This document shows, in pieces, positions 1-64,000 of a stretch of DNA of 64,000 nucleotides (within the stretch, counting starts at the first letter, position 1; the number at the start of each line of letters is the position of its first letter). Source of the DNA: Chloroflexota bacterium. GTDB lineage: Bacteria; Chloroflexota; Limnocylindria; Limnocylindrales; CSP1-4. Position numbers and translations under genes: made by a program. The DNA is taken from positions 1,450-65,449 of the forward strand of contig JANXWH010000133.1 in assembly GCA_025351245.1 (NCBI GenBank), written 5' to 3'. The notes under the pieces are model-generated. The model was given only the letters and a program-made list of their open reading frames with translations. It was not told the origin of the DNA and ran no database searches.

Positions 1-742
1 AGACGTCCGGACGTCGCCACGCGGCGATCACGGGCACGTCCACGAACTCGGCCAGTCGAACGAGGTCCGCCGTCGCCCGCGAACGCAGGACGCCGCCGCC
101 GGCCAGGATCACCGGCCGTTCCGCGTCGAGCAGCAGGTGGAGGATCCGGCGAACCTGCATCGGGTCGGGGGGCGGCGTGCGAGACGGCCCGAGCGCGGCC
201 GCGGGCGCGGCGCGCGCCGGCGCATCGGCGACCTCCTCGTCCAGGAGGTCCTCCGGAAGAGACAGGAGCACCGGGCCGGGTCGGCCGGTCGTGGCGCGCC
301 GGAGCGCCTCGTCGAGCACTGCGGGGAGCGCGGCCGCGTCGCGTACCTCGCGGGCCCAGCGGCAGTACCCGCCGATCGTGGCCGCCAGGTCCACCTCCTG
401 GAATCCTTCGCGACCGCGGGTCGACCGCTCCACCTGGCCGATGAGCGCGATGACGGGGAGCGAATCCGCGTGGGCGACGTGGAGGCCGATGGCCAGGTTC
501 GCAGCACCCACGGCCCGCGTCCCGAGGACCGCGGTCGGGTGGCCGCTGAGCGCCGCCGAGGCCGCGGCCATGAACGCCGCGCTGCCCTCGTGGCGCGTCG
601 CGACAACCCGGATCCCGGCTCCCATGAGGCCGTCCAGGAGGGGCAGGAAGCTCTCTCCCGGAACGGTGTACGCGACGCGGACCCCGGCCGCGGCAAGTGC
701 ATCGGCGATCAGGCGGCCGGCCGTCCGCGGTGTCCCGGTCAC
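1..742 (-). CDS. Thiamine-pyrophosphate-dependent enzyme, acetolactate-synthase-like; partial, running off the window start
   Basis: Hand translation from the GTG at 742 gives VTGTPRTAGRLIADALAAAGVRVAYTVPGESFLPLLDGL...GIRVVATRHEGSAAFMAAASAALSG...LPVIALIGQVERSTRGREGFQEVDLAATIGG. This is followed by the central-domain motif RPVILAGGGV. There is no stop before position 1. It is absent from the ORF track only because it is open-ended. An SD-like GGAAAGGGAAG lies upstream. Confidence 0.6.
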   Translation of the reverse strand, partial: MTGTPRTAGRLIADALAAAGVRVAYTVPGESFLPLLDGLMGAGIRVVATRHEGSAAFMAAASAALSGHPTAVLGTRAVGAANLAIGLHVAHADSLPVIALIGQVERSTRGREGFQEVDLAATIGGYCRWAREVRDAAALPAVLDEALRRATTGRPGPVLLSLPEDLLDEEVADAPARAAPAAALGPSRTPPPDPMQVRRILHLLLDAERPVILAGGGVLRSRATADLVRLAEFVDVPVIAAWRRPDV

Positions 743-755
743 GGACTTCCCTTTC

Positions 756-1247
756 CTAGCGGTAGTTGGAGAACTGGAGCGCGACGGTCTCGTCGAGCTC
801 GCGCAGCCGCGCGATCACCTTCTGGAGGTCGTCCTTGCTCTTGGCGCTCACACGGACGGCGTCGCCCTGGATCTGTCCCTTCGTCTTCGGGAACTCGTCC
901 CGCAGAATCTTCGTGACCTTCCTGGCGAGGTCGTCCGGGAGCCCGCTCCGCAGGCTGACGTGCTGGCGGACCTTCATCCCGCCGGCCTGCTCGATGGCGC
1001 CCCAGTCGAAGATCTTGAGCGAGAGGCTGCGCCGAATGGCTTTCGACTCGATCAGCTCGCGCATCGACTTCGCCCTGAGCTCCGAGTCGGCCACGATCGC
1101 GAGCGCGTCCTTCTCCTGGGTGATCTCCGCGGTCGCGCCTTTGAAGTCGAAGCGCGTGGCGATCTCGCGCCGGACCTGGTCCAGCGCGTTGCGGAGCTCC
1201 TGCGCATCGAATTCGGAGACCACGTCGAAGGAGAATTCGCCAGCCAT
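756..1247 (-). CDS. yajQ: YajQ family (UPF0234) nucleotide-binding protein
   Basis: The C-terminal 163 aa of ORF 756..1964 read MAGEFSFDVVSEFDAQELRNALDQVRREIATRFDFKGA..., typical of YajQ. ATG at 1247 is preceded by GGAGGAA. The upstream part of the 402-aa ORF is a low-complexity over-extension. Confidence 0.85.
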   Translation of the reverse strand: MAGEFSFDVVSEFDAQELRNALDQVRREIATRFDFKGATAEITQEKDALAIVADSELRAKSMRELIESKAIRRSLSLKIFDWGAIEQAGGMKVRQHVSLRSGLPDDLARKVTKILRDEFPKTKGQIQGDAVRVSAKSKDDLQKVIARLRELDETVALQFSNYR

Positions 1248-1330
1248 CGGTTCCTCCGTATCGCCCAGCGCGCGCGCCGGGACCCTTCGGTCGTTGCCCC
1301 AAGTATGCCGATCGCGCCGACGCCTGTCCG

Positions 1331-1891
1331 TCAGGCGGCGCCGCGGGAGCCGCCCGCATCGGCCGGGTTCGCAGCATCGCCCGGTGCTGACGTCCCCGCC
1401 GCGATCGCCGAGGCCCGCTCCAGGAGGAGCTCGAGCGCGGCCCGTGCGCTCGCGGCCTTGTTCGCCTCGCGGTCGCCGGACCAGGCGAACCGCCGGATCT
1501 CGATCCCGGCTGAGTCGGCCACGGCCACGTACGTGAGGCCGACGGGCTTTCCGGGCATTGCCCCGGCCGGGCCCGCGATCCCCGTGATGGCCACGGCGAG
1601 ATCGACGCCAAGCCGCGTCCGCGCCCCGGCGGCCATCGCCCGGGCGGCCTGCGCGCTGACGGCGCCGTGCTGTCGGATCACGATCGCCGGCACACCCAGG
1701 AGCTCCTCCTTGATGGCATCTGCGTACGCCACCACCCCACCCCGGACGTAGCCCGATGAGCCGGCCACGTCCGTCAATGCGTCGACGACGCGCCCGCCCG
1801 TGCATGATTCGGCCGTCGCGACCGACAGCCCGGCTCTGAGACAGATTTCCTGGAGGCGTCCCGCCAGCAGGCGCAGCTCCGGCTCGGCCAT
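1331..1891 (-). CDS. CinA C-terminal domain protein (PncC-like NMN amidohydrolase)
   Basis: MAEPELRLLAGRLQEICLRAGLSVATAESCTGGRVVDALTDVAGSSGYVRGGVVAYADAIKEELLGV... matches the CinA_C family. The internal ATG at 1891 was chosen because the N-terminal 84 aa of the ORF are junk. Confidence 0.75.
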   Translation of the reverse strand: MAEPELRLLAGRLQEICLRAGLSVATAESCTGGRVVDALTDVAGSSGYVRGGVVAYADAIKEELLGVPAIVIRQHGAVSAQAARAMAAGARTRLGVDLAVAITGIAGPAGAMPGKPVGLTYVAVADSAGIEIRRFAWSGDREANKAASARAALELLLERASAIAAGTSAPGDAANPADAGGSRGAA

Positions 1892-1899
1892 TCTCGCCC

Positions 1900-3264
1900 T
1901 CAGGTCCGGCTCGTCCGCTTTGGCGGATTGGGCGGCTGGAAGAGCCACGTCTCCGGCGAGCCACCCTTCCCGAGGATACCGAGATTCGTGCCGTTGAGGG
2001 TGAACGAGGTGACGCCGGCGCTGCCGGTCCTGACCTCGACGGAGGTCGTGCCGCTGAAAATAAGCGTCTGGCCGTCGTTGACGACGAGCCCGCCGCTTCC
2101 GGTGGTCTTCGACACGGCGCCGTCGACCCACACCTTCAGCCATGCGCGACCGCCCTTGATCTCCACGATCAGGTTCACGCCCTGGTAGACGACCGTCACG
2201 TTCCGCGTCAGCGTGGTGGTCTTGCCCTCACCGCTCTTCGCGGCGATCGTCAGCGTCCAGCGACCGGCGGTAAGGTCGACGTTGCTGGTAAACGACCCGT
2301 CATTGGCGGGCGTGACGTCGATTGGCGCTGGCGAAGCCGGCGTGGGTGCGGCGGACGCCGTGGGCAGTCCTCCCGGCGCAGGGCCCACGTACGCCGCGGC
2401 GATGTTGACCGTCGTCGCGTCGGTGGCGTGGCCGGCCACGGGGATCGCCCCGTTCTGGAACGTGGCACCGTCCGCGGGCGAATCCACCGCGAGCGTTGGG
2501 GCGACGACCGGGCTGAACGGGACGGTGATCAGGAGTCGAACCGGATGCTCGGCGGACTTGCCGGTCTTCGGGTCGACCGCGCTGACGTCGAACTGGTTCT
2601 TGCCGCGCCGGAGCTCAACCGTGGCCAGCCACGCCCCGTCGCCGGCCGCGGTGATATTGAGCGGGTCGCGGCCCGGCGCTGCGATGGTGACGAGGCCGCC
2701 GGCGACGGTGGTCCCGCGGAGCGCGTACGTGCTGGCGCCCTCCGCCACCTCCGTCACCGCGGTCGGCGGCTGGACGACGCTGAGCGGCGGCGGCTCGGAG
2801 AAGCGGACGAGTTGGAAGCCGATGTAGGCGAGGATCGCGAGCACGACGACCGTGACGACCGCTGCGACCACGACGCCCGAGCTGAGCACGAGGCCCTTGC
2901 GGGCGGCCACCAGGGGCCGCGGCACGACGATCACCGGCTCGGGCGCGTCCGCCGGTGCCTCGCGGTGCCATTGGGCGACGGCCTCATCCGGGTCGAGACC
3001 CAGGTATTGCGCGTAGTTGCGCAGGAAGCCGCGGACGTAGACGCCGCCCGGCAGTGACGCGTAGTCGCCATGCTCGAGGGCCGCGAGGTAGGGGCGCCGG
3101 ATCTTCGTCTCGCGCTCCGCGCGAAGCAGGTCGATGCCCTTGGCCTCGCGTGCGGCAACCAGTCGCTCTCCCAGCGGATCGGTGCTTGCGCCCGGGCGCC
3201 AATCCATGATCGGCTCGCGATCCGGCTCCGCCCCGGCCGGGCGGGCGTGGTTGCGCGTCCTCAT
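1900..3264 (-). CDS. rodZ: RodZ-like cytoskeleton protein (XRE-type HTH, transmembrane helix, DUF4115-like C-terminus)
   Basis: Has the HTH LGERLVAAREAKGIDLLRAERETKIRRPYLAALE, then a hydrophobic segment VVVAAVVTVVVLAILAYIGF, a long Thr/Gly/Val-rich beta-like region and a DUF4115-like C-terminal end. Its ATG at 3264 overlaps the ftsK stop as ATGA. Confidence 0.65.
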   Translation of the reverse strand: MRTRNHARPAGAEPDREPIMDWRPGASTDPLGERLVAAREAKGIDLLRAERETKIRRPYLAALEHGDYASLPGGVYVRGFLRNYAQYLGLDPDEAVAQWHREAPADAPEPVIVVPRPLVAARKGLVLSSGVVVAAVVTVVVLAILAYIGFQLVRFSEPPPLSVVQPPTAVTEVAEGASTYALRGTTVAGGLVTIAAPGRDPLNITAAGDGAWLATVELRRGKNQFDVSAVDPKTGKSAEHPVRLLITVPFSPVVAPTLAVDSPADGATFQNGAIPVAGHATDATTVNIAAAYVGPAPGGLPTASAAPTPASPAPIDVTPANDGSFTSNVDLTAGRWTLTIAAKSGEGKTTTLTRNVTVVYQGVNLIVEIKGGRAWLKVWVDGAVSKTTGSGGLVVNDGQTLIFSGTTSVEVRTGSAGVTSFTLNGTNLGILGKGGSPETWLFQPPNPPKRTSRT

Positions 3265-5606
3265 CGGTCGTCCCCGTCGTCGACATCCGCCGGTGCCACC
3301 GTGCCGCCCGCCTCGCGCCGGAGCACCTGGCGTGCGTTCGAGCCGTCGAACGTCCCGATGTAGCCGCGCGCCTCGAGTTGGTCGATGATCCGGGCCGCGC
3401 GGGCGTAGCCGATCTTGAGGCGCCGCTGCAACAGCGACGCCGAGGCACGATCGTACTCCTGGACCACGCCCACGGCATCCCGCAGCAGCCGGTCGGCGTC
3501 GTCGTCAGCTAGGTCGTCTACCGATCCGGTGGAGTCCTCCTCGTCCTCCAGGATCCCCAGGTCGTAGTGCGGCTCCGCCTCCGCCCGCCAGTGGGCGGTC
3601 ACGGCGCGGATCTCCCGGTCCGCCACGAAGACGCCCTGCAGGCGGATCGGGCGCGGGAGGTCGGACGGCTGGAAGAGCATGTCGCCGCGGCCGATCAGGT
3701 CCTCGGCACCGGCGGCGTCGATGATCGTCCGGGAGTCGATCTGGGACGCCATCGCGAACGCGATCCGGGACGGGAAGTTGGCCTTGATGAGCCCGGTCAC
3801 CACGTTGACCGACGGGCGCTGGGTGGCGAGGACCAGGTGGATTCCGGTCGCGCGCGCCTTCTGGGCAAGCCGGACGATCGGGTCCTCCACAGTGCGGCCG
3901 TCACGCATCATGAGGTCGGCGAGCTCGTCCACGATGATCACGATGTACGGCAGCCGATCCGCCGGGTCGGCCCGCGTCTCGTTGTACGAGGTGATGTTCC
4001 GGGCGGTGGCGCCGGCGAACTTCCGGAAGCGCATCTCCATCTCCCCGACGGCCCACTTGAGCGCGGCCTTTGCCCGGTCCGCCTCGGTAATGACCGGGAC
4101 CAGGAGGTGCGGCATCCCGTTGTAGTCGGCCAGCTCGACGCGCTTCGGGTCCACGAGGATCATCCGGACGTCGTCCGGAGTGGCCCGCATGAGCAGGCTC
4201 GTGATGAGCGCGTTGACCATGACGCTCTTGCCGGAGCCGGTGGCCCCTGCGATCAGGAGGTGCGGCATCTTCGCGAGGTCGGCCGCCCGGGCGTGACCCG
4301 CCACGTCGCGGCCGAGGGCGAACGCGATCCGCGACGGAATCGCCGCAACCTCCGGATCCTCCAGGATTCGCCGGATCGCCACGACGTTGAAGTCCATGTT
4401 CGGGATCTCGAGGCCCACCACCGTCTTGCCGGGGATCGGCGCCTCGATCCGGATCGTCCGGGCCGCCAGCGCCATGGCGAGGTCGTCCGCGAGGCCCTCG
4501 ATCCGACTCACCTTGATGGAGGGGTCCGGCTCCACCTCGTACTGGGTCACCACCGGCCCCGCGCTCCAGCGGATCACGCGGCTGGGGATGTTGAAGCTGG
4601 CGAGCTTGCCGACGATGATCGCCGCGTTGCGCGCGTGGTCCATGCCGACGTTGGATGTCCGCGGCGCGACGTCCTCGAGGAGCGTAATCGGCGGCAGGCG
4701 GTACTCCCGGTGCGCCGGTGCCCCAACCACCCCTCCCGCGCCGACCCCGGGCCCATCTCCGTTGCCTGGCCCACGTCCGGGCGACGTGACGGCCCCGTCC
4801 GGGAAGAGCGTCAACCGTTCCCCGGTGAACGGTGCCGGCGGCGGCCCGGCGAAGACAGATGACATCTGGGCGGGCTGCTCCAGCGGCGACGGGATCTCCG
4901 GTCGGGCGGCATCGCGGGCGCCTCGCCCGCCCCGGAGCGTGGTCCCGGTGCCCGGCCCCGCCGTCGCCTCGGCGCGTGCGCGGCGGGCCTCTTCAATGGC
5001 GGCCGCCCCGGCGCTCGCCACGGGCGCGGCCAGCGCACTCCCCAGGCCGCGGGCGCCGCGCCCGAACGGGGCCAGCAGCACGCGGACCGGTCGGTCCAGC
5101 GCAACCACGAGTCCGGCCAGGAGGACACCCACGAAGACGATGAACGCGCCCGGCGGGCTGACGAGGCGGCTCGCGAACGTTGCGAGTGCGGAGCCGATCC
5201 GGCCGCCCGAGCGTCCGTCCAGCACTCCGGCGTCCGCGAGGAGCGCGATCATGGCGAGCACCGCGGTGAAGGCAACTGCGGATCCCGCCAACGTCCGAGG
5301 CCAGCCCGCCCGCACGCCCCCCGCCCGTTCCAGCCAGATCCCGAGGCCGATCAGGACCAGCGGCAGGAGCCAGCGGCCGGAACCGAACCACGGCGCAATC
5401 ACGTTGAGGATCCAGTCCGTCAATGCGCCACGACCCTGGAGCACGAGCCCGATGAGGATCACGGCACCCAGCACGAGCAGGACCACCGCCACCAGCGAGC
5501 GCGTGACGTCCGGCGAGAGTCGCGGCATCCCCGGACCCGGGGACGACCGTCGGCGGGGCGTCCGGGTCCGGGACCGTGCGGCCGGCTGGCGGCGACGCGT
5601 CGCCAC
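3261..5606 (-). CDS. ftsK: DNA translocase FtsK/SpoIIIE
   Basis: N-terminal TM segments are followed by a proline/glycine-rich linker and the motor domain with Walker A GATGSGKS and the ...VDELADLMM... region. A gamma domain, RLLRDAVGVVQEYDRASASLLQRRLKIGYARAARIIDQLEARG, is at the C-terminus. Confidence 0.9.
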   Translation of the reverse strand: MATRRRQPAARSRTRTPRRRSSPGPGMPRLSPDVTRSLVAVVLLVLGAVILIGLVLQGRGALTDWILNVIAPWFGSGRWLLPLVLIGLGIWLERAGGVRAGWPRTLAGSAVAFTAVLAMIALLADAGVLDGRSGGRIGSALATFASRLVSPPGAFIVFVGVLLAGLVVALDRPVRVLLAPFGRGARGLGSALAAPVASAGAAAIEEARRARAEATAGPGTGTTLRGGRGARDAARPEIPSPLEQPAQMSSVFAGPPPAPFTGERLTLFPDGAVTSPGRGPGNGDGPGVGAGGVVGAPAHREYRLPPITLLEDVAPRTSNVGMDHARNAAIIVGKLASFNIPSRVIRWSAGPVVTQYEVEPDPSIKVSRIEGLADDLAMALAARTIRIEAPIPGKTVVGLEIPNMDFNVVAIRRILEDPEVAAIPSRIAFALGRDVAGHARAADLAKMPHLLIAGATGSGKSVMVNALITSLLMRATPDDVRMILVDPKRVELADYNGMPHLLVPVITEADRAKAALKWAVGEMEMRFRKFAGATARNITSYNETRADPADRLPYIVIIVDELADLMMRDGRTVEDPIVRLAQKARATGIHLVLATQRPSVNVVTGLIKANFPSRIAFAMASQIDSRTIIDAAGAEDLIGRGDMLFQPSDLPRPIRLQGVFVADREIRAVTAHWRAEAEPHYDLGILEDEEDSTGSVDDLADDDADRLLRDAVGVVQEYDRASASLLQRRLKIGYARAARIIDQLEARGYIGTFDGSNARQVLRREAGGTVAPADVDDGDDR

Positions 5607-7289
5607 CTAGACCTCGACGACGACCGGGAAGACCATCGGCCGTCGCTTCGTCTGCTCGTAGAGGAACCGCGAGACCCCGTCCTTGATCTGGCTCTTGAGG
5701 AGCGCCACCTCGCTGATGTGGTCACCTGGGTTCTCGATGGCCGTCACGACGCGGCGCACGGCCTCCGCCATGATCGGGTCCTTCTCATTGAGGTGGACGA
5801 AGCCCCGGGTGATGATCTCGGGCCGCCCCACGACATGCCCGGTCTGCTTGTCGACCGTGACGACGACCATGAACATGCCGTCGTTGGCGAGCGCTCGCCG
5901 GTCGCGCAGGACGACGTCCCCGACGTCACCCACGGACAGGCCGTCGACGTAGACGTAGCCGGCGGTCACGGGCGTGCCGCGGCGGGCCGTCCCATCGGCG
6001 AGGATCTCGATCGGCATCCCATTCTCGATGATGAAGACGTTCTCCGGCGCGACCCCGGTCTCGATCGCCAGGCGCCCGTGCTGGACCTGCATCCGGAACT
6101 CGCCGTGCATCGGGATGAAGTGGCGCGGCTTCGTCAGGCCGAGCATCAGCTTCAGCTCTTCCTGGCTGGCATGCCCGGAGACGTGGGCGCGCTTGATGGC
6201 GTGATAGAAGACGTTGGCGCCGGCCTTGAAGAGGTTGTCGATGGTCCGGGCGACGTACTCCTCGTTGCCCGGGATGGGGCTGGCCGAGACGATCACCGTG
6301 TCGCCCGCCTGGATCTCGACGAAGCGATGGTCGCGGTTGGCCATCCGCGCGAGGCCAGCCATCGGCTCGCCCTGGGCACCGGTGGTGCAGATGACGAGCT
6401 TGTCGGCCGCGATGTCGCCGATCCGCTCCTTGGCCACGATCCGATCGGCGTCGTAGGTCAGGTAGCCCAGGTCGCTCGCGATCCGGAAGTTCTGCTCCAT
6501 CGAGCGGCCGATGACGGCAACCTTCCGGTTGAAGCTGGCCGCCGCGTCGAGGACCTGCTGGACGCGCGCGATGTTGCTGGCGAAGGTCGCCACGATGACC
6601 CGGCCGTCGAGCGGCTCCATGATCTCGCGGAACGCATCGCCGACGGTCCGCTCCGACGGCGTATAGCCCGGGTTCTCCGCCCGCGTCGAGTCGGAGAGGA
6701 GGCAGATCACGCCCTCTTCGCCGAGCTTGGCGAGGATGTGGAAGTCCGAGAGCCTGCCGTCGACGGGCGTATGGTCGAACTTGAAGTCGCCCGTGTGCAC
6801 GACCGTGCCGACCGGCGTCCGGAGGGCGATCCCCATCGCATCGGGGATCGAATGCCCGATCCGGAACGGGACGACGGTGAAGGGCCCGATCGGGATCTGG
6901 TCGCCCGGCTCGAGCCCGATGAGCGGGTTGTTGTGGAGCTTGTGCTCCTTGATCTTGTTGCCCAGGAGCCCGCGCGCCAGGGTCGACGCGTAGACCGGTA
7001 CGCCCGGGAACTCCGGGAGCACGTACGGCAGCGCGCCGACGTGATCCTCGTGGGCATGAGTGATGAGGAACGCACGGACGTTGGCGCGGCGCTCCTTGAG
7101 GTAGGTGATGTCAGGGATGACGAGGTCGATGCCGAACATCTCCTCGTCGGGGAACATCAGGCCGCAGTCGATGACGACGATGTCGTCCCCGTACTCGAAG
7201 ACGTACATGTTCTTGCCGATCTCCCCTACCCCGCCGAGCGGGATGATGCGGAGCGGCGTGTCGTTGGTGGCGGGCGTCTGGCTTGTCAT
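5607..7289 (-). CDS. rnj: Ribonuclease J (beta-CASP metallo-beta-lactamase RNase)
   Basis: LRIIPLGGVGEIGKNMYVFEY...HAHEDHVGALPYVL (the HxHxDH motif) plus a beta-CASP domain. Length 560 aa. Confidence 0.9.
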   Translation of the reverse strand: MTSQTPATNDTPLRIIPLGGVGEIGKNMYVFEYGDDIVVIDCGLMFPDEEMFGIDLVIPDITYLKERRANVRAFLITHAHEDHVGALPYVLPEFPGVPVYASTLARGLLGNKIKEHKLHNNPLIGLEPGDQIPIGPFTVVPFRIGHSIPDAMGIALRTPVGTVVHTGDFKFDHTPVDGRLSDFHILAKLGEEGVICLLSDSTRAENPGYTPSERTVGDAFREIMEPLDGRVIVATFASNIARVQQVLDAAASFNRKVAVIGRSMEQNFRIASDLGYLTYDADRIVAKERIGDIAADKLVICTTGAQGEPMAGLARMANRDHRFVEIQAGDTVIVSASPIPGNEEYVARTIDNLFKAGANVFYHAIKRAHVSGHASQEELKLMLGLTKPRHFIPMHGEFRMQVQHGRLAIETGVAPENVFIIENGMPIEILADGTARRGTPVTAGYVYVDGLSVGDVGDVVLRDRRALANDGMFMVVVTVDKQTGHVVGRPEIITRGFVHLNEKDPIMAEAVRRVVTAIENPGDHISEVALLKSQIKDGVSRFLYEQTKRRPMVFPVVVEV

Positions 7290-7293
7290 GGCC

Positions 7294-7998
7294 TCACGTG
7301 AAGAGCGTCAGTTGATCGGTCTCGGATGGTTGGGGTGGCGCGTCGGCCGGCGCGGGGCCGGCATCGGGCAGCGCCGGGGCGAGCGTCGCGGTCGTCGAAG
7401 GGTCGCGGAGGCGTCGCGCCTCCATCAGCGCGGCGGGGATCAGGGCGGCGTCGGCGAAGCTGGCGGTCTCGACCGCCGCCGCCCGCAGCGCGGCCGCCGG
7501 GTGGTACATGGCGAAGACCCGGGCAGTCGCGGCACCCGTTGCGGGGTCGACTGGTGCGGTGGTCCCGTGCGCCCGGCTGATCGTGGTACCCGGCATGAAC
7601 CGGCTCATCGAATGCCGCCCCAGCGTCACCACAAGGGCGGGATCGAGCACCTGGAGCTGGCGGCGGAGGTACGGTTCACAGGCCGCGACCTCATCCGGCT
7701 CCGGGTCGCGGTTGTCGGGTGGCCGGCACTTGACGATATTCGTGATGAAGACATCGCTGCGCTGCCAGCCGATAGAGACGAGCAGGCGCACGAGGAGATC
7801 GCCCGCCCGCCCGACGAACGGCCGGCCCAATCGATCCTCGTTGACGCCCGGGCCCTCGCCCACGAAGACGACCTCCGTCATGGGGTCGCCCTCGCCGGGC
7901 ACCGCGTTCGTGCGGCCGACGTGCAGCCGACAGGCCGTGCAGGCCCGAACCTCCGCCGCGAGCGCATCCAGCGCGGCGCGGCGTTCGGGGGCGGTCAC
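7294..7998 (-). CDS. Uracil-DNA glycosylase, family 4
   Basis: CTACRLHVGRTNAVPGEGDPMTEVVFVGEGPGVNEDRLGRPFVGRAGDLL is the family-4 UDG signature. The start overlaps the asd stop by 4 nt. Confidence 0.85.
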   Translation of the reverse strand: MTAPERRAALDALAAEVRACTACRLHVGRTNAVPGEGDPMTEVVFVGEGPGVNEDRLGRPFVGRAGDLLVRLLVSIGWQRSDVFITNIVKCRPPDNRDPEPDEVAACEPYLRRQLQVLDPALVVTLGRHSMSRFMPGTTISRAHGTTAPVDPATGAATARVFAMYHPAAALRAAAVETASFADAALIPAALMEARRLRDPSTTATLAPALPDAGPAPADAPPQPSETDQLTLFT

Positions 7999-9110
7999 GC
8001 CGGCGTCTCCGCCTCCGCGTGCGCGGCGCGGCGCGAGGCGGGCGCCACCCAGCCGCGCGCGGCGAGCAGCTCAGCAAGTTCAACGGCGTTCGTGGCCGCG
8101 CCCTTCCGCACATTGTCGGAGACGCACCAGAAGGCGAGGCCCCGCCCGTCCGGGATCGACGTGTCCTGCCGGACGCGGCCCACGTAGATCTCGTCGTGGC
8201 CGGCCGCCTCGGTCGCGAGCGGGTAGACATGGGCGGCCGGCTCGTCGCGGACGACCACCCCGGGCACGCCCGCGAAGAGAGCACGGGCCTCGGCAGGCGT
8301 CACGGCCGCGCGCGTCTCGACGTGCACCGCCTCAGAGTGGCCCACGAAGACCGGAACCCGGACGGCCGTGCAGGAAGCTCGCAGGTTGGGCAGGTGGAGG
8401 ATCTTGCGGCTCTCGGAGACGACCTTCCACTCCTCCTTCGTGTACCCGTTCTCCAGGAAGACGTCGATCTCCGGCAACGCGTTGAACGCGATCGGGTGCG
8501 GGTAGACCGAGGCCTGCTTGGGTGCCCCCGCTGCGTGCGCGCGGATCTGGGTCTCCAGCTCCGCGATCGCGTCCGCGCCCGTCCCCGAGACGGCCTGGTA
8601 CGTGTCCACGACGACGCGCTCGAGGCCGGGGCCGTCCCGCAGCGCCATCAGGAGCGGTACGAGCTGCATCGTGCTGCAGTTCGGGTTGGCAATGATGCCC
8701 TCGTGCGCCGCGAGGTCGTCGGGGTTGACCTGGCTGACGACGAGCGGAACCCCGGGCTCCATCCGCCACGCATTGGAGTTGTCGATCACCGTGCAGCCGC
8801 GGGCGACGGCCTGGGGCGCGAGCTCACGAGAGACGTCGGCACCGGCCGAGAAGAGCGCGATGTCCACTCCCTCGAACGCTTCCGGGATGGCCTCGAGCAC
8901 GGCAAGCGCGCGCCCTGCCACCGGGACGGTCATGCCGGCGGAGCGACCGGAGGCGAGGAGACGGAGCTCCGCGAATGGGAACGCCCGCTCCACCAGGACC
9001 GAGATCATCGTGCGGCCGACGACGCCGGTGGCGCCGACGACGGCGACCGTGAGGGGTCGAGTGGTCGTGAAGGACATGGCTCCGCTGCTCGTGAAAGGAC
9101 TGGCGGGCAC
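7995..9110 (-). CDS. asd: Aspartate-semialdehyde dehydrogenase
   Basis: LTVAVVGATGVVGRTMISVL...VIDNSNAWRMEPGVPLVVSQVNPD...CTAVRVPVFVGHSEAV. The start is either GTG at 9110 or ATG at 9077 (MSFTTT). Confidence 0.9.
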   Translation of the reverse strand: MPASPFTSSGAMSFTTTRPLTVAVVGATGVVGRTMISVLVERAFPFAELRLLASGRSAGMTVPVAGRALAVLEAIPEAFEGVDIALFSAGADVSRELAPQAVARGCTVIDNSNAWRMEPGVPLVVSQVNPDDLAAHEGIIANPNCSTMQLVPLLMALRDGPGLERVVVDTYQAVSGTGADAIAELETQIRAHAAGAPKQASVYPHPIAFNALPEIDVFLENGYTKEEWKVVSESRKILHLPNLRASCTAVRVPVFVGHSEAVHVETRAAVTPAEARALFAGVPGVVVRDEPAAHVYPLATEAAGHDEIYVGRVRQDTSIPDGRGLAFWCVSDNVRKGAATNAVELAELLAARGWVAPASRRAAHAEAETPA

Positions 9111-9117
9111 GGCGGGA

Positions 9118-9123
9118 GTATAG
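9118..9123 (-). promoter_or_regulatory. Extended -10 element TGcTATACT upstream of asd
   Basis: The minus strand reads cacgcTGCTATACTcccgccGTG. The -10 box lies 7 nt from the GTG at 9110, which would imply a leaderless or very short leader. The same motif recurs upstream of rplS. Confidence 0.4.
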
Positions 9124-9127
9124 CAGC

Positions 9128-9151
9128 GTGCCCCCGGTCTCCCGGGGGCAC
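9128..9151 (-). terminator. Perfect 10-bp GC hairpin (GUGCCCCCGG-GAGA-CCGGGGGCAC) immediately 3' of pnp
   Basis: An inverted repeat seen directly at 9128..9151, 47 nt downstream of the pnp stop. There is no strong U-tract. It is probably a pnp 3' stabiliser or terminator hairpin. Confidence 0.5.
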
Positions 9152-9198
9152 GCGATCTGTGGCGCGGGGCGGGCCGGCCCGTGATCGGGCCGCCGGGG

Positions 9199-11778
9199 TC
9201 AGCCCTTGGCGAGGTGACGCTGCATGGCGGCCTTGCGGGACAGGTTGACCCGGCCCTGGCGGTCGACTTCAGTGACGACCACCATCACCTCGTCGCCCAC
9301 CGAAACCACGTCCTCGACGGAGGGGACGTGGTAGTCGGCCAGCTCGCCGATGCGGACGAGGCCTTCCTTGCCCGGGAGGATCTCCACGAAGGCGCCGAAG
9401 GTCATGAGGCGGGTCACGGTACCCAGGTAGAGGGCGCCGATCTCGACCTCGCGGGTGAGGGACTCGATCCAGTGGATGGCCTTGCGGGCATTCTCGCCCT
9501 GCACGGCCGCGATCTCGACGGTGCCGTCATCCTCGACGTTGATCTCCGTCCCCGTCTCCTCCTGGATCTTCCGGATCATGGAGCCGCCCTTGCCGATGAT
9601 GTCGCGGATCTTCTCCGGGTTGATCTTGATCTTCGTGATGCGCGGCGCGAAGTCGCTCATCGTGTCGCGGGCGGAGGGCAGGACCTCGAGCATCTTGTCG
9701 AGGATGGTCATCCGCGCGGCGTGGGCCTTCTCGAGCCCCTGCCGGATGATCGCCTCGCTGATGCCGGTCACCTTGATGTCCATCTGGAGGGCGGTGATGC
9801 CATCCCGGGTGCCGGTGACCTTGAAGTCCATGTCCCCGAAGGCATCCTCCTTGCCGAGGATGTCGGTCAGGACGGTGAACGTCCCGTCCTTCTCCGACAT
9901 GAGGCCCATCGCCGCGCCGGCGACCGGCGCCGAGATCGGCACGCCGGCATCCATGAGCGCGAGGGTGGAGCCGCAGGTGGCCGCCATGGAGGTGGAGCCG
10001 TTGGACGTCACGCACTCCGAGACGAGGCGGATGACGTACGGGAACTCGTCCGAGCTGGGGAGCACGGGCAGGAGCGCCCGCTCCGCGAGGTGGCCGTGAC
10101 CGATCTCGCGCCGGCCGGGGCCGCGCATCATCTTGTTCTCGCCGGTGCTGTACGGCGGCATGTTGTAGTGGTGGATGAAGCGCTTCTCGGTCTCGGGGCT
10201 GATGGTGTCGATCCGCTGGACGTCCGAGGACGGGCCGAGCGTCGCGATCGTGAGGGCCTGCGTCTCACCGCGCGTGAAGAGGCCGGAGCCGTGCGCTCGC
10301 GGGAGGACACCGACCTCGACAGTGATCGTCCGGATCTCGTCGACGCCGCGCCCGTCCATGCGGATCCCCTCGGACAGGGTCAGCGTTCGAGCGGTCTTCT
10401 TGTGAACGAGCCCGAAGAGGGCCTTCGAGACGCGCGCCGTGCGGCGGGCCGCCTCCAGCTTCGCCTTCGCCTCGTCCTTCGACGTACGGTTGGTGCGGAT
10501 GGAGTCGGCGATCCCGGCCGAGAGCGTCTCGAGACGCGCCGGCAGCTCCGCGGCGATCGCCAGGAGCAGGGCGGCCGTCGCCTCGGCGTCCGGGAGGGCG
10601 CGGTGCGCCTGCTTCAGCTCGATGCCAAAGAAGCGCGAGAGCTCGCCCAGCGTGTAGCTGGGGAGGTCCGGGTAGCCGTCGCGGGCGAGCGTGAGCGTGT
10701 CGAGGTAGGTGCCCGGACGGATGCGCGTCCCGTCGGCGAGCGCCGCCTCCAGGAACGCGATGTCGAAGCCGACGGAGTGGCCCACGAGGGTCGCCTCGCC
10801 GATGAATGCGAGCGCCTGCTTGGCTGCTTCGACAGGGCTGGGCGCGCCGGCGACGTCCTTGTCCGTGATCCCGTGCATCTGGTTGCCGAAGATCGGCCGG
10901 CCCGGACTGACGAACGTGGACCAGCGGTCGACGACCTTGCCGCCCTTCACGCGAACGGCGGCCATCTCGATGAGGTCCGCCATCTCCGCGTGGGTGCCGG
11001 TCGTCTCGACGTCCAGCACGACGAACTCGGCGCCCGCCTTCGCTTTCGCGGCGAAGTCGAGGACCGAGCCGGTGCCGGCCTCCAGGAACGGGATCCGCTT
11101 CGTCTTGCCGACGGCCTCCTGGAGCTGGAGCTGGAGATCGATGAGCGGCTGGAGCGCACGGTGGCCGAACAGGATCGCCTCGGCCATCACGGACTCGGGG
11201 AGGATCTTCGCGCCGGCCTCCACCATCATGATCGCCTCGCGGGTGCCCGACACGATGAGGTCGAGATCGGACTCGGCGAGCTGCGGCATGGTGGGGTTGA
11301 TCACGAGCTCGCCGTCGATCCGGCCGATTCGGACTGCGCCGATGGGGCCGAGGAACGGGATCTCGCTGATCGTCAGCGCGGCGGACGCGGCGACGGTGCC
11401 GAGGACGTCCGGGTTGTTCTCCTGGTCCGTGGAGAGGACGGTGAGGACGACCTGCACGTCGTCCTTGTAGCCCTCCGGGAAGAGCGGCCGGATCGGCCGG
11501 TCCGTCAGGCGGGCGGCGAGGATCGCGGCCTCAGAGGGGCGCGATTCGCGCTTGATGAAGCCGCCGGGAATCTTGCCGGCCGCGTACATCCGCTCCTCGA
11601 AATCCACCGTGAGCGGGAAGAAGTCCAGGCCCGGGCGCGGCTCGGATCGGTTGGCGGTGCCGAGCACCACGGTGTCACCGTACGTGATGGTGACGGACCC
11701 GCCGGCAAGGCGGGCGAGCTTGCCTGTCTCGATGGTCAGGGGGCGTCCGCCGAATTCGACGGAAAAGGTGAGGGACAC
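9199..11778 (-). CDS. pnp: Polynucleotide phosphorylase (PNPase) with an inserted DEDDh (DnaQ-like) exonuclease domain
   Basis: Carries both RNase PH-like domains (...HGSGLFTRGETQAL...; ...GSTSMAATCGSTLALMDAGVPI...), plus KH and S1 domains. It is 859 aa instead of about 700. The extra roughly 165 aa (residues about 250-415) contain exo motifs DVETTG, HSVGFDIAFL and HRALPDAEATAALL. The GTG start at 11778 has the SD AAAGGAA. Confidence 0.95.
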   Translation of the reverse strand: MSLTFSVEFGGRPLTIETGKLARLAGGSVTITYGDTVVLGTANRSEPRPGLDFFPLTVDFEERMYAAGKIPGGFIKRESRPSEAAILAARLTDRPIRPLFPEGYKDDVQVVLTVLSTDQENNPDVLGTVAASAALTISEIPFLGPIGAVRIGRIDGELVINPTMPQLAESDLDLIVSGTREAIMMVEAGAKILPESVMAEAILFGHRALQPLIDLQLQLQEAVGKTKRIPFLEAGTGSVLDFAAKAKAGAEFVVLDVETTGTHAEMADLIEMAAVRVKGGKVVDRWSTFVSPGRPIFGNQMHGITDKDVAGAPSPVEAAKQALAFIGEATLVGHSVGFDIAFLEAALADGTRIRPGTYLDTLTLARDGYPDLPSYTLGELSRFFGIELKQAHRALPDAEATAALLLAIAAELPARLETLSAGIADSIRTNRTSKDEAKAKLEAARRTARVSKALFGLVHKKTARTLTLSEGIRMDGRGVDEIRTITVEVGVLPRAHGSGLFTRGETQALTIATLGPSSDVQRIDTISPETEKRFIHHYNMPPYSTGENKMMRGPGRREIGHGHLAERALLPVLPSSDEFPYVIRLVSECVTSNGSTSMAATCGSTLALMDAGVPISAPVAGAAMGLMSEKDGTFTVLTDILGKEDAFGDMDFKVTGTRDGITALQMDIKVTGISEAIIRQGLEKAHAARMTILDKMLEVLPSARDTMSDFAPRITKIKINPEKIRDIIGKGGSMIRKIQEETGTEINVEDDGTVEIAAVQGENARKAIHWIESLTREVEIGALYLGTVTRLMTFGAFVEILPGKEGLVRIGELADYHVPSVEDVVSVGDEVMVVVTEVDRQGRVNLSRKAAMQRHLAKG

Positions 11779-11837
11779 GAGCGTTCCTTTCTCGCTCGCA
11801 TCGGGGATGGACCGCTGCCGGCGTTCGCGCCGACCTC

Positions 11838-11869
11838 CAAATGCGCGAAACCCGGGGTGCTCCCCCGGG
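11838..11869 (-). terminator. Intrinsic terminator-like hairpin plus U-rich tract between rpsO and pnp
   Basis: Minus strand reads CCCGGGGGAGCACCCCGGG followed by UUUCGCGCAUUUGG, starting 13 nt after the rpsO stop. This is the classic rpsO terminator and RNase III-site position. Confidence 0.6.
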
Positions 11870-11882
11870 CCTCAGCGCGTGC

Positions 11883-12152
11883 TCAGCGGCGCAGGCCGAG
11901 CCGTGCGATGACGGCGCGGTAGCGCGAGGCGTCCTTCTTCACGAGATACGCGAGAAGGCGCCGGCGGTGGCCGACCAGCTTGAGGAGGCCGCGGCGGGAA
12001 TGATTGTCCTTGGGGAACAGCTTGAGATGCCCCGTCAGGTCCTTGACCCGCTCCGTCAGGAGCGCGATCTGGACCTCGGCGGAGCCGGTGTCGCCTTCTT
12101 TCATTGCGTATTCAGCGACGATCCGGTCCTTGGTTTCCCGCACGAGCGGCAC
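11883..12152 (-). CDS. rpsO: 30S ribosomal protein S15
   Basis: ...[57 protein letters not shown]...ARLGLRR. The start is taken at the GTG 4 nt after the SD GGAGGA (VPLVRETK...). The track ORF 11883..12194 begins in the AT-richer leader. Confidence 0.9.
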
Positions 12153-12188
12153 TCGGTCCTCCGACACGAAAACTTGTACTAACCGTTC

Positions 12189-12273
12189 TTGCAAACGTGC
12201 CGAGAGTAGCAGGGGCCGGCGGTTCCTGCAAACGCACCGTCACGTCCTGCAAACACGCCGAGCCGGGCCGGGC
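12189..12273 (-). repeat. Three direct repeats of GYRYGTTTGCARG in the ribF-rpsO intergenic/leader region
   Basis: Minus strand reads ...GCGTGTTTGCAGG(8 nt)GTGCGTTTGCAGG(24 nt)GCACGTTTGCAAG, followed by the SD and rpsO start. Centre-to-centre spacing is 21 nt then 37 nt. The middle copy plus TACTCT 18 nt downstream resembles a -35/-10 pair. Confidence 0.7.
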
Positions 12274-12283
12274 CCATGGGCCG

Positions 12284-13162
12284 TCATCGCGGGCCAACGA
12301 AGGCGACCCGGAGGCGGCCTCCCGCCAGCGTCCCCGGCCGAGCGCGGACGCGGAGCGTGCCATCCCGGGCGACCCGGACGACGGCCTCATGCGCGCGCGC
12401 GGGCGAGCTTCCGGGCGCGATCGCCGGCTCCACGGTCGCTGCGTACGGGCCGGCCGGCGGAAGCGCGACCGGGACCCCGAAGCGCAGCGCCGCCTCCCGG
12501 CCGCCGCTCGACCGATCGACGATCTCCCCGGTGACCGCGACCCGCCGTCCCAGGAGCGCCCGGGCCGTGGCGAGGTCCCCGGCCACGATCGCGGTGCGGA
12601 TCTCCGTGCTGCGCACCTGCCGGCCGCCGAGGTCGAACGGCGGAACGACCACGACCGCGAAGCCGTCCCGGGCACCCAGAGCGGCGAGCGCGGCGGGCGT
12701 CCCGCGTCGTTCGTGGCCGAACGCGGCATCCGGCGTCATCAGGAACCCCGCGAGGCCCGTCCGCGCCCGAATCGACTCGACGAACGCGTCGTACGGCGTC
12801 CGGCGAAGCGCCGCGTCGAAGTGCTGGACGATTGTCACCGCCACGCCCGCGTGTCCCAACCGGACGAGGCGCTCATCGGGGTCGCACAGGAGGGGCGGCG
12901 CGGCGCCCGCGACGATCTCGTCGGGATGGTGATCGAACGTCAGGACTGCCGGCACCGCGCCCAGGCGGCGCGCGGCCCGACGGAGCTCTCGGAGCAGGTA
13001 TCCGTGCCCCCGGTGGAGGCCGTCGAAGACGCCCACGACGACCAGGAGCGGCCCATGGTGGGGACGAAGCGCGGAGAGGCCGTGCAGCGCGGCCGGTGGT
13101 CCGGAGACGCCGCGGGCCGGGGCCGGGGCCGGGGCCGGGGAAATGTGGTCCCGCTCAGCCAC
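12284..13162 (-). CDS. ribF: Bifunctional riboflavin kinase / FAD synthetase
   Basis: LLVVVGVFDGLHRGHGYLLRE (the nucleotidyltransferase motif) and a C-terminal flavokinase-like region. The start is uncertain. There is no in-frame ATG near the motif. The GTG at 13162 overlaps the truB stop. The track ATG at 13249 gives a junk N-terminus. Confidence 0.7.
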   Translation of the reverse strand: MAERDHISPAPAPAPARGVSGPPAALHGLSALRPHHGPLLVVVGVFDGLHRGHGYLLRELRRAARRLGAVPAVLTFDHHPDEIVAGAAPPLLCDPDERLVRLGHAGVAVTIVQHFDAALRRTPYDAFVESIRARTGLAGFLMTPDAAFGHERRGTPAALAALGARDGFAVVVVPPFDLGGRQVRSTEIRTAIVAGDLATARALLGRRVAVTGEIVDRSSGGREAALRFGVPVALPPAGPYAATVEPAIAPGSSPARAHEAVVRVARDGTLRVRARPGTLAGGRLRVAFVGPR

Positions 13163-14189
13163 TCGGCGGGGTGCCGTCGCGCGGGACCAGGACCTTGTCG
13201 GGCACCAGGCGCCCACCGGCCCGCCGAGCGATCGCGGCCAGCGACCCATCTTCCGACAGGAGCCGTACCCGGTTCACGGCCGGCGAGTCCGCGGCGGGCC
13301 CAACGTCGGCCGGGGCTGAGGAAACCGCCGGAAGGCGGCCGCCCTCGCCGATCCAGCCGCCGTGCGCGACCACGACGAGCTCGTCCGGGCGGAGCGTCAC
13401 GGCGGGGAGATCGTCGAGACCCGTCCCGACCGGTCGGAGCAGGCCGGCGAACCGCCCGTTCGCCGCCGCCTCCCGCGCAACGTCGAGGCTGATGGCGTCG
13501 GCGAGCGTGAACGGTCCCGCCGCGGTGCGGCGGAGCGCCCCGAGATAGGCCGCGCTGCCGACGGCCGCCCCGAGATCGCGCGCGAGCGCCCGGACGTAGG
13601 TCCCGGCGGAGCAGGCCACGTCGATCACCGCGAGCGGGTGGTCGCGGTCGGTTTCGTCCCAGCGCTCCAGCGCCAGCGCATGGAACGTGGTCTCGCGTGC
13701 GGGCAGCTCGGGCGCGTGGCCGGCCCGGGCCAGGGCGTAGGCTCGCCGCCCGCCGATCTTGCGTGCGGAGAAGGCCGGCGGCAGCTGGAGGTGCGTCCCG
13801 AGGAAGCCGGCCAGGGCGGCCTCGACCGCTGCCTGGGTCGGGGCCGGCGGGTTGCTCGGCGTCAGCTCGCCCTCCAGGTCGTCGGTGGTCGACGAGGCAC
13901 CGAAGCAGACCGTCGCCCGGTACGCCTTGCGCGCACCCAGGTGGAACTCGACCACGCGCGTCCCGAGGCCAAGGTAGAGCGGGAGCACACCCGACGCGAA
14001 CGGATCCAGCGTCCCGCCGTGGCCGATCCGCTTCGTGCCGGCAAGGCGCCGGACGAGCGCGACGACATCGTGCGAGGTTGGCCCAACCGGCTTGTCCACC
14101 ACGAGGATGCCGTTGAGTCCCGCGTCGACGCGCCGCGAGCGGCGTTCACCCACGCCGTCGGCCGCGGCGACCTGGCGCTCGTCGGTCAC
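13155..14189 (-). CDS. truB: tRNA pseudouridine(55) synthase
   Basis: GILVVDKPVGPTSHDVVALVRRLAGTKRIGHGGTLDPFASGVLPLYLG. The GTG at 14189 overlaps the nrnA stop as GTGA. The 541-aa track ORF is an over-extension. Confidence 0.85.
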   Translation of the reverse strand: MTDERQVAAADGVGERRSRRVDAGLNGILVVDKPVGPTSHDVVALVRRLAGTKRIGHGGTLDPFASGVLPLYLGLGTRVVEFHLGARKAYRATVCFGASSTTDDLEGELTPSNPPAPTQAAVEAALAGFLGTHLQLPPAFSARKIGGRRAYALARAGHAPELPARETTFHALALERWDETDRDHPLAVIDVACSAGTYVRALARDLGAAVGSAAYLGALRRTAAGPFTLADAISLDVAREAAANGRFAGLLRPVGTGLDDLPAVTLRPDELVVVAHGGWIGEGGRLPAVSSAPADVGPAADSPAVNRVRLLSEDGSLAAIARRAGGRLVPDKVLVPRDGTPPSG

Positions 14190-15205
14190 CGGACCACCGC
14201 CCGGGCGAACCGGATGGCCTCCGGGATGACGGCCGCAACTGCCTCGGCCAGCGGGAGGGCGAGCGAGGCGCCCGCGGCCCGGGGGTGCCCACCGCCGCCC
14301 CAGGTCCCGCAAAGGGCCGTGGCGTCCACGCCGCCGGGCACCGTGCGAACCGAGAGCCGGGTCGCGTCCTCCTTTTCCTTGAGCAGGAGGGCGACCTCGG
14401 CGGTCTCCGACTGGGCGAGGAGGTCGATGATCCCCTCGGAGTGCTCCGAGCGCGCCCCCGTCGCCACGAGGTCCGCGAGCTCCATCGTCGAGGCGATCAC
14501 GAGGCCGTCGGCGTGGGACTGCAGCCGCCCGAGGACTCGCCCGAAGAGCGCCAGCTGCGCATCCGGCTTCGTGCGGTAGAGGCGCCGGCTGATCTCGGAG
14601 AGCGGCGCGCCCGCCTCCACGAGCGCGGCCGCCACCTGGAGCGTCCGGGGCGTCGCGTTCGGGTGGGCGAAGGTGGCGGTGTCCATCACGATCCCCGCTG
14701 TCAGCGCCGCGGCCAGCCTTCCCTCCCCCGCCGTCAGGGGCACGCCGAGCCGCGTGGCGAGGAGCGCCACCATCTCGCATGTCGCCGCGGCCCCCGGGTC
14801 GATCCAGGCGAGGTCCCCGGACCCGTCATTGCTGGCGTGATGGTCGATGGTGAGGAGCGGCGTCGTGGCGAAGAGCGCGGCGTTGCGGTCGCGGATCGCG
14901 CCCACCCGGGAGAGGTCGCCACAGTCGCACAGGACAACAAGGTCGTAGGCCACGTCCGGCTCGGGGTCGGTCCGGACGGTGTCGCTGCCGTCGAGGAAGC
15001 GGTATAGATCCGGCACGGCGTCCGCGGCGGCCACGGTGGCCCGCGCGCCGAGGGCTTCGGCGAGCATGCCGATCGCGAGAGCCGCCCCCAGCGCGTCCGC
15101 GTCCGGGCTCTCGTGGCCGATGGCCAGCACCCGCCGCGCCCCGCGCAGGCGCTCCACCACGGCGTCGGGAACCACCGCGGCCAGCGGTCGCAGGTCGATG
15201 GGCAT
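14186..15205 (-). CDS. nrnA: DHH/DHHA1 phosphoesterase (NrnA-like oligoribonuclease / pAp phosphatase)
   Basis: RVLAIGHESPDADALGAALAIGMLAEALGA...LTIDHHASNDG...GGGHPRAAGASL, i.e. DHH plus DHHA1 motifs. It sits in the actinobacterial rbfA-nrnA-truB position. Confidence 0.8.
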   Translation of the reverse strand: MPIDLRPLAAVVPDAVVERLRGARRVLAIGHESPDADALGAALAIGMLAEALGARATVAAADAVPDLYRFLDGSDTVRTDPEPDVAYDLVVLCDCGDLSRVGAIRDRNAALFATTPLLTIDHHASNDGSGDLAWIDPGAAATCEMVALLATRLGVPLTAGEGRLAAALTAGIVMDTATFAHPNATPRTLQVAAALVEAGAPLSEISRRLYRTKPDAQLALFGRVLGRLQSHADGLVIASTMELADLVATGARSEHSEGIIDLLAQSETAEVALLLKEKEDATRLSVRTVPGGVDATALCGTWGGGGHPRAAGASLALPLAEAVAAVIPEAIRFARAVVR

Positions 15206-15820
15206 CTAGCCGGTCCGGCGAGGTCGTCTGGCGGGCGACGGCGGCCGCCTGCCAGACGTGGGGAGGTTCCGGGGTCCGCCTTCCTTCCGGCGGCGACGCG
15301 CGAATGGGACGCCGGCGCGCTCACCGACCTGGCCGGGCGCGTGGGTCTCCCCGGGGCCCGGATCGGCCCCCGGCTCTTGCTCGGGCTCCGGCGTGTCACC
15401 CTCCCGTGGCAGGCGCGCGACGGGCGTCGGGAGCGACTCCTTCACGGGTGCGTCCGCGAGCGATGCCGCCCGGGGCGCGTCGCCGTGCTCCAGCTCTTCG
15501 AGGATCTGGAGGAGGCGGGTGCCGCGCTCCATCGAGGCGTCGAGCTCAACGTGGAGCGCGGGGATCCGTCGGAGGCGGAGCCGGACGCCCAGCTCGCGCC
15601 GGACGAACCCCATGGCCCGATCCAGGGCCGCCAGCGCCTCGCGCCGCTCGGCGGCGTCGCCGATGACGCTGACCCAGACCTTGGCGTGCGAAAGGTCGGA
15701 CGTCGTCTCGACGTCCGTCACCGTCGCGAACCCGATCCGGGGATCGGCGACCTCCCTGGCCAGGATCGCGCCGATCTCCTGGCGAAGAAGCTCGTCGACC
15801 CGGTCCGTGCGTTGGCTCAT
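15206..15820 (-). CDS. rbfA: Ribosome-binding factor A with a roughly 85-aa Pro/Gly/Glu-rich C-terminal extension
   Basis: MSQRTDRVDELLRQEIGAILAREVADPRIGFATVTDVETTSDLSHAKVWVSVIG... forms the KH-like RbfA core, followed by a long disordered tail. Confidence 0.85.
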   Translation of the reverse strand: MSQRTDRVDELLRQEIGAILAREVADPRIGFATVTDVETTSDLSHAKVWVSVIGDAAERREALAALDRAMGFVRRELGVRLRLRRIPALHVELDASMERGTRLLQILEELEHGDAPRAASLADAPVKESLPTPVARLPREGDTPEPEQEPGADPGPGETHAPGQVGERAGVPFARRRRKEGGPRNLPTSGRRPPSPARRPRRTG

Positions 15821-15829
15821 GGCCGGCCG

Positions 15830-17728
15830 CTACCGAAGGCTCGAGCGGCTCACCGACTGCTGGGTGAACGCCTCGATGATGTCGCCCTCCGCGAGATCGT
15901 GGAACCCGGCCAGGCCGATGCCGCACTCGTAGCCCTGGGCGACGTCGCGAACGTCGTCACGGAAGCGCCGCAGCGAGTCCAGCTTGTCCGTGGCGATCAG
16001 CTTGGCGTTGCGGTAGACCCGGACGCCGGCGGTCCGCGGGATGTGGCCGTCCGTCACGAACGAGCCCGCGATGACCGTGCTCTTGCCCACCCGGAAGATC
16101 TGGCGGACCTCCGCGCGACCCTCCACCTGCTCCACGATCTCCGGCTCGAGCATTCCCTTGAGGGCGGCCTCGATGTCGTCGGTGAGCTTGTAGATGATGT
16201 CGTAGAGGCGGACGTCGACCTTTTCGGCCTCCGCCGTCCGGCGGGCCTGCGGGTCCAGCTTCGTGTTGAAGCCCACGACGATGGCGTTGGACGCCGAGGC
16301 GAGCAGGATGTCGTTGTCGGTGATGTCGCCGGTTCCCTCGTGGAGGACGCTGATGCGGACCTCGTCGGAGATGATCTGCCCCAGCGCGTGCGTGATCGCC
16401 CCCAGCGAGCCGGAGACGTCCGCCTTCAGGATGATCCGGAGCTCCTTGGACTGGCCCTCCTGGAACTGGTTGAAGAGGTCCTCGAGGGTCGCCTTCTGAC
16501 TGGTCCCCGTCTGTGCGGCGGCCGCATTGCGGGTCTGCTCAACCATGGCCCGGGCGGTCTTCTCGTCCGCGACGACGCGCAGGATGTCGCCGGCCTGGGG
16601 CACCTCGTCGAGCCCGAGAACGAGCGCCGCGGACGATGGGCCGGCCGTCAGGATCCGCATGCCGGCCGCGTTCTCCAGCGCCTTGACCTTGCCGTAGGTC
16701 TTGCCGACCACGACGATGTTGCCGATCCGGAGCGTACCCGTCTGGACGACGACGGTGGCCACGGGGCCACGGCCCCTGTCCAGCTCGGCCTCGATGATCG
16801 TCCCGATCGCCTCGCGCTTCGGGTTCGCCTTGAGCTCCTGGAGGTCGGCGACCAGGTTCACCATGTCGAACAGGTCGTCGAGGCCCTGGCCCGTCTTTGC
16901 CGAGACCGGCACGAGCGGGACGTCGCCGCCGTACTCCTCGATGACGACGTTCGCCTCGGTGAGCTCGGTCTTGACGCGATCCAGGTTCGCGTCCGGCTTG
17001 TCGATCTTGTTGAGGGCAATGATGATCGGCACCTTGGCCGCCCGGGCGTGGCTGATCGCCTCGAGCGTCTGGGGCATGACGCCGTCGTCCGCCGCAACCA
17101 CGATGATCGCGATGTCCGTGACCTTGGCGCCGCGGGCGCGCATGGCCGTGAATGCCTCGTGACCGGGCGTGTCCAGGAAAACGACCTTCTTGTTGTCCTT
17201 GACGATCTCCGACGCGCCGATGTGCTGGGTGATCCCGCCGCGCTCCCCGGCCGCCACGGCGGTGCTCCGGATCGCGTCGAGCAGGCTCGTCTTGCCGTGG
17301 TCCACGTGGCCCATCACGGTGACGCTCGGCGCCCGGGGCTGCAGGAGCGACGGGTCATCGTCGACGAAGAGCGTCTCCTTGGTCGCGGGGGCCGGCGCCT
17401 CCGTGCGCTGGTCCTCGGCCGTCGTGGCCGGCGCCTCCGCCTCCGCCGTCTCGAATCCCAGCTCCGTCGCGACGAGTGATGCGGTATCGCGGTCGATCAG
17501 CTGGTTGATAGTGGCGAAGATCCCGCTCTTGATGAGCTCCCGGATCACGTCCGCGGGGTTGACCGCCAGGACCTCCGAGAGCTCCTTGACCGTGATCGTG
17601 GGCGGCAGCACGACGGCGCTGCGATCTCGCGGCTCGGCGACCGAGACCGGCGTGAAGCCGGCACCCTCGCGTCGCTGCGGCTTGCGGGGCCCGCGGCGCC
17701 CGCGGGTTCCGCTCCTGCTCCTGGCCAT
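15830..17728 (-). CDS. infB: Translation initiation factor IF-2
   Basis: G-domain motifs [36 protein letters not shown] and NKIDKP, plus the C-terminal beta-barrel domains. The N-region is short (632 aa). Confidence 0.95.
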
Positions 17729-17959
17729 TCAGGCCCCTCCTTCTTGGTCGTCCTGGTTCTGCATCAAGGCGGCGGCAGCGCCGACGACCCGCGGCGGGTC
17801 GAACAGCCCAGCCGGGATCGGGACCGCGAGCGCGCGTCGCAGGGCGCCCTTCGTCATCGCGGCTTCGTGGCAGGCCTGGTCGGCGCACACGTAGGCGCCG
17901 CGCCCGGGTGCCCGCCCCGTGGCGTCCAGGACGATCGCGCCGTCCGGCGTCCGAACCAC
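17729..17959 (-). CDS. ylxR: YlxR/DUF448 family RNA-binding protein (nusA-infB operon); N-terminus probably longer
   Basis: [26 protein letters not shown] is the YlxR hallmark. The conserved PTRTCVACR...ELLRVV motif is in frame upstream of the annotated GTG (17990..18016) with no intervening stop, so the true start likely lies near 18034 (CTG) or uses another rare start. Confidence 0.7.
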
Positions 17960-18054
17960 CCGCAGCAGCTCGCGCTTCTCGCGAGGCGTCCGGCAGGCGA
18001 CGCAGGTCCGGGTCGGATGCTGCCGCGGGGGCAGCCCGCCGGCTTCGCGCCGCG

Positions 18055-19236
18055 CTACGGTGTCACCTCCGCCGCGGGCGCGTCCGCGGCAGCCGGGGTC
18101 TCGACCGCGACGGGCGCGTCCGCGACAGCCGGGGTCTCGACCGCGGCGGCTGCCGGGAGATCCAGGGCGTCACCCGGCGCGGTCGCGGGAAGCGCCGCGG
18201 CCTCGTGCGCCGGCGCGTCGCTCCGGATGTCGATCCGCCAGCCGGTCATCTTCGCCGCCAGGCGGGCGTTCTGCCCTTCGCGCCCGATCGCCAGCGAGAG
18301 CATCTTCTCGGGAACGATGACGTTCGCGATCCGGTGCTCCTCGTCGATGTGCACGGCCACGACCTGCGCGGGGCTGAGCGCCTTCGCGACGAAGATCGCC
18401 GGGTCCTCGTGCCACTCGATCACGTCGATCTTCTCGCCGGCAAGCTCGGCGACCACGGCCTGGACGCGGGCGCCGCGCTGGCCCACCGTCGCCCCGACCG
18501 GGTCCAGGCCCTCCTGGCGAGACGCCACGGCCACCTTGGAGCGACTGCCCGGCTCGCGGGCGATGGCCTTGATCTCCACGGTGCCGGCGTGGATCTCCGG
18601 GACCTCCAGCTCGAAGAGCCGGCGCAGGAAACCCTTGTGCGTGCGGCTGACCAGGACCTGGGGGCCCTTCGGCGCGCGGCGAACCTCCAGCACGAACGCC
18701 TTGACGTTCTGGCCGATCCGGTAGTGCTCCACGGGGGACTGCTCGGTCGTGGCGAGAATCGCCTCTGCCTTGCCGAGGTCGAGGATGATTGCCCGTGGCT
18801 CGACCCGGTTGACGGTCCCGGTGATGAGATCACCCTCGCGACTGGCGAACTGGTCGTAGACGACGTCACGCTCGGCCTCGCGCAGGCGCTGCAGGACGAC
18901 CTGTTTCGCGGTCTGGGCGCCGATCCGTCCAAAGGCGTCCTGGCCGAGCTGCTCCGTGACGACCTCGTCGCCCAGCTCGGCATCCGGCTTGATCGCCCTG
19001 GCCTCGTCGAGGGTCATCTCCGTGAGCGGGTCCTCCACGACGGCAACACAGCGGCGCTCGCGGGTCACGAGCATCTCGCCGCGCTCCGGGTCGATGCGGA
19101 CGCGAACGTCCTCGTTGCCCGAGATCCGGCGATACGCGGACTCGATCGCATCGGAGATCGTGAGGATGAGCTGCTCCCGCGGGACGCCCTTCTCGGCGTT
19201 GAGCTGGAGGAGGGCGCCCACGAAGTCACGGCTCAT
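18055..19236 (-). CDS. nusA: Transcription termination/antitermination factor NusA
   Basis: MSRDFVGALLQLNAEKGVPREQLILTISDAIESAYRR... then S1, KH1 and KH2. The ATG at 19236 is preceded by GGAGGTG. The C-terminal tail is Ala/Pro/Val-rich and repeat-encoded. Confidence 0.9.
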   Translation of the reverse strand: MSRDFVGALLQLNAEKGVPREQLILTISDAIESAYRRISGNEDVRVRIDPERGEMLVTRERRCVAVVEDPLTEMTLDEARAIKPDAELGDEVVTEQLGQDAFGRIGAQTAKQVVLQRLREAERDVVYDQFASREGDLITGTVNRVEPRAIILDLGKAEAILATTEQSPVEHYRIGQNVKAFVLEVRRAPKGPQVLVSRTHKGFLRRLFELEVPEIHAGTVEIKAIAREPGSRSKVAVASRQEGLDPVGATVGQRGARVQAVVAELAGEKIDVIEWHEDPAIFVAKALSPAQVVAVHIDEEHRIANVIVPEKMLSLAIGREGQNARLAAKMTGWRIDIRSDAPAHEAAALPATAPGDALDLPAAAAVETPAVADAPVAVETPAAADAPAAEVTP

Positions 19237-19288
19237 GTGGTGCACCTCCAAGCTCATGTTCGACGCACGGCGGCCGGTCGCGGCCGAC

Positions 19289-19317
19289 CGAAAGAAAAAC
19301 GTGGGGGTCACCCACGT
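19289..19317 (-). terminator. Intrinsic terminator/attenuator in the nusA leader (7-bp GC stem, 5-nt loop, UUUUUCUUUC)
   Basis: Minus strand reads ACGUGGG-UGACC-CCCACGU followed by UUUUUCUUUCGG. It lies 55-80 nt upstream of the nusA ATG and downstream of the TATACTCC box at 19349..19354. It is one of the few A/T-rich stretches in the window. Confidence 0.6.
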
Positions 19318-19348
19318 CATGGAGCGGCGCGGTCGAAGTTCCGCGGAG

Positions 19349-19354
19349 TATACC
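19349..19354 (-). promoter_or_regulatory. -10-like TATACTCC box upstream of the nusA leader
   Basis: Minus strand reads ...gtggggTATACTCCgcgg..., about 30 nt upstream of the leader hairpin. The same TATACTCC core occurs upstream of asd and rplS. Confidence 0.4.
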
Positions 19355-19424
19355 CCACTTGGGGGCCGTCCTCCCTGTAGCCGTTCCGGACGACCGCGCG
19401 CACGCCGCCGCCGGGCAGTGCCGG

Positions 19425-20699
19425 CTAGGTCGTCGGCCCGGTCGTGGCGACCGCGTCGGGCACGCCCCCGGGGGTCGGGTAGCGCCGCGCTACGTACTCC
19501 TCGAGCAGCCCGATGAAGCGGGCCACGATGTCGTCGCCGCGGTACGTGGCGTGCAGCGTGCCGTCCACGAAGACCGGCGCGACCGGCTCCTCGAAGGTGC
19601 CCGGCAGGCTGATCCCGATGTCCGCGTGCTTGCTCTCGCCCGGTCCGTTGACGACGCAACCCATCACGGCGACCTTGAGATCCTCCACGCCGGGGTGGAG
19701 CTCTCGCCAGGCCGGCATGCGTTCCTTGAGGTGCGCCTGGATGTCGCGCGCCATCTCCTGGAAGAAGACGGACGTCGTCCGCCCGCAGCCCGGACAGGCG
19801 CTCACCTGCGGCGCGAAGCTGCGCAGTCCCAGCGACTGCAGGACCTGCTGGGCGACCTCCACCTCGAGCTCCCGCCCGGCGCCGGGTTCCGGCGTCAGCG
19901 AGACGCGGATCGTGTCCCCGATCCCCTCACTGAGGAGGACGCTGAGGCCGGCCGTGGAGGCAACGATCCCCTTCATGCCCATGCCGGCCTCCGTGAGGCC
20001 AAGGTGGAGCGGATAGTCGCATTGCGCCGCCAGCCGACGGTAGATATCCACGAGGTCGCGGACGCCCGACACCTTGGCGCTCACGATGATCCGGTCGTGG
20101 CCGAGCCCGGTCTCCTCGGCCAACTCCGCGGACCGGAGCGCCGAGGCGAGCATGGCCTCGATCATCACGTCCCGGCTGTCGCGGGGCGACGCAAGGGCGG
20201 CATTCGCCTCCATCATCGAGGTCAAGAGGGCCGGGTCCAGCGAACCCCAGTTGACGCCGATCCGGATGGGCCGGTCATGCTCGATGGCGACCCGCACGAT
20301 CGTCTGGAAATTGTGGTCGTGGCGCTTCGCGCCCACGTTGCCGGGATTGATCCGGTACTTCGCCAGCGCCCGCGCCGCCTCCGGGTGGTCAACGAGGAGC
20401 TGGTGGCCGTTGTAGTGGAAGTCACCCACGATGGGCGTCTCGAAGCCGAGGTCCCGGACCTTCCGGACCATCTCCGGCACGGCGGCCGCGGCGGCCTCCG
20501 TGTTGACGGTCACCCGGACCAGCTGGGAGCCGGCGGCGGCGAGCCGGACGACCTGGAGCGCGGTCGCGTCGGCGTCCGCCGTGTCCGTGTTCGTCATCGA
20601 CTGGACGACCACCGGGTGGGCGCTTCCCACGAGCACGCCGCCCACATCGACCGACGCGGTGGGTCGACGGCGTGGGCGCAGCTGATCGGCGCTCGTCAC
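19425..20699 (-). CDS. ispG: 4-hydroxy-3-methylbut-2-enyl diphosphate synthase (IspG/GcpE)
   Basis: [29 protein letters not shown]...GDFHYNGH...RINPGN...CPGCGRT. The GTG at 20699 is preceded by GGAGG and overlaps the rseP stop as GTGA. Confidence 0.9.
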
Positions 20700-21850
20700 G
20701 GCGTGCCTCCCCCCACCTGCCGGGCGATGTCGAAGTACGTGATCCAGATGAGGAACCCGAACAGGAAGACGAACCCGACCAGGTAGGTCAGGCGCTCCAC
20801 CGAGATGGCTGTCTGCTCCGAGAGGCCCCCGCCGCGCACACCCGCCCGGCGCAAGAGCGCCCCGCCGCGCGCGAGGAGGGACTTGAGGAGGAGCACAAGG
20901 ATGCGGCCGCCGTCCAGGGGCGGGAAGGGCAGGATGTTCACCAGGGCGAGGTTCGCCGAGAGCAGACCGGCAAGGTAGAGCGTGAAGATCGGGCCGAGCT
21001 GCCAGAAGACGTCGCCGACCTGGACGGCGATCCCGATCGGCCCGGTGACGGGCGGCGCCTGGGTGGGATTGGATGCGATTGACGAGACGAGCGAGGCGAG
21101 CCCGTCGATGATGAGCCGGAACGCGCTCACGGTCCACGCTGCACCCGTCTCGACCGCGGCAAGCGGGTCGCGCCCGGCGTACGCGCCGGAGAAGGCCAGG
21201 CCCGCGCCCCGAATCCCGAGGGCGCCCTTGTCTGCGGCGACATCGGGTGGCCGCAGCGTCACTGTGACGTCGCGCTTGGCACCGTCCGCGGCGCGCACGC
21301 GGAGCTTGACCGTGTGGCCGGCCCGCTCGCGGAGCGCCGCAATCGCGTGCTGTCCGGCCTCCGGGCTCGGGAGGAGGTCGAACGTGGTCCCGTCGATCGC
21401 GAGGATCGTCTCGCCGGCCCGCAGGCCGGAGAGGTCCGCCGGGGATCCGGCCACGACCTCATTGAAGATGATGCCGCCCTGCGGCGTGGCGAGCCAGGCG
21501 ATCCCGGTGAAGATCACGAACGCCAGCAGCAGGTTCATGCCGACCCCGGCGAGCAGGACCAGCAGCTTCTTCGGGAGCGCGGCGACGGCGAAGGAGCGCG
21601 GGTCGTCGGAGTCGCCGTCCTCGCCCTCGAGCCGCACGAAGCCGCCGATCGGCAGCCAGTTGAGCGTGTAGATGGTCTCGCCGCGGTCGCGCATGACCTT
21701 TGCTCGCGGCGGGAACCCGATCCCGAACTCGTGGACGCGGATGCCGAAGAAGCGTGCCAACACGAAGTGGCCGAACTCGTGAATCACGACGAGCGCGCAG
21801 AGGATGAAGATGAAGAGGAGGATCGTGATCGCCCCCTGGATGATCGCCAT
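20696..21850 (-). CDS. rseP: RIP metalloprotease RseP (site-2 protease) with PDZ domain
   Basis: The N-terminal TM helix carries [13 protein letters not shown] (HExxH). A PDZ domain ([23 protein letters not shown]) is followed by C-terminal TM helices. Confidence 0.85.
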
Positions 21851-21858
21851 GACTCCTC

Positions 21859-23088
21859 CTACGCGGGGCGCTCGCCGGCGGTTCCCGACGCGCTGAACGC
21901 GGCGCGGACCTCGCGGTCCAGCGCGACGAGGTCATCGTACCCCGGAGCCTGCCCGGCACCCGTGCCGAAGCGGGCGACGGCATCCTCGAGGAGGCGTGGG
22001 ATCCCGGGGAAGTCGAGCGTCCCGTCCAGGAAACGCGCGACGGCCACCTCGTCCGCGGCGATCAGCGCGGCGGTGGCGCGTGACCCGAGCATCCCGGCCT
22101 CGCGGGCAATCCGGAGCGCCGGGAAGCGCGACTCGTCGGTCGCACGGAACTCCAGCCGGCCGGCGGCCACGAGGTCCGCCGCGGCGGCCGGCGATGGCCG
22201 ACGGGACGGGTACGTGATCGCGTACTGGATGGGGAGCCGCATGTCCGGGGTGCCCAGCTGGGCCTTGAGCGACCCATCCACGAAGCGGACAGCCGAGTGG
22301 ACCACCGACTGGGGATGGGTGACAACCTCGATGGCTGGGTACGCCATGCCGTAGAGCCAGTGCGCCTCGATCACCTCGAGGCCCTTGTTGGCGAGCGTCG
22401 CCGAGTCGATCGTGATCTTCGCGCCCATGCTCCACGTCGGGTGGCGGAGCGCCATCGCCGGTGTGATGCCAGCGAACGCCCCGGTCGGCGTGTCGAGGAA
22501 CGGGCCGCCGGACGCCGTCAGGACGAGCGCGGCAACTCCCGCCATCTCTTCGCCGACCAGGCACTGCCAGATCGCGGAGTGCTCCGAGTCGATCGGTCGG
22601 AGCCAGCCGAGCGGGCTGGCGAGGGGCCCGCGCGGGTTGGCTGCGGCATGCTCCGCGGCGCGGGCGCGGGCCTCGGCCATCACGAGATGGCCGCCAGCCA
22701 CGAGCGTCTCCTTGTTCGCGGTGGCGACCACCTTGCCGGCTCGAAGCGCCGCGAGGACCGGGCGGAGGCTCACGATGCCACCCGTCGCGACCACCACGAG
22801 GTCGACGTCGGCGCGGGTCGCGAGCTCGACGAGCGCATCGGTGCCGTGGACGCGAAGCGTGCCGCCCGGGAGGTCGAGCGGTGCCTCGTCTCCCAGCGCG
22901 ACCGCGGCCGGCCGAAACTGCCGGGCCTGGGATTCGAGGAGCGCCGCCTGCGAGCCGGTCGCGAGCGCCACGACGCGCCAGGCGGGAGCGAGCCCGGCCA
23001 GCACGTCGAGCGCCTGCCTCCCGACCGACCCGCCGGAGCCGAGGAGCGCGACGCGGACGGGCGGGCGCGACCGACCCGGGTCAGCCAT
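21859..23088 (-). CDS. dxr: 1-deoxy-D-xylulose 5-phosphate reductoisomerase
   Basis: RVALLGSGGSVGRQALDVLAG... is the NADPH-binding N-terminus. The ATG at 23088 overlaps the cdsA stop. The 468-aa track ORF is an over-extension. Confidence 0.9.
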   Translation of the reverse strand: MADPGRSRPPVRVALLGSGGSVGRQALDVLAGLAPAWRVVALATGSQAALLESQARQFRPAAVALGDEAPLDLPGGTLRVHGTDALVELATRADVDLVVVATGGIVSLRPVLAALRAGKVVATANKETLVAGGHLVMAEARARAAEHAAANPRGPLASPLGWLRPIDSEHSAIWQCLVGEEMAGVAALVLTASGGPFLDTPTGAFAGITPAMALRHPTWSMGAKITIDSATLANKGLEVIEAHWLYGMAYPAIEVVTHPQSVVHSAVRFVDGSLKAQLGTPDMRLPIQYAITYPSRRPSPAAAADLVAAGRLEFRATDESRFPALRIAREAGMLGSRATAALIAADEVAVARFLDGTLDFPGIPRLLEDAVARFGTGAGQAPGYDDLVALDREVRAAFSASGTAGERPA

Positions 23089-23959
23089 GGACGAGGGCGA
23101 CCCACGCGGCCAGCACGGGCGCCGCGAAGAGGATCGAGTCGATCCGGTCGAGGATCCCGCCGTGGCCCGGCAGGAGGGTGCCGGAGTCCTTGACGCCGGC
23201 CGCGCGCTTGAGGAGGCTCTCCGCGAGGTCTCCCGCCTGGGCGGCAGCGCCGAGGAGTGGCCCAAGGATCAGGGCCTCCCGCGGGTTGTCGGACGTCGCG
23301 AGGAGGACGAGCGCGACGGCCGCGGTGGCCCCAACGAGGCCGCCCAGGACACCCTCGACGGTCTTCTTCGGTGAGATCCACGGCAGGAACGACCGCCGCC
23401 CGATCGCACGGCCCACGAGGTAGGCACCGGTGTCGAAGCTCCAGACCCCCGCCAGGAGCACGAGGATCCAGCGCCGCTCGGGCAGGATGACCCGCTCGAA
23501 ATGCCCCGGGTCCGTCCACTGGGTGGTCAGCATCGCCACGGCCCCCAGCAGCCCAACGTACAGGGCCCCGAAGAGCGTGGCCGACCACGCGGCAAAGCCG
23601 GCGGCGGGGTCACGGCGGGCGAAGGCTGCGACGGCCAGGCCGACGGCGACCACCCCGACGAGGGTGACGCCGTCGATCGCGTTGACGCGCGCCGCGAAGT
23701 CGAGGGCCGCCGCAGGCCGGCCCAGCAGGTGACTGCCGAGGATCGCCGGGATCGCCGCTGCCACGACGAGGACGGCCGCCCCCGCGACGACCCCGTGACG
23801 GATGACCGGCCGGCCCGCGAGCGACAGCAGCCGCCCGGCCTCGCGCGCCGCCACGACCGCGAGGAGCACGGTCAGGATGCCGACCCCGACGCCGCCGAGC
23901 GCGATCGCGGCTACGACGACCGGTACGATGACGATCGCGCTCAGGGTCCGCTCGCGCAC
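23081..23959 (-). CDS. cdsA: Phosphatidate cytidylyltransferase
   Basis: A multi-TM protein with the C-terminal CTP-transferase signature SPKKTVEGVLGGLVGA...FKRAAGVKDSGTLLPGHGGILDRIDS. Confidence 0.85.
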   Translation of the reverse strand: MRERTLSAIVIVPVVVAAIALGGVGVGILTVLLAVVAAREAGRLLSLAGRPVIRHGVVAGAAVLVVAAAIPAILGSHLLGRPAAALDFAARVNAIDGVTLVGVVAVGLAVAAFARRDPAAGFAAWSATLFGALYVGLLGAVAMLTTQWTDPGHFERVILPERRWILVLLAGVWSFDTGAYLVGRAIGRRSFLPWISPKKTVEGVLGGLVGATAAVALVLLATSDNPREALILGPLLGAAAQAGDLAESLLKRAAGVKDSGTLLPGHGGILDRIDSILFAAPVLAAWVALVHG

Positions 23960-23968
23960 GGGGTCGCC

Positions 23969-24745
23969 CTAGGTCCCGAAGCGGCGAGAGCGCCGCGCGA
24001 ACTCCTCGAGCGCGGTGTCGAACGCCCCGGCATCGAAGTCCGGCCAGAGCGCCGCGCAGGAGTGGAACTCCGCGTAGGCCGACTGCCAGATCAGGAAGTT
24101 CGAGAGGCGTTGCTCGCCGCCGGTCCGGATCACGAGGTCCGGGTCGGGCAGGCCCGCGGTGTAGAGATGGGCCGCGACGGTGGCCTCGTCGATCTCGTCG
24201 GTCGGAGTCCCGGCCGCGACGATGGCCCGGACCGCGTCCACGATCTCGGTCCGGCCCGCGTAGTTAAAGGCGATGTTGAGGGTCAGGCGCGTGCCGCCCT
24301 CGGTCGCCGCGAGGGCCTCCGTGATCGAGCCCCGGATGTCGGCAGGCACCTCGGCCAGGCGTCCCGAGACGCGCACGCAGACCCCCTGCCGGACCAGCTC
24401 CGGCGTCTCGGCGCGGATCGCCTGGTCGAGCAGCGAGAACAGCCCCGTCACCTCGTCGTCGGAGCGAGCCCAGTTCTCGCGGCTGAACGCGTAGACAGAG
24501 AGGACGGCGATCCCGCGCCCGATCGCGTGCTCCACGAGCCAGCGGATCTTGTCGACCCCAGCCGCATGTCCCTCGAGCTCCGGCACGCCGTGGGCACGCG
24601 CCCAGCGACGATTGCCATCCATGATGATCGCCACGTGGGTCGGCCGGGGACCCGCCTCGGGCGCGTCGTCCGTCCCGGGCGCGAGCGGCTCCCCGTGGGC
24701 GGCGGGTGGCGCGTCGGTGGGCCGGGCCAGCTGGGCGCGGCTCAC
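23969..24745 (-). CDS. uppS: Isoprenyl transferase (undecaprenyl-diphosphate synthase)
   Basis: HVAIIMDGNRRWARAHG...AFSRENWARS...LNIAFNYAGR is the cis-prenyltransferase signature. Confidence 0.9.
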   Translation of the reverse strand: MSRAQLARPTDAPPAAHGEPLAPGTDDAPEAGPRPTHVAIIMDGNRRWARAHGVPELEGHAAGVDKIRWLVEHAIGRGIAVLSVYAFSRENWARSDDEVTGLFSLLDQAIRAETPELVRQGVCVRVSGRLAEVPADIRGSITEALAATEGGTRLTLNIAFNYAGRTEIVDAVRAIVAAGTPTDEIDEATVAAHLYTAGLPDPDLVIRTGGEQRLSNFLIWQSAYAEFHSCAALWPDFDAGAFDTALEEFARRSRRFGT

Positions 24746-25303
24746 CTAGACCTCGAGGACCTCGCGCTCCTTGGCCCCGCCCACCTTGTCGACCTCGGCG
24801 ATCTGGCGATCCGTGACCTTCTGGAGGACTTCCAGCTCGCGATGCGCCTCGTCCGTTCCGAGCTCGCCGTCGCGCTCCTCCTTCTTGATCGCGTCGGCGG
24901 CCTCGCGGCGCAGGTTCCGGATCTCGACCCGGGCTTCCTCCATCCGGCGATGGACGACCTTGACGATGTCGCGCCGACGCTCTTCGGTCAGCTGCGGGAT
25001 GTTGAGTCGAACCACCGTGCCGTCGACGTTCGGGGTCAGACCCACGTCGCTCTTGAGGATGGCCTTCTCGATCGCTCCGAGCACGCTCCGGTCCCACGGC
25101 TGGATCACGATCTGGTGCGGCTCCGGGACGCTGATGCCGGCCAGCTGGTTGAGGGGCGTGGACGTGCCGTAGTACTCGACGTGGATCCGCTCGACGAGGG
25201 CGGTCGAGGCCCGGCCGGTCCGAATCCCCTGCAGGTCACGCTCCAGGATTTCGACGGCGCGCGTCATCTTCGGCTCGATGGCCCCGAGGACCAGGCTGCT
25301 CAT
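24746..25303 (-). CDS. frr: Ribosome recycling factor
   Basis: [50 protein letters not shown]... Length 185 aa. Confidence 0.95.
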
Positions 25304-26070
25304 GCGGGGGTACCTCCGGCGATGCGGGTCCCGACCTGCTCCCCCATTGCGGCCCGGCGCACGTTGTCGGGCTGGTTCAGGTCGAAGACGATGATCGGAA
25401 GATCATTCTCCATGCAGAGCGAGACGGCCGTCGTGTCCAGCACGGCGAGCCGCCTGGCCAGGACGTCCGCGAACGTGAGCTCCGTGTAGCGCTGCGCGTC
25501 CGGGTGGGTCACCGGGTCGGCCTCGTAGACGCCGTCGACCTTGGTGGCCTTGAGGAGCACGGATGCGCCGATCTCGACAGCCCGCAGCGCTGCGGCCGTG
25601 TCGGTCGTGAAGTACGGGTTGCCAGTCCCGGCCACGAAGATCGCGACCCGGCCTTTCTCGAGGTGGCGGATCGCGCGTCGCCGGATATACGGCTCGGCGA
25701 CTTCGTTCATGGCGATGGCGGTCATCACCCGGGTCGGGACGCCGGCCCGTTCCAGCGCGTCCTGCAGCGCGAGCCCGTTCATGACCGTGGCCAGCATGCC
25801 GATGTAATCGCCGGTGGCGCGATCCATCCCGCGGGCGGCCGCCGCGAGGCCGCGAAAGATGTTGCCGCCCCCGACCACGATCCCGACCTGGACGCCGGCC
25901 GTCCGGGCGGCCCCGACCTGGCCGGCAATGAACGCGCAGAAAGCAGGGTCGACGCCGTACTGGCGCTCGCCGAGGAGCGCTTCGCCGGAGATCTTGAGCA
26001 GGACCCGGCCGTACCGAGGCGTCGACACGCGGCCGGCCGTCGCCGCGGTCCTGGCCCCGGCCTCGCTCAC
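25300..26070 (-). CDS. pyrH: UMP kinase
   Basis: [11 protein letters not shown]...[13 protein letters not shown]...[20 protein letters not shown]. Confidence 0.95.
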
Positions 26071-26666
26071 AGCTCCTCGCCGAGCGCGTAGCGGGCGAAG
26101 CGGCGGACGCGGATGTTCTCGCCGATCGTGGCGATCGCCGCCGTGACGAGGTCGCGAACGCTCAGGTCGGTGTCACGGAACGGCTGCTCCATGAGGCAGA
26201 CCTCGGCGTACCACTTCTTGAGTTGGCCCTCGACGATCTGCGGCCGGATGTGCTCCGGCTTCTTCTGGGTGGCCTCGTCCGCCAGGAGGGCGGCGTTCTT
26301 CGCCTCCAGGTCCGCGGCGGGGATCCGGTCCACGTCCACGTAGGCTGGAGCGAGGCCGGCGACCTGGACTGCCAGATCGTGGACCAGCTTCTGGAACTGC
26401 TCGGTCCGCGCGACGAAGTCCGTCTCGCAGTTGACCTCGATGAGGACACCGACGCGACCGCCCGGATGGATGTAGCTGGAGACCAGGCCATCGCGCGCCT
26501 CGCGCCCGGCCCGCTTCGCGGCCGAGGCCAGACCGCGCTCGCGGAGGAGGGTCATGGCCTGCTCGAGGACGCCGTCCGATTCCTCGAGGGCGTGCTTGCA
26601 GTCCATGAACCCGGCGCCGGTGCGGTCGCGAAGCTCCTTGACGTCGCTCGCGGAGAAGTTCGCCAT
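26067..26666 (-). CDS. tsf: Elongation factor Ts
   Basis: [32 protein letters not shown]... The ATG at 26666 is preceded by GGAGA. The track start at 26741 is an over-extension. Confidence 0.9.
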
Positions 26667-26737
26667 GGGTGGGTGCGTCTCCTGTCGGGTTCGGCCGGTG
26701 ACGGGCTCGCCGCCGGCCGGGCTGGGATACCGGAGGG

Positions 26738-27643
26738 TCACTCGGCCGGGCTGACCAGATCCGTCGTCGCGGCTGCCTCGGCCGGGGCGGCGGTTGCCAC
26801 TCCCGGCAGGAGCGCCTCCTCCTCGACGTCAGGCTCGAAGGTGAGCGACCCGCCGGCCGCGAGCTGCGCGACGAGATCGTCCGCCGAGGCCATCTCGTCC
26901 GCCTCGAAGGCTGCCCCCATCTCCGGCTCCGGCTCAGGCTCGCGGTCGCTACGGGCGGCGCGCTCGCGGCCCCCCTCGATCGCGGCATCGGCGATCAGCG
27001 AGCAGAGCAGCCGGATGGCGCGGATCGCGTCGTCGTTGCCCGGGATGATGTAGTCGAGCTCGTCCGGGTTGACGTTCGTGTCGCCGGTCCCGATGATCGG
27101 GATCTCAAGCTTGATGCATTCCGCGACCGCGATCCGCTCACGGGCCGGGTCGATGATGAAGACCGCGCCGGGCAGGCGCCGCATCTTCCGGATCCCGCCG
27201 AGCGAGAGCTTCAGCTTGCGCAGCTCCTCGGAAAGGACGGCGGCTTCCTTCTTCGACAGGCGGTCGAAGTCTCCGTTGATCTGGCGGGCCTCGAGCTGCT
27301 CGAGGAGGCCGAGGCGCTTCTTTATCGTCACGAAGTTCGTGAGCATCCCGCCGAGCCAGCGGCTGGTGACGTACGGCTGGCCCGCGCGCTCGGACTCCTC
27401 GATGATCGGCTCCTGCGCCTGCTTCTTCGTGCCGACGAAGAGGACCTGCTCGCCGCGGGCGGTGGTCTCGCGGATCGCGTCGAGGGCGAGGTCGAGGCGT
27501 TTGACCGTCTGGGCCAGGTCGATGATGTGGATCCCATTGCGCTCCGCGAAGATGAACGGGCGCATCTTGGGATTCCAGCGGCGGGTCTGGTGGCCGAAGT
27601 GAACGCCGGCCTCGAGGAGCTGCCGCATGGAGACGGTGGGCAC
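26738..27643 (-). CDS. rpsB: 30S ribosomal protein S2 (with an acidic C-terminal extension)
   Basis: [42 protein letters not shown]... The GTG start is preceded by AGGAGGT. Confidence 0.95.
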
Positions 27644-27868
27644 GGGGATGGACCTCCTGTTCGGTTGTTCCTCCGCGGGCCCTGCCCCGGGACCGGGCTA
27701 CGCTTCCGCGGCCCGGCACCGACCCGAAAGCGTGGTCTGGCACCGCGTGTGATCTCGCCGGCCATGTTCTCGGCACGGCGGCAACCACCGGGCGATCCGG
27801 CGGCCGGGGCGGAGTCTACCACAGGGTCTCGGCCCGGCCGGGTCGCGGCCGCCCCTCGCGACGGTCGA
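27644..27868 (-). promoter_or_regulatory. rpsB upstream leader/promoter region (225 nt, GC-rich with several inverted repeats)
   Basis: A long untranslated gap between yraN and rpsB. rpsB leaders are commonly S2-autoregulated. No specific motif could be verified by eye. Confidence 0.3.
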
Positions 27869-28285
27869 TCAGCCGATCCCCCGATGGTGGCGAACTCGCG
27901 CCGGACCGCCGGGTGGCGACGGTGGCTCCAGGGCCACGAGATCCAGGCGGATCGGGAGATCCGGCAGGACCGTCCCATCGGGGAGCCTGCCTGCTTCGAG
28001 CAACCGGCCGACGCCGGCCCGGAGATGGGCGAGCTTGCGGCGATCGACCGTCTCCTCGGGCAGCCCGAAGTCGCGACGGCGACGCCAGCGCACCTCGACG
28101 ATCACGAGGGTCCGCGGAGGGCCGGGATCCACCGCCACGAGATCCAGCTCCGATCGTCCCGCGCGCACCCGGCGGCCGAGGAGCCGCCAGCCCCGCGCGG
28201 ACAACCGTGCGGCGACATCATCTTCGGCGGCGTCGCCCGCCCGCTGGGCGAGCGTCCGCGGCGAGGGAGGGTCGTGCGCGGCCAT
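27869..28285 (-). CDS. yraN: YraN family (UPF0102) endonuclease-like protein
   Basis: GDAAEDDVAARLSARGWRLLGRRVRAGRSELDLVAVDPGPPRTLVIVEVRWRR... Its position next to rnhB is typical. Confidence 0.7.
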   Translation of the reverse strand: MAAHDPPSPRTLAQRAGDAAEDDVAARLSARGWRLLGRRVRAGRSELDLVAVDPGPPRTLVIVEVRWRRRRDFGLPEETVDRRKLAHLRAGVGRLLEAGRLPDGTVLPDLPIRLDLVALEPPSPPGGPARVRHHRGIG

Positions 28286-28318
28286 GCCGCACCCTACCCG
28301 ACAGGGATCACCCCGGAC

Positions 28319-29041
28319 TTACCTGGCCAGGGCAGCCACCGGGTCCGGGTCCGGCTCCGGCTCCGGTGCCGGTGCCGCGTCGACCGCTTCAAGGTTGAAG
28401 TCCAGCTGCACGATGCCCGCCAGCGCCTCGCGAATGGGCGCGAACGAGCGCCGGTGGTATGGCGTCACGCCGAGCGCCCGGAGGGCGGCCCGATGCTCAG
28501 CGGTCGCGTACCCCGCGTTGTGATCCCAGCCGTAGCCCGGATACCGCACGGCGAGCCGCGCCATCAGCCGGTCACGAACGACCTTGGCGACGACCGACGC
28601 GCAGGCGATCGAGTAGACGCACGAATCGCCGTCGACGATCGCATCGTACGGGCCAACGTCGGCCTCGAAGCCGGCGATCGGGAGGCCGTCGACCAGGACG
28701 TGGTCGTGGCCTCCGAGCCGGGCGATCGCTCGGCGCATCGCGAGATGCGTGGCGTGGTAGACGTTGAGCCGGTCGATCTCCGCCACGGACGCTGCGCCGA
28801 CGCCGACCGCCACGGCCCGTCGCCGGATCTCGGGGGCGAGCGCCTCGCGCTGGGACGCGGAAAGCGTCTTCGAATCCCGGACGCCGGTGATCTGCCGGCA
28901 GTTCGGCCGGAGGATCACGGCCGCGGCGACAACCGGCCCGCAGGTGGGCGCCACCCCCACCTCGTCGACCCCAGCGACGCGGGTGGCGCCGGCCTTCCAG
29001 AGCAGCCGTTCGAGGCGCAGCGTGGGCACGGGTGGGGCCAT
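28319..29041 (-). CDS. rnhB: Ribonuclease HII
   Basis: VAGVDEVGVAPTCGPVVAAAVIL...DSKTLSASQREAL...YPGYGWDHNAGYATAEHRAALRALG. The N-terminal glycine-loop is a variant (VAPTCGP instead of RG..AGP). Confidence 0.85.
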   Translation of the reverse strand: MAPPVPTLRLERLLWKAGATRVAGVDEVGVAPTCGPVVAAAVILRPNCRQITGVRDSKTLSASQREALAPEIRRRAVAVGVGAASVAEIDRLNVYHATHLAMRRAIARLGGHDHVLVDGLPIAGFEADVGPYDAIVDGDSCVYSIACASVVAKVVRDRLMARLAVRYPGYGWDHNAGYATAEHRAALRALGVTPYHRRSFAPIREALAGIVQLDFNLEAVDAAPAPEPEPDPDPVAALAR

Positions 29042-29077
29042 CGCCGGACAGCGTAGCCGAGCCGTCGCTCCGCCGCG

Positions 29078-29141
29078 GAATCGAAACGGCCCCGCCGGGG
29101 CGGGGCCGCATCAGCCTGGCGTGCGCGCCACTATGGCGCGC
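29078..29141 (-). terminator. Two stem-loops 3' of rplS, the second followed by UUUCGAUUCC
   Basis: GCGCGCCA-CUA-UGGCGCGC (29123..29141), then GGCCCCGCC-GG-GGCGGGGCC (29088..29107), then the U-containing tract. This is the end of the trmD-rplS operon. Confidence 0.5.
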
Positions 29142-29147
29142 CGTGCG

Positions 29148-29492
29148 TCACTTCGTACGGCGCTCGCGGAGCGTGGCAGCCTTGCCGACCCGACGGCGCA
29201 GGAAGTAGAGCTTTGCGCGGCGCGCCACGCCGTGTCGGACGACCTCGATCTTCTCGATCCGCGGGCTGTTGACCTTGAACGTCCGCTCGACGCCCACGCC
29301 GGAGGCGATCCGCCGGACGGTCAGCGACCGCGTGATCCCACCACCCGTCAGGCGCAGGATGGTCCCCTCGAAAATCTGCACGCGTTCCCGGTTTCCCTCG
29401 ACCACCTTGGCGCTGACCTTGACGGTGTCGCCGGGCGCGAGGGTCGGGATATCGATTCGAATCTGGTCCTTGACGATCTCGTCGAGTACGTT
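29148..29492 (-). CDS. rplS: 50S ribosomal protein L19
   Basis: NVLDEIVKDQIRIDIPTLAPGDTVKVSAKVVEGNRERVQIFEGTILR...GVERTFKVNSPRIEKIEVVRHGVARRAKLYFLRRRVGK aligns with L19 from residue 2. The GTG start is at 29492. The 279-aa track ORF is over-extended. Confidence 0.85.
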   Translation of the reverse strand, partial: NVLDEIVKDQIRIDIPTLAPGDTVKVSAKVVEGNRERVQIFEGTILRLTGGGITRSLTVRRIASGVGVERTFKVNSPRIEKIEVVRHGVARRAKLYFLRRRVGKAATLRERRTK

Positions 29493-29590
29493 CACCGGGT
29501 CGACCCCTGCTGCATCGGGCGGCCGGGACGGTCCCGCGAGCCGCGTTTCTGGGCACGATGGATCGGTCGCGGGAGGGCGACCGACGGCGG

Positions 29591-29596
29591 AGTATA
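29591..29596 (-). promoter_or_regulatory. Extended -10 element TGcTATACT upstream of rplS (between trmD and rplS)
   Basis: Minus strand reads ccccaTGCTATACTCCGCCGTcgg, a 15/16 match to the asd-upstream element. It lies about 100 nt upstream of the rplS GTG. Confidence 0.4.
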
Positions 29597-29613
29597 GCAT
29601 GGGGCGGACGCGA

Positions 29614-30399
29614 TCACGGGACCCCGCGTCGATCCTCAGGGGGTTCGCCGACGCCGTCGTCCGCTTCGTGCGCGGTGCGTTCTTCGATGACGTCGCCGAG
29701 CAGGCGCGCCTCTTCGCCGCTGAAGGGCCGCCCGTCGAGGAGATCCGGGCGCCGCTCCAGCGTGCGCCGGAGCGATTCGCGGAGCCGCCACTGGCGCACG
29801 GCGCCGTGGTCGCCCGACGTGAGGATCTCTGGCACGCCCACTCCCTCGTAGAGGGCTGGGCGCGTGTACTGCGGATACTCGAGAAGTCCGCTGGTGAACG
29901 ACTCGTCGATGAGCGAGCTCGACTCGATCGCGCCGGGCAGGAGCCGCAGCACCGCATCGCAGACGACGAGCGCGGGCAACTCCCCACCGGTCAGGACGAA
30001 GTCGCCGATCGACAGCTCGAGGTCCACCATGGCGCGGATGCGCTCGTCCACTCCCTCGTAGCGGGGGCACACGAGAACCAGGTGCGGTCGCGTGGCAAGG
30101 TCCTCGGCGCGACGTTGCCGGAACGGCTCGCCGGCGGCATCGAACAGGATGATCATGGAGTCCGGCCGACGCAGGGCAGCAAGCGCCGCAGCCACCGGCT
30201 CCGGCCGGAGCACCATCCCCGCGCCGCCGCCGTACGGGGCATCGTCGACGCTGCGGTGACGCCCCAGGCCCCATGCCCGAAGGTCGTGGACCCGAATCGA
30301 CGCGAGGCCTTCTTCCTGGATGCGCGCGGGGATGCTCGCCGCGAGCGGCCCGGCCAGCATCTCCGGGAAGAGCGTGAGGATCTCGACCTCGAGCGGCAC
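29614..30399 (-). CDS. trmD: tRNA (guanine37-N1)-methyltransferase
   Basis: VEILTLFPEMLAGPLAASIPARIQEEGLASIRVHDLRAWGLGRHRSVDDAPYGGGAGMVL... The GTG at 30399 has the SD GAGGG and lies 12 nt after the rimM TGA. Confidence 0.9.
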   Translation of the reverse strand: MPLEVEILTLFPEMLAGPLAASIPARIQEEGLASIRVHDLRAWGLGRHRSVDDAPYGGGAGMVLRPEPVAAALAALRRPDSMIILFDAAGEPFRQRRAEDLATRPHLVLVCPRYEGVDERIRAMVDLELSIGDFVLTGGELPALVVCDAVLRLLPGAIESSSLIDESFTSGLLEYPQYTRPALYEGVGVPEILTSGDHGAVRQWRLRESLRRTLERRPDLLDGRPFSGEEARLLGDVIEERTAHEADDGVGEPPEDRRGVP

Positions 30400-30410
30400 G
30401 TGATCGGCCC

Positions 30411-31109
30411 TCAGTCCAGGGCGATCCCGGGGTCGACTTCCGGCGCGGGCGGGCCCTCCGGGGCGTCGGGCCCGCGAGGCTCCGGGGCGTCGCTCGCAGA
30501 GGGCGGCTGGCTCTCGCGCTGCTCGCCCTTCCGGGGCCGCGGCGGGCGGGGCGGCCGAGGCGGCCGTATCTGGTCCGGCGTCGGCAGGTCCAGGGCGTCC
30601 GGGTCTGCCACGATCTCGCCCCGCCGCGGCGCCAGGATCCTGACGAACGGACGCGCGACCGGCAGGTCGAAGGCACCGCGCGGACCACCTTCCACGACCA
30701 GCATCTCCGTGCCGCCGGAACGGTAGACGTCCCGCACGGTTCCGAGCGCGAGGCCATCCGGGTCGACGACGGGACAGCCGCGCAGCTCGTGCCAGTAGTA
30801 GCTGCCGCGGGGCAATGGCGGGACAACGCCCGCGTCCGCCTCGAGGTAGACCGACAGGTAGGCGGCCGCCGCGTTTCGCGTCGGGATCTCGTTGAACCGG
30901 ATGATCCAGCCGGGCGCGGCGGCCCACGCCTCGGCGACCGTCAGCGGCTCGGGAGCGCCCTCCGGGTACAGGCGCGATCCCGGCGCGAACCGGGCGCCCG
31001 CGTCGTCGGTGAGCACCTCCACCCGGAGACCGCCGCGCACGCCGTGGAAGCCGCGGACGAGCGCGACGACGAGTCGCTCCCCGCCCGCGGCCGGCTGGCT
31101 GGAGATCAG
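30411..31109 (-). CDS. rimM: 16S rRNA processing protein RimM (Pro-rich C-terminal tail; start codon uncertain)
   Basis: ERLVVALVRGFHGVRGGLRVEVLTDD...PRGSYYWHELRGCPVVDPDGLALGTVRDVYRSGGTEMLVV. There is no in-frame ATG, GTG or TTG between the KH-gene stop and the conserved core. The only candidate is CTG at 31109, overlapping the KH-gene TGA. Confidence 0.75.
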   Translation of the reverse strand: MISSQPAAGGERLVVALVRGFHGVRGGLRVEVLTDDAGARFAPGSRLYPEGAPEPLTVAEAWAAAPGWIIRFNEIPTRNAAAAYLSVYLEADAGVVPPLPRGSYYWHELRGCPVVDPDGLALGTVRDVYRSGGTEMLVVEGGPRGAFDLPVARPFVRILAPRRGEIVADPDALDLPTPDQIRPPRPPRPPRPRKGEQRESQPPSASDAPEPRGPDAPEGPPAPEVDPGIALD

Positions 31110-31339
31110 ACTATCTCCAGCTGGAACTGCTCGCCGTCGCGGGCGCCGACGACCTTGAGGAGCGTTCGGAGTGCCTTTGCGACGCTCCCGTTCCGGCCGA
31201 TCACCTTGCCCATGTCGTCTTCCGCGACACGGAGCTCGATGACGGTCGTGCCGGCCTCCTGGCTGACCACGACCTCGACCTGGTCCGGGTGATCGACGAG
31301 CGACTTGGCGACGAACTCGACGAGCTGCTGAGCGGCCAT
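31106..31339 (-). CDS. KH-domain RNA-binding protein (UPF0109/YlqC family)
   Basis: MAAQQLVEFVAKSLVDHPDQVEVVVSQEAGTTVIELRVAEDDMGKVIGRNGSVAKALRTLLKV. It occupies the conserved rpsP-KH-rimM position. Confidence 0.8.
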   Translation of the reverse strand: MAAQQLVEFVAKSLVDHPDQVEVVVSQEAGTTVIELRVAEDDMGKVIGRNGSVAKALRTLLKVVGARDGEQFQLEIV

Positions 31340-31353
31340 CGCGGGCCCCTTCC

Positions 31354-31608
31354 CTACTTCGCGGCCGGCAGGACGCCGGCGTTTCGGAGGAGCCGCTCGA
31401 CGGTCTCGGTCGGGAGGGCGCCCTTCGCGATCCACGCCTTCGTCTTCTCGACGTCGACGGCGAAGTCAACCGGCTCGGTCCGGGGGTTGTAGTGGCCGAG
31501 GATCTCGATGGTGCGGCCGTCGCGGGGACTCCGGCTGTCGGCCACGACGACGCGATACGCCGGCTGCTTCGTCGCGCCGACGCGGGTGAGGCGAATGCGA
31601 GCTGCCAT
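31354..31608 (-). CDS. rpsP: 30S ribosomal protein S16
   Basis: [46 protein letters not shown]... The SD is AGGAGGAGAAG. Confidence 0.95.
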
Positions 31609-31636
31609 GTCCTTGTTCTTCTCCTCCTGCGTGGGT

Positions 31637-31665
31637 TGGGCCGTCGTCCAGCCCGGACGACGGCC
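31637..31665 (-). promoter_or_regulatory. Perfect 12-bp stem-loop (GGGCCGUCGUCC-loop-GGACGACGGCCC) between the 580-aa gene and rpsP
   Basis: An inverted repeat seen directly about 30 nt upstream of the rpsP SD. There is no U-tract. It may be a processing or stability element, or an attenuator. Confidence 0.45.
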
Positions 31666-31678
31666 CTTGTACGGGGTC

Positions 31679-33421
31679 CTACTTGAACACGACCACGATG
31701 CGGCTGGTCCGCGTGGCGGCCGGCGACTTGGCGACGGCCGCGAAGGCGTCGAACGGCTCGAGGAACGGCTTCACGTCCGTGTCGTACTTCGCCTTCTCGG
31801 TGGCCGGGATCAGGCCTTCGAGGCCCTCCCGCAGGCCGGTGATGTTGACGTACGCGTCCATGACGCCGGCGCCGCCTGCGACGTCGACTGCGTGCGAGTA
31901 CCCCGCCTGGGCAGCGAGCCCGCCGCCGCCGGCCGTGCCGAGGACGCCCTTGACGAACTCGAGCGTCCCCACCGCGAACAGGTTGCCCTGGGCCGTTGCC
32001 GCGAGCGCCGGCAGGGCGACGCCGCTCGTGACCGGGAGTGTCACGACCGCGATCGTCCCCGCAGCGTACGGCTGCTCCGTGTAGGTGATCCCGGACGCGC
32101 CTCCGGCGAGCGCGAGCACGGCCTTGAGCTGGTCAAGGGTCCGCGTCGCTCCCGCGGGGTCCGTGGCGATGGCGGCCAGGCCGCCGCCCCAGGTGGTCCC
32201 ATCGCGGGTCACGGCGATCGCCGTGTCACCGGCCCAGCCGGCCAACGACTCCACCCCGCCGATCGCGGCGAGGGCCGTGTCAACCTGGTCGAGCGTGCCC
32301 TTCATGGATTGATCGCACGCGATCCCGGCCTTGATGCCGGACCAGAGCGCGACGAGTGCCGGGCCGGCCTGGCGACCTTCGAACGCGACGAGCGTTCCCG
32401 CTGGCAGGCGGGCAGCGATCGCGCTGGCCGTGTCCTTCGGGGCGAAGCTGGAGGCGGGCGAACCCGACGGGGCCGGCGCGACCTGGTCCATGACGAGCAC
32501 GCTGTCGGCAGCATGGGCGAACCCGGCCGACCAGTCCGGCAGGGCCGCGAGCGCATTGGTCAGGCATGGCTGCGGAATGGTGCTCGTGCTGCCGGCCATG
32601 GAGAGGACCGCGTCGAAGAGCGACCTGGTGTCGAGGTAGCCGAACCCGAGGTAGGCGCTCGGGGCAGCCTTCTTCGCGCCCACGAACGCGCTGGAGGCCG
32701 CGACCGGGCTGGCGCCCTTCGTGTCGAGGGCGGCCTTCACGGAGGCCTCCGGACCGAGCAGGAGGACCGTCCCGCGCGTGGCCCACGCGAGGGTCATGCC
32801 GTTCTTCTGGACCGTCGTGATCTGGCCGTCGCCGTACGTCGCGGTCGAGGGCGTCCCGCCGATCTGCTTCGCCATCCAGGCGGTGGCGGCTGCGACGTCC
32901 TTGACGCTGGCGAGGACCACGACGCCGCGGTCCGGCGCCTTGACCGATGACGGGTCCTTCTGGGCTGCGGCCGCCAGGTCGAGCACGTCGCGCGTGATCG
33001 CCACGCCCACCTCGCCGGCGACCCACGGCTTGAGGTCGGTCGTCCAGCTGATGCCGGACTTCTGGAGGAGCTGGTCAAGGGCCTGGTCGATCTTCGCGTC
33101 GAGCGAGGCCTGGTCCTTGAAGCCGGGGAACTTCGCGATGATGGCGCCGACGTTCTGGCGCTGGTCGCCGGGCAGGTCCGCGCGGCCTTCGAGGTAGACG
33201 ACCGTCCCGCTTGGGATCCAGCCCTCGATCGCGGACGTCGCGCTGCCCGATGCGAGCAGGACGGTGCCCACCGAGACGACCCCGACGACGAGCGCGACCA
33301 CGGCGAGCGCCACGCCCCACCGGGCGAGGCCCGCCGGGCGCGCGGGGCGGGCGGCCACGTTCGACGAGCCCCCCTGGTGCGGCATCTCGGAATCGACCGG
33401 GACGGGTGTGAACTCGGCCAT
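31679..33421 (-). CDS. Membrane-anchored extracytoplasmic protein of unknown function (580 aa; possibly DUF3352-like)
   Basis: The ATG at 33421 has a strong SD, GGGAGGAAG, 17 nt after the ffh stop. One N-terminal TM helix, [23 protein letters not shown], is followed by about 520 aa of an Ala/Gly/Thr/Val-rich domain with no recognisable catalytic motif. It is co-directional and tightly packed within the ffh...rpsP operon. Confidence 0.7.
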
Positions 33422-33438
33422 TGCTTCCTCCCTCGGCC

Positions 33439-34758
33439 TCAGCGGCCGAAGACCCCGGGGAGCCGGCGGCCCCCGCGGAGCTGCTTCATGAGTTTCTGCA
33501 TCTCGGCGAACTGCTTGACGAGTCGGTTGACCTCGACGATCGACGCGCCGGAGCCGGTGGCGATTCGGCGCCGCCGGCTCCCGTTGAGGATCGTCGGGTC
33601 GCGCCGCTCGCCCGAGGTCATCGAGCGAATGATCGCCTCGGTCCGTCCGAGATCGCCGCGGTCGACCGACTCCTGCGCCTGGCGCGCCATCCCGCCGAGG
33701 CCCGGGATCATCTCCATGACCTGTCCAAGCGGCCCCATCTTCTTGACCTGCTGGAGTTGGTCGAGCATATCTTCCAGGGTGAAGCTCCCGGACTGGATCT
33801 TCGCGGCAGCCTTCTCGGCTTGCGTCGTGTCGAAGGCGTCCTGTGCCCGCTCGATGAGGGTCAGCACGTCGCCCATCCCGAGGATCCGGCCGGCCAGGCG
33901 GTCCGGGTGGAACGGCTCCAGCGCATCGGTCTTCTCGCCCGTGCCGAGGAACTTGACCGGCAGCCCGGTGACCGCGCTGATCGAAAGGGCCGCGCCGCCC
34001 CGCGCGTCCCCGTCGATCTTCGTGAGGACCAGGCCGGTCAGCGGGACGGCCGCGGCAAATGCCTGCGCCACGCTCACGGCTTCCTGGCCGACCATCGCGT
34101 CGATGACGAGGAGCGTCTCCACGGGCCGGACCGCGTGCATGAGCTCGGTCACCTCGGCCATCAGGACCTCGTCCACGGTCAGCCGGCCGGCCGTGTCGAG
34201 GATCACGGTGTCGCGGACCTCGTGGCGTGCGTATGCGATCCCAAGCCTGCCGATCTCGGGCACGGGCGTCCCGGCCGGCGCGGCGAAGACCGGCAGGTCC
34301 AGGCTTGCCCCGAGCGTCACGAGCTGCTCGATCGCGGCCGGCCGGTACGGGTCCGCGGCCACGAGCAGGGGTCGGCGGCCGATCTTGACGATGTGGCGGG
34401 CGAGCTTCGCCGCTGTCGTCGTCTTGCCGGAGCCCTGCAGCCCGACGAGCGCGATGACTGCGGGGTTCCCCGCCAGGTGAAGCGTCCGGTCGCCGCCGGA
34501 TAGGAGCGTGGTCAGCTCCTCATTGACGATCTTGACGACCTGCTGGCCGGCGTTGAGGGACTCCAGGACGTCGGCGCCGATCGCGCGCTCGCGGACCCGG
34601 GCCGTGAAATCCTTGACGACCTTGAAGTTGACATCGGCCTCGAGGAGCGCGAGCCGCACCTCGCGCATCGCCGTCTCGACGTCGGCCTCGCTGATCCGGC
34701 CGCGACCGGTGAGCGAGCCGAGCGTCCTGCGGAGGCGCTCGGAGAGGGCGTCGAACAC
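33439..34758 (-). CDS. ffh: Signal recognition particle protein Ffh
   Basis: MFDALSERLRRTLGSL...GLQGSGKTTTAAKLA...DTAGR... plus an M-domain (methionine-rich C-terminus). Confidence 0.95.
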   Translation of the reverse strand: MFDALSERLRRTLGSLTGRGRISEADVETAMREVRLALLEADVNFKVVKDFTARVRERAIGADVLESLNAGQQVVKIVNEELTTLLSGGDRTLHLAGNPAVIALVGLQGSGKTTTAAKLARHIVKIGRRPLLVAADPYRPAAIEQLVTLGASLDLPVFAAPAGTPVPEIGRLGIAYARHEVRDTVILDTAGRLTVDEVLMAEVTELMHAVRPVETLLVIDAMVGQEAVSVAQAFAAAVPLTGLVLTKIDGDARGGAALSISAVTGLPVKFLGTGEKTDALEPFHPDRLAGRILGMGDVLTLIERAQDAFDTTQAEKAAAKIQSGSFTLEDMLDQLQQVKKMGPLGQVMEMIPGLGGMARQAQESVDRGDLGRTEAIIRSMTSGERRDPTILNGSRRRRIATGSGASIVEVNRLVKQFAEMQKLMKQLRGGRRLPGVFGR

Positions 34759-34850
34759 GGCGGGATGCAGGCTCCTGTGGACCGAGGCTGTGACGACGCG
34801 GCATGCGCCGTCGCGTGGTGCGCGGGTTCTGGCGACACCGAGGCAGCCGG

Positions 34851-34856
34851 AGTGTA
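34851..34856 (-). promoter_or_regulatory. -10-like TACACTCC box in the ftsY-ffh intergenic region
   Basis: Minus strand reads ...ctggagTACACTCCggc..., about 95 nt upstream of the ffh ATG. It resembles the TATACTCC boxes found elsewhere in the window. Confidence 0.3.
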
Positions 34857-34899
34857 CTCCAGCGATCCGCGGACGTATCCCGTCGACCGGCCGTGCCCG

Positions 34900-36015
34900 T
34901 CAGCCGAAGAGCGCCCCCACGAAGGCGGTCGGATCGAACGGGAGCAGGTCGCCAACCTTCTCCCCTACCCCCACGAAGCAGACAGGGACGCCGAGCGCCC
35001 GCTCGATCGCGAAGACGATCCCGCCCTTCGCCGTCGAGTCGAGCTTCGTGAGGATGATCCCCGTCAGGCCGGTCGACTCGTGGAACGCCCTCGCCTGGGC
35101 CAGGCCGTTCTGTCCGGTGGTCGCGTCCAGGACGAAGAGGACCTCTGGCGCCGCCCCGGGAAGCCGGCGATCGATCACGCGGCGCATCTTCGCCAGCTCA
35201 TCCATCAGGTTCGACTTCGTGTGAAGCCGGCCGGCGGTATCGACGATCAGCACGTCCATGCGGCGGGCGACGGCCGCGTCCACGGCGTCGTAGACGACCG
35301 CAGCCGGGTCGGCGCCCGGCGCGTGCGCCACGATCGGCGCGCCCGCTCGCTCGCCCCAGGCCCGCAGCTGTTCGATCGCGGCGGCCCGGAAGGTATCCCC
35401 GGCGGCGAGCAGCACGGTCTGCCCCTCGGCGCGATACCGGAAGGCGAGCTTTCCGATCGTGGTGGTCTTGCCGGTCCCGTTGACCCCGACGACGAGGATG
35501 ATCGCCGGCGAACCCGGGCCCGCCCGGTGCGGCACCCAGCCGGCTTCGCGGTCGACGAGCAGTGCCGTGAGCTCCGACCTGACCGCCGCCACGGGGCCGG
35601 CCCCATCTCGTCGCCGCCGCGCCCGCTCGACGACCTCGAGCGCGAGCGCCGCGCCGACATCGCCCGCAATCAGCGTCTCCTCGACCTCCTCCCAGGTCGC
35701 GGCGTCGGGGTCGCCCCGGCCGAGAAGTCCCTTGAGGCGGGCCACGAAGCCGCCTCGGCTCCGCGCGACGCCCGCGACGAGGTCGCCGTCCGCGGGCCCT
35801 CCGCCGGTCGCCGGGAGCTCCGCCTGTAGTGCCTGGCGCCCCGTGTCCAGCTGCCCGTCGGTTGGCCGGGGCGTCTCGCCGCCTGCCTGCGCGGTCGTCC
35901 GCGCGTCCTCCGTCTCCGCGAGCTCCGCCTCGAGCTGCGCTTCGATCGCGGCGTCAGAGACCCTGCCCTCGTCCGCCGGCTGATCCGGTTCCGTGGGTCG
36001 CCGTCGCCAGAACAT
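34900..36015 (-). CDS. ftsY: Signal recognition particle receptor FtsY
   Basis: An acidic N-region is followed by the NG domain: ...ILVVGVNGTGKTTTIGKLA...DTAGRLH...TKLDSTAKGG. Confidence 0.9.
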   Translation of the reverse strand: MFWRRRPTEPDQPADEGRVSDAAIEAQLEAELAETEDARTTAQAGGETPRPTDGQLDTGRQALQAELPATGGGPADGDLVAGVARSRGGFVARLKGLLGRGDPDAATWEEVEETLIAGDVGAALALEVVERARRRRDGAGPVAAVRSELTALLVDREAGWVPHRAGPGSPAIILVVGVNGTGKTTTIGKLAFRYRAEGQTVLLAAGDTFRAAAIEQLRAWGERAGAPIVAHAPGADPAAVVYDAVDAAVARRMDVLIVDTAGRLHTKSNLMDELAKMRRVIDRRLPGAAPEVLFVLDATTGQNGLAQARAFHESTGLTGIILTKLDSTAKGGIVFAIERALGVPVCFVGVGEKVGDLLPFDPTAFVGALFG

Positions 36016-36031
36016 CGGTCGTCTCGCTCCT

Positions 36032-39000
36032 TCAGCCGGCCGGCGCCGGATCGGGGATCGCGCGCTCGCGTCGTCCTTCGCCGCCCGCGACGCGGTCGGC
36101 GATCGCCGTCGCCTCGTCCAGGCGGAGGCTGATCACCCGGCTGACCGCGTCATCGTCGACCGTGACCCCGAAGAGAGCGTCGGCCGCCTCGATCGTCCCG
36201 CGATTGTGCGTGATCACCACGAACTGGGTCGTGATGGCGAGACCTCGGAGCGCCTCGACGAACCGACCCACGTTCGCCTCGTCGAGCGCCGCATCGACCT
36301 CGTCGAGGACGCAGAACGGGACCGGCCGGACTTCGAGCATCGCGAAGAGGAGCGCCACGGCGGTCAGGGCGCGCTCGCCACCGGACAGCATCGAGAGCGC
36401 CTGGGCCTTCTTGCCGGGCGGGCGGGCCACGATCTCCACGCCCGTCGCCGCGAGGTCGGACGGGTCGGTGAGGCTGAGCCGGGCGAAACCCCCGCCGAAG
36501 AGCTGCTGGAAGCGGCGGTCGAAGGCCGCCTCGAGCGCGAGGAACGTGGCCCGGAACTGGGTCGCGATCAGCGTGTCGAGCTCCGCGATCAGTGCACGAG
36601 TCCTGTCGATCGCGCGGTCCAGGTCCCGGCGCTGCGCCTCCAGCTCCTCAAAGCGCGCTCGGACCGCCGCGTACTCCTCGGCCGCGAAGGGGTTTGCCGC
36701 GCCCAGCTCGTGGAAGCGGCGACGCAGCCCCGCCAGGCGGCCGGGCGGCGGCTCTTCCCCGGCCGGGACGCTGACCGCCCAGCGCTCGCCCGCCCGCGTG
36801 AGGGCGGCGGCGAGTCGGGCGCCGTCGTCGTCGTTCGGCTTCCCATCCGGCGACAGGCTGGTCGCCACGTCAAGCGCCTCGCCGACGTCACCGTCGCCGG
36901 CCGCTGCGAGCGCGCGGACTCCGAGTTCGCCGAGCCCGGCGAGCTCCACGAGCGCCTGCTCGCGGACGACGTCGATGCCCAAGCGGGATTCGAGCTCCTG
37001 CACGGTCACGGCGCGCAGCAGCTCGTCCGCGTGCCGCAGCGCGTTGCGCGATGCGATGACGGCCGTCTCCGCGAGGCGGAGCCGCTCGCGGTCCGCGGCG
37101 TCGGCGGCCAGGCCGAGGTCGAACGCGGTCCGAGCGGCCTCCTCCCGGACGGTCGCCGCCGCCAGGTCGACCTCACGCGCCTGGCGGCGTGCCTCCAGCG
37201 CTTCGTCGCGGATTGCGAGCCCAGCCGCCTCCGCATCCGCCCGGGAGAGTCGCTCCCCGGCGAGCGTGGCAGCCGCGTCGGCCCGGGCACGTCGGTCCTC
37301 CGCGGCTCGGCGCTGGATCTCCCGAGCCGCTCGGTCCGCGGCAAGGCGATCGCGCCTGCTGCGCAGGTCGGCCGCGCGGGCCTCCCAGACGGCCAGCGCG
37401 CCACCGACATCAGGCGGGGTTGCCCCGCCGTCCGTCGCCTGCGAGCCGTCGCCGCGGAGGGCAGATCCCGCACCGGGCTCGCCGCCTGCAAGGGCCGCGA
37501 GCCGTTCCGCCAGCACGGCACGCTCGGTGGCGATCGTGGCGGCTCGGGAGGCGTGCCAACCTGCCTCCCGGGTCGTCTGCTCCGCGTCGCGCGAGGCCCG
37601 TCGCTCCGTGTCTTCGGCGGACCGGCGTCGGGCGGCCGCGTCCACCTCTGCGCGTCGCGCGTCAGCGTGGCCCCCCCGGGTCGCGGCAGCCGCCGCCTCG
37701 GCGATCGCGAGCCGTCGTGTGGCGGCGTCGCGCTCGGATTCAGCGACGGCGAGATCGCGACCGACGGCCTCGGCTTCCGCGCGGCGCTCGAGCGGCGTGT
37801 CGGCGATCCCGAGACCGACCGTCCCGGCCGCGGTCACGACAGCGCCAGTCCGGGCCGCCACGCGCCAGCCCGAAGGCAGCGTCCCGGCGATCTCGATCGC
37901 GTCCGACAGCGTCGGCACCCACGCGCAACGGGCGAGAATCCGCGAGGCGGTGCCCGCGACGTCGCCCCGCACAGCGTCGGCGAGCAGGCCTCCCCCGACC
38001 CGGGCGACGCCGGCCCGGACGCCCGCGATCTCCGCGGCCACCGGCGCCGCCGCGCCCGGGCCCGCGGCGTCGTCGAGCACCAGGAGGCCCCGCTCTCCGG
38101 TCAGCGAGGCCAGGTGAGCGCGCCGAACGACGAACGACCGGGCCAGCTCGCCAAGCGCAGCCGAGACCGCGACGCGGAGGGCCGGGTCCACGTCGAGGCC
38201 GGCGGCCAGGGCGCGGCCGCCCACCCGCCGTGCCGCCCGACCGATGCCCCGCGTCTCGTCCTCCGCGAGCCGCGTCTGGAGCGCCTCCAACCGACCCCGC
38301 AGCGTGGCGGCTCGGGCACCGGCGGCAGCCGAGGCATCGGCCGCACCGAGGCGCGCGGCCTCCGTCGTTGCAGCTGCCGAGCGCGCGGCGTCGCGCGCCG
38401 CGGCCGCGGTCGTCTCTGCCGCACGGGCGGCACCGGCCGACTTCCGGAGCGCCTCGAGCTCCGCCTCGAGCTCCGACGAGCGGGCCCCGGCAGTCTCGGC
38501 CGACGCGCTCTCGTCGGCCAGGCGTCGATCAACGTCGGCCATGCGACGCCGGACCCCATCCAGCTCGGCGGCACGGGTGATGCTCGCGCGCCGGAGGGCC
38601 GACTCGGCCTCAGTGCGTGCGGCCGTGGCGGCCCGCAGCGCCTGGGCCTCGCCGCGCGCCTCCGCGAGCGCGCGGTCCACGTCCGCCAGCTCCTCGTCGA
38701 GCGCCGGCTCCGGCTCGGGCATCGGGAGCGCAAGCTCGCGACTGCGGGCGGCGAGCTCCGCTTCCGCCGCCGCGCGCTCCGCGGCCAGCCGCTCGCGGTC
38801 TCGGGCGATCCCGGCGGCCTCCGCCGAGGCGCGTGCCGCGTCGAGCTGGTGGACCGCGAGCGCTGCCCGGGTCACCTCGTGCGCGGCCCGCGCCGCCCGC
38901 TCCGCGTCCGCGCCCGCGGCGAGATCGCGCGTCGCGTCGGCTCCACTGTTCTCGGCGACCTGCAAGGCGTCGAGCGCGACCGCGGCCGCCCGCCGCGCGC

Positions 39001-39757
39001 TTCCCAGCTCGCGGTCGGCGTGACGATGCGCCGACGCAACCGCGTTCCAGCGCGTCCCGAGGCGTGCGACAAGCGCAGCCGCCAGCTCCTCCCCGGCGCG
39101 GGCGCGCGTCGCCTGCTGCTCAGCCTGGGCAGCCAGGCGGCGCGCCTGCGGGCGCAGCTCGCCGAGGATGTCCTCCACCCGCGCGAGATTCGCGGTCGCC
39201 TCCTCCAGTTGCTCCTCGGCCTTGCGACGCCGCCGTTCGTGGCGGCGCACCCCGGCCACCTCCTCGAAGAGCGGCCGCCGCTCCTCGGGCCGCAGCGCCA
39301 GCGCCTGGTCCACCATGCCCTGGCCGATGAACAGGAAGGCATTCTCGGCAAGGTGCGCCGCGTCGAGGAGGTCGACGAGGTCGCGGAGGCGGACGCGCTG
39401 GCGATTCACGAAGTAGTCGTTCTCGCCCGAGCGATACAGGCGCCGCCCCAGCTCGAGCTGGGCGAAGTCCACCGGGACCAGCCCGTCCGCGTTGTCGAGC
39501 ACGAGCGAGACGTCCGCCATCCCGAGCGCGGAGCGGCGCTCCGAACCAGCGAACACGACGTCCTCGGACCTGCGCGAGCGAATGGCGCGGCCCTGCTCGC
39601 CGAGCGTCCAGCGCAACGCGTCGGCGAGGTTGCTCTTGCCCGAGCCGTTGGGGCCGACGACCGCATTGATCCCCGGCGCGAACTCGACCACCGTTCGCTC
39701 GGCGAAGGACTTGAACCCCTGCAACCGGAGCGCGACGAGGCGTGCGCTCCGGCTCAT
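36032..39757 (-). CDS. smc: Chromosome segregation protein SMC
   Basis: N-terminal Walker A FAPGINAVVGPNGSGKSNLADAL, a very long Ala/Glu/Arg-rich coiled coil, a hinge, and the C-terminal LSGGERALTAVALLFAM...DEVDAALD. Confidence 0.9.
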   Translation of the reverse strand: MSRSARLVALRLQGFKSFAERTVVEFAPGINAVVGPNGSGKSNLADALRWTLGEQGRAIRSRRSEDVVFAGSERRSALGMADVSLVLDNADGLVPVDFAQLELGRRLYRSGENDYFVNRQRVRLRDLVDLLDAAHLAENAFLFIGQGMVDQALALRPEERRPLFEEVAGVRRHERRRRKAEEQLEEATANLARVEDILGELRPQARRLAAQAEQQATRARAGEELAAALVARLGTRWNAVASAHRHADRELGSARRAAAVALDALQVAENSGADATRDLAAGADAERAARAAHEVTRAALAVHQLDAARASAEAAGIARDRERLAAERAAAEAELAARSRELALPMPEPEPALDEELADVDRALAEARGEAQALRAATAARTEAESALRRASITRAAELDGVRRRMADVDRRLADESASAETAGARSSELEAELEALRKSAGAARAAETTAAAARDAARSAAATTEAARLGAADASAAAGARAATLRGRLEALQTRLAEDETRGIGRAARRVGGRALAAGLDVDPALRVAVSAALGELARSFVVRRAHLASLTGERGLLVLDDAAGPGAAAPVAAEIAGVRAGVARVGGGLLADAVRGDVAGTASRILARCAWVPTLSDAIEIAGTLPSGWRVAARTGAVVTAAGTVGLGIADTPLERRAEAEAVGRDLAVAESERDAATRRLAIAEAAAAATRGGHADARRAEVDAAARRRSAEDTERRASRDAEQTTREAGWHASRAATIATERAVLAERLAALAGGEPGAGSALRGDGSQATDGGATPPDVGGALAVWEARAADLRSRRDRLAADRAAREIQRRAAEDRRARADAAATLAGERLSRADAEAAGLAIRDEALEARRQAREVDLAAATVREEAARTAFDLGLAADAADRERLRLAETAVIASRNALRHADELLRAVTVQELESRLGIDVVREQALVELAGLGELGVRALAAAGDGDVGEALDVATSLSPDGKPNDDDGARLAAALTRAGERWAVSVPAGEEPPPGRLAGLRRRFHELGAANPFAAEEYAAVRARFEELEAQRRDLDRAIDRTRALIAELDTLIATQFRATFLALEAAFDRRFQQLFGGGFARLSLTDPSDLAATGVEIVARPPGKKAQALSMLSGGERALTAVALLFAMLEVRPVPFCVLDEVDAALDEANVGRFVEALRGLAITTQFVVITHNRGTIEAADALFGVTVDDDAVSRVISLRLDEATAIADRVAGGEGRRERAIPDPAPAG

Positions 39758-40518
39758 GACGCGTCGGGCCCCGGCCCGCCTCCCCGACCCGCCGGACGGC
39801 GAGCGGCGCGGCGTCCGAGCGCGTCGAGGCCCGCCTCGGCAGCGGCGGTCTCCGCGGTCCGGAGCGAGCTCCCGGTCCCCGTCCCGATCACTTCCCCGGC
39901 CACCGCGACCTCCACCACGAATTCCTTCGCGTGGTCCGGGCCCGACGACTGCACAAGGCGGTAATCCGGACGTTCGCCCGACCGCTGGGTCAGCTCCTGG
40001 AGCCGACTCTTCGGGCTCTTGAGGGTGCCCGCGGGCGCATCAGCTGCGAGCTCCGGCGCCGCGAGGACAAGCAGCCAGTCGCGAACCTCGGTCCACCCGC
40101 GATCCAGGAAGATGGCGCCCGCCACGGCCTCGAACGCGCATGCCAGCAAGGCCTCCCGCGCTCGCCCTCCTCGCTGGGCCTCGCCCTCGCCGAGCAGGAT
40201 CGCGTTGCCGAGGTCGATGCGGCGGGCCAGCCGGGCGAGCCCCTTCGCGCTCACGATCGAGGCGCGGCGCGCCGAGAGGACGCCCTCGTCGTCCGCGGGA
40301 TGGCGGGCGTGGAGGGCCTCCGAGACAACGAGGCTGATCACCGAATCGCCGAGGAACTCCAGGCGCTCGTTGTGGCCCGGCGCTGCACCAGGGTGCTCGT
40401 GGAGCCAGCTTCCGTGGATCAGGGCACGCTCGAGCAGGCCGGGGTCACGGAATGCAATCTCAAGGCGCGCGGCCAACGCCGCGGCCGAGCGCGACGCTGG
40501 CGGATCGTCCCCCGGCAA
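39754..40518 (-). CDS. rnc: Ribonuclease III
   Basis: The ERLEFLGDSVISLVVSEALHARHP signature is followed by a dsRBD at the C-terminus. The start overlaps the smc stop by 4 nt. Confidence 0.9.
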   Translation of the reverse strand: MPGDDPPASRSAAALAARLEIAFRDPGLLERALIHGSWLHEHPGAAPGHNERLEFLGDSVISLVVSEALHARHPADDEGVLSARRASIVSAKGLARLARRIDLGNAILLGEGEAQRGGRAREALLACAFEAVAGAIFLDRGWTEVRDWLLVLAAPELAADAPAGTLKSPKSRLQELTQRSGERPDYRLVQSSGPDHAKEFVVEVAVAGEVIGTGTGSSLRTAETAAAEAGLDALGRRAARRPAGRGGGPGPDAS

Positions 40519-40531
40519 GGGCCGGGCGCGA

Positions 40532-40768
40532 TCAGCTGGCGTGCTCGTCGATGTAGTCGGAGGCGTCCTGGACGGTCCGGATCTTCTCGGCTTCCTCGTC
40601 CGAGATCTCGATCCCGAACTCCTCCTCGAGACTCATGATGAGCTCGACGAGGTCGAGCGAGTCCGCGTTCAGATCGTCGACGAACGAGGCCTCGGGCAGA
40701 ACCTCCGCCTCGTCGACGCCGAGCTGCTCGACAACGATCTTCTTCAGCCGCTCGTACGTGGTCGCCAC
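40532..40768 (-). CDS. acpP: Acyl carrier protein
   Basis: [63 protein letters not shown], with the DSL phosphopantetheine site. The GTG start is preceded by GGAGGGAG. Confidence 0.9.
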
Positions 40769-41310
40769 TTGCCTGCTCCCTCCTGGAGTCCTGCGGGTTC
40801 GTCGGGGTCTGGGTTCCGGACGGGCCCGTTGGAGCCACCGGCCGCGGTCTCCCTGGCGATGCGTCCGAGGACACCGTTCACCAGGCGTCGGGCCGGGTCC
40901 CCTCCGTAGACCCTTGCCAGCTCGACCCATTCGGCGATCGCCACGCGGGCCGGCGTTGCGGGCGAGTGTAGCACCTCGCCAATGCCCACACGGAGCAGGA
41001 CGCGGTCCATCCGGGCCAGCGTCACGACCGGGTACTGGGGCGCCGCGGCCTCGATTCGCGCGTCGATCTCGTCGCGGTTCGCGGCGACGGCGCCAACCAG
41101 GAGACGAGCATAGACGACCGTCTCCGGGTCGCCCTCGGTCTCGGCGAGATGACGCTCCAGCACGACCGTTGCAGTCCGCTGGCCGAACTCGGCCTCGAAC
41201 AGCGACGCGAGCGCCAGGCGGCGGGCGGCCCGCCGGGCGCGGGGAAGGTCGCCCCGGCCTCCGGTTCGCGGCGCCCGGCCGGCTGCGGGATCGGCGCGCG
41301 GCTCAGGCAC
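40744..41310 (-). CDS. nusB: Transcription antitermination factor NusB (start uncertain; C-terminal tail overlaps the acpP start region)
   Basis: [17 protein letters not shown]...[49 protein letters not shown]...[32 protein letters not shown]. There is no ATG. The GTG at about 41310 overlaps the upstream asp23 stop. Confidence 0.7.
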
Positions 41311-41617
41311 CGACGCCGTCGACGATGACGCTGACGGCACCCAACTCAAGGCCGAGCAGGCGCTCGATCGCCGCAGCGACCGCGATCCGCACCTCCGCAA
41401 CGAGGCGCGGCAACGGCTGGGCGGCACGCGCGACGACCACGACGCGCGCCTCCACGGCACCATCCCGCAGTCGGATCCCGACCGCTCGTCCGGAGAGGGC
41501 GCGTCGCCACGCCGGGCCGCCCCGCCCGACCCGCAGGACGCCCGGCACCTCGAGCGCCGCTCGCCGGACCACGTCGCGGATGACCGGGTGGCTGACGGCG
41601 AGCCCGGGCGCGGTCAT
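41303..41617 (-). CDS. Asp23/Gls24 family envelope-stress protein
   Basis: MTAPGLAVSHPVIRDVVRRAALEVPGVLRV...AEVRIAVAAAIERLLGLELGAVSVIVDGV. Its position directly upstream of nusB matches B. subtilis yqhY-nusB. The ATG at 41617 overlaps the plsX stop as ATGA. Confidence 0.7.
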   Translation of the reverse strand: MTAPGLAVSHPVIRDVVRRAALEVPGVLRVGRGGPAWRRALSGRAVGIRLRDGAVEARVVVVARAAQPLPRLVAEVRIAVAAAIERLLGLELGAVSVIVDGVGA

Positions 41618-42729
41618 GCCGTGGCCCCCGCTGCCGGTGGCGGTGCCGACGTCCCACCGGGTTTCCCCGCCGCGCTGGCTTCCGACATTGCCGCGGCCGC
41701 CACAGGCACCCGGAACGTCTCGCCGATCAGCTCCGGCAGGCGCGTCCTGGCCGCGGCCGCGCCCACGGCGATCGCGTGTTTCACCATCCGCCGCTTCGCC
41801 CGGCCGTGGGTGATGATCACCGTGCCGCGCACGCCCAGCAGCGGCGACCCTCCGAGGACCTCGTAGTCGAACGTGGCCCGGATCCGGTCGATCCCCGGCC
41901 GCATCAGGATGTACGCGAGCCTGCCACGCAGGCCGGCAGCGAACTCCTTCCGCCACAGGTCAAAGATGAAGCCGGAGAGGCCCTCGAAGAACTTGATCGT
42001 CACGTTGCCGAGGACCGCGTCACAGACGACGACGTCCGCCGGGTGATGGACCAGGTCCTTGCCTTCCACGTTGCCGGTGAAGTTGAGGCCGGACCCGTCC
42101 AGGAGCGTGGTCGCGCCCTGGATCCGGGCGTCGCCCTTCCCCTTCTCCTCGCCGATGGAGAGGAGCGCCACGCGCGGGCGCGTCACACCAAGGGCCCGCT
42201 CGGCAAAGAGCGATCCCATGTGCGCGTATTGGAGGAGGTTCTCGGCGGTCGAATCCGGGTTCGCGCCGATGTCGAGCAGGACGAACGGGCCGGAATCGGT
42301 GATGAGTTGGACCGCCAGCGCCGGCCGGTCCACGCCCGGCACGCGGCCCAGCCGCAGGACCGCGGCAGCCATCGCCGCGCCGGTGTGCCCGGCCGTGATC
42401 ACCGCGTCCGCCTGGCCACGCTTCACGAGGTCGCACGCGACGAGGATCGAAGCGTCGCGCTTCTCGCGCAATGCGAGGGCCGGCTGCTCGTGCATCTCGA
42501 TGACCTGGCTCGCCGGCTCGAGCACGACGTTGGCAGGCAGCGACGCGCCGACGAGCGCCCGAACGCGTTCCGGGTCGCCGACGAGGATCAGGTCGTCGTC
42601 CGGGCACTCGGCCGCGTAGAGGAGGGCGCCGGCGACGACCTCGTCCGGCGCGTGGTCGCCCCCCATCGCATCGATCGCGAGGCGAACCTTCCGGGCGTGC
42701 TCAACGCCGCGGACGGTCTTGAGATCCAT
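41614..42729 (-). CDS. plsX: Phosphate acyltransferase PlsX
   Basis: RLAIDAMGGDHAPDEVVAGALLYA...VITAGHTGAAMAA...LLDIGANPD. The ATG at 42729 has the SD GGAG. The 535-aa track ORF is an over-extension. Confidence 0.9.
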   Translation of the reverse strand: MDLKTVRGVEHARKVRLAIDAMGGDHAPDEVVAGALLYAAECPDDDLILVGDPERVRALVGASLPANVVLEPASQVIEMHEQPALALREKRDASILVACDLVKRGQADAVITAGHTGAAMAAAVLRLGRVPGVDRPALAVQLITDSGPFVLLDIGANPDSTAENLLQYAHMGSLFAERALGVTRPRVALLSIGEEKGKGDARIQGATTLLDGSGLNFTGNVEGKDLVHHPADVVVCDAVLGNVTIKFFEGLSGFIFDLWRKEFAAGLRGRLAYILMRPGIDRIRATFDYEVLGGSPLLGVRGTVIITHGRAKRRMVKHAIAVGAAAARTRLPELIGETFRVPVAAAAMSEASAAGKPGGTSAPPPAAGATA

Positions 42730-42778
42730 CGGCGGGCTCCGTAGTGGGGGCGCCAAGAACGCGACGCCTGCCCGGCCG

Positions 42779-42979
42779 TCAGGAGGCGGCCTCGCCGCCC
42801 TTCTTCTTGAGATCCACGACCTGGCGACCGCGGTAGTAGCCGCAGTTCGGGCAGGCGTGGTGGGAGCGCCGCATCTGGTGACAGTGCGGGCATTCGACGA
42901 GGCTGGGCGCGGTGAGCGCGAGGTGCGAGCGGCGGTCGCCCTGCCGGGCGTGCGAAACCTTGCGCTTCGGGAGACCCAT
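42779..42979 (-). CDS. rpmF: 50S ribosomal protein L32
   Basis: MGLPKRKVSHARQGDRRSHLALTAPSLVECPHCHQMRRSHHACPNCGYYRGRQV. Confidence 0.9.
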   Translation of the reverse strand: MGLPKRKVSHARQGDRRSHLALTAPSLVECPHCHQMRRSHHACPNCGYYRGRQVVDLKKKGGEAAS

Positions 42980-43097
42980 CGGGGTGGTCGCTCCTCTGGT
43001 GTCGGGCGGCGCGCGGGGGCGGGAACCGCCGGGTCGTCGGGTTCAGGGCGCGTCGTCGCGAGCCGCGTGACGGGCCGAAGCCGGAGTGTAGCGGGTT

Positions 43098-43655
43098 TCA
43101 GGCCTCCGCGCCCGGGTGGAAGTCGCGGAGCACATCCAGCCGAGGATCGATCGGCACGTCGGGGTGGGCGTGCGGGCCCAGGTTTCGATCGGCGCCGCAG
43201 AGCGGGCAGAGTCCCTCGCACTCCGGGCGGCAGAGCGGGACGATCGGCGCGGCCAGCTGGATCGCCTCGCGCACGAGCGTCTCGAGATCCATCTCGTGGT
43301 GGTCGGAGAGCCGCGGGACGTCGGGCTCAAGGGATCGGTCAAGCGGCTGGCCGGTCCCGATGTCAAGGCTGGGCAGAAACTCCTCGTGGAGCTCCAGCTG
43401 GAGCGGCACGCGCACGGGCACCAGGCAGCGCCCGCAGGTATCCGCGAGCGCGGTCCCGACGTGCCCGGTCACGAGGAGCCCGCGATTTGTCCGCGCGACG
43501 TGAGCGCTGCCCGCCATCGGCTCGGCCTGGGCAAGGCCTTCCCCGAGGTCGATCGTGACGCCTTCGAAGGCGAGGTCGCGGAACGCGCCTGGCGCTTCGG
43601 CGAGGAGTCCGGCGAGGTTGAAGAGGAGCGGGCGGTCGTCAGGCCCGACCGTCAC
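43098..43655 (-). CDS. yceD: YceD/DUF177 family protein (large-subunit ribosomal protein accumulation)
   Basis: The C-terminal CRPECEGLCPLCGADRN zinc-ribbon-like motif is typical of YceD, and the gene sits immediately upstream of rpmF. The GTG start is at 43655. Confidence 0.8.
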   Translation of the reverse strand: MTVGPDDRPLLFNLAGLLAEAPGAFRDLAFEGVTIDLGEGLAQAEPMAGSAHVARTNRGLLVTGHVGTALADTCGRCLVPVRVPLQLELHEEFLPSLDIGTGQPLDRSLEPDVPRLSDHHEMDLETLVREAIQLAAPIVPLCRPECEGLCPLCGADRNLGPHAHPDVPIDPRLDVLRDFHPGAEA

Positions 43656-44169
43656 CGCACCGAACCGCGGTCGTCCGCAACGACGTCGGGTTGCTCGTCG
43701 TACGGCTGACTGTCGACCGCAGCCCCCACCGGGCCGCGCCGCTCGTCGAGCAGCTCGATCCCGCCGCGGATGCTCTGGAGGGCTTTCACGACCTCGCCCT
43801 CCAGGTGGACGAGGACGTCCGCGGCGTACTCGTCCGAGCCGCGCCGGACGTCGGCTGCCTCCCCGAGCGCATCCTGGACGATCCGGACCCCTGGGCCTCC
43901 GCCGCCTCGGTCAGGCCCCGTTCATCGATGAGGAACGCCGCCTGTTCCTGCGCCTTCGCGACGATCCGCTCGGACTCCTGCTGCGCCCGCTCGAGAATCC
44001 GCTCGCCCTCGGCGTTGATGCGCCGGGCGGACTGGACCTCCTCCGGCACGGCGTGGCGCAACTCATCGACGAGATCGAGGGCCGCAGCCTGGTCCAGGAT
44101 GACGTTCGACGTCAGCGGGAGCTTCCTCCCGTTGGCGATCATCGCCTCCAGGCGCTCGACGAAGAACAT
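43652..44169 (-). pseudogene. Coiled-coil protein of unknown function split by an apparent +1 frameshift near 43885 (a C/G homopolymer run)
   Basis: Frame A (44169 to about 43885) reads MFFVERLEAMIANGRKLPLTSNVILDQAAALDLVDELRHAVPEEVQSARRINAEGERILERAQQESERIVAKAQEQAAFLIDERGLTEAAEAQ. Frame B (about 43885 to 43652) reads RIVQDALGEAADVRRGSDEYAADVLVHLEGEVVKALQSIRGGIELLDERRGPVGAAVDSQPYDEQPDVVADDRGSVR*. Frame B has no start of its own, and frame A degenerates into low complexity after the junction. Confidence 0.5.
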
Positions 44170-44227
44170 GATATCGATGGGACCGCCCTCCGCGCGCGGG
44201 CGTCGAGATCGCCCGGTCTGGGACGGA

Positions 44228-44746
44228 TTATCGCACGCGGAAGGGCGTCTCCTCAGCCGCGGCCACGGCCACCAGGCGGTCCGCGACCGAAGGCGGGACC
44301 ATTCCGGTGGGGTCGCCGCCGAACCGGACGATCTCCCTGACCAGGCTGGACGAGAGGTAGCCGTATTCGAGCGCCGTCATGAAGAAGACCGTGTCGATCT
44401 CCGGAGCCAGCCGGTGGTTCATGTGGGCCATCTGGAGCTCCGCCTCGAAGTCGCTCACGGCCCGCAGCCCGCGAACCACGTAGCGCGCGCCCAACTCGCG
44501 GCAGGCGTCCACGGTCAGGCCGGCGAACGGACGGACGTCCACGCGGTCCGCGAGATCCGGGAGCGCCTCCCTGACGCCGGAGGCGATCGTGGCCACGCGC
44601 GCGTCAACGTCGAGCATGGGTGCCTTCTTCGGGTTGACGAGGACGGCGACCACGACCCGCTCGAAGACGCCCAGCGAGCGTCGCAGCACGTCCAGGTGCC
44701 CGAGCGTGATCGGATCGAACGAGCCGGGGTAGATCGCGACACGCAT
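44228..44746 (-). CDS. coaD: Phosphopantetheine adenylyltransferase
   Basis: MRVAIYPGSFDPITLGHLDVLRRSLGVFERVVVAVLVNPKK... The ATG at 44746 has the SD GGAG. The upstream part of the ORF is junk. Confidence 0.9.
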   Translation of the reverse strand: MRVAIYPGSFDPITLGHLDVLRRSLGVFERVVVAVLVNPKKAPMLDVDARVATIASGVREALPDLADRVDVRPFAGLTVDACRELGARYVVRGLRAVSDFEAELQMAHMNHRLAPEIDTVFFMTALEYGYLSSSLVREIVRFGGDPTGMVPPSVADRLVAVAAAEETPFRVR

Positions 44747-44759
44747 CGCACGCTCCGCC

Positions 44760-45362
44760 TCAGGCGCCGAACGGCGGTGGCACGTCCTCCGGGGCGGCGC
44801 GCCGGTAGAAGACGACCAGGGTCTCGCCGAACCGGCGTTCCCGCGTCGATCGTAGCAGCCCCGCCGTCGGCGGCGGCGGCAGCTTCCCGAAGCCGGTGGC
44901 GACCACGAGAGCGTCGGGTCCGATCGGCCCGTCCGGCGCCCCGAGCTGCCGGAGGCACCCCTCGCGGAGCTCCACCTCTGCATAGGGCGGGTCGAGGATG
45001 ACGACGTCGAAGGGGCCGTCGGCGGCGGCGGGACCTCGCAGGTAGGCGAGCGCGTCCGCGCGAACGACCCGGGCCCGGTCTGCAACGCCCGCCCGGCGAA
45101 GGTTCTCGGCGATCACGCGGCAGGTCCCGGAGTCGCGCTCCACGAGGACCGCGCGGCTCGCCCCCCGCGAGAGCGCCTCGATGGCGGCGCCGCCGCTCCC
45201 GGCACAGAGGTCGAGGACGGCCGCGTCCAGGAGCGCCGGCTCCAGTGACCCGAAGACCGCCTGCTTCACCCGGTCGGCCAGCGGCCGCGTCCCGGCCCCA
45301 GGGGCGGCCAACCGGACCCCGCGCGCCGAGCCGGCGATGACGCGGCCGGCATCGGCCACCAC
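44760..45362 (-). CDS. rsmD: 16S rRNA (guanine966-N2)-methyltransferase RsmD
   Basis: VLDLCAGSGGAAIEALSRGASRAVLVERD...VVILDPPYAE. It is adjacent to coaD as in many genomes. Confidence 0.85.
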   Translation of the reverse strand: MVADAGRVIAGSARGVRLAAPGAGTRPLADRVKQAVFGSLEPALLDAAVLDLCAGSGGAAIEALSRGASRAVLVERDSGTCRVIAENLRRAGVADRARVVRADALAYLRGPAAADGPFDVVILDPPYAEVELREGCLRQLGAPDGPIGPDALVVATGFGKLPPPPTAGLLRSTRERRFGETLVVFYRRAAPEDVPPPFGA

Positions 45363-47624
45363 CTAGGCTCCCGTCGCCGGTTCGCCGGCCGCGATGTCGC
45401 GGAGCCAGCCGTGGTCCAGCTCGGCCGCAAATGCGGCGCCTGCCCGGGCCACGCCACCGCCGGCCAGCACGAGTGACTCTGCGTGGCGTCGGGCGGCCAC
45501 GGCGAGCTCCCGGTGATCGGCCCGGGCGAGCGTGGCGACCCGGAGGCGCGGCAGCCCGTGCTGCACGTACCCGAGGACGTCGCCTTCGCGACGCTGCTCG
45601 AAGTCAACCTCCGCGAGCGCGAAGCCGTCGTTCAGCCGCGCGAGAGCGGACAGCCGAACCTGCTCCGGCCCGATCGGCTCGATCTCGCCGCGCTCCAGCG
45701 CGGCGGCGCGCCGCTCGTCTGCCGGCAGCCGGTCGCTGACGAGAACGCACCACCCCTGGTCGTTCGCTCGCCCCACCCGGCCGCGGAGCTGGTGGAGCTG
45801 GGCCAGGCCGAAACGGTCGGCGCCCTCGATCACCATGACGCTTGCGGCCGGGACGTCCACGCCGACCTCGACGACGGTCGTGCCGACGAGCACGTCCGCG
45901 GTGCCGTCCCTGAACCGCGTCATCGCCGCGTCCCGATCGGCAGGCCGCAGGCGGCCGTGAACCAGGTCCACAACGAGCTCGCGCCGGAGGCCGGCCGCCG
46001 CGAGCCGGTCCGGCTCGTTGAGGAGCGCCCGCAGGCGGTTCACCTCCGCCTCGGCGCCGGCCACGTCGTCGGGCGCATCGTCGGAGGCGTCGCCGGCCTC
46101 GTCGATATGCGGGACGACGACGAACGTCTGCCTGCCTGCCGCGGCCTCGCGCACCACGAATGTCCAGAGCCGGTCGAGGTGGTCCGGGTGGCGGAGGCCG
46201 GTCCGGATCGGCAGCCGCCCGGTCGGGGCAGTCCGCAGGTCGGTGACGTCCAGGTCGGCATAGAGCACCTGCCCGATCGTGCGCGGGATCGGCGTCGCAG
46301 TCATGAGGAGGACGTGGGCGGCCCCACCCCGCGTCTTCGCCTCGAGCGCGCCCCGTTGCTCCACGCCGAAGCGGTGCTGCTCGTCCACCACCACGAGGCC
46401 GAGACGTGCGTACGCGACACGCTCGGAGAAGAGGGCGTGCGTCCCCACGACCACGTGGGCGCGCCCGTCCGCAAGCGCCTCCAGGACGCGGCGCGACTCC
46501 GGGCCGGCAAGCGAGCCGGTGAGGAGCTCGACCGCGATCCCGAGCGGCCGGAGGAGGTCGTCGAGCGTGACCGCGTGCTGGCGGGCCAGGAGATCGGTCG
46601 GGGCAAGCAGGGCGCCCTGGACGCCCGCCCCTGCCGCCAGCGCCAGCGCGTAGGCCCCCACCGCGGTCTTGCCCGATCCGACGTCGCCCTGGAGCAGGCG
46701 GAGCATGGGATGCGGGCCCCGGACGTCGTCGCGGACAGCGTCCATGGCGCGCTCCTGGTCGCCCGTGAGGTCGACCTTGCGACCCAGCCGCAGCCCGAGC
46801 GCAGCCGCGAGCACACCCCGGACCTCGGCGTCGCGCGCTGGCGTGGTCGCGATCGAGACCGAGGCCGCGACGGCCCGCTCGCGACGCCGCCCAACCATCC
46901 CGACCTGGAGCGCGAGCAGCTCGTCGAAGGCGAGCCGCCGGAGCGCGGCGTCGCGCCGCTCGAAGTCGTCCGGGAAGTGCACCTGGGCGAGCGCATCCCC
47001 GATCCCGACCAGTCCCAGGCCGCGGCGGATTGAAGCGGGCAGGTACTCCGGGTACGGCGGCGGGCGATCGAGGGCCGCGCGGATCGCGGCGCGCAGCGTC
47101 CGGATCGGCAACCCGGCCGTCAACCGGTAGACCGGCACGATGCGGCCGACGTGGAGGAGGTCGCCGTCGGGCGGCTGGAACGCCGGGTTATCCAGGAGCA
47201 CCGTCGCGCCGCGCTTCTTGAGCTTGCCGGAGAAGAGCAGCTCGTCACCCTCATGGAGACGCCGCTCCACGTACTGCCGGCCGTACCACTGGGCCTCCGC
47301 CGTGCCAGTCTCGTCGGCGAGATCCGCCGTGACGACCCGGATACCACGCCGGGCCGTGCGGCCGGCCCGGACCCTGAGGACGCTGGCCCGCGTGCTCACG
47401 ATGGTGTCCGGCGCCACGAAGCGGAGCGCGTGCAGGTCATGGAGGACCCGCAGGTCGTCATAGCGACGCGGCAGCCAGAGGAGAAGATCGCGGACGGTTC
47501 GCAGGCCGATCCGGGGCCCGACTCGCTTGAGCACACTGGCGCCCGGCAGCCCGCTCGCCGGCAGGGGCACGCCGAACGGATCGGCCGGCGGGAGCGTCGC
47601 GGGCAGCGGCCGGGCGGTTCTCAC
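45363..47624 (-). CDS. recG: ATP-dependent DNA helicase RecG
   Basis: A wedge domain plus the helicase core: LLQGDVGSGKTAVGAYALALAAGAG...VVVDEQHRFGV...LLMTATPIPRT...QLHQLRGRVGR. Confidence 0.9.
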   Translation of the reverse strand: MRTARPLPATLPPADPFGVPLPASGLPGASVLKRVGPRIGLRTVRDLLLWLPRRYDDLRVLHDLHALRFVAPDTIVSTRASVLRVRAGRTARRGIRVVTADLADETGTAEAQWYGRQYVERRLHEGDELLFSGKLKKRGATVLLDNPAFQPPDGDLLHVGRIVPVYRLTAGLPIRTLRAAIRAALDRPPPYPEYLPASIRRGLGLVGIGDALAQVHFPDDFERRDAALRRLAFDELLALQVGMVGRRRERAVAASVSIATTPARDAEVRGVLAAALGLRLGRKVDLTGDQERAMDAVRDDVRGPHPMLRLLQGDVGSGKTAVGAYALALAAGAGVQGALLAPTDLLARQHAVTLDDLLRPLGIAVELLTGSLAGPESRRVLEALADGRAHVVVGTHALFSERVAYARLGLVVVDEQHRFGVEQRGALEAKTRGGAAHVLLMTATPIPRTIGQVLYADLDVTDLRTAPTGRLPIRTGLRHPDHLDRLWTFVVREAAAGRQTFVVVPHIDEAGDASDDAPDDVAGAEAEVNRLRALLNEPDRLAAAGLRRELVVDLVHGRLRPADRDAAMTRFRDGTADVLVGTTVVEVGVDVPAASVMVIEGADRFGLAQLHQLRGRVGRANDQGWCVLVSDRLPADERRAAALERGEIEPIGPEQVRLSALARLNDGFALAEVDFEQRREGDVLGYVQHGLPRLRVATLARADHRELAVAARRHAESLVLAGGGVARAGAAFAAELDHGWLRDIAAGEPATGA

Positions 47625-47632
47625 GCCTTCCC

Positions 47633-49318
47633 CTACTCCGCGCTGATCAGATAGCGGTAGTGGGGCTGGAGGCCCGTCCGGACCTCGACGTCATCGAGCG
47701 CGGGCCATCGCGCGTGGATCCGCTGCGCGAGCCCCTCCGCCTCGGCGAGGTTGGCGTCGTCACCGTACCAGAGCGTCACGAGACCGAAGCCGGGCGTGAA
47801 CGAGCACATCCCCTCAATGATCACCGTGGTGCGGTCGTCGCCGACGGCCAGCAATCCGTCGTCCGGGTCGAGCGCCATCGTCTGCCCCTCGCGGACCTGC
47901 CGGCCTCCGACCCTGGCGTCGCGCACGGCTGCCGTGACGAGCATCGTCTGGACCTCGCGGCTGGCGCGCAGCATCCGCTCCGCGTTGCCGCTCGCGCCGT
48001 CGGCGACCTGCAGCGCGAGCAGCGCCGCGAGGCCCTCGGCCGCGTTCCGGGTCGGCACGACCCGGGTTGGGCGGTCGGACATCTCCGCTGCCTGCCCGGC
48101 GGCCAGCTTCACGTTCGGGTTGTTCGGCAGGATCAGGAGCTCCTCCGCGGGAGAGCGGCGGATCGCCTCGAGGATCTCGCCGGCACTTGGATTCTGTGCC
48201 TGGCCGCCGCGGACGATCGAGACCGCGACCTCGCCGCTGAGCGCCACCTCCTCAAAGTAGGGCGTGAACCCATCGCCCGGCACGACCGCGATGATCCCGA
48301 GCGGCACGCGCGAGACGTCGGCGTCCGGGGCCGACTGCGCGGCCGCCTCCTCCGGGGCGGGGCTCCCGCCGACGGCCGCGGTTCGCGCCTCGCGGACTTC
48401 GTCCACCTGGTGGTCGAGGTCGACAACCGTGGCATTCACGATTCGGCCGACCCGGAGCGCATGTCGCATGACGAGATCGGGGCGCCCGTTGTGGACGTGG
48501 ATCTTGGCCGCCTTCGCGTCGCCGGCCACGTTGACGGACTCGCCGGTGCGCACGAGATACCCGGTGATCCGGTCGAGATCCAGGAGCTGCCCGGGGAATG
48601 GGTGAATGAGGTAGACCGTCTCGTACCCGTGGTCGTTCTCGCCACGGGCGATCCCGGCAGGGACCGGGCTCGGAAAGGCCGGGACACGCATGGCGGGCAG
48701 GGGCGCCTCGCCGCGGAGGAAGCGGAGTGCTCCCTCGAAGAGTCGCAGGAGTCCGGCCCCGCCGGCGTCCACCACGCCGGCGTCCCGGAGCACGGGCAGC
48801 AGGCTCGGCGTCTTGGCGAGCGCTTTCTCGGCCGAGTCCGTTGCCGCGGCGAGGACGGCGCCGATGTCGTTCTCGCGCTCGGCCGCGGCGACAGCCGCCG
48901 CTGCGGCCTCCCGGATCACGGTCAGCATCGTGCCCTCCACCGGGCGGGGCACTGCGCCGTACGCGGCCGTGCTCGCCGATGCGAGCGCATGGGCAAGATC
49001 CAGGCCGTTGAAGCGGCGCCTGCCGGCGAAGCCCTCGGCGAGCCCGCGCACGATTTGGCTCAGGATCACGCCGGAGTTGCCGCGGGCCCCGAAGAGCGCG
49101 CCCTCCCGGAGTCGGTCGACGACCCCCTCGACGCTGGAATCGTCACGGACGTAGCGGAGCATCTCCGTGCACGTGGCGAGCATGTTCGAGCCGGTATCGC
49201 CATCCGGAACCGGGAAGACGTTGAGGGCGTTGATCTCGTCGACGTGGCGCCCGAGGTTCGCGACCGCGGCCCGGACTGCCCCCAGCAGCCCGGCGCCGTC
49301 GCAGGCGAGTCGGACCAC
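47633..49318 (-). CDS. DAK2-domain protein (YloV/FakA-like fatty-acid kinase ATP-binding subunit)
   Basis: MVRLACDGAGLLGAVRAAVANLGRHVDEINALNVFPVPDGDTGSNMLAT... (the Dak2 domain) with a C-terminal DegV-like or FakA domain. It occupies the conserved yloU-yloV-recG arrangement. Confidence 0.85.
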   Translation of the reverse strand: MVRLACDGAGLLGAVRAAVANLGRHVDEINALNVFPVPDGDTGSNMLATCTEMLRYVRDDSSVEGVVDRLREGALFGARGNSGVILSQIVRGLAEGFAGRRRFNGLDLAHALASASTAAYGAVPRPVEGTMLTVIREAAAAAVAAAERENDIGAVLAAATDSAEKALAKTPSLLPVLRDAGVVDAGGAGLLRLFEGALRFLRGEAPLPAMRVPAFPSPVPAGIARGENDHGYETVYLIHPFPGQLLDLDRITGYLVRTGESVNVAGDAKAAKIHVHNGRPDLVMRHALRVGRIVNATVVDLDHQVDEVREARTAAVGGSPAPEEAAAQSAPDADVSRVPLGIIAVVPGDGFTPYFEEVALSGEVAVSIVRGGQAQNPSAGEILEAIRRSPAEELLILPNNPNVKLAAGQAAEMSDRPTRVVPTRNAAEGLAALLALQVADGASGNAERMLRASREVQTMLVTAAVRDARVGGRQVREGQTMALDPDDGLLAVGDDRTTVIIEGMCSFTPGFGLVTLWYGDDANLAEAEGLAQRIHARWPALDDVEVRTGLQPHYRYLISAE

Positions 49319-49319
49319 G

Positions 49320-49814
49320 CTAGGCAGCCCCGGCCGTGGAGCTCGACCGGGCTACCTCCGTCGTCGGCGCCCCGTCGTCGTGCGCCGGCGCCGGGACCGG
49401 CTCCGGATCGACGTGGAGGGCGGCGGCCGTCGACGGCGGAGCCACCGCGGGCAAGCCGGACGAGTACGGCCGGCCGCCCATTTCCTGGACGTGGATCGCC
49501 ACCGGGCCGACCTCTCGCCCGAGCGCTCGCTGGAGCCCGTAGCGCACCGCGGAGTCGACCTGCCGCGCGACCTCCGCAACCGGGACGCCGTAGGCGACGG
49601 TGAGCCAGACCTCCGTCTCGACGGTCGGGTGGAGCGTCACGCGGATCGCGCGACTCCCCAGGCCCAGCCGGGCGCGGAAGCGTGCCAGCAGCGTGGGCTC
49701 GGCAAGGCCGGTCACGCCGTAGCTGCCCAGCGCGGCATCGCGTACGATCTCGCTCAGCGCCCGGCGAGCCACGACGGCCCGACCCGGCACGGCACGCGTC
49801 GGCTCCTCGGGCAT
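49320..49814 (-). CDS. Asp23/Gls24 family protein (YloU-like)
   Basis: VPGRAVVARRALSEIVRDAALGSYGVTGLAEP...VTLHPTVETEVWLTVAYGVPVAEVARQVDSAVRYGLQRALG. The ATG at 49814 has the SD GAGGTGA. Confidence 0.8.
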   Translation of the reverse strand: MPEEPTRAVPGRAVVARRALSEIVRDAALGSYGVTGLAEPTLLARFRARLGLGSRAIRVTLHPTVETEVWLTVAYGVPVAEVARQVDSAVRYGLQRALGREVGPVAIHVQEMGGRPYSSGLPAVAPPSTAAALHVDPEPVPAPAHDDGAPTTEVARSSSTAGAA

Positions 49815-49971
49815 CGGGGGATCACCTCGCGGTTGGACGGCTGGACGCGGACGATGTGCTAGCATACAGCCTCCCCGGACCCCTTCCGGGCGGCGCTTCG
49901 GCGTGCCGAGAGGGGCGACCGGGACCGGCGGGCTGCCCGCCGACCGGATACCCCCGCACCTGAGGAACTCG
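49815..49971. promoter_or_regulatory. Divergent promoter region between yloU (minus) and rpmB (plus), with a palindromic TGCTAGCA core
   Basis: The plus strand reads atgTGcTAGCATacag (an extended -10 for rpmB). The GCTAGC palindrome gives TGcTAGCAC on the minus strand for the yloU-yloV-recG operon. Confidence 0.4.
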
Positions 49972-50169
49972 ATGGCCCGTAGCTGCGCGATCTGCGGCAA
50001 GGTCTCGATGGGCGGCTTCAACCCGCAGTCGAGTGGGATGAACCGCGTGCGTGCCCACCGCCGCTACCAGCCGAACCTCCAGCCGCTCGCAGTCGTCGAA
50101 GGCGGAACCCTGACGCGCAAGCTCGTCTGCACCCGCTGCCGACGTACGCAGACAAAGAAGAGCCGCTGA
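49972..50169 (+). CDS. rpmB: 50S ribosomal protein L28
   Basis: MARSCAICGKVSMGGFNPQSSGMNRVRAHRRYQPNLQPLAVVEGGTLTRKLVCTRCRR. The ATG at 49972 has the SD GAGGA. It is one of only two plus-strand genes. Confidence 0.9.
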   Translation: MARSCAICGKVSMGGFNPQSSGMNRVRAHRRYQPNLQPLAVVEGGTLTRKLVCTRCRRTQTKKSR

Positions 50170-50209
50170 CCCCGTCGCCGGGTCCCGTCGCCCCGGTCCG
50201 CCACCCGCC

Positions 50210-50240
50210 CGACCCGGCCTTGCGCCGGGTCGTTGCATGT
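50210..50240 (+). terminator. Hairpin (9-bp stem CGACCCGGC/GCCGGGUCG) followed by UUGCAUGU, downstream of rpmB
   Basis: An inverted repeat seen 41 nt after the rpmB stop in the rpmB/dtd convergent gap. The U-tract is weak. Confidence 0.4.
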
Positions 50241-50251
50241 CCGGGCCCCGC

Positions 50252-50698
50252 TCAGCGATCCGCGCTGTCGAGCCAGATGGTGAACGGCCCATCGTTCACG
50301 AGCTCGACCGCCATCGAAGCCCCGAACCGCCCACGCTCAACCTGCGTGCCGGTCGCCTCCAGCGTCCGGCAGAAGCGTCCGTAGAGCGCCTCCGCGTGGG
50401 ATGGCGAAGCCGCCCCGGTGAAGCCCGGCCGGCGCCCGCGCCGCGTGTCCGCGTACAGCGTGAACTGGCTGACCGCCAGCACGGCGCCGCCAATCTCGCC
50501 CAGGGCGAGGTTCGTGCGGCCGTCGGCATCCTCGTGGATCCGGAGCCCCACGATCCGGCGGGCCATCGCGTCCGCGGTCGCCTCATCATCCTCGGGCGCG
50601 ACCCCGAGGAGGACCAGCAGGCCGCGGCCGATCGCACCCACGCGCTCGTCGGCGACCCGGACCTCCGCGCGGCTGACGCGCTGGAGGAGCGCCCGCAC
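50252..50698 (-). CDS. dtd: D-aminoacyl-tRNA deacylase
   Basis: VRALLQRVSRAEVRVADERVGAIGRGLLVLLGV...GRRPGF...SMAVELVNDGPFTI. The start is the GTG at 50698. Confidence 0.9.
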   Translation of the reverse strand: MRALLQRVSRAEVRVADERVGAIGRGLLVLLGVAPEDDEATADAMARRIVGLRIHEDADGRTNLALGEIGGAVLAVSQFTLYADTRRGRRPGFTGAASPSHAEALYGRFCRTLEATGTQVERGRFGASMAVELVNDGPFTIWLDSADR

Positions 50699-50703
50699 GG
50701 GCC

Positions 50704-51699
50704 TCAGGTCCCGGGGTCGGGCGGCGTGTCGCCGGCCGCGGCCAGGAGGCGCGCGCGCCACGCGCCGGCCTCCACCAGGGCAGCCTCGCGAGCTTCCGAA
50801 AACTGGTCCTGGGCCCACGCCTCGGCGCTCCGCGGGATCAACAGGTCGTAGTCACGGACGCCGTCCGGGTTCACCTGGCCGTCGCCCCGGAGCATCACGA
50901 CCGGCACGTCGCCGCGCTCGACCGCATCCCGAAGAGGGCCTGCCAGGTGGCGCGGCAGCTGGGCGAAGCGGACCATCTCGTCGCGAGGATGAGGCGGCAC
51001 GCCATCGTTGCGCTCGTTCGCGAATCCCTCGTCGGCGAGGGTCCGAACCAGCCGGACCTCGCGAGCCTGGTCACGGCCCTTCGTGAAGAGTGCCGTCCCC
51101 ACGACGAGCACGTCCGCCCCGAGGCCGCCGACCAGCTCCGCCGTCTCGCGGTTCACGCCGCCGTCCACGTGGACCTCGCCCCCCCAGGGCTTGTGGGAGA
51201 GGAGGTCGCGGGCCTGGAGGATCTTCGCCTCCGCGACATCACGCATGAAGTCCTGGCCGCCGAAGCCGGGCTCCACGGTCATCACCATCACGATGTCGAG
51301 GAGCTCGCGGTAGGGCTCCAGCGCCGACAGGGGCGTCCCCGGGCGGAGCGCCAGGCCCGCGGCCCGGCCGGCCGCCCGGATCCGGCGCAGGACCGGCTCG
51401 ATTGGCTCCGTGATCTCCACGTGGATGGTGATCGAGTCGCAACCGGCCTCGAGGAATGCGTCGAGCCAGCGACCCGGCTCGGCGATCATGAGGTGCGCGT
51501 CGAACGGAGCCTTCGTGGCCGGTCGGAGCGCCCGGATGGTGCCCGCGCCGAAGGTGAGGTTCGGGACGAATTGGGCGTCCATCACGTCGAGGTGGATCCG
51601 GTCCGCGCCTGCCCGGATGACGCGCCGCACCTCGTAGGCGAGATTACCGAGGTTTGCGTTCAGGATGCTCGCGGCGATGCGCGCGCGGCCCTCGCCCAT
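50704..51699 (-). CDS. rpe: Ribulose-phosphate 3-epimerase with a roughly 105-aa C-terminal extension of unknown function
   Basis: IAASILNANLGNLAYEVRRVIRAGADRIHLDVMDAQFVPNLTFG...VMTVEPGFGGQDFM...VDGGVN forms the Rpe core (about 225 aa). It is followed by ...HPRDEMVRFAQLPRHLAGPLRDAVERGDVPVVMLRGDGQVNPDGVRDYDLLIPRSAEAWAQDQF.... The ATG at 51699 overlaps the rlmN stop as ATGA. Confidence 0.85.
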   Translation of the reverse strand: MGEGRARIAASILNANLGNLAYEVRRVIRAGADRIHLDVMDAQFVPNLTFGAGTIRALRPATKAPFDAHLMIAEPGRWLDAFLEAGCDSITIHVEITEPIEPVLRRIRAAGRAAGLALRPGTPLSALEPYRELLDIVMVMTVEPGFGGQDFMRDVAEAKILQARDLLSHKPWGGEVHVDGGVNRETAELVGGLGADVLVVGTALFTKGRDQAREVRLVRTLADEGFANERNDGVPPHPRDEMVRFAQLPRHLAGPLRDAVERGDVPVVMLRGDGQVNPDGVRDYDLLIPRSAEAWAQDQFSEAREAALVEAGAWRARLLAAAGDTPPDPGT

Positions 51700-53057
51700 C
51701 AGCGGCTCCCCCGTCGGGGCGGACCAGGGGGCTGCCGTCCGGCAGCGGGGCGGCGGTCCGGGCGCGCGATGGGGCGCGCGATGGGGCGCGCGGCGGCGCG
51801 TGGCGCGGTCCGGGCGATCAACGGCCCTGGGGAAGCCGCGGGCAGGCCGGGCGGGGCCGGGTCCTGGCTCCGCTCCCCGGCGAGCGCAGCCGCAGAGGCG
51901 GCCACCAGCCGCTCGTGACGCCGCGCGACGGCAACGGCTGCAGGTTCCGCCGACTTCTCCGCCGCAAGCTGGCCGCAGGCCGCCCCAACCTCCTGGCCGC
52001 GGTTCCGCCGGATCGTCACGCCGAGTCCAGCCGCCCGCAGGCGGCCCGCAAACGCGTCGATCCGCTCGGGCGAGCTTGCCTGCCAGGGCGTGTGGGCGAC
52101 CGGGTTCATCGGGATGCAGTTGACGTGGCTGCCGCTCCCTGCCAGGAGCCGCGCAAGCGCGTCGGCGTCGGCGGGTGTGTCGTTGAGGCCGTCGATCATC
52201 ACGTACTCGTAGCTCACGCGGCGCCCGGTTGCCGCCGCGTAGCCGGCCGCCGCGGCGACGACCGCGCGGACGGGCCAGCGTCGATTGAGCGGCACGAGGA
52301 GGTCCCGGAGCGCATCGCGCGCCGAGTGGAGGCTCACGGCGAGCGTCCATTGCGGGCTGAGCGCGGTCAGCCGCTCGATTCCCGGCACCACCCCCGATGT
52401 GGAGATCGTCAGGTGGCGGGCACCCAGCCCGAAGCGGTCGGCGTCGGTGAGGACCCGGGCCGCCCCGATCACGGCATCGAGGTTGAGGAGCGGTTCGCCC
52501 ATGCCCATGAAGACGAGGTTGGTGAGATGGCGACCCCGCGACACCAGCCGGCGCCGGGCATGACGGACCTGATCCACGATCTCCGCCACGTCCAGGTCGC
52601 GCTCGAACCCCAGCTCGCCCGTGGCGCAGAATGGGCAGCCAACGGCGCAGCCGGCCTGGCTGCTGATGCAGAGCGTGTTCCGCTCGCGTCGCTCGCCGCG
52701 TGCCGGGTAGTGCATGAGGACGCTCTCCACGAGGCGCCCATCAGGCAGCCGATGGAGCGCCTTCTCCGTGGCGTCGTCGTCGGCGAGACGCAGGTCGGTT
52801 TCGGTGACCGTGTCGAAGCGGAGTCGTTCGGCCAGGCCGGCGCGAAGTGGCAGGCCGAGCGTCGTCACCGCTTCCCACGACGCCGCCTCCGAGCGCCAGA
52901 CCGCATCAGCAACCTGCCGGGCGCGAAATGCCGGCTCCCCCATCTCGGCCAGGAGCGCCGCGAGCTCCGTCGGCTCGACGCCGGCCACTCCGGGGCGAGT
53001 GTCACGCGAGGCCGCAGGGACGGATCGCGCGCGGGAGGGGACGGTTGGCTCGGTCAT
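51699..53057 (-). CDS. rlmN: 23S rRNA (adenine2503-C2)-methyltransferase RlmN (radical SAM)
   Basis: CISSQAGCAVGCPFCATG (the CxxxCxxC motif)...NLVFMGMGEPLLN... Its C-terminal tail is encoded by a short tandem repeat (ARPIARPIARP). Confidence 0.9.
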   Translation of the reverse strand: MTEPTVPSRARSVPAASRDTRPGVAGVEPTELAALLAEMGEPAFRARQVADAVWRSEAASWEAVTTLGLPLRAGLAERLRFDTVTETDLRLADDDATEKALHRLPDGRLVESVLMHYPARGERRERNTLCISSQAGCAVGCPFCATGELGFERDLDVAEIVDQVRHARRRLVSRGRHLTNLVFMGMGEPLLNLDAVIGAARVLTDADRFGLGARHLTISTSGVVPGIERLTALSPQWTLAVSLHSARDALRDLLVPLNRRWPVRAVVAAAAGYAAATGRRVSYEYVMIDGLNDTPADADALARLLAGSGSHVNCIPMNPVAHTPWQASSPERIDAFAGRLRAAGLGVTIRRNRGQEVGAACGQLAAEKSAEPAAVAVARRHERLVAASAAALAGERSQDPAPPGLPAASPGPLIARTAPRAAARPIARPIARPDRRPAAGRQPPGPPRRGSR

Positions 53058-53067
53058 GGAGTCGCGA

Positions 53068-54000
53068 TTATCCCACCCGGGCGCGGATGAGCCCTGGACG
53101 CCCACGCAGGAGCGCGGCCGCATCCATGTTCCGGCCTCCGGCCGGCTGGACCTCCAGCAGTCGGAGGCGGCCGTCTGCCGTCGCGAGCGCGAGGCCCGAA
53201 CCGTCATCGGAGACGAGGCGCCCCGGCTCGTCGCCGGGCTGCGTGGCAGCAATCCCGGCCCGTAGGACGGCGATCCGGCCGCCCGGCGCCTGGAGAAAGG
53301 TGCCCGGCCACGGGCGGTACGCTCGAACCTGCCGCTCGAGCATAGCCGCCGGTCGCGCCGGGTCCAGCCGTCCGTCCTCGCGGCGGAATGGCCGCGTGAT
53401 GGTCACCCGCTCCCGCGACTGCGCGACCGCGGGAAGCTCCCCGCGGAGCCATGGCCCCAGTGATCGCCGAAGCAGGCCTGCCGCGAGCGCCGCGAGGCGC
53501 GCCTCCAGCCGCGGCGCGTCCTCGTCGCCGGAGAGCGCGACCGCCTTGATCGCCACGATGGGGCCCGTATCCATGCCGGCATCCATCCGGAACAGGCTGA
53601 CCCCGGTTTCCGCGTCCCCTTCGCAGATGGCCGCCGGGATCGGCGTCGCTCCGCGATGGTGCGGCAGCAGGGACGGATGGAGGTTGAGGATGCCGTACGG
53701 CGGCAGGTCCAGGATCGCCTGCGGAAGCAGCTTCCCGTAGTCGGCGAGGACGCCGACCACGGGGTGGAGCGCCGCGACGTCCGCGACGACCGCAGGGTCG
53801 CGCAGCCGCTCCGGGGTCAGGACCGGGAGGCCGAGCAGGCCCGCGCGCTCCCCCACCGGAGTCTGGCCGACGACGCCGGCTCGACCGAAGGGACGCGGCG
53901 GCGCCGTCACGACGGCGACCAGCATCACCTCCGACACGGCGGCAAGCGCCTCGAGGACCGGGACGGCGAACGCCCCGGAGCCGAAGAAGATGGCCCGCAC
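53068..54000 (-). CDS. fmt: Methionyl-tRNA formyltransferase
   Basis: MRAIFFGSGAFAVPVLEALAA...ILNLHPSLLPHHRGATPIPAAI... Confidence 0.9.
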   Translation of the reverse strand: MRAIFFGSGAFAVPVLEALAAVSEVMLVAVVTAPPRPFGRAGVVGQTPVGERAGLLGLPVLTPERLRDPAVVADVAALHPVVGVLADYGKLLPQAILDLPPYGILNLHPSLLPHHRGATPIPAAICEGDAETGVSLFRMDAGMDTGPIVAIKAVALSGDEDAPRLEARLAALAAGLLRRSLGPWLRGELPAVAQSRERVTITRPFRREDGRLDPARPAAMLERQVRAYRPWPGTFLQAPGGRIAVLRAGIAATQPGDEPGRLVSDDGSGLALATADGRLRLLEVQPAGGRNMDAAALLRGRPGLIRARVG

Positions 54001-54004
54001 GGGC

Positions 54005-54565
54005 TCAGCCGCGGGAGGCCGCCTTCGCCCTCTCGGGGTCGATCCCGCGCCGCTCGAGCTCCGCGTCCGCGGCCTGGTCCTGCTCCTCGTCCATGCCGCC
54101 TCGACCCACGGGGATCAGCTCGTCGGGCGATGCAAGGTAGTCCACGTACAGCTTCCCCTGCAGGTGATCCAGCTCATGCTGGAAGGCGCGCCCAAGGAAG
54201 CCGGACCCGGCGACCTTGAACTTCTTTCCCACGCGGTTCTGGGCGACGACCCAGACCTTCTCCTTCCGGGTGACGTACGCCACGTACCCGGGGATCGAGA
54301 GACACCCTTCCAGATCGCGGTCCTCTCCGTCTGCGCGCACGATCCGCGGGTTCACGAGCTCGAACAGGCGATCCTCCACCTCGACCACGGCCACGTTCAG
54401 CGCCTCGCCGAGCTGGGGCGCGGCGAGGCCGACGCCAGGGGCGTGGCGCATCGTGTCGGTCAGGTCGTCGATCAACCCGTGCAGGAACTTGTTGAAGCTC
54501 TCCACCGGCTGGCCCCGGAGCCGGAGCCGCGGATCACCGAGGGTGAGGATGGGCAGGACACTCAT
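54005..54565 (-). CDS. def: Peptide deformylase
   Basis: GVGLAAPQLG...EGCLSIPG...HELDHLQG, the three Def motifs. Confidence 0.95.
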   Translation of the reverse strand: MSVLPILTLGDPRLRLRGQPVESFNKFLHGLIDDLTDTMRHAPGVGLAAPQLGEALNVAVVEVEDRLFELVNPRIVRADGEDRDLEGCLSIPGYVAYVTRKEKVWVVAQNRVGKKFKVAGSGFLGRAFQHELDHLQGKLYVDYLASPDELIPVGRGGMDEEQDQAADAELERRGIDPERAKAASRG

Positions 54566-54652
54566 GGAACGAGTATACGAGAGGTGCCGATGAGGCCAGC
54601 CGCGGCGGCCACGACCCGAGGCCGCCGCCCGCCAACCGCTCCAACGTGGGCG

Positions 54653-55060
54653 TCAGGCGCCGGCGGTCTCGTCGTCCCTTGGCGCGGCCACATCGGCGGC
54701 CGGCTCCGACTCGTCGGCCTTCGCTGCCTGGTCGTCGGTCCCGACGCGGTTCCTGATCTCCTCGGCGAAGCGGCGCGATCGGTCGGCGACGCGCGTGCCG
54801 ACCGCCTCCGTCTTCTCCGCGGCGCGCTTCGCAAATGGCCCTGCCTTGTCGCCCGCCACGGCGGCGAGCTCGGCCGCCTTGGCCGCCACGTCGCGTGCGA
54901 CCGGGGCCGCGTGCGCGGCGACCTGGTCGATCATCTGCTGGAGCTGCGCAAGCCACTCGCGGGCCTGCGACGGGGCCGTATGCGCCTCCGGGGGCGTCCC
55001 CTGGTCGGCGGGCGGCTCTTCGGCCGCGGGCTCGGTGGGCGGGAGCTGCTGATCGGTCAT
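54653..55060 (-). CDS. Hypothetical acidic, Ala-rich protein (135 aa, predicted disordered/helical)
   Basis: The ATG at 55060 has a strong SD, AAGGAGA, at 6-nt spacing. MTDQQLPPTEPAAEEPPADQGTPPEAHTAPSQAREWLAQLQQMIDQVAAHAAPVARDVAAKAAELAAV... No recognisable domain. Confidence 0.55.
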   Translation of the reverse strand: MTDQQLPPTEPAAEEPPADQGTPPEAHTAPSQAREWLAQLQQMIDQVAAHAAPVARDVAAKAAELAAVAGDKAGPFAKRAAEKTEAVGTRVADRSRRFAEEIRNRVGTDDQAAKADESEPAADVAAPRDDETAGA

Positions 55061-55159
55061 CGGTGGTCTCCTTGCGACTGGTACGCGCATTCTCCGTCAC
55101 GACGCGGGAGGGGCCAAGTGCCGTCCGGACTCTGGTGCCGTCGCACGTTCGGGGACGGG

Positions 55160-57691
55160 TCAGAGAAGGCTTTCCGGGTCCACGTCCACGGACCACGGGG
55201 GGCCCGGATCTCCCCCGAGCACGGCCACTGGATCGGCGCCGCGGAGCACGAGGTTGAAGCGCCAGCGTCCCCCCCGGCGTGGCACGTACGCCGGGGCGGG
55301 TCCAGCGATCGTAACCCGTGACGGCAGGGCGGCGGCGCGGGTGCGCAGTCGCTCGGCCATCGCGCGCGCCTCCGCGCGGGCAGCCTCGCGGTCCTCGGCG
55401 CCCACCGTGAGCTTGACGGTGCGCCCGAATGGAGGCGCGCCGAACCGCTTGCGGAGGGCCAGCTCGGCGAGGTAGAACGCGTCCGCGTCGCCCGCCACGA
55501 CGGCCCGGATCGCCGGGTGGTCGGGCTGGTACGTCTGGATCACCGCCCGCCCGCGCCGCTCGCCCCGACCCGCGCGCCCGATCGCCTGGACCAGGAGCTG
55601 GTAGGTCCGCTCCGCGGCGCGCTCGTCGGGCAGCGTCAGCGCGATGTCGGCGGAGACGATACCGACCAGTGTCACCTCCGGCACGTCGAGGCCCTTCGTC
55701 ACGAGGCTCGTCCCGACCAGGACGTCGAGGCGGCCCTCCGTGAACGCGTCGATCAGCCGCTCCGCGGCGCCGCGGCGCTCGACCACGTCTCGGTCCAGGC
55801 GGCCGACCCGGAGCGCCGGGAAGCGCGACCGGACCTCGCTCTCGAGTCGCTCCGTTCCGCCGCCGAGGAACCGGATGCGGGGCGAGCCGCACGCCGGGCA
55901 CCGCGCGACCATCGGTGCCGCCGCCCCGCAGTGGTGGCAGCGGAGCGTCATGCCCGCCTGGTGGTAGACGAGCGGCCGGGTGCACTCCTGGCAGGCCTGC
56001 ACATGGCCGCAGTCGCGGCAGAGAACGGCCGATGCGGCCCCGCGCCGGTTGATGACGAGGATCGCCCGGTCGCCCACGCCCGGGTCCAGGGCCGCGATGA
56101 GCGCCGTCAGCCGATCGGAGAGCAGCCCACGATTGCCAGCGGCGAGCTCCGCCCGGAGATCGATCAGCTCCACGGCCGGTGCGACGCCCGCCGCGCGCTC
56201 GGCCAGCGTGCAGCGGCGGTACACGCCGTCGCGCGCCAGCCCGTAGGTCTCGACGGACGGGGTGGCGCTCCCCAGGATCACGGCGGCGCCCGCCAGCCGA
56301 CCCAGCGTCACGGCCAGGTCGCGGGCCTGGATCCGCGGCGTCCGGTCGCTCTTGAAGGCAGCGTCGTGCTCCTCGTCGACGATCACGAGCCCCACGTCCG
56401 GGAGCGGTGCCAGGACCGCGAGGCGAGTCCCGACCACCACCTCGACCGCGCCCGCCCGGATCCGCCGCCATGCGTCCGCGCGCTCGCCCTGGCCGAGTCC
56501 CGAATGGAGGATCGCCACCTCGGCCCCCAGCTCCGCACGCAGCCGGTCGACGAGCGGCAGCGCCAGCGCGATCTCGGGCACGAGGATCAGCGCCGGGCGG
56601 CCCGCCTCGAGCACCGCCGCGATCGCCTCCGCGTAGACGGCGGTCTTGCCCGAGCCCGTCGGCCCGTCCAGGAGGAGCGGCGTCGGGTCGCGCGCGGCGA
56701 TTGCTGCAAGGACGATACGCAGCGCGTCCGCCTGCGTCGTCGTGAGGTCGGATCCCGACGGGCGCGCGCCTCGACGGCCCGTGCGTCGTCGAGTGGCGAG
56801 CGGGTCCCGGGTCACCTCGCGCGTGGCGAGCGCCACCAGGCCGCGCCGAGAGAGCGTCGCTGCCGCGCTTTGGCCGTGGCGCTCCGCAAGCCCGGGCGCA
56901 GGGACGCCGGGATCGTCGGGCGCCAGCCCGGCAAGCTCAAGGAGGAGCGACCGCTGTCGCGGCCCGACCGGGCGGCCGTCTGGAGCGCGGGACCCGCCGG
57001 CAACCCCACGTCCGGCATCGGTAAGTTGGGCGATGCGCTCGTGGCGCGGCCCCGCGCCGGCCGCGGTGAGCGTCCATTCGAGGTGGACCCTGCCGTTGCC
57101 CTCGAGGGCCCGCAGCCGCCGGACGAGCGCTGCCCGGCCGTCGGGCGCGGGCAGGTCCCGGACGGCCCGGGGACCTCCGGCGATCGCGAGGAGCAGGTCG
57201 GCCGTCGCGGGATCACGGCCGGGCTTCGAGGGTTCGGACCCGGGTGCGGGCGTCGGCGCAAGAGGATCGAGAGGCGTGGCCACCAGCTCCAGCTTCTCGA
57301 GCAGCCCGGGCGGGAGCATCGCCCGGATGGCGAGCGCCGGCGGGGCAAGGTAGTGCGCCGCGATCTCGCGTGCGAGCGACAGCGCGAGCGGTGGCAGCAG
57401 CGGTCCGTCGGCGCGCACCCGCGCCCCCAGCGGCCGGGCCGTGACGCCATCGGGCGACGGGGCGTCGCCCAGGACGATCCCCACGGCCCGCCGGCGGCCC
57501 CATTCCACGAGGACCGCTTCGCCGGCGGCCACGTCGGCGAGCGAATCCGGGACGAGGTAGGTCCACGTTCGGCTCCCCGCAACGCCGGCCGCATCCACCG
57601 CCACCTCCACGAGGCGTGCGGCCGGCGGCGCCTCGACGACTCCGAAGCCGTCGCGGCCGACCGCCGCGGCAGGCGGCCCGCCCTCCGCCAT
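55160..57691 (-). CDS. priA: Primosomal protein N' (PriA helicase)
   Basis: LLDGPTGSGKTAVYAEAIAAVLEAGRPALILVPEIAL...VIVDEEHD... plus a zinc-binding CRDCGHVQACQECTRPLVYHQAGMTLRCHHCG. Confidence 0.9.
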   Translation of the reverse strand: MAEGGPPAAAVGRDGFGVVEAPPAARLVEVAVDAAGVAGSRTWTYLVPDSLADVAAGEAVLVEWGRRRAVGIVLGDAPSPDGVTARPLGARVRADGPLLPPLALSLAREIAAHYLAPPALAIRAMLPPGLLEKLELVATPLDPLAPTPAPGSEPSKPGRDPATADLLLAIAGGPRAVRDLPAPDGRAALVRRLRALEGNGRVHLEWTLTAAGAGPRHERIAQLTDAGRGVAGGSRAPDGRPVGPRQRSLLLELAGLAPDDPGVPAPGLAERHGQSAAATLSRRGLVALATREVTRDPLATRRRTGRRGARPSGSDLTTTQADALRIVLAAIAARDPTPLLLDGPTGSGKTAVYAEAIAAVLEAGRPALILVPEIALALPLVDRLRAELGAEVAILHSGLGQGERADAWRRIRAGAVEVVVGTRLAVLAPLPDVGLVIVDEEHDAAFKSDRTPRIQARDLAVTLGRLAGAAVILGSATPSVETYGLARDGVYRRCTLAERAAGVAPAVELIDLRAELAAGNRGLLSDRLTALIAALDPGVGDRAILVINRRGAASAVLCRDCGHVQACQECTRPLVYHQAGMTLRCHHCGAAAPMVARCPACGSPRIRFLGGGTERLESEVRSRFPALRVGRLDRDVVERRGAAERLIDAFTEGRLDVLVGTSLVTKGLDVPEVTLVGIVSADIALTLPDERAAERTYQLLVQAIGRAGRGERRGRAVIQTYQPDHPAIRAVVAGDADAFYLAELALRKRFGAPPFGRTVKLTVGAEDREAARAEARAMAERLRTRAAALPSRVTIAGPAPAYVPRRGGRWRFNLVLRGADPVAVLGGDPGPPWSVDVDPESLL

Positions 57692-57695
57692 CGGC

Positions 57696-58364
57696 CTAGA
57701 CGACGACCCGGCGGTCGGGATGCTTCACCCGTTCGGCGCGGATGATCGCGTCGATCTGCTCTGCCGTCCGCTCCACCTGGCCGTCCCCATTGATGACCAC
57801 CTCGTCGTAGTCGCCCTGCCGGGCCAGCTCGATCGCGGCGTTGCGCTGGCGAATCTCCAGCTCGCCCGCTGACTCGGTCGCGCGCGAGCGCAGGCGCCGG
57901 AAGAGCGCCTCCAGGGACGGCGGCACGACGAACACGAGGAGGGCATCCGGGACGCAGGCTTTGACCGTGGCGGCTCCCTGCACGTCGATCTTGAGGATCA
58001 CGTCGTGGCCGGAGGCGAGCGCACGGCGGACTTCGGCGCGCGGCGTTGCGTACAGGTTCCCGTGTACTTCGGCCCACTCCAGGAACGCCCCGGCGTCTCG
58101 CAGAGCACGAAACCGCTCCCGGGTCAGGAAGTGGTAGCTCCGTGCATCCTCCTCGCCCGGCCGCGGAGCCCGCGTGGTGCAGGTCACGACGTAGTGGTAG
58201 TCCGGATCGCGGGGCCGGGCCCGCAGCGCCTTGATGATGGTGTCCTTGCCGACGCCGGACGGCCCCGAGACGACCACGAGCAGCGCGCCCGGTGCCCCCG
58301 CGCTCGGCGCGCCGAACAGCGGGTCGTCGGTTGAAGGCGCCGAGTCGAGCGGCCGCTCCCTCAT
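57696..58364 (-). CDS. gmk: Guanylate kinase
   Basis: LLVVVSGPSGVGKDTIIKALRAR...YHYVVTCTTRAPRPGEEDARSYHF. The ATG at 58364 overlaps the rluD stop as ATGA. Confidence 0.9.
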   Translation of the reverse strand: MRERPLDSAPSTDDPLFGAPSAGAPGALLVVVSGPSGVGKDTIIKALRARPRDPDYHYVVTCTTRAPRPGEEDARSYHFLTRERFRALRDAGAFLEWAEVHGNLYATPRAEVRRALASGHDVILKIDVQGAATVKACVPDALLVFVVPPSLEALFRRLRSRATESAGELEIRQRNAAIELARQGDYDEVVINGDGQVERTAEQIDAIIRAERVKHPDRRVVV

Positions 58365-59323
58365 CGCGTGTGGCCGGGCTCGGGGCCGGCCGTTCCGGGC
58401 GCCCCCGTCGCGATCGCGCGAAGCCGCCCGAGGACGGGCTCCAGTGCCTCCGGCAGGGGCGCCTCGACCCGCACGAGGTCGCCCGTCGCAGGTGATGCGA
58501 AGACGATCCGCCAGGCATGCAGGAAGAGCCGCTCCAGGCCGTCCGGGCCGCGCCGCGAGGTCCCCGTGCCGTAGACGGGGTCGCCCGCGACCGCATGGCC
58601 CAGGGCCGCCAGGTGGACCCGGATCTGGTGGGTCCGGCCGGTGACGAGGTCCACCTCGAGGAGGGTCCAACCGCGGAAGCGCTCGCGAACCCGGTACCCG
58701 GTGACGGACGGCCGTCCATCGGCGACCACGGCCATCCGGGTCCGCTGCCGCGGATCGCGCCCGATCGGCGCCTCGATCCGGCCGGCGGCCGCCTCCACGC
58801 TCCCCTGGACCAGCGCGAGGTACGTCTTCTTTACCCGGCGCGCCTTGAGCTGCGCCATGAGGCTGGTCTGGGCCGCGTCCGTCTTGGCAACCATGATCAG
58901 CCCGGACGTGTCCCGGTCCAGGCGATGCACGATCCCCGGCCGCAGGACGCCAGCGATGCCGCCGTATTCCGTGTCGCGGGCCAGCAGCGCATTGACCATC
59001 GTCCCGCTCCAGTGCCCGGGCGATGGGTGGACGACGAGCCCGGAAGGCTTGTTGACCACCAGAACGTCCGGGTCCTCGTACAGGACCTCGAGCGGGATCG
59101 CCTCGGGCTCGATGTCGGCCGGCTGGGCCGCCGGAACGCGGAGGAGCAGCGCGTCCCCGGCCCGCACGACGGAGCGCGCCTTGAGGGGCACCCCGTCGAC
59201 GGTCAGGTGCCCATCCGCGATCAGGCGCTGGATCCGGCTCCGCGAAAGGCCCGAGAGGTCCGAGGCGATGCGGTCCACGCGTCCACCCGACCCATCCGGG
59301 ACCACGAGGCGGAGCTCGGTCAT
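58361..59323 (-). CDS. rluD: RluA-family 23S rRNA pseudouridine synthase (RluD-like) with N-terminal S4 domain
   Basis: RVDRIASDLSGLSRSRIQRLIADGHLTVDG (S4 domain)...VLVVNKPSGLVVHPSPG...HRLDRDTSGLIMVAKT. The ATG at 59323 overlaps the lspA stop. Confidence 0.85.
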   Translation of the reverse strand: MTELRLVVPDGSGGRVDRIASDLSGLSRSRIQRLIADGHLTVDGVPLKARSVVRAGDALLLRVPAAQPADIEPEAIPLEVLYEDPDVLVVNKPSGLVVHPSPGHWSGTMVNALLARDTEYGGIAGVLRPGIVHRLDRDTSGLIMVAKTDAAQTSLMAQLKARRVKKTYLALVQGSVEAAAGRIEAPIGRDPRQRTRMAVVADGRPSVTGYRVRERFRGWTLLEVDLVTGRTHQIRVHLAALGHAVAGDPVYGTGTSRRGPDGLERLFLHAWRIVFASPATGDLVRVEAPLPEALEPVLGRLRAIATGAPGTAGPEPGHTR

Positions 59324-59865
59324 CCGGCGATCCAGGGCCGACGACGCGAGGGCCAGAAGGCCATGAGGATCAGCAGGACCAGCGCCGCGCTGATCGCCGC
59401 ATCCGCGACGTTGTAGGTGTAGAAGCGCAGGTCGCCGACGCCCATGTCGACGAAGTCGACGACGTAGCCCAGCCGCAGGCGATCGGCGAGATTGCCGACG
59501 GCGCCGCCGAGCAGGAGGCCCAGGGCGAGCGTCGCGAGCCAGCCGCTCGTGGCCACCGACCGCCCGTGGAACCAGACGATGAGCGCCACGACGCCGATGC
59601 TGAGCGCGGCGAACAGGACCGCCTGGTCCCGGAACAGCCCGAAGAGGGCGCCCGTGTTGTGGATGTGCCAGATCCGGACGTGGTCGCCGAAGACCGGCAG
59701 GACCGAGCCGAACGCGACGTTGGCCACGACCCATGCCTTGGCGAGCTGGTCGGCGATCACGATGCCCGCGGCGAGGACCAGGAACGCGACCCAGTGCCGC
59801 GATGCCCGGACCGGGGCGTTGGCCGGAATCGGGCTCGGCTCCCCGGGCTGCGCGGCGTCACGCAT
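59320..59865 (-). CDS. lspA: Lipoprotein signal peptidase II
   Basis: ADQLAKAWVVANVAFGSVLPVFGDHVRIWHIHNTGALFGL...VGNLADRLRLGYVVDFVDM. Confidence 0.85.
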   Translation of the reverse strand: MRDAAQPGEPSPIPANAPVRASRHWVAFLVLAAGIVIADQLAKAWVVANVAFGSVLPVFGDHVRIWHIHNTGALFGLFRDQAVLFAALSIGVVALIVWFHGRSVATSGWLATLALGLLLGGAVGNLADRLRLGYVVDFVDMGVGDLRFYTYNVADAAISAALVLLILMAFWPSRRRPWIAG

Positions 59866-62800
59866 TCGCCGGCTCCGCCCCGTCGCCGGGGACCGCCCGG
59901 CGGAGCGCGACGCGCGCCTCGCCGCCGGACAGCTTCACGCCCGCGATCGGCCAGCCGGCCGGCGGAGCGCCCGTCGTGACGCGGTAGGCGAGCGTCTCGG
60001 CCGCGACCGCCTGGAGGTACGGGGCAATGCGCGCCGCGTCCACGCCGAGGTCCACGATCAGGTCGATCCGGTCGTCAAGCTCCAGGCCGGTGTCGCGGCG
60101 AAGGTCCTGGACCGCCCGCTGGAGCTCCCGCGCATCGCCCTCGGCGCGCAGCGCGTCGGTCAGCTCCGTATCGATCACCACGACCAGCCCGTCATCGTGC
60201 GCGACCGCGGTCCCCGGGCGGGGCGAGGCAAGGATCTCCACCTCGTCCGGCGCGAGCACGATGCCCGCGAGGGCGACGCTCCCGTCGGCGCGCACCTCGA
60301 ACGCGCCATTGCGCGCCGCCGCCATCACGGCCGGGATCGCGGCGCCGAGCTTTCGGCCGATCTTCGGCAGGAGGGGCTTGATGCGTCGCTCGACGAGCTC
60401 CGACTCGTCCCCGATCCGAATGACCTCCTTGACGTTGACTTCTTCCGCGATGACGCCGAGGAGGGCGTCGAGGTCCGCGTGCGCGGCACCGGGGAGCGCT
60501 ATCCAGAGCCGCGCCAGCGGCTGGCGCGTCTTCAGGCCGGCCTGCGAGCGGAGCGTCCGTGCCAGCTCGACGGCGCGCTGGGCGCGAGCCGTGACCGCCT
60601 CGAGCGCCTCGTCGCGCAGGGGGGCGAGCTCGGCGGCCGGCCAGCGCGTCAGGTGGACGCTGTCGGGCGCCTGGAGTCCCGCCGCGACGACGAGATTCTG
60701 GTGGATCGCCTCGGTCAGGAACGGGAGCAGCGGCGCCATCACCCGCACCAGCCCGGTGAGTGCCGCATGGAGCGTGGCGAACGCCGCGTCGCGGTCGGTG
60801 GGATCGTCCGAGCGCGAGAAGCGCTTCCGGTTCCGTCGCAGGTACCACGTGGAAAGCTCGTCGATGAACCGGGAGATCGTGCCCGCGGCGGCGTCCGGGT
60901 CGTAGTTCGCCAGGCGATCCTCGACGCGCGCGGCGACGCCGGCCAGGCGCGAGAGGATCCAGCGGTCAAGCGGCGGACGTCCCGCAACCTTCGTCGGGTC
61001 CGGTGCCGTCGCCGCGTCCGCGCCCGGCGACCAGCCCGCCAGCCGCGCATACGTGACGAAGAACGCGTAGACGTTCCAGAGCACCAGCAGCTCGCGGCGC
61101 GCCTCGTCGGCCGCATGCCAGCCGAACAGGATGTTGTCGTCGGGACGCGCGTTCGCGTACATCCAGCGCATGACGTCGACGCCCATCCGCTCGGCGGCCT
61201 CGTCGAACTCGATGGCGTTGCCCCAGCTCTTGTGCATGGGGCGGCCGTCCTCGCCGAAGAGCGTCGCGTAGCCGAAGATCGTCGTGAAGGGCGCCTCGCG
61301 ACGAAGGACCGTGCTCATCGCGAGCATCGAGTAGAACCAGTTCCGGAACTGGCCGGGGAAGCTCTCCGTTACGAAGTCGGCCGGGAACCACTGCTGCCAG
61401 TAGGCGGGGTCCTCCCGGTAGTGAAGCGTGGAGAAGGGCACGATCCCGGCGTCGAGCCAGGGGTTCCCCACGTCCGGGATCCGCGAGACCGGGGCCCCAC
61501 AGGTCCGGCAGGCGATCTTGACGGCGTCCACGTACGGCCGGTGGGCCGTGTGCCCCTCCAGCTGGTCCCAGCCCTCCACGGCCCGCGCGCCCAGCTCCTC
61601 GCGACCGCCGACGACGTCGAAGCTGCCGCAGGCCGTACAGTCGTAGATCGGCAGCGCCAGCCCCCAGTAGCGCTTCTTGCTGATCATCCAGTCGTGCATG
61701 TTGAGGAGCCAGTCCAGCTCCCGTTCGTACCCGAACGACGGCAGCCACCGGATGCCGTCCACGACCTCCATGATCTGGTACCGGAGGCTCGCGTCCACCT
61801 GCTCCCTCGAGAGCTGGTCGCGCGGCACGTCATAGACCGGCCCCATGCTGACGAACCACTCGTCGACGAGGCGGAAGACGAGCGGCGTGCCGCAGCGCCA
61901 GCAGTGCGGGTAGCGGTGGACGATCGGCTCCAGCCGGTAGAACAGCCCGTGATGCTTCAGGTGCTCCACGACGGGCTCGGCGCTGTCCCGGACGTCGCGT
62001 CCCGCGAGGAAGCCGAACCCCTCGATGAAGACCCCGCCTTCGTCGAGCGGGGCGAGCATCGGCAGGCCGAGCGCCTTCCCCAGCGCGAAGTCCTCGGCGC
62101 CGCACCCGGGCGCGATGTGGACGATCCCTGTCCCCTCGTCCTCGCCGACCTCGTCCCAGGCGACGACCCGGTGCTCGTACGGCCCGCCGCCGGCACCGCG
62201 ATCCGCGAAGGCCGTGCGGACAGCCGGCAGCTCGTCGAAGGGGCCGCGATACCGCCAGCCCACCAGATCGGATCCCGGGCGCTCCTCCAGGATCTCGAAC
62301 GGCCCGATCAGCGCCTGCTTCAGCGTCCCCTTGCCCAGCCAGAAGACGCCCTCGCCCTGGCGCACCTTCACGTAGCCCAGCCCGGCACCAACGGCCGCCG
62401 CCACGTTGGACGTCAGCGTCCAGGGCGTCGTGGTCCAGACGAGGAGTGCCTCGCCGGGCCGGTCCAGCAACGGGAAGCGCACCGTCAGGCCGGGGTCCGT
62501 GCGGTCCGCGTATCCCTCGGTCATCTCGTGCTGGCTGATCCCGGTCCCGCAGCGGGCGCACCACGGCATCGTGTCGTGGCCCTTGTAGAGCCAGCCGCGC
62601 CGGTGGCACTCGGCGAGGAACCCCCAGATCAGGTCATTGTTCTCGTTGCTGAACGTGAAGTACGAGCCGCCGAGCTCCGGCATCCCCAGCCGGCCCACGA
62701 GCATCTCCACCCCGTCAGTGACGGGCCCGTGCGGCCCATCCAGGGTGGCCCGGGCGGCCGGATCGGCGCCCAGCAGGTCGCGCAGCCGGCGCAGCTCGTC

Positions 62801-63241
62801 CGGGTCGTTCCAGTCCATCCAGTAACCCAGCCGGATCGACTGCTCCGTCTGGCGCGCCGCGAACGTGAGCACGCGCTGCTTGCAGAGGCGCACGAACTCG
62901 GCGATCCCGTGCTCCTCGATGTCGCGCTTCGAGGTGAATCCCAGGTCGCGCTCCACGTTGACCTCCACCCAGAGGCCCTGGCAGTCGAAGCCGTTCTGCC
63001 AGCGCTGGTCCTCGCCGCGCATGGCGTGGAAGCGCTGGAAGACATCCTTGTACATTCGACCCCAGGCGTGGTGGACGCCCATCGGGTTGTTGGCCGTGAT
63101 CGGCCCGTCGAGGAAGCTCCAGCGCGGCCCGCCCGCGTTCTGGGCGCGCAGGCGAGCGAACGTTCGGCGCTCGCGCCAGAGGGTGAGGATCTCGTGCTCC
63201 TGGGCGACGAGGTCGGGCTTGCTGGTGACGGGTGCGAACAT
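59858..63241 (-). CDS. ileS: Isoleucine--tRNA ligase
   Basis: PITANNPMGVHHAWGRMYKDVFQRF (HIGH-type region)...CWRCGTPLVFRLVDEWF...KSWGNAIE (KMSKS region). 1127 aa. Its 3' end overlaps the lspA start by 8 nt. Confidence 0.95.
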   Translation of the reverse strand: MFAPVTSKPDLVAQEHEILTLWRERRTFARLRAQNAGGPRWSFLDGPITANNPMGVHHAWGRMYKDVFQRFHAMRGEDQRWQNGFDCQGLWVEVNVERDLGFTSKRDIEEHGIAEFVRLCKQRVLTFAARQTEQSIRLGYWMDWNDPDELRRLRDLLGADPAARATLDGPHGPVTDGVEMLVGRLGMPELGGSYFTFSNENNDLIWGFLAECHRRGWLYKGHDTMPWCARCGTGISQHEMTEGYADRTDPGLTVRFPLLDRPGEALLVWTTTPWTLTSNVAAAVGAGLGYVKVRQGEGVFWLGKGTLKQALIGPFEILEERPGSDLVGWRYRGPFDELPAVRTAFADRGAGGGPYEHRVVAWDEVGEDEGTGIVHIAPGCGAEDFALGKALGLPMLAPLDEGGVFIEGFGFLAGRDVRDSAEPVVEHLKHHGLFYRLEPIVHRYPHCWRCGTPLVFRLVDEWFVSMGPVYDVPRDQLSREQVDASLRYQIMEVVDGIRWLPSFGYERELDWLLNMHDWMISKKRYWGLALPIYDCTACGSFDVVGGREELGARAVEGWDQLEGHTAHRPYVDAVKIACRTCGAPVSRIPDVGNPWLDAGIVPFSTLHYREDPAYWQQWFPADFVTESFPGQFRNWFYSMLAMSTVLRREAPFTTIFGYATLFGEDGRPMHKSWGNAIEFDEAAERMGVDVMRWMYANARPDDNILFGWHAADEARRELLVLWNVYAFFVTYARLAGWSPGADAATAPDPTKVAGRPPLDRWILSRLAGVAARVEDRLANYDPDAAAGTISRFIDELSTWYLRRNRKRFSRSDDPTDRDAAFATLHAALTGLVRVMAPLLPFLTEAIHQNLVVAAGLQAPDSVHLTRWPAAELAPLRDEALEAVTARAQRAVELARTLRSQAGLKTRQPLARLWIALPGAAHADLDALLGVIAEEVNVKEVIRIGDESELVERRIKPLLPKIGRKLGAAIPAVMAAARNGAFEVRADGSVALAGIVLAPDEVEILASPRPGTAVAHDDGLVVVIDTELTDALRAEGDARELQRAVQDLRRDTGLELDDRIDLIVDLGVDAARIAPYLQAVAAETLAYRVTTGAPPAGWPIAGVKLSGGEARVALRRAVPGDGAEPANA

Positions 63242-63362
63242 CTGGCCTCGGGCGCGGGTGGGATCTGGCGGGCCGGGGGTGCACGAGCGTCACGCGTCGG
63301 CCCGGTCGGCCGTCACAGCGCCTCGGACACACCCCACGGAGGTTCCCCGTATCCTACCCGCG

Positions 63363-64000
63363 ATGCAGCAGCAGCACGAAGCACGCCCGCGAGCACGCTC
63401 GGCCTTCAGCGCGGCGTTCCTCAGCCTGCTCTTCCCCGGGCTCGGTCACGCCTACGCGGGGGCCTGGTATCGGGCCGTGGCGTTCGCGGCGACACCCTTC
63501 CTGCTCCTCGCCCTCTTCGCCGGCGCGGCGCTCAGCTACAAGATCGAGATCCTGGGCGTCGCCCTCCAGCCGCCGGTCCTGGTCGGGATCCTGGTCGCCA
63601 ACGTCGTCGCGTACGTCTACCGGATCGTGGCCGCCGTCGATTCCTACCGGGTCGTCCGCTACCTGAACCGGGTCGCCGACGGCGGCGCCGGGCGGCTCGG
63701 GCCGGCCCGTGCGAGCCTCGCCCCGATCTCGCTGGCCGGCCTTCTCGCGGTCATCCTGGTGATGGGCGGCGCCCACGCGGCGGTGGCCTACTACGACCTC
63801 CAGGCCCTGACCGCGGTCGAGGGCATCTTCAACCCGAGCGATACGGGCGGCAGCGGCGGCGGCGCGTCCCCGGCACCGGGCACGCCGGACGCCTCCGTCG
63901 GCACGGCCAGCCGGGAGCCGTCGCTGCCACCCGCATCGGGCGGGGCCGCCGCGGCACCGTCCCCGGTCCCATGGGAAGGGGGCCGCCTGAACGTCCTCCT
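63363..64000 (+). CDS. Membrane protein, partial (runs off the window end); possibly the N-terminal anchor of an LCP-like or other envelope protein
   Basis: Hand translation from the ATG at 63363 gives MQQQHEARPRARSAFSAAFLSLLFPGLGHAYAGAWYRAVAFAATPFLLLALFAGAALSYKIEILGVALQPPVLVGILVANVVAYVYRIVAAV.... It has strong GC3 bias, at least 3 hydrophobic helices, and no stop before 64000. It is not in the ORF track because it is open-ended. Confidence 0.5.
   Translation, partial: MQQQHEARPRARSAFSAAFLSLLFPGLGHAYAGAWYRAVAFAATPFLLLALFAGAALSYKIEILGVALQPPVLVGILVANVVAYVYRIVAAVDSYRVVRYLNRVADGGAGRLGPARASLAPISLAGLLAVILVMGGAHAAVAYYDLQALTAVEGIFNPSDTGGSGGGASPAPGTPDASVGTASREPSLPPASGGAAAAPSPVPWEGGRLNVL

Follow-up and report, generated by a model that had tools for sequence, protein, structure and literature searches.

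What is a large membrane-protein gene doing at the junction between ffh and rpsP? In Bacillus subtilis the gene order is ylxM-ffh-rpsP-ylqC-ylqD-rimM-trmD-rplS, and the "trmD operon" of Escherichia coli reads rpsP-rimM-trmD-rplS. The locus studied here and these operons share the same backbone, in which ffh, rpsP, a KH-protein gene, rimM, trmD and rplS follow each other; however, the operons of the model organisms lack a gene at the ffh-rpsP junction, whereas here a 1.7-kb gene encoding a membrane protein fills it lineage-wide. The preliminary description had placed small YlxM/YlqC-type genes of other bacteria at this position, which was imprecise, as in B. subtilis YlxM is encoded upstream of ffh and YlqC (KhpA) downstream of rpsP. 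Since a KhpA-type gene is also present in our locus (Table 1), the gene at the junction is an addition and not a replacement. An identity as YlxM or YlqC (KhpA), small cytoplasmic HTH/KH proteins of ~80-110 aa, was rejected for a 580-aa membrane protein without such a Pfam domain.

The gene lies on the minus strand of the window, i.e., the whole 64-kb stretch of DNA analyzed, and starts with ATG. As had been described, the 580-aa ORF carries a strong Shine-Dalgarno sequence and begins 17 nt past the ffh stop codon; the latter occupies positions 33441-33439 and is followed by the spacer GGCCGAGGGAGGAAGCA (33438-33422), and the GGAGG lies 5 nt ahead of the start codon. The GC3 of the gene (0.93) is in line with that of the neighboring real genes, and the overlapping ORFs on the plus strand were discarded as high-GC artefacts, since homologues were found for the minus-strand frame only. 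Pfam confirmed Ffh, S16, a KhpA-type KH protein, RimM, TrmD, L19, FtsY and RNase HII as products of the neighboring genes, and the window had no match in Rfam or tRNA scans. The product contains 19% Ala, 11.4% Gly, 9.7% Val, 8.8% Leu and 7.8% Thr; thus, the Ala/Gly/Thr/Val richness reported earlier for the ectodomain is real, but it merely reflects a genome GC content of ~72.5% and does not mark a special low-complexity domain.

Table 1. Features of the ffh-rpsP junction, in positions of the 64-kb window.
Feature	Positions	Strand	Basis
ffh (SRP54 homologue), directly upstream of the DUF3352 gene	33439..34758	-	Pfam SRP54_N, SRP54, SRP_SPB
Shine-Dalgarno sequence GGGAGGAAG of the DUF3352 gene	33424..33432	-	direct sequence reading
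DUF3352-family membrane protein CDS, stop codon included	31679..33421	-	ORF list, Pfam PF11832, full-length homologues
Cytoplasmic N-terminal tail, residues 1-34, predicted disordered	33320..33421	-	AF2
Predicted single transmembrane signal-anchor helix, residues 35-57	33251..33319	-	hydropathy
N-terminal extracytoplasmic alpha/beta module, residues 61-330	32432..33241	-	AF2, hhalign, Pfam
Family signature E-x-R-x-D-L-P-G-D-Q-R...F-P-G-F-x-D-Q, residues 78-104	33110..33190	-	alignment A2
C-terminal extracytoplasmic alpha/beta module, residues 331-580	31682..32431	-	stand-alone AF2, Foldseek
Perfect 12-bp GC-rich hairpin with 5-nt loop, between the DUF3352-gene stop codon and rpsP	31638..31666	-	
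rpsP Shine-Dalgarno sequence AGGAGGAG	31621..31628	-	alignment A4
rpsP (ribosomal protein S16), directly downstream of the DUF3352 gene	31354..31608	-	Pfam Ribosomal_S16
KhpA-type KH gene	31106-31336		Pfam

A test for DUF3352 had been proposed, and the protein matched this Pfam family (PF11832) with 66.7 bits and an E-value of 2e-18, above the gathering cutoff of 26.8. The match spans residues 96-577, corresponding to model positions 62-532 of 536, and with 580 aa the protein lies within the length given for PF11832 (~540-600 aa, one full-length domain). Full-length homologues were found at 91-24% identity, and at E<=1e-3 the family comprised 2,248 representatives of 50%-identity clusters in public data, nearly all of 570-690 aa and aligned over their full length; every homologue found bears the DUF3352 label and has a similar length. 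Judged by these matches, the protein is an additional member of a known, uncharacterized family. The relatives scored 42-99 bits against PF11832, and these modest scores mark the ffh-linked clade of Chloroflexota as one of its distant branches. A second homology search with the diverse alignment A2 left the taxonomic range unchanged, and neither an NCBIfam search nor a plasmid tblastn gave a match. Against PDB sequences, the single protein retrieved nothing meaningful and the family profile had no match at E<=10. In agreement with the earlier view that no catalytic motif is recognizable, no enzyme or lipoprotein family was matched in Pfam, NCBIfam or PDB sequences; a weak Pfam match to STN (E 0.05-0.1) over 19 residues was regarded as noise. 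DUF3352 was not mentioned in the literature library that we searched.

The single transmembrane helix and envelope location proposed before were supported by hydropathy and by a family-wide charge bias. The Kyte-Doolittle average over 19 residues peaks at 2.75 in the helix of residues 35-57, and the only other window above 1.6 (residues 455-459, 1.89) is confidently modelled as a beta-strand. Exactly one N-terminal hydrophobic helix was present in 130/130 full-length family representatives, beginning 7-121 residues into the protein. Across the family, the 15 aa ahead of the helix carry on average 3.4 Lys and Arg residues compared to 0.9 behind it, and among 68 relatives this count was higher before the helix in 63 and lower in none, in accordance with the positive-inside rule. 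The tails are 26-117 aa long, contain 19% Pro and are unconserved; in our protein, residues 1-60 were modelled by AF2 with a pLDDT below 50. A type II signal-anchor with N-in/C-out topology is hence the predicted arrangement and is supported across the family. Cysteine counts agree with this arrangement: 65 of the 68 relatives have 0, 2 or 4 cysteines, and such even numbers would fit an oxidising outside, while 49 of 50 close relatives have just C286 and C369, which probably form one disulfide linking the ectodomain. That the hydrophobic segment is instead a cleaved signal peptide, releasing a secreted or wall-associated protein devoid of a membrane anchor, appears very improbable. The small residues following the helix (ASGSATSA) might suit signal peptidase I; however, the hydrophobic core spans 23 residues and follows a stretch of 34 residues that, like the tails of the relatives, is far longer than the n-regions of Sec signals. 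Moreover, a Tat-like RR motif occurs in merely 4/68 relatives, and a lipobox is absent from the 580-aa protein, with a lipobox-like motif in only 1/130 family representatives.

Modelling of the ectodomain, which had also been suggested, yielded confident AF2 models for the protein with its two alpha/beta modules (pLDDT 81, pTM 0.79) and for the C-module alone (pLDDT 89, pTM 0.83). A comparison with hhalign showed the two modules to be homologous (probability 97.3%, E 1.8e-11), and the N-terminal half alone matches positions 62-200 of Pfam DUF3352. The ectodomain of ~520 residues is a tandem duplication of an alpha/beta/alpha module of ~250 aa. Conservation in the family peaks in the signature at residues 78-104; in alignment A2, with its mean identity of 28%, E78, R80, D82, P84, G85, Q87, F98, P99, G100, F101 and D103 each reach a conservation of at least 90%. 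The signature is confined to the N-module and degenerate in the duplicated C-module. Its patterns RADLPGDQ and FPGF[AK]DQ[AS] pulled family members out of metagenomes; alignment A1 was used for this pattern-based retrieval of loci, A2 being too divergent. Polar or charged residues (E78, R80, D82, D86, Q87 and D103) are those conserved most strongly, and this cluster would fit a protein-protein, head-group or even catalytic site equally well as lipid binding.

When the whole model was compared to the PDB using Foldseek, TP0453 of Treponema pallidum (PDB 3K8G-3K8J) was the top and only significant match (E 1e-5, probability 1.0), and for the C-module alone it was again the top and sole significant match, with a probability of 1.0, full-length coverage and a TM-score of 0.41-0.44 over 250 columns. 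The similarity to TP0453 is modest, with rmsd values of 8-9 Å, identities of 7-11% and TM-scores below 0.5, and single-sequence and family-profile searches of the PDB gave no sequence or profile link between the two proteins. TP0453, an outer-membrane-associated lipoprotein, resembles each ~250-aa module in size and in its alpha/beta/alpha architecture, and both proteins are extracytoplasmic and membrane-tethered. However, TP0453 is a one-module lipoprotein held by acyl chains in a spirochaete, whereas the DUF3352 protein of Chloroflexota fuses two modules to a transmembrane helix and a cytoplasmic tail. The fold of TP0453 contains amphipathic helices, and the protein has been proposed to be a lipid or glycolipid carrier (review PMC5421087). 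The hydrophobic moments of the helices in our model indicated unremarkable amphipathicity and were not discriminating. The classical lipid carriers LprG, LppX and LolA were absent from the top 50 Foldseek PDB matches of both models; hence, no similarity to their unclosed beta-barrel with a helical plug was seen among these matches.

The conservation of the gene at this position, another check that had been called for, was analyzed in related uncultured Chloroflexota, in which scanning genome contigs with the single protein gave one locus. The gene was kept at its position in every related locus examined: ffh lay directly upstream in 68/68 loci and rpsP directly downstream in 75/75, and this order holds down to protein identities of 24-30%. 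When loci were reached from Ffh instead, the same order was found in 3/3. The DUF3352 protein is 32% identical where Ffh keeps ~75%. Insertions, among them an MFS transporter gene, occur between ftsY and ffh, and the junction of ffh with the DUF3352 gene was unbroken in all 68 loci. Since the whole gene order from smc to pyrH is conserved in the lineage, this synteny may nevertheless be a matter of operon inertia and not of functional coupling.

In the called loci, the spacers between ffh and the DUF3352 gene measure only 9-32 nt, which strongly implies that the two genes are co-transcribed on one mRNA. Scanning for sigma-70 promoters gave nothing, and scanning for terminators gave nothing relevant. 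The earlier claim of co-transcription is thus strongly supported for ffh; for rpsP it is less certain in this genome, as the conserved hairpin downstream of the DUF3352 gene may be a site where the transcript ends or is processed. The perfect 12-bp stem-loop noted earlier (GGGCCGUCGUCC-GGGCU-GGACGACGGCCC) was confirmed and is one of just two perfect hairpins of at least 10 bp in the window, where ~0.2 perfect hairpins of at least 12 bp would be expected by chance. It is kept in relatives that are at least 71% identical, with compensatory changes at 3/12 pairs in alignment A4, and the same alignment shows almost no variation across this near clade in the 21 nt ahead of the rpsP ATG. Family-wide conservation was dropped on the spacer statistics: among 76 related spacers ahead of rpsP the signal was not significant (median z -0.58), 15 of them are shorter than 30 nt, and spacers of 15-17 nt lack the hairpin. 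We also rejected a Rho-independent terminator, since the 12-bp stem is followed by AACCCACGCAGG and not by a U-tract and is not reported by the consensus scan; TTTT occurs in just 1/76 related spacers.

With a probability of roughly 40%, we infer that the DUF3352 protein is a non-enzymatic signal-anchor protein acting at the outer face of the cytoplasmic membrane. A short proline-rich tail in the cytoplasm and one transmembrane helix would hold the duplicated ectodomain in place, and its two modules, acting like a TP0453-like pair, would bind, carry or scaffold hydrophobic envelope components, be it lipid, glycolipid or acylated protein. Translation from the ffh mRNA would make expression constitutive and growth-coupled, and owing to its long signal-anchor the protein would be a typical SRP client. 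The hairpin, as a putative transcript end or processing site, would uncouple the level of the DUF3352 gene from that of the far more expressed rpsP-khpA-rimM-trmD-rplS genes.

The same position next to ffh could be read as a sign of shared function, which would have welded the two genes together if the protein were an extracytoplasmic holdase or assembly factor working directly with SRP-Sec/YidC and taking over freshly translocated polypeptides at the translocon exit, a functional analogue of the membrane-anchored PpiD/YfgM or the lipoprotein PrsA. PpiD has a single N-in anchor, ~600 aa and a large outward domain, and the DUF3352 protein is, by analogy, alike to PpiD/PrsA-type tethered chaperones in its N-in anchor, size and gene association with protein targeting. 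A junction that stays intact despite nearby insertions, spacers implying a shared mRNA, and an evolution faster than that of Ffh, as is frequent in client-facing envelope proteins, all speak for a holdase. Still, we consider it rather unlikely, since neither half of the protein had a Pfam match to a SurA-like or parvulin (rotamase) domain even at E<=5, other chaperone domains were likewise absent in Pfam and no such structure was among the fold matches, adjacency by itself is weak evidence for physical partnership, and the best structural analogue is lipid-associated and not a chaperone. An obligatory, lineage-specific extracytoplasmic partner of SRP/Sec-YidC, representing a new and structurally unrelated class of translocon-associated factor, in which duplicated TP0453-like modules would serve as a holdase or in lipid-assisted insertion, would explain why the gene is never separated from ffh in this uncultured clade, and is in our view decidedly unlikely.

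If, on the other hand, the smc-to-pyrH order is simply conserved and the position holds no functional message, the link to ffh could be a historical insertion locked in a conserved operon. The protein could in that case form an oligomeric scaffold or conduit in the envelope, or be a PsbP/Mog1-like sensor ectodomain. Foldseek gave partial matches to mycobacterial TiME (7cu8/7cu9), the extracellular domain of PknH (4esq), DcrB (6e8a) and PsbP with probabilities of 0.3-0.57, in which part of the core of a beta-sheet plus helices and the outer-face location are shared, and the soluble domain of TiME assembles in the envelope into ring- and tube-shaped oligomers (PMC8378821). However, these are short partial fold matches (~95-130 columns, TM 0.2-0.3) in which homology is not demonstrated, the unconserved tail contains no cytoplasmic signalling domain, and the pTM of the model suggests a compact two-module monomer, making a scaffold or sensor quite unlikely. 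An unrecognized extracytoplasmic enzyme, e.g., a wall or lipid hydrolase or transferase with a membrane-near active site formed by E78/R80/D82/D86/Q87/D103, would account for the strongest conservation of the family falling on a charged motif, and for its restriction to the N-module, an asymmetry typical of pairs of active and inactive domains. Nevertheless, sequence and fold searches match no enzyme family, the motif is unlike the catalytic signatures that we can name, and conserved Pro/Gly-rich loops are often structural; hence, we hold an enzyme to be improbable.

What is new here are the N-in/C-out topology predicted family-wide, the duplicated TP0453-like module and the unbroken adjacency to ffh and rpsP. 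Three testable handles on DUF3352 are thereby provided, namely the topology, the duplicated module with a polar motif in the N-module only, and the link to ffh. The lineage carrying the ffh-linked gene consists of widespread uncultured Chloroflexota of soil, sediment and permafrost. If the link to ffh is functional, the protein would be a new accessory factor of envelope biogenesis or protein targeting; if it is not, the gene would still provide a marker of this lineage, encoding a protein that is exposed at the surface and expressed constitutively.

The gene between ffh and rpsP is present exactly as the preliminary description had placed it, as a minus-strand ORF with an ATG start, and its GC3 of 0.93 is in line with that of other real genes in the window (window GC 72.5%). 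Homologues were found for this frame only, and the plus-strand ORFs that overlap it are therefore artefacts of high GC content. The spacer after the ffh stop, GGCCGAGGGAGGAAGCA, does hold the strong Shine-Dalgarno sequence described there, GGGAGGAAG, and GGAGG lies 5 nt before the start codon. The reported Ala/Gly/Thr/Val richness of the protein is real (Ala/Gly/Val/Leu/Thr by composition count) and is a product of the 72% GC genome, no feature in itself. DUF3352, previously suggested as a family to be tested, was confirmed by a match of 66.7 bits to PF11832 (gathering score 26.8) spanning nearly the whole model, and the protein is a new member of this known, uncharacterised family. PF11832 was assigned to each of the 151 homologues from the word index, all of them annotated 'hypothetical'. 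When 1.84 billion cluster representatives were searched exhaustively with HMMER, 2,248 relatives passed E<=1e-3 and 375 passed E<=1e-30; nearly all have 570-690 aa and align end to end. No NCBIfam model was matched, PDB sequence searches with the protein and with a 50-sequence family profile gave no match, and DUF3352, PF11832 and IPR021787 are not mentioned in the searchable literature. The host is an uncultured member of the Chloroflexota. Named relatives of both this protein and Ffh were 'Chloroflexi bacterium' MAGs only, the nearest locus being that of 'Chloroflexota bacterium isolate Chersky.10_44' (92% identity; S16 99%). Against PF11832, divergent clade members reach only 42-99 bits, so the ffh-linked group is a distant branch of DUF3352.

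Features discussed in the text (window positions, except for the relatives' loci L004, L087, L088 and L090)
Feature	Position	Strand	Description
HTH_25 protein gene	1900-3264	-	454 aa, adjoining ftsK; N-terminal HTH_25 (RodZ-type) and Glucodextran_B-like domain (E 1e-12)
asd start codon	9110		GTG
pnp/asd hairpin	9126-9153	-	perfect, 12 bp
pnp	9199-11778	-	859 aa; two RNase_PH domains, RNase_PH_C, KH, S1
rimM	30411-31100	-	PRC-barrel domain followed by Pro/Arg-rich tail
DUF3352-rpsP hairpin	31638-31666		perfect, 12 bp
DUF3352 gene	31679-33421	-	580 aa
ffh	33439-34758	-	upstream of the DUF3352 gene, 17-nt spacer
RimM/TrmD gene call	L004 8621-10318		565 aa; RimM, PRC_RimM and TrmD (tRNA_m1G_MT) domains
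Insertions between ftsY and ffh	L087 3327-4631; L088 5157-5944		opposite-strand MFS transporter among the inserts
Insertion between ftsY and ffh	L090		DUF4440 protein

In B. subtilis, the gene for YlxM precedes ffh, and that for YlqC/KhpA follows rpsP. The earlier statement that small YlxM/YlqC-type genes occupy the position between ffh and rpsP elsewhere was thus imprecise, and a KhpA gene is also present here (window neighbours by Pfam: FtsY, Ffh, S16, a KhpA-type KH protein, RimM, TrmD, L19 and RNase HII), so the DUF3352 gene is an additional one, inserted between ffh and rpsP, and does not stand in for such genes. Conservation at this locus, left as a question by the preliminary description, was followed in 80 metagenome loci retrieved by family motifs, with identities between 92% and 28%; L001-L006 and L087 were added, and the window's Ffh, S16, KH and FtsY proteins served as probes. 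In this set, whose retrieval patterns favour members retaining the signature motif and which covers apparently one Chloroflexota lineage with the whole block conserved, Ffh was the immediate upstream neighbour, with matching strand, in 68/68 loci with enough flank and S16 the immediate downstream one in 75/75. The gene was also present in all three loci that were located through Ffh, an approach with no bias towards DUF3352; no locus examined had ffh, the DUF3352 gene and rpsP split by other genes, and the ffh spacers measured 9-32 nt. Gene calls on large contigs gave the order smc-ftsY-ffh-DUF3352-rpsP-khpA-rimM-trmD-rplS-rnhB-yraN-rpsB-tsf-pyrH, the same at 50%, 45%, 37% and 24% identity of the DUF3352 protein. 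The rate of evolution is much higher for this protein than for its neighbours, with identities for DUF3352, Ffh and S16 of 81, 95 and 97% in the close bin, 49, 84 and 89% in the middle bin and 32, 75 and 71% in the distant bin, as is usual in surface-exposed proteins. The ftsY/ffh gap takes up extra genes in more distant relatives, with the ffh-DUF3352-rpsP junctions unbroken, and measures about 1.4-2.5 kb in many of the loci L023-L086.

The perfect stem-loop reported before rpsP, GGGCCGUCGUCC-GGGCU-GGACGACGGCCC, was found without mismatch and is one of only two perfect hairpins of at least 10 bp in the 64-kb window, for which about 0.2 are expected with stems of at least 12 bp; both sit in short spacers just 3' of a minus-strand gene. 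Neither has a U-tract or was reported by a consensus terminator scan of the window, and GC-rich hairpins lacking such a tract thus seem to be the transcript-end or processing signal of this genome. The second, GCGUGCCCCCGG-GAGA-CCGGGGGCACGC, precedes TGCTATACTCCCGCC, after which comes the asd start; very close to that codon, TATACT is a possible -10-like box and, if real, would mean that the asd mRNA has a short leader or none. In relatives of at least 71% identity the DUF3352-rpsP hairpin is retained, 3 of its 12 pairs showing compensatory changes, and the rpsP ribosome-binding region is invariant. The hairpin is not shared by the whole family: of the 76 unique spacers, 15 are shorter than 30 nt, and overall the longer ones fold no better than shuffles (median z -0.58). 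The hairpin lies only 29 nt from the rpsP ATG, leaving no room for a promoter after it, and rpsP must be expressed by read-through, processing or a promoter within the upstream gene. In some lineages the spacers measure 15-17 nt, and there co-transcription of ffh, the DUF3352 gene and rpsP necessarily follows.

All confidently called window genes (1900-63241) are minus-strand housekeeping genes (ileS, priA, fakA-like, recG, rnc, smc, ftsY, ffh, rpsP to rplS, rnhB, yraN, rpsB, tsf, pyrH, frr, uppS, cdsA, dxr, rseP, infB, nrnA-like, pnp, asd, rnj and ftsK), and scans of the window found no tRNA gene and no Rfam family at gathering score. Residues 253-405 of Pnp match RNase_T (DEDD exonuclease; E 8.6e-27), an unusual domain insertion between the two RNase PH cores at the usual all-alpha domain site. 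The domain pairing in the gene adjoining ftsK is likewise unusual, RimM carries a low-complexity C-terminal tail (…PPRPPRPPRPRKGEQRESQPPSASDAPEPRGPDAPEGPPAPEVDPGIALD), and the single L004 call reflects a fusion of RimM with TrmD or else an artefact of assembly or gene calling.

The one TM helix previously proposed for the DUF3352 protein corresponds to residues 35-57, its sole membrane-grade hydrophobic segment (KD19 maximum 2.75), a second, weak peak at 455-459 being a buried beta-strand in the AlphaFold2 model. Exactly one N-terminal hydrophobic helix was present in 130/130 full-length family representatives, starting at residue 7-121 (median 55), with a lipobox-like motif in a single one. 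Across a 68-sequence alignment (28% mean identity), the mean K+R count was 3.4 for the 15 residues preceding the helix and 0.9 after it, with an excess before the helix in 63 sequences and after it in none; Tat-like motifs were rare (4/68) and the N-terminal tail contained 19% proline. Cysteines numbered 0, 2 or 4 in 65/68 sequences, and 49 of 50 near-clade proteins (close relatives) have exactly two, at the C286 and C369 positions, which suggests a disulfide in line with an oxidising extracytoplasmic location.

Modelling with the family alignment was confident (pLDDT 81, pTM 0.79), with residues 1-60 disordered and 61-580 forming repeated beta-alpha units. Profile-profile comparison showed residues 61-330 (N-module) and 331-580 (C-module) to be homologous (hhalign probability 97.3%, E 1.8e-11, 28% identity), so that the ectodomain consists of a module of about 250 aa duplicated in tandem. 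The sole significant protein in Foldseek searches of the PDB was the Treponema pallidum lipoprotein TP0453 (3K8G-J), described as a proposed lipid/glycolipid carrier whose alpha/beta/alpha fold has amphipathic helices (PMC5421087), matched by the full model over about 275 columns, roughly half of the query (E 1e-5, prob 1.0), and by a stand-alone C-module model (pLDDT 89) over 250/250 residues with prob 1.0 and a TM of 0.41-0.44; with TM below 0.5, identity of 7-11% and no sequence link, the likeness is architectural and homology is not proven. LprG, LppX and LolA were absent from the top Foldseek PDB matches.

Identity, topology and architecture as given here are very probably correct. For function we favour, at a probability of about 0.4, a non-enzymatic, membrane-tethered protein whose two fused TP0453-like modules would act on the outside of the cytoplasmic membrane, binding, carrying or organising hydrophobic components of the envelope; translated from the ffh mRNA, it would be constitutively present. 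The same tethered protein beside ffh could be a translocon-associated holdase, a functional PpiD/PrsA analogue, which we consider unlikely. PsbP/Mog1-like extracytoplasmic domains (TiME, PknH sensor, DcrB, PsbP) gave weaker, partial Foldseek matches (TM 0.2-0.3) than TP0453, and a PsbP-like oligomeric scaffold or sensor, whose gene position would be purely historical, seems somewhat less probable still.

At its start, the N-module bears the most strongly conserved sequence of the family, the polar motif E78-x-R-x-D-L-P-G-D-Q-R...F-P-G-F-x-D-Q; the C-module counterpart of this motif is degenerate, suggesting that the modules are functionally asymmetric. That the protein is an unrecognised enzyme working through this cluster is an improbable reading, slightly behind the scaffold. 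A cleaved, secreted product is very improbable. From sequence rules we conclude that the helix is a signal anchor of N-in/C-out orientation and not a signal peptide that is cut off.

Three points seem not to have been described in the searchable literature: the duplication of a TP0453-like module, the signal-anchor topology throughout the family, and, in an abundant, uncultured lineage, an ffh-DUF3352-rpsP linkage without breaks. For specialists the protein is a useful lead rather than a surprise, and these three points make a bare DUF a testable envelope- or targeting-factor candidate.
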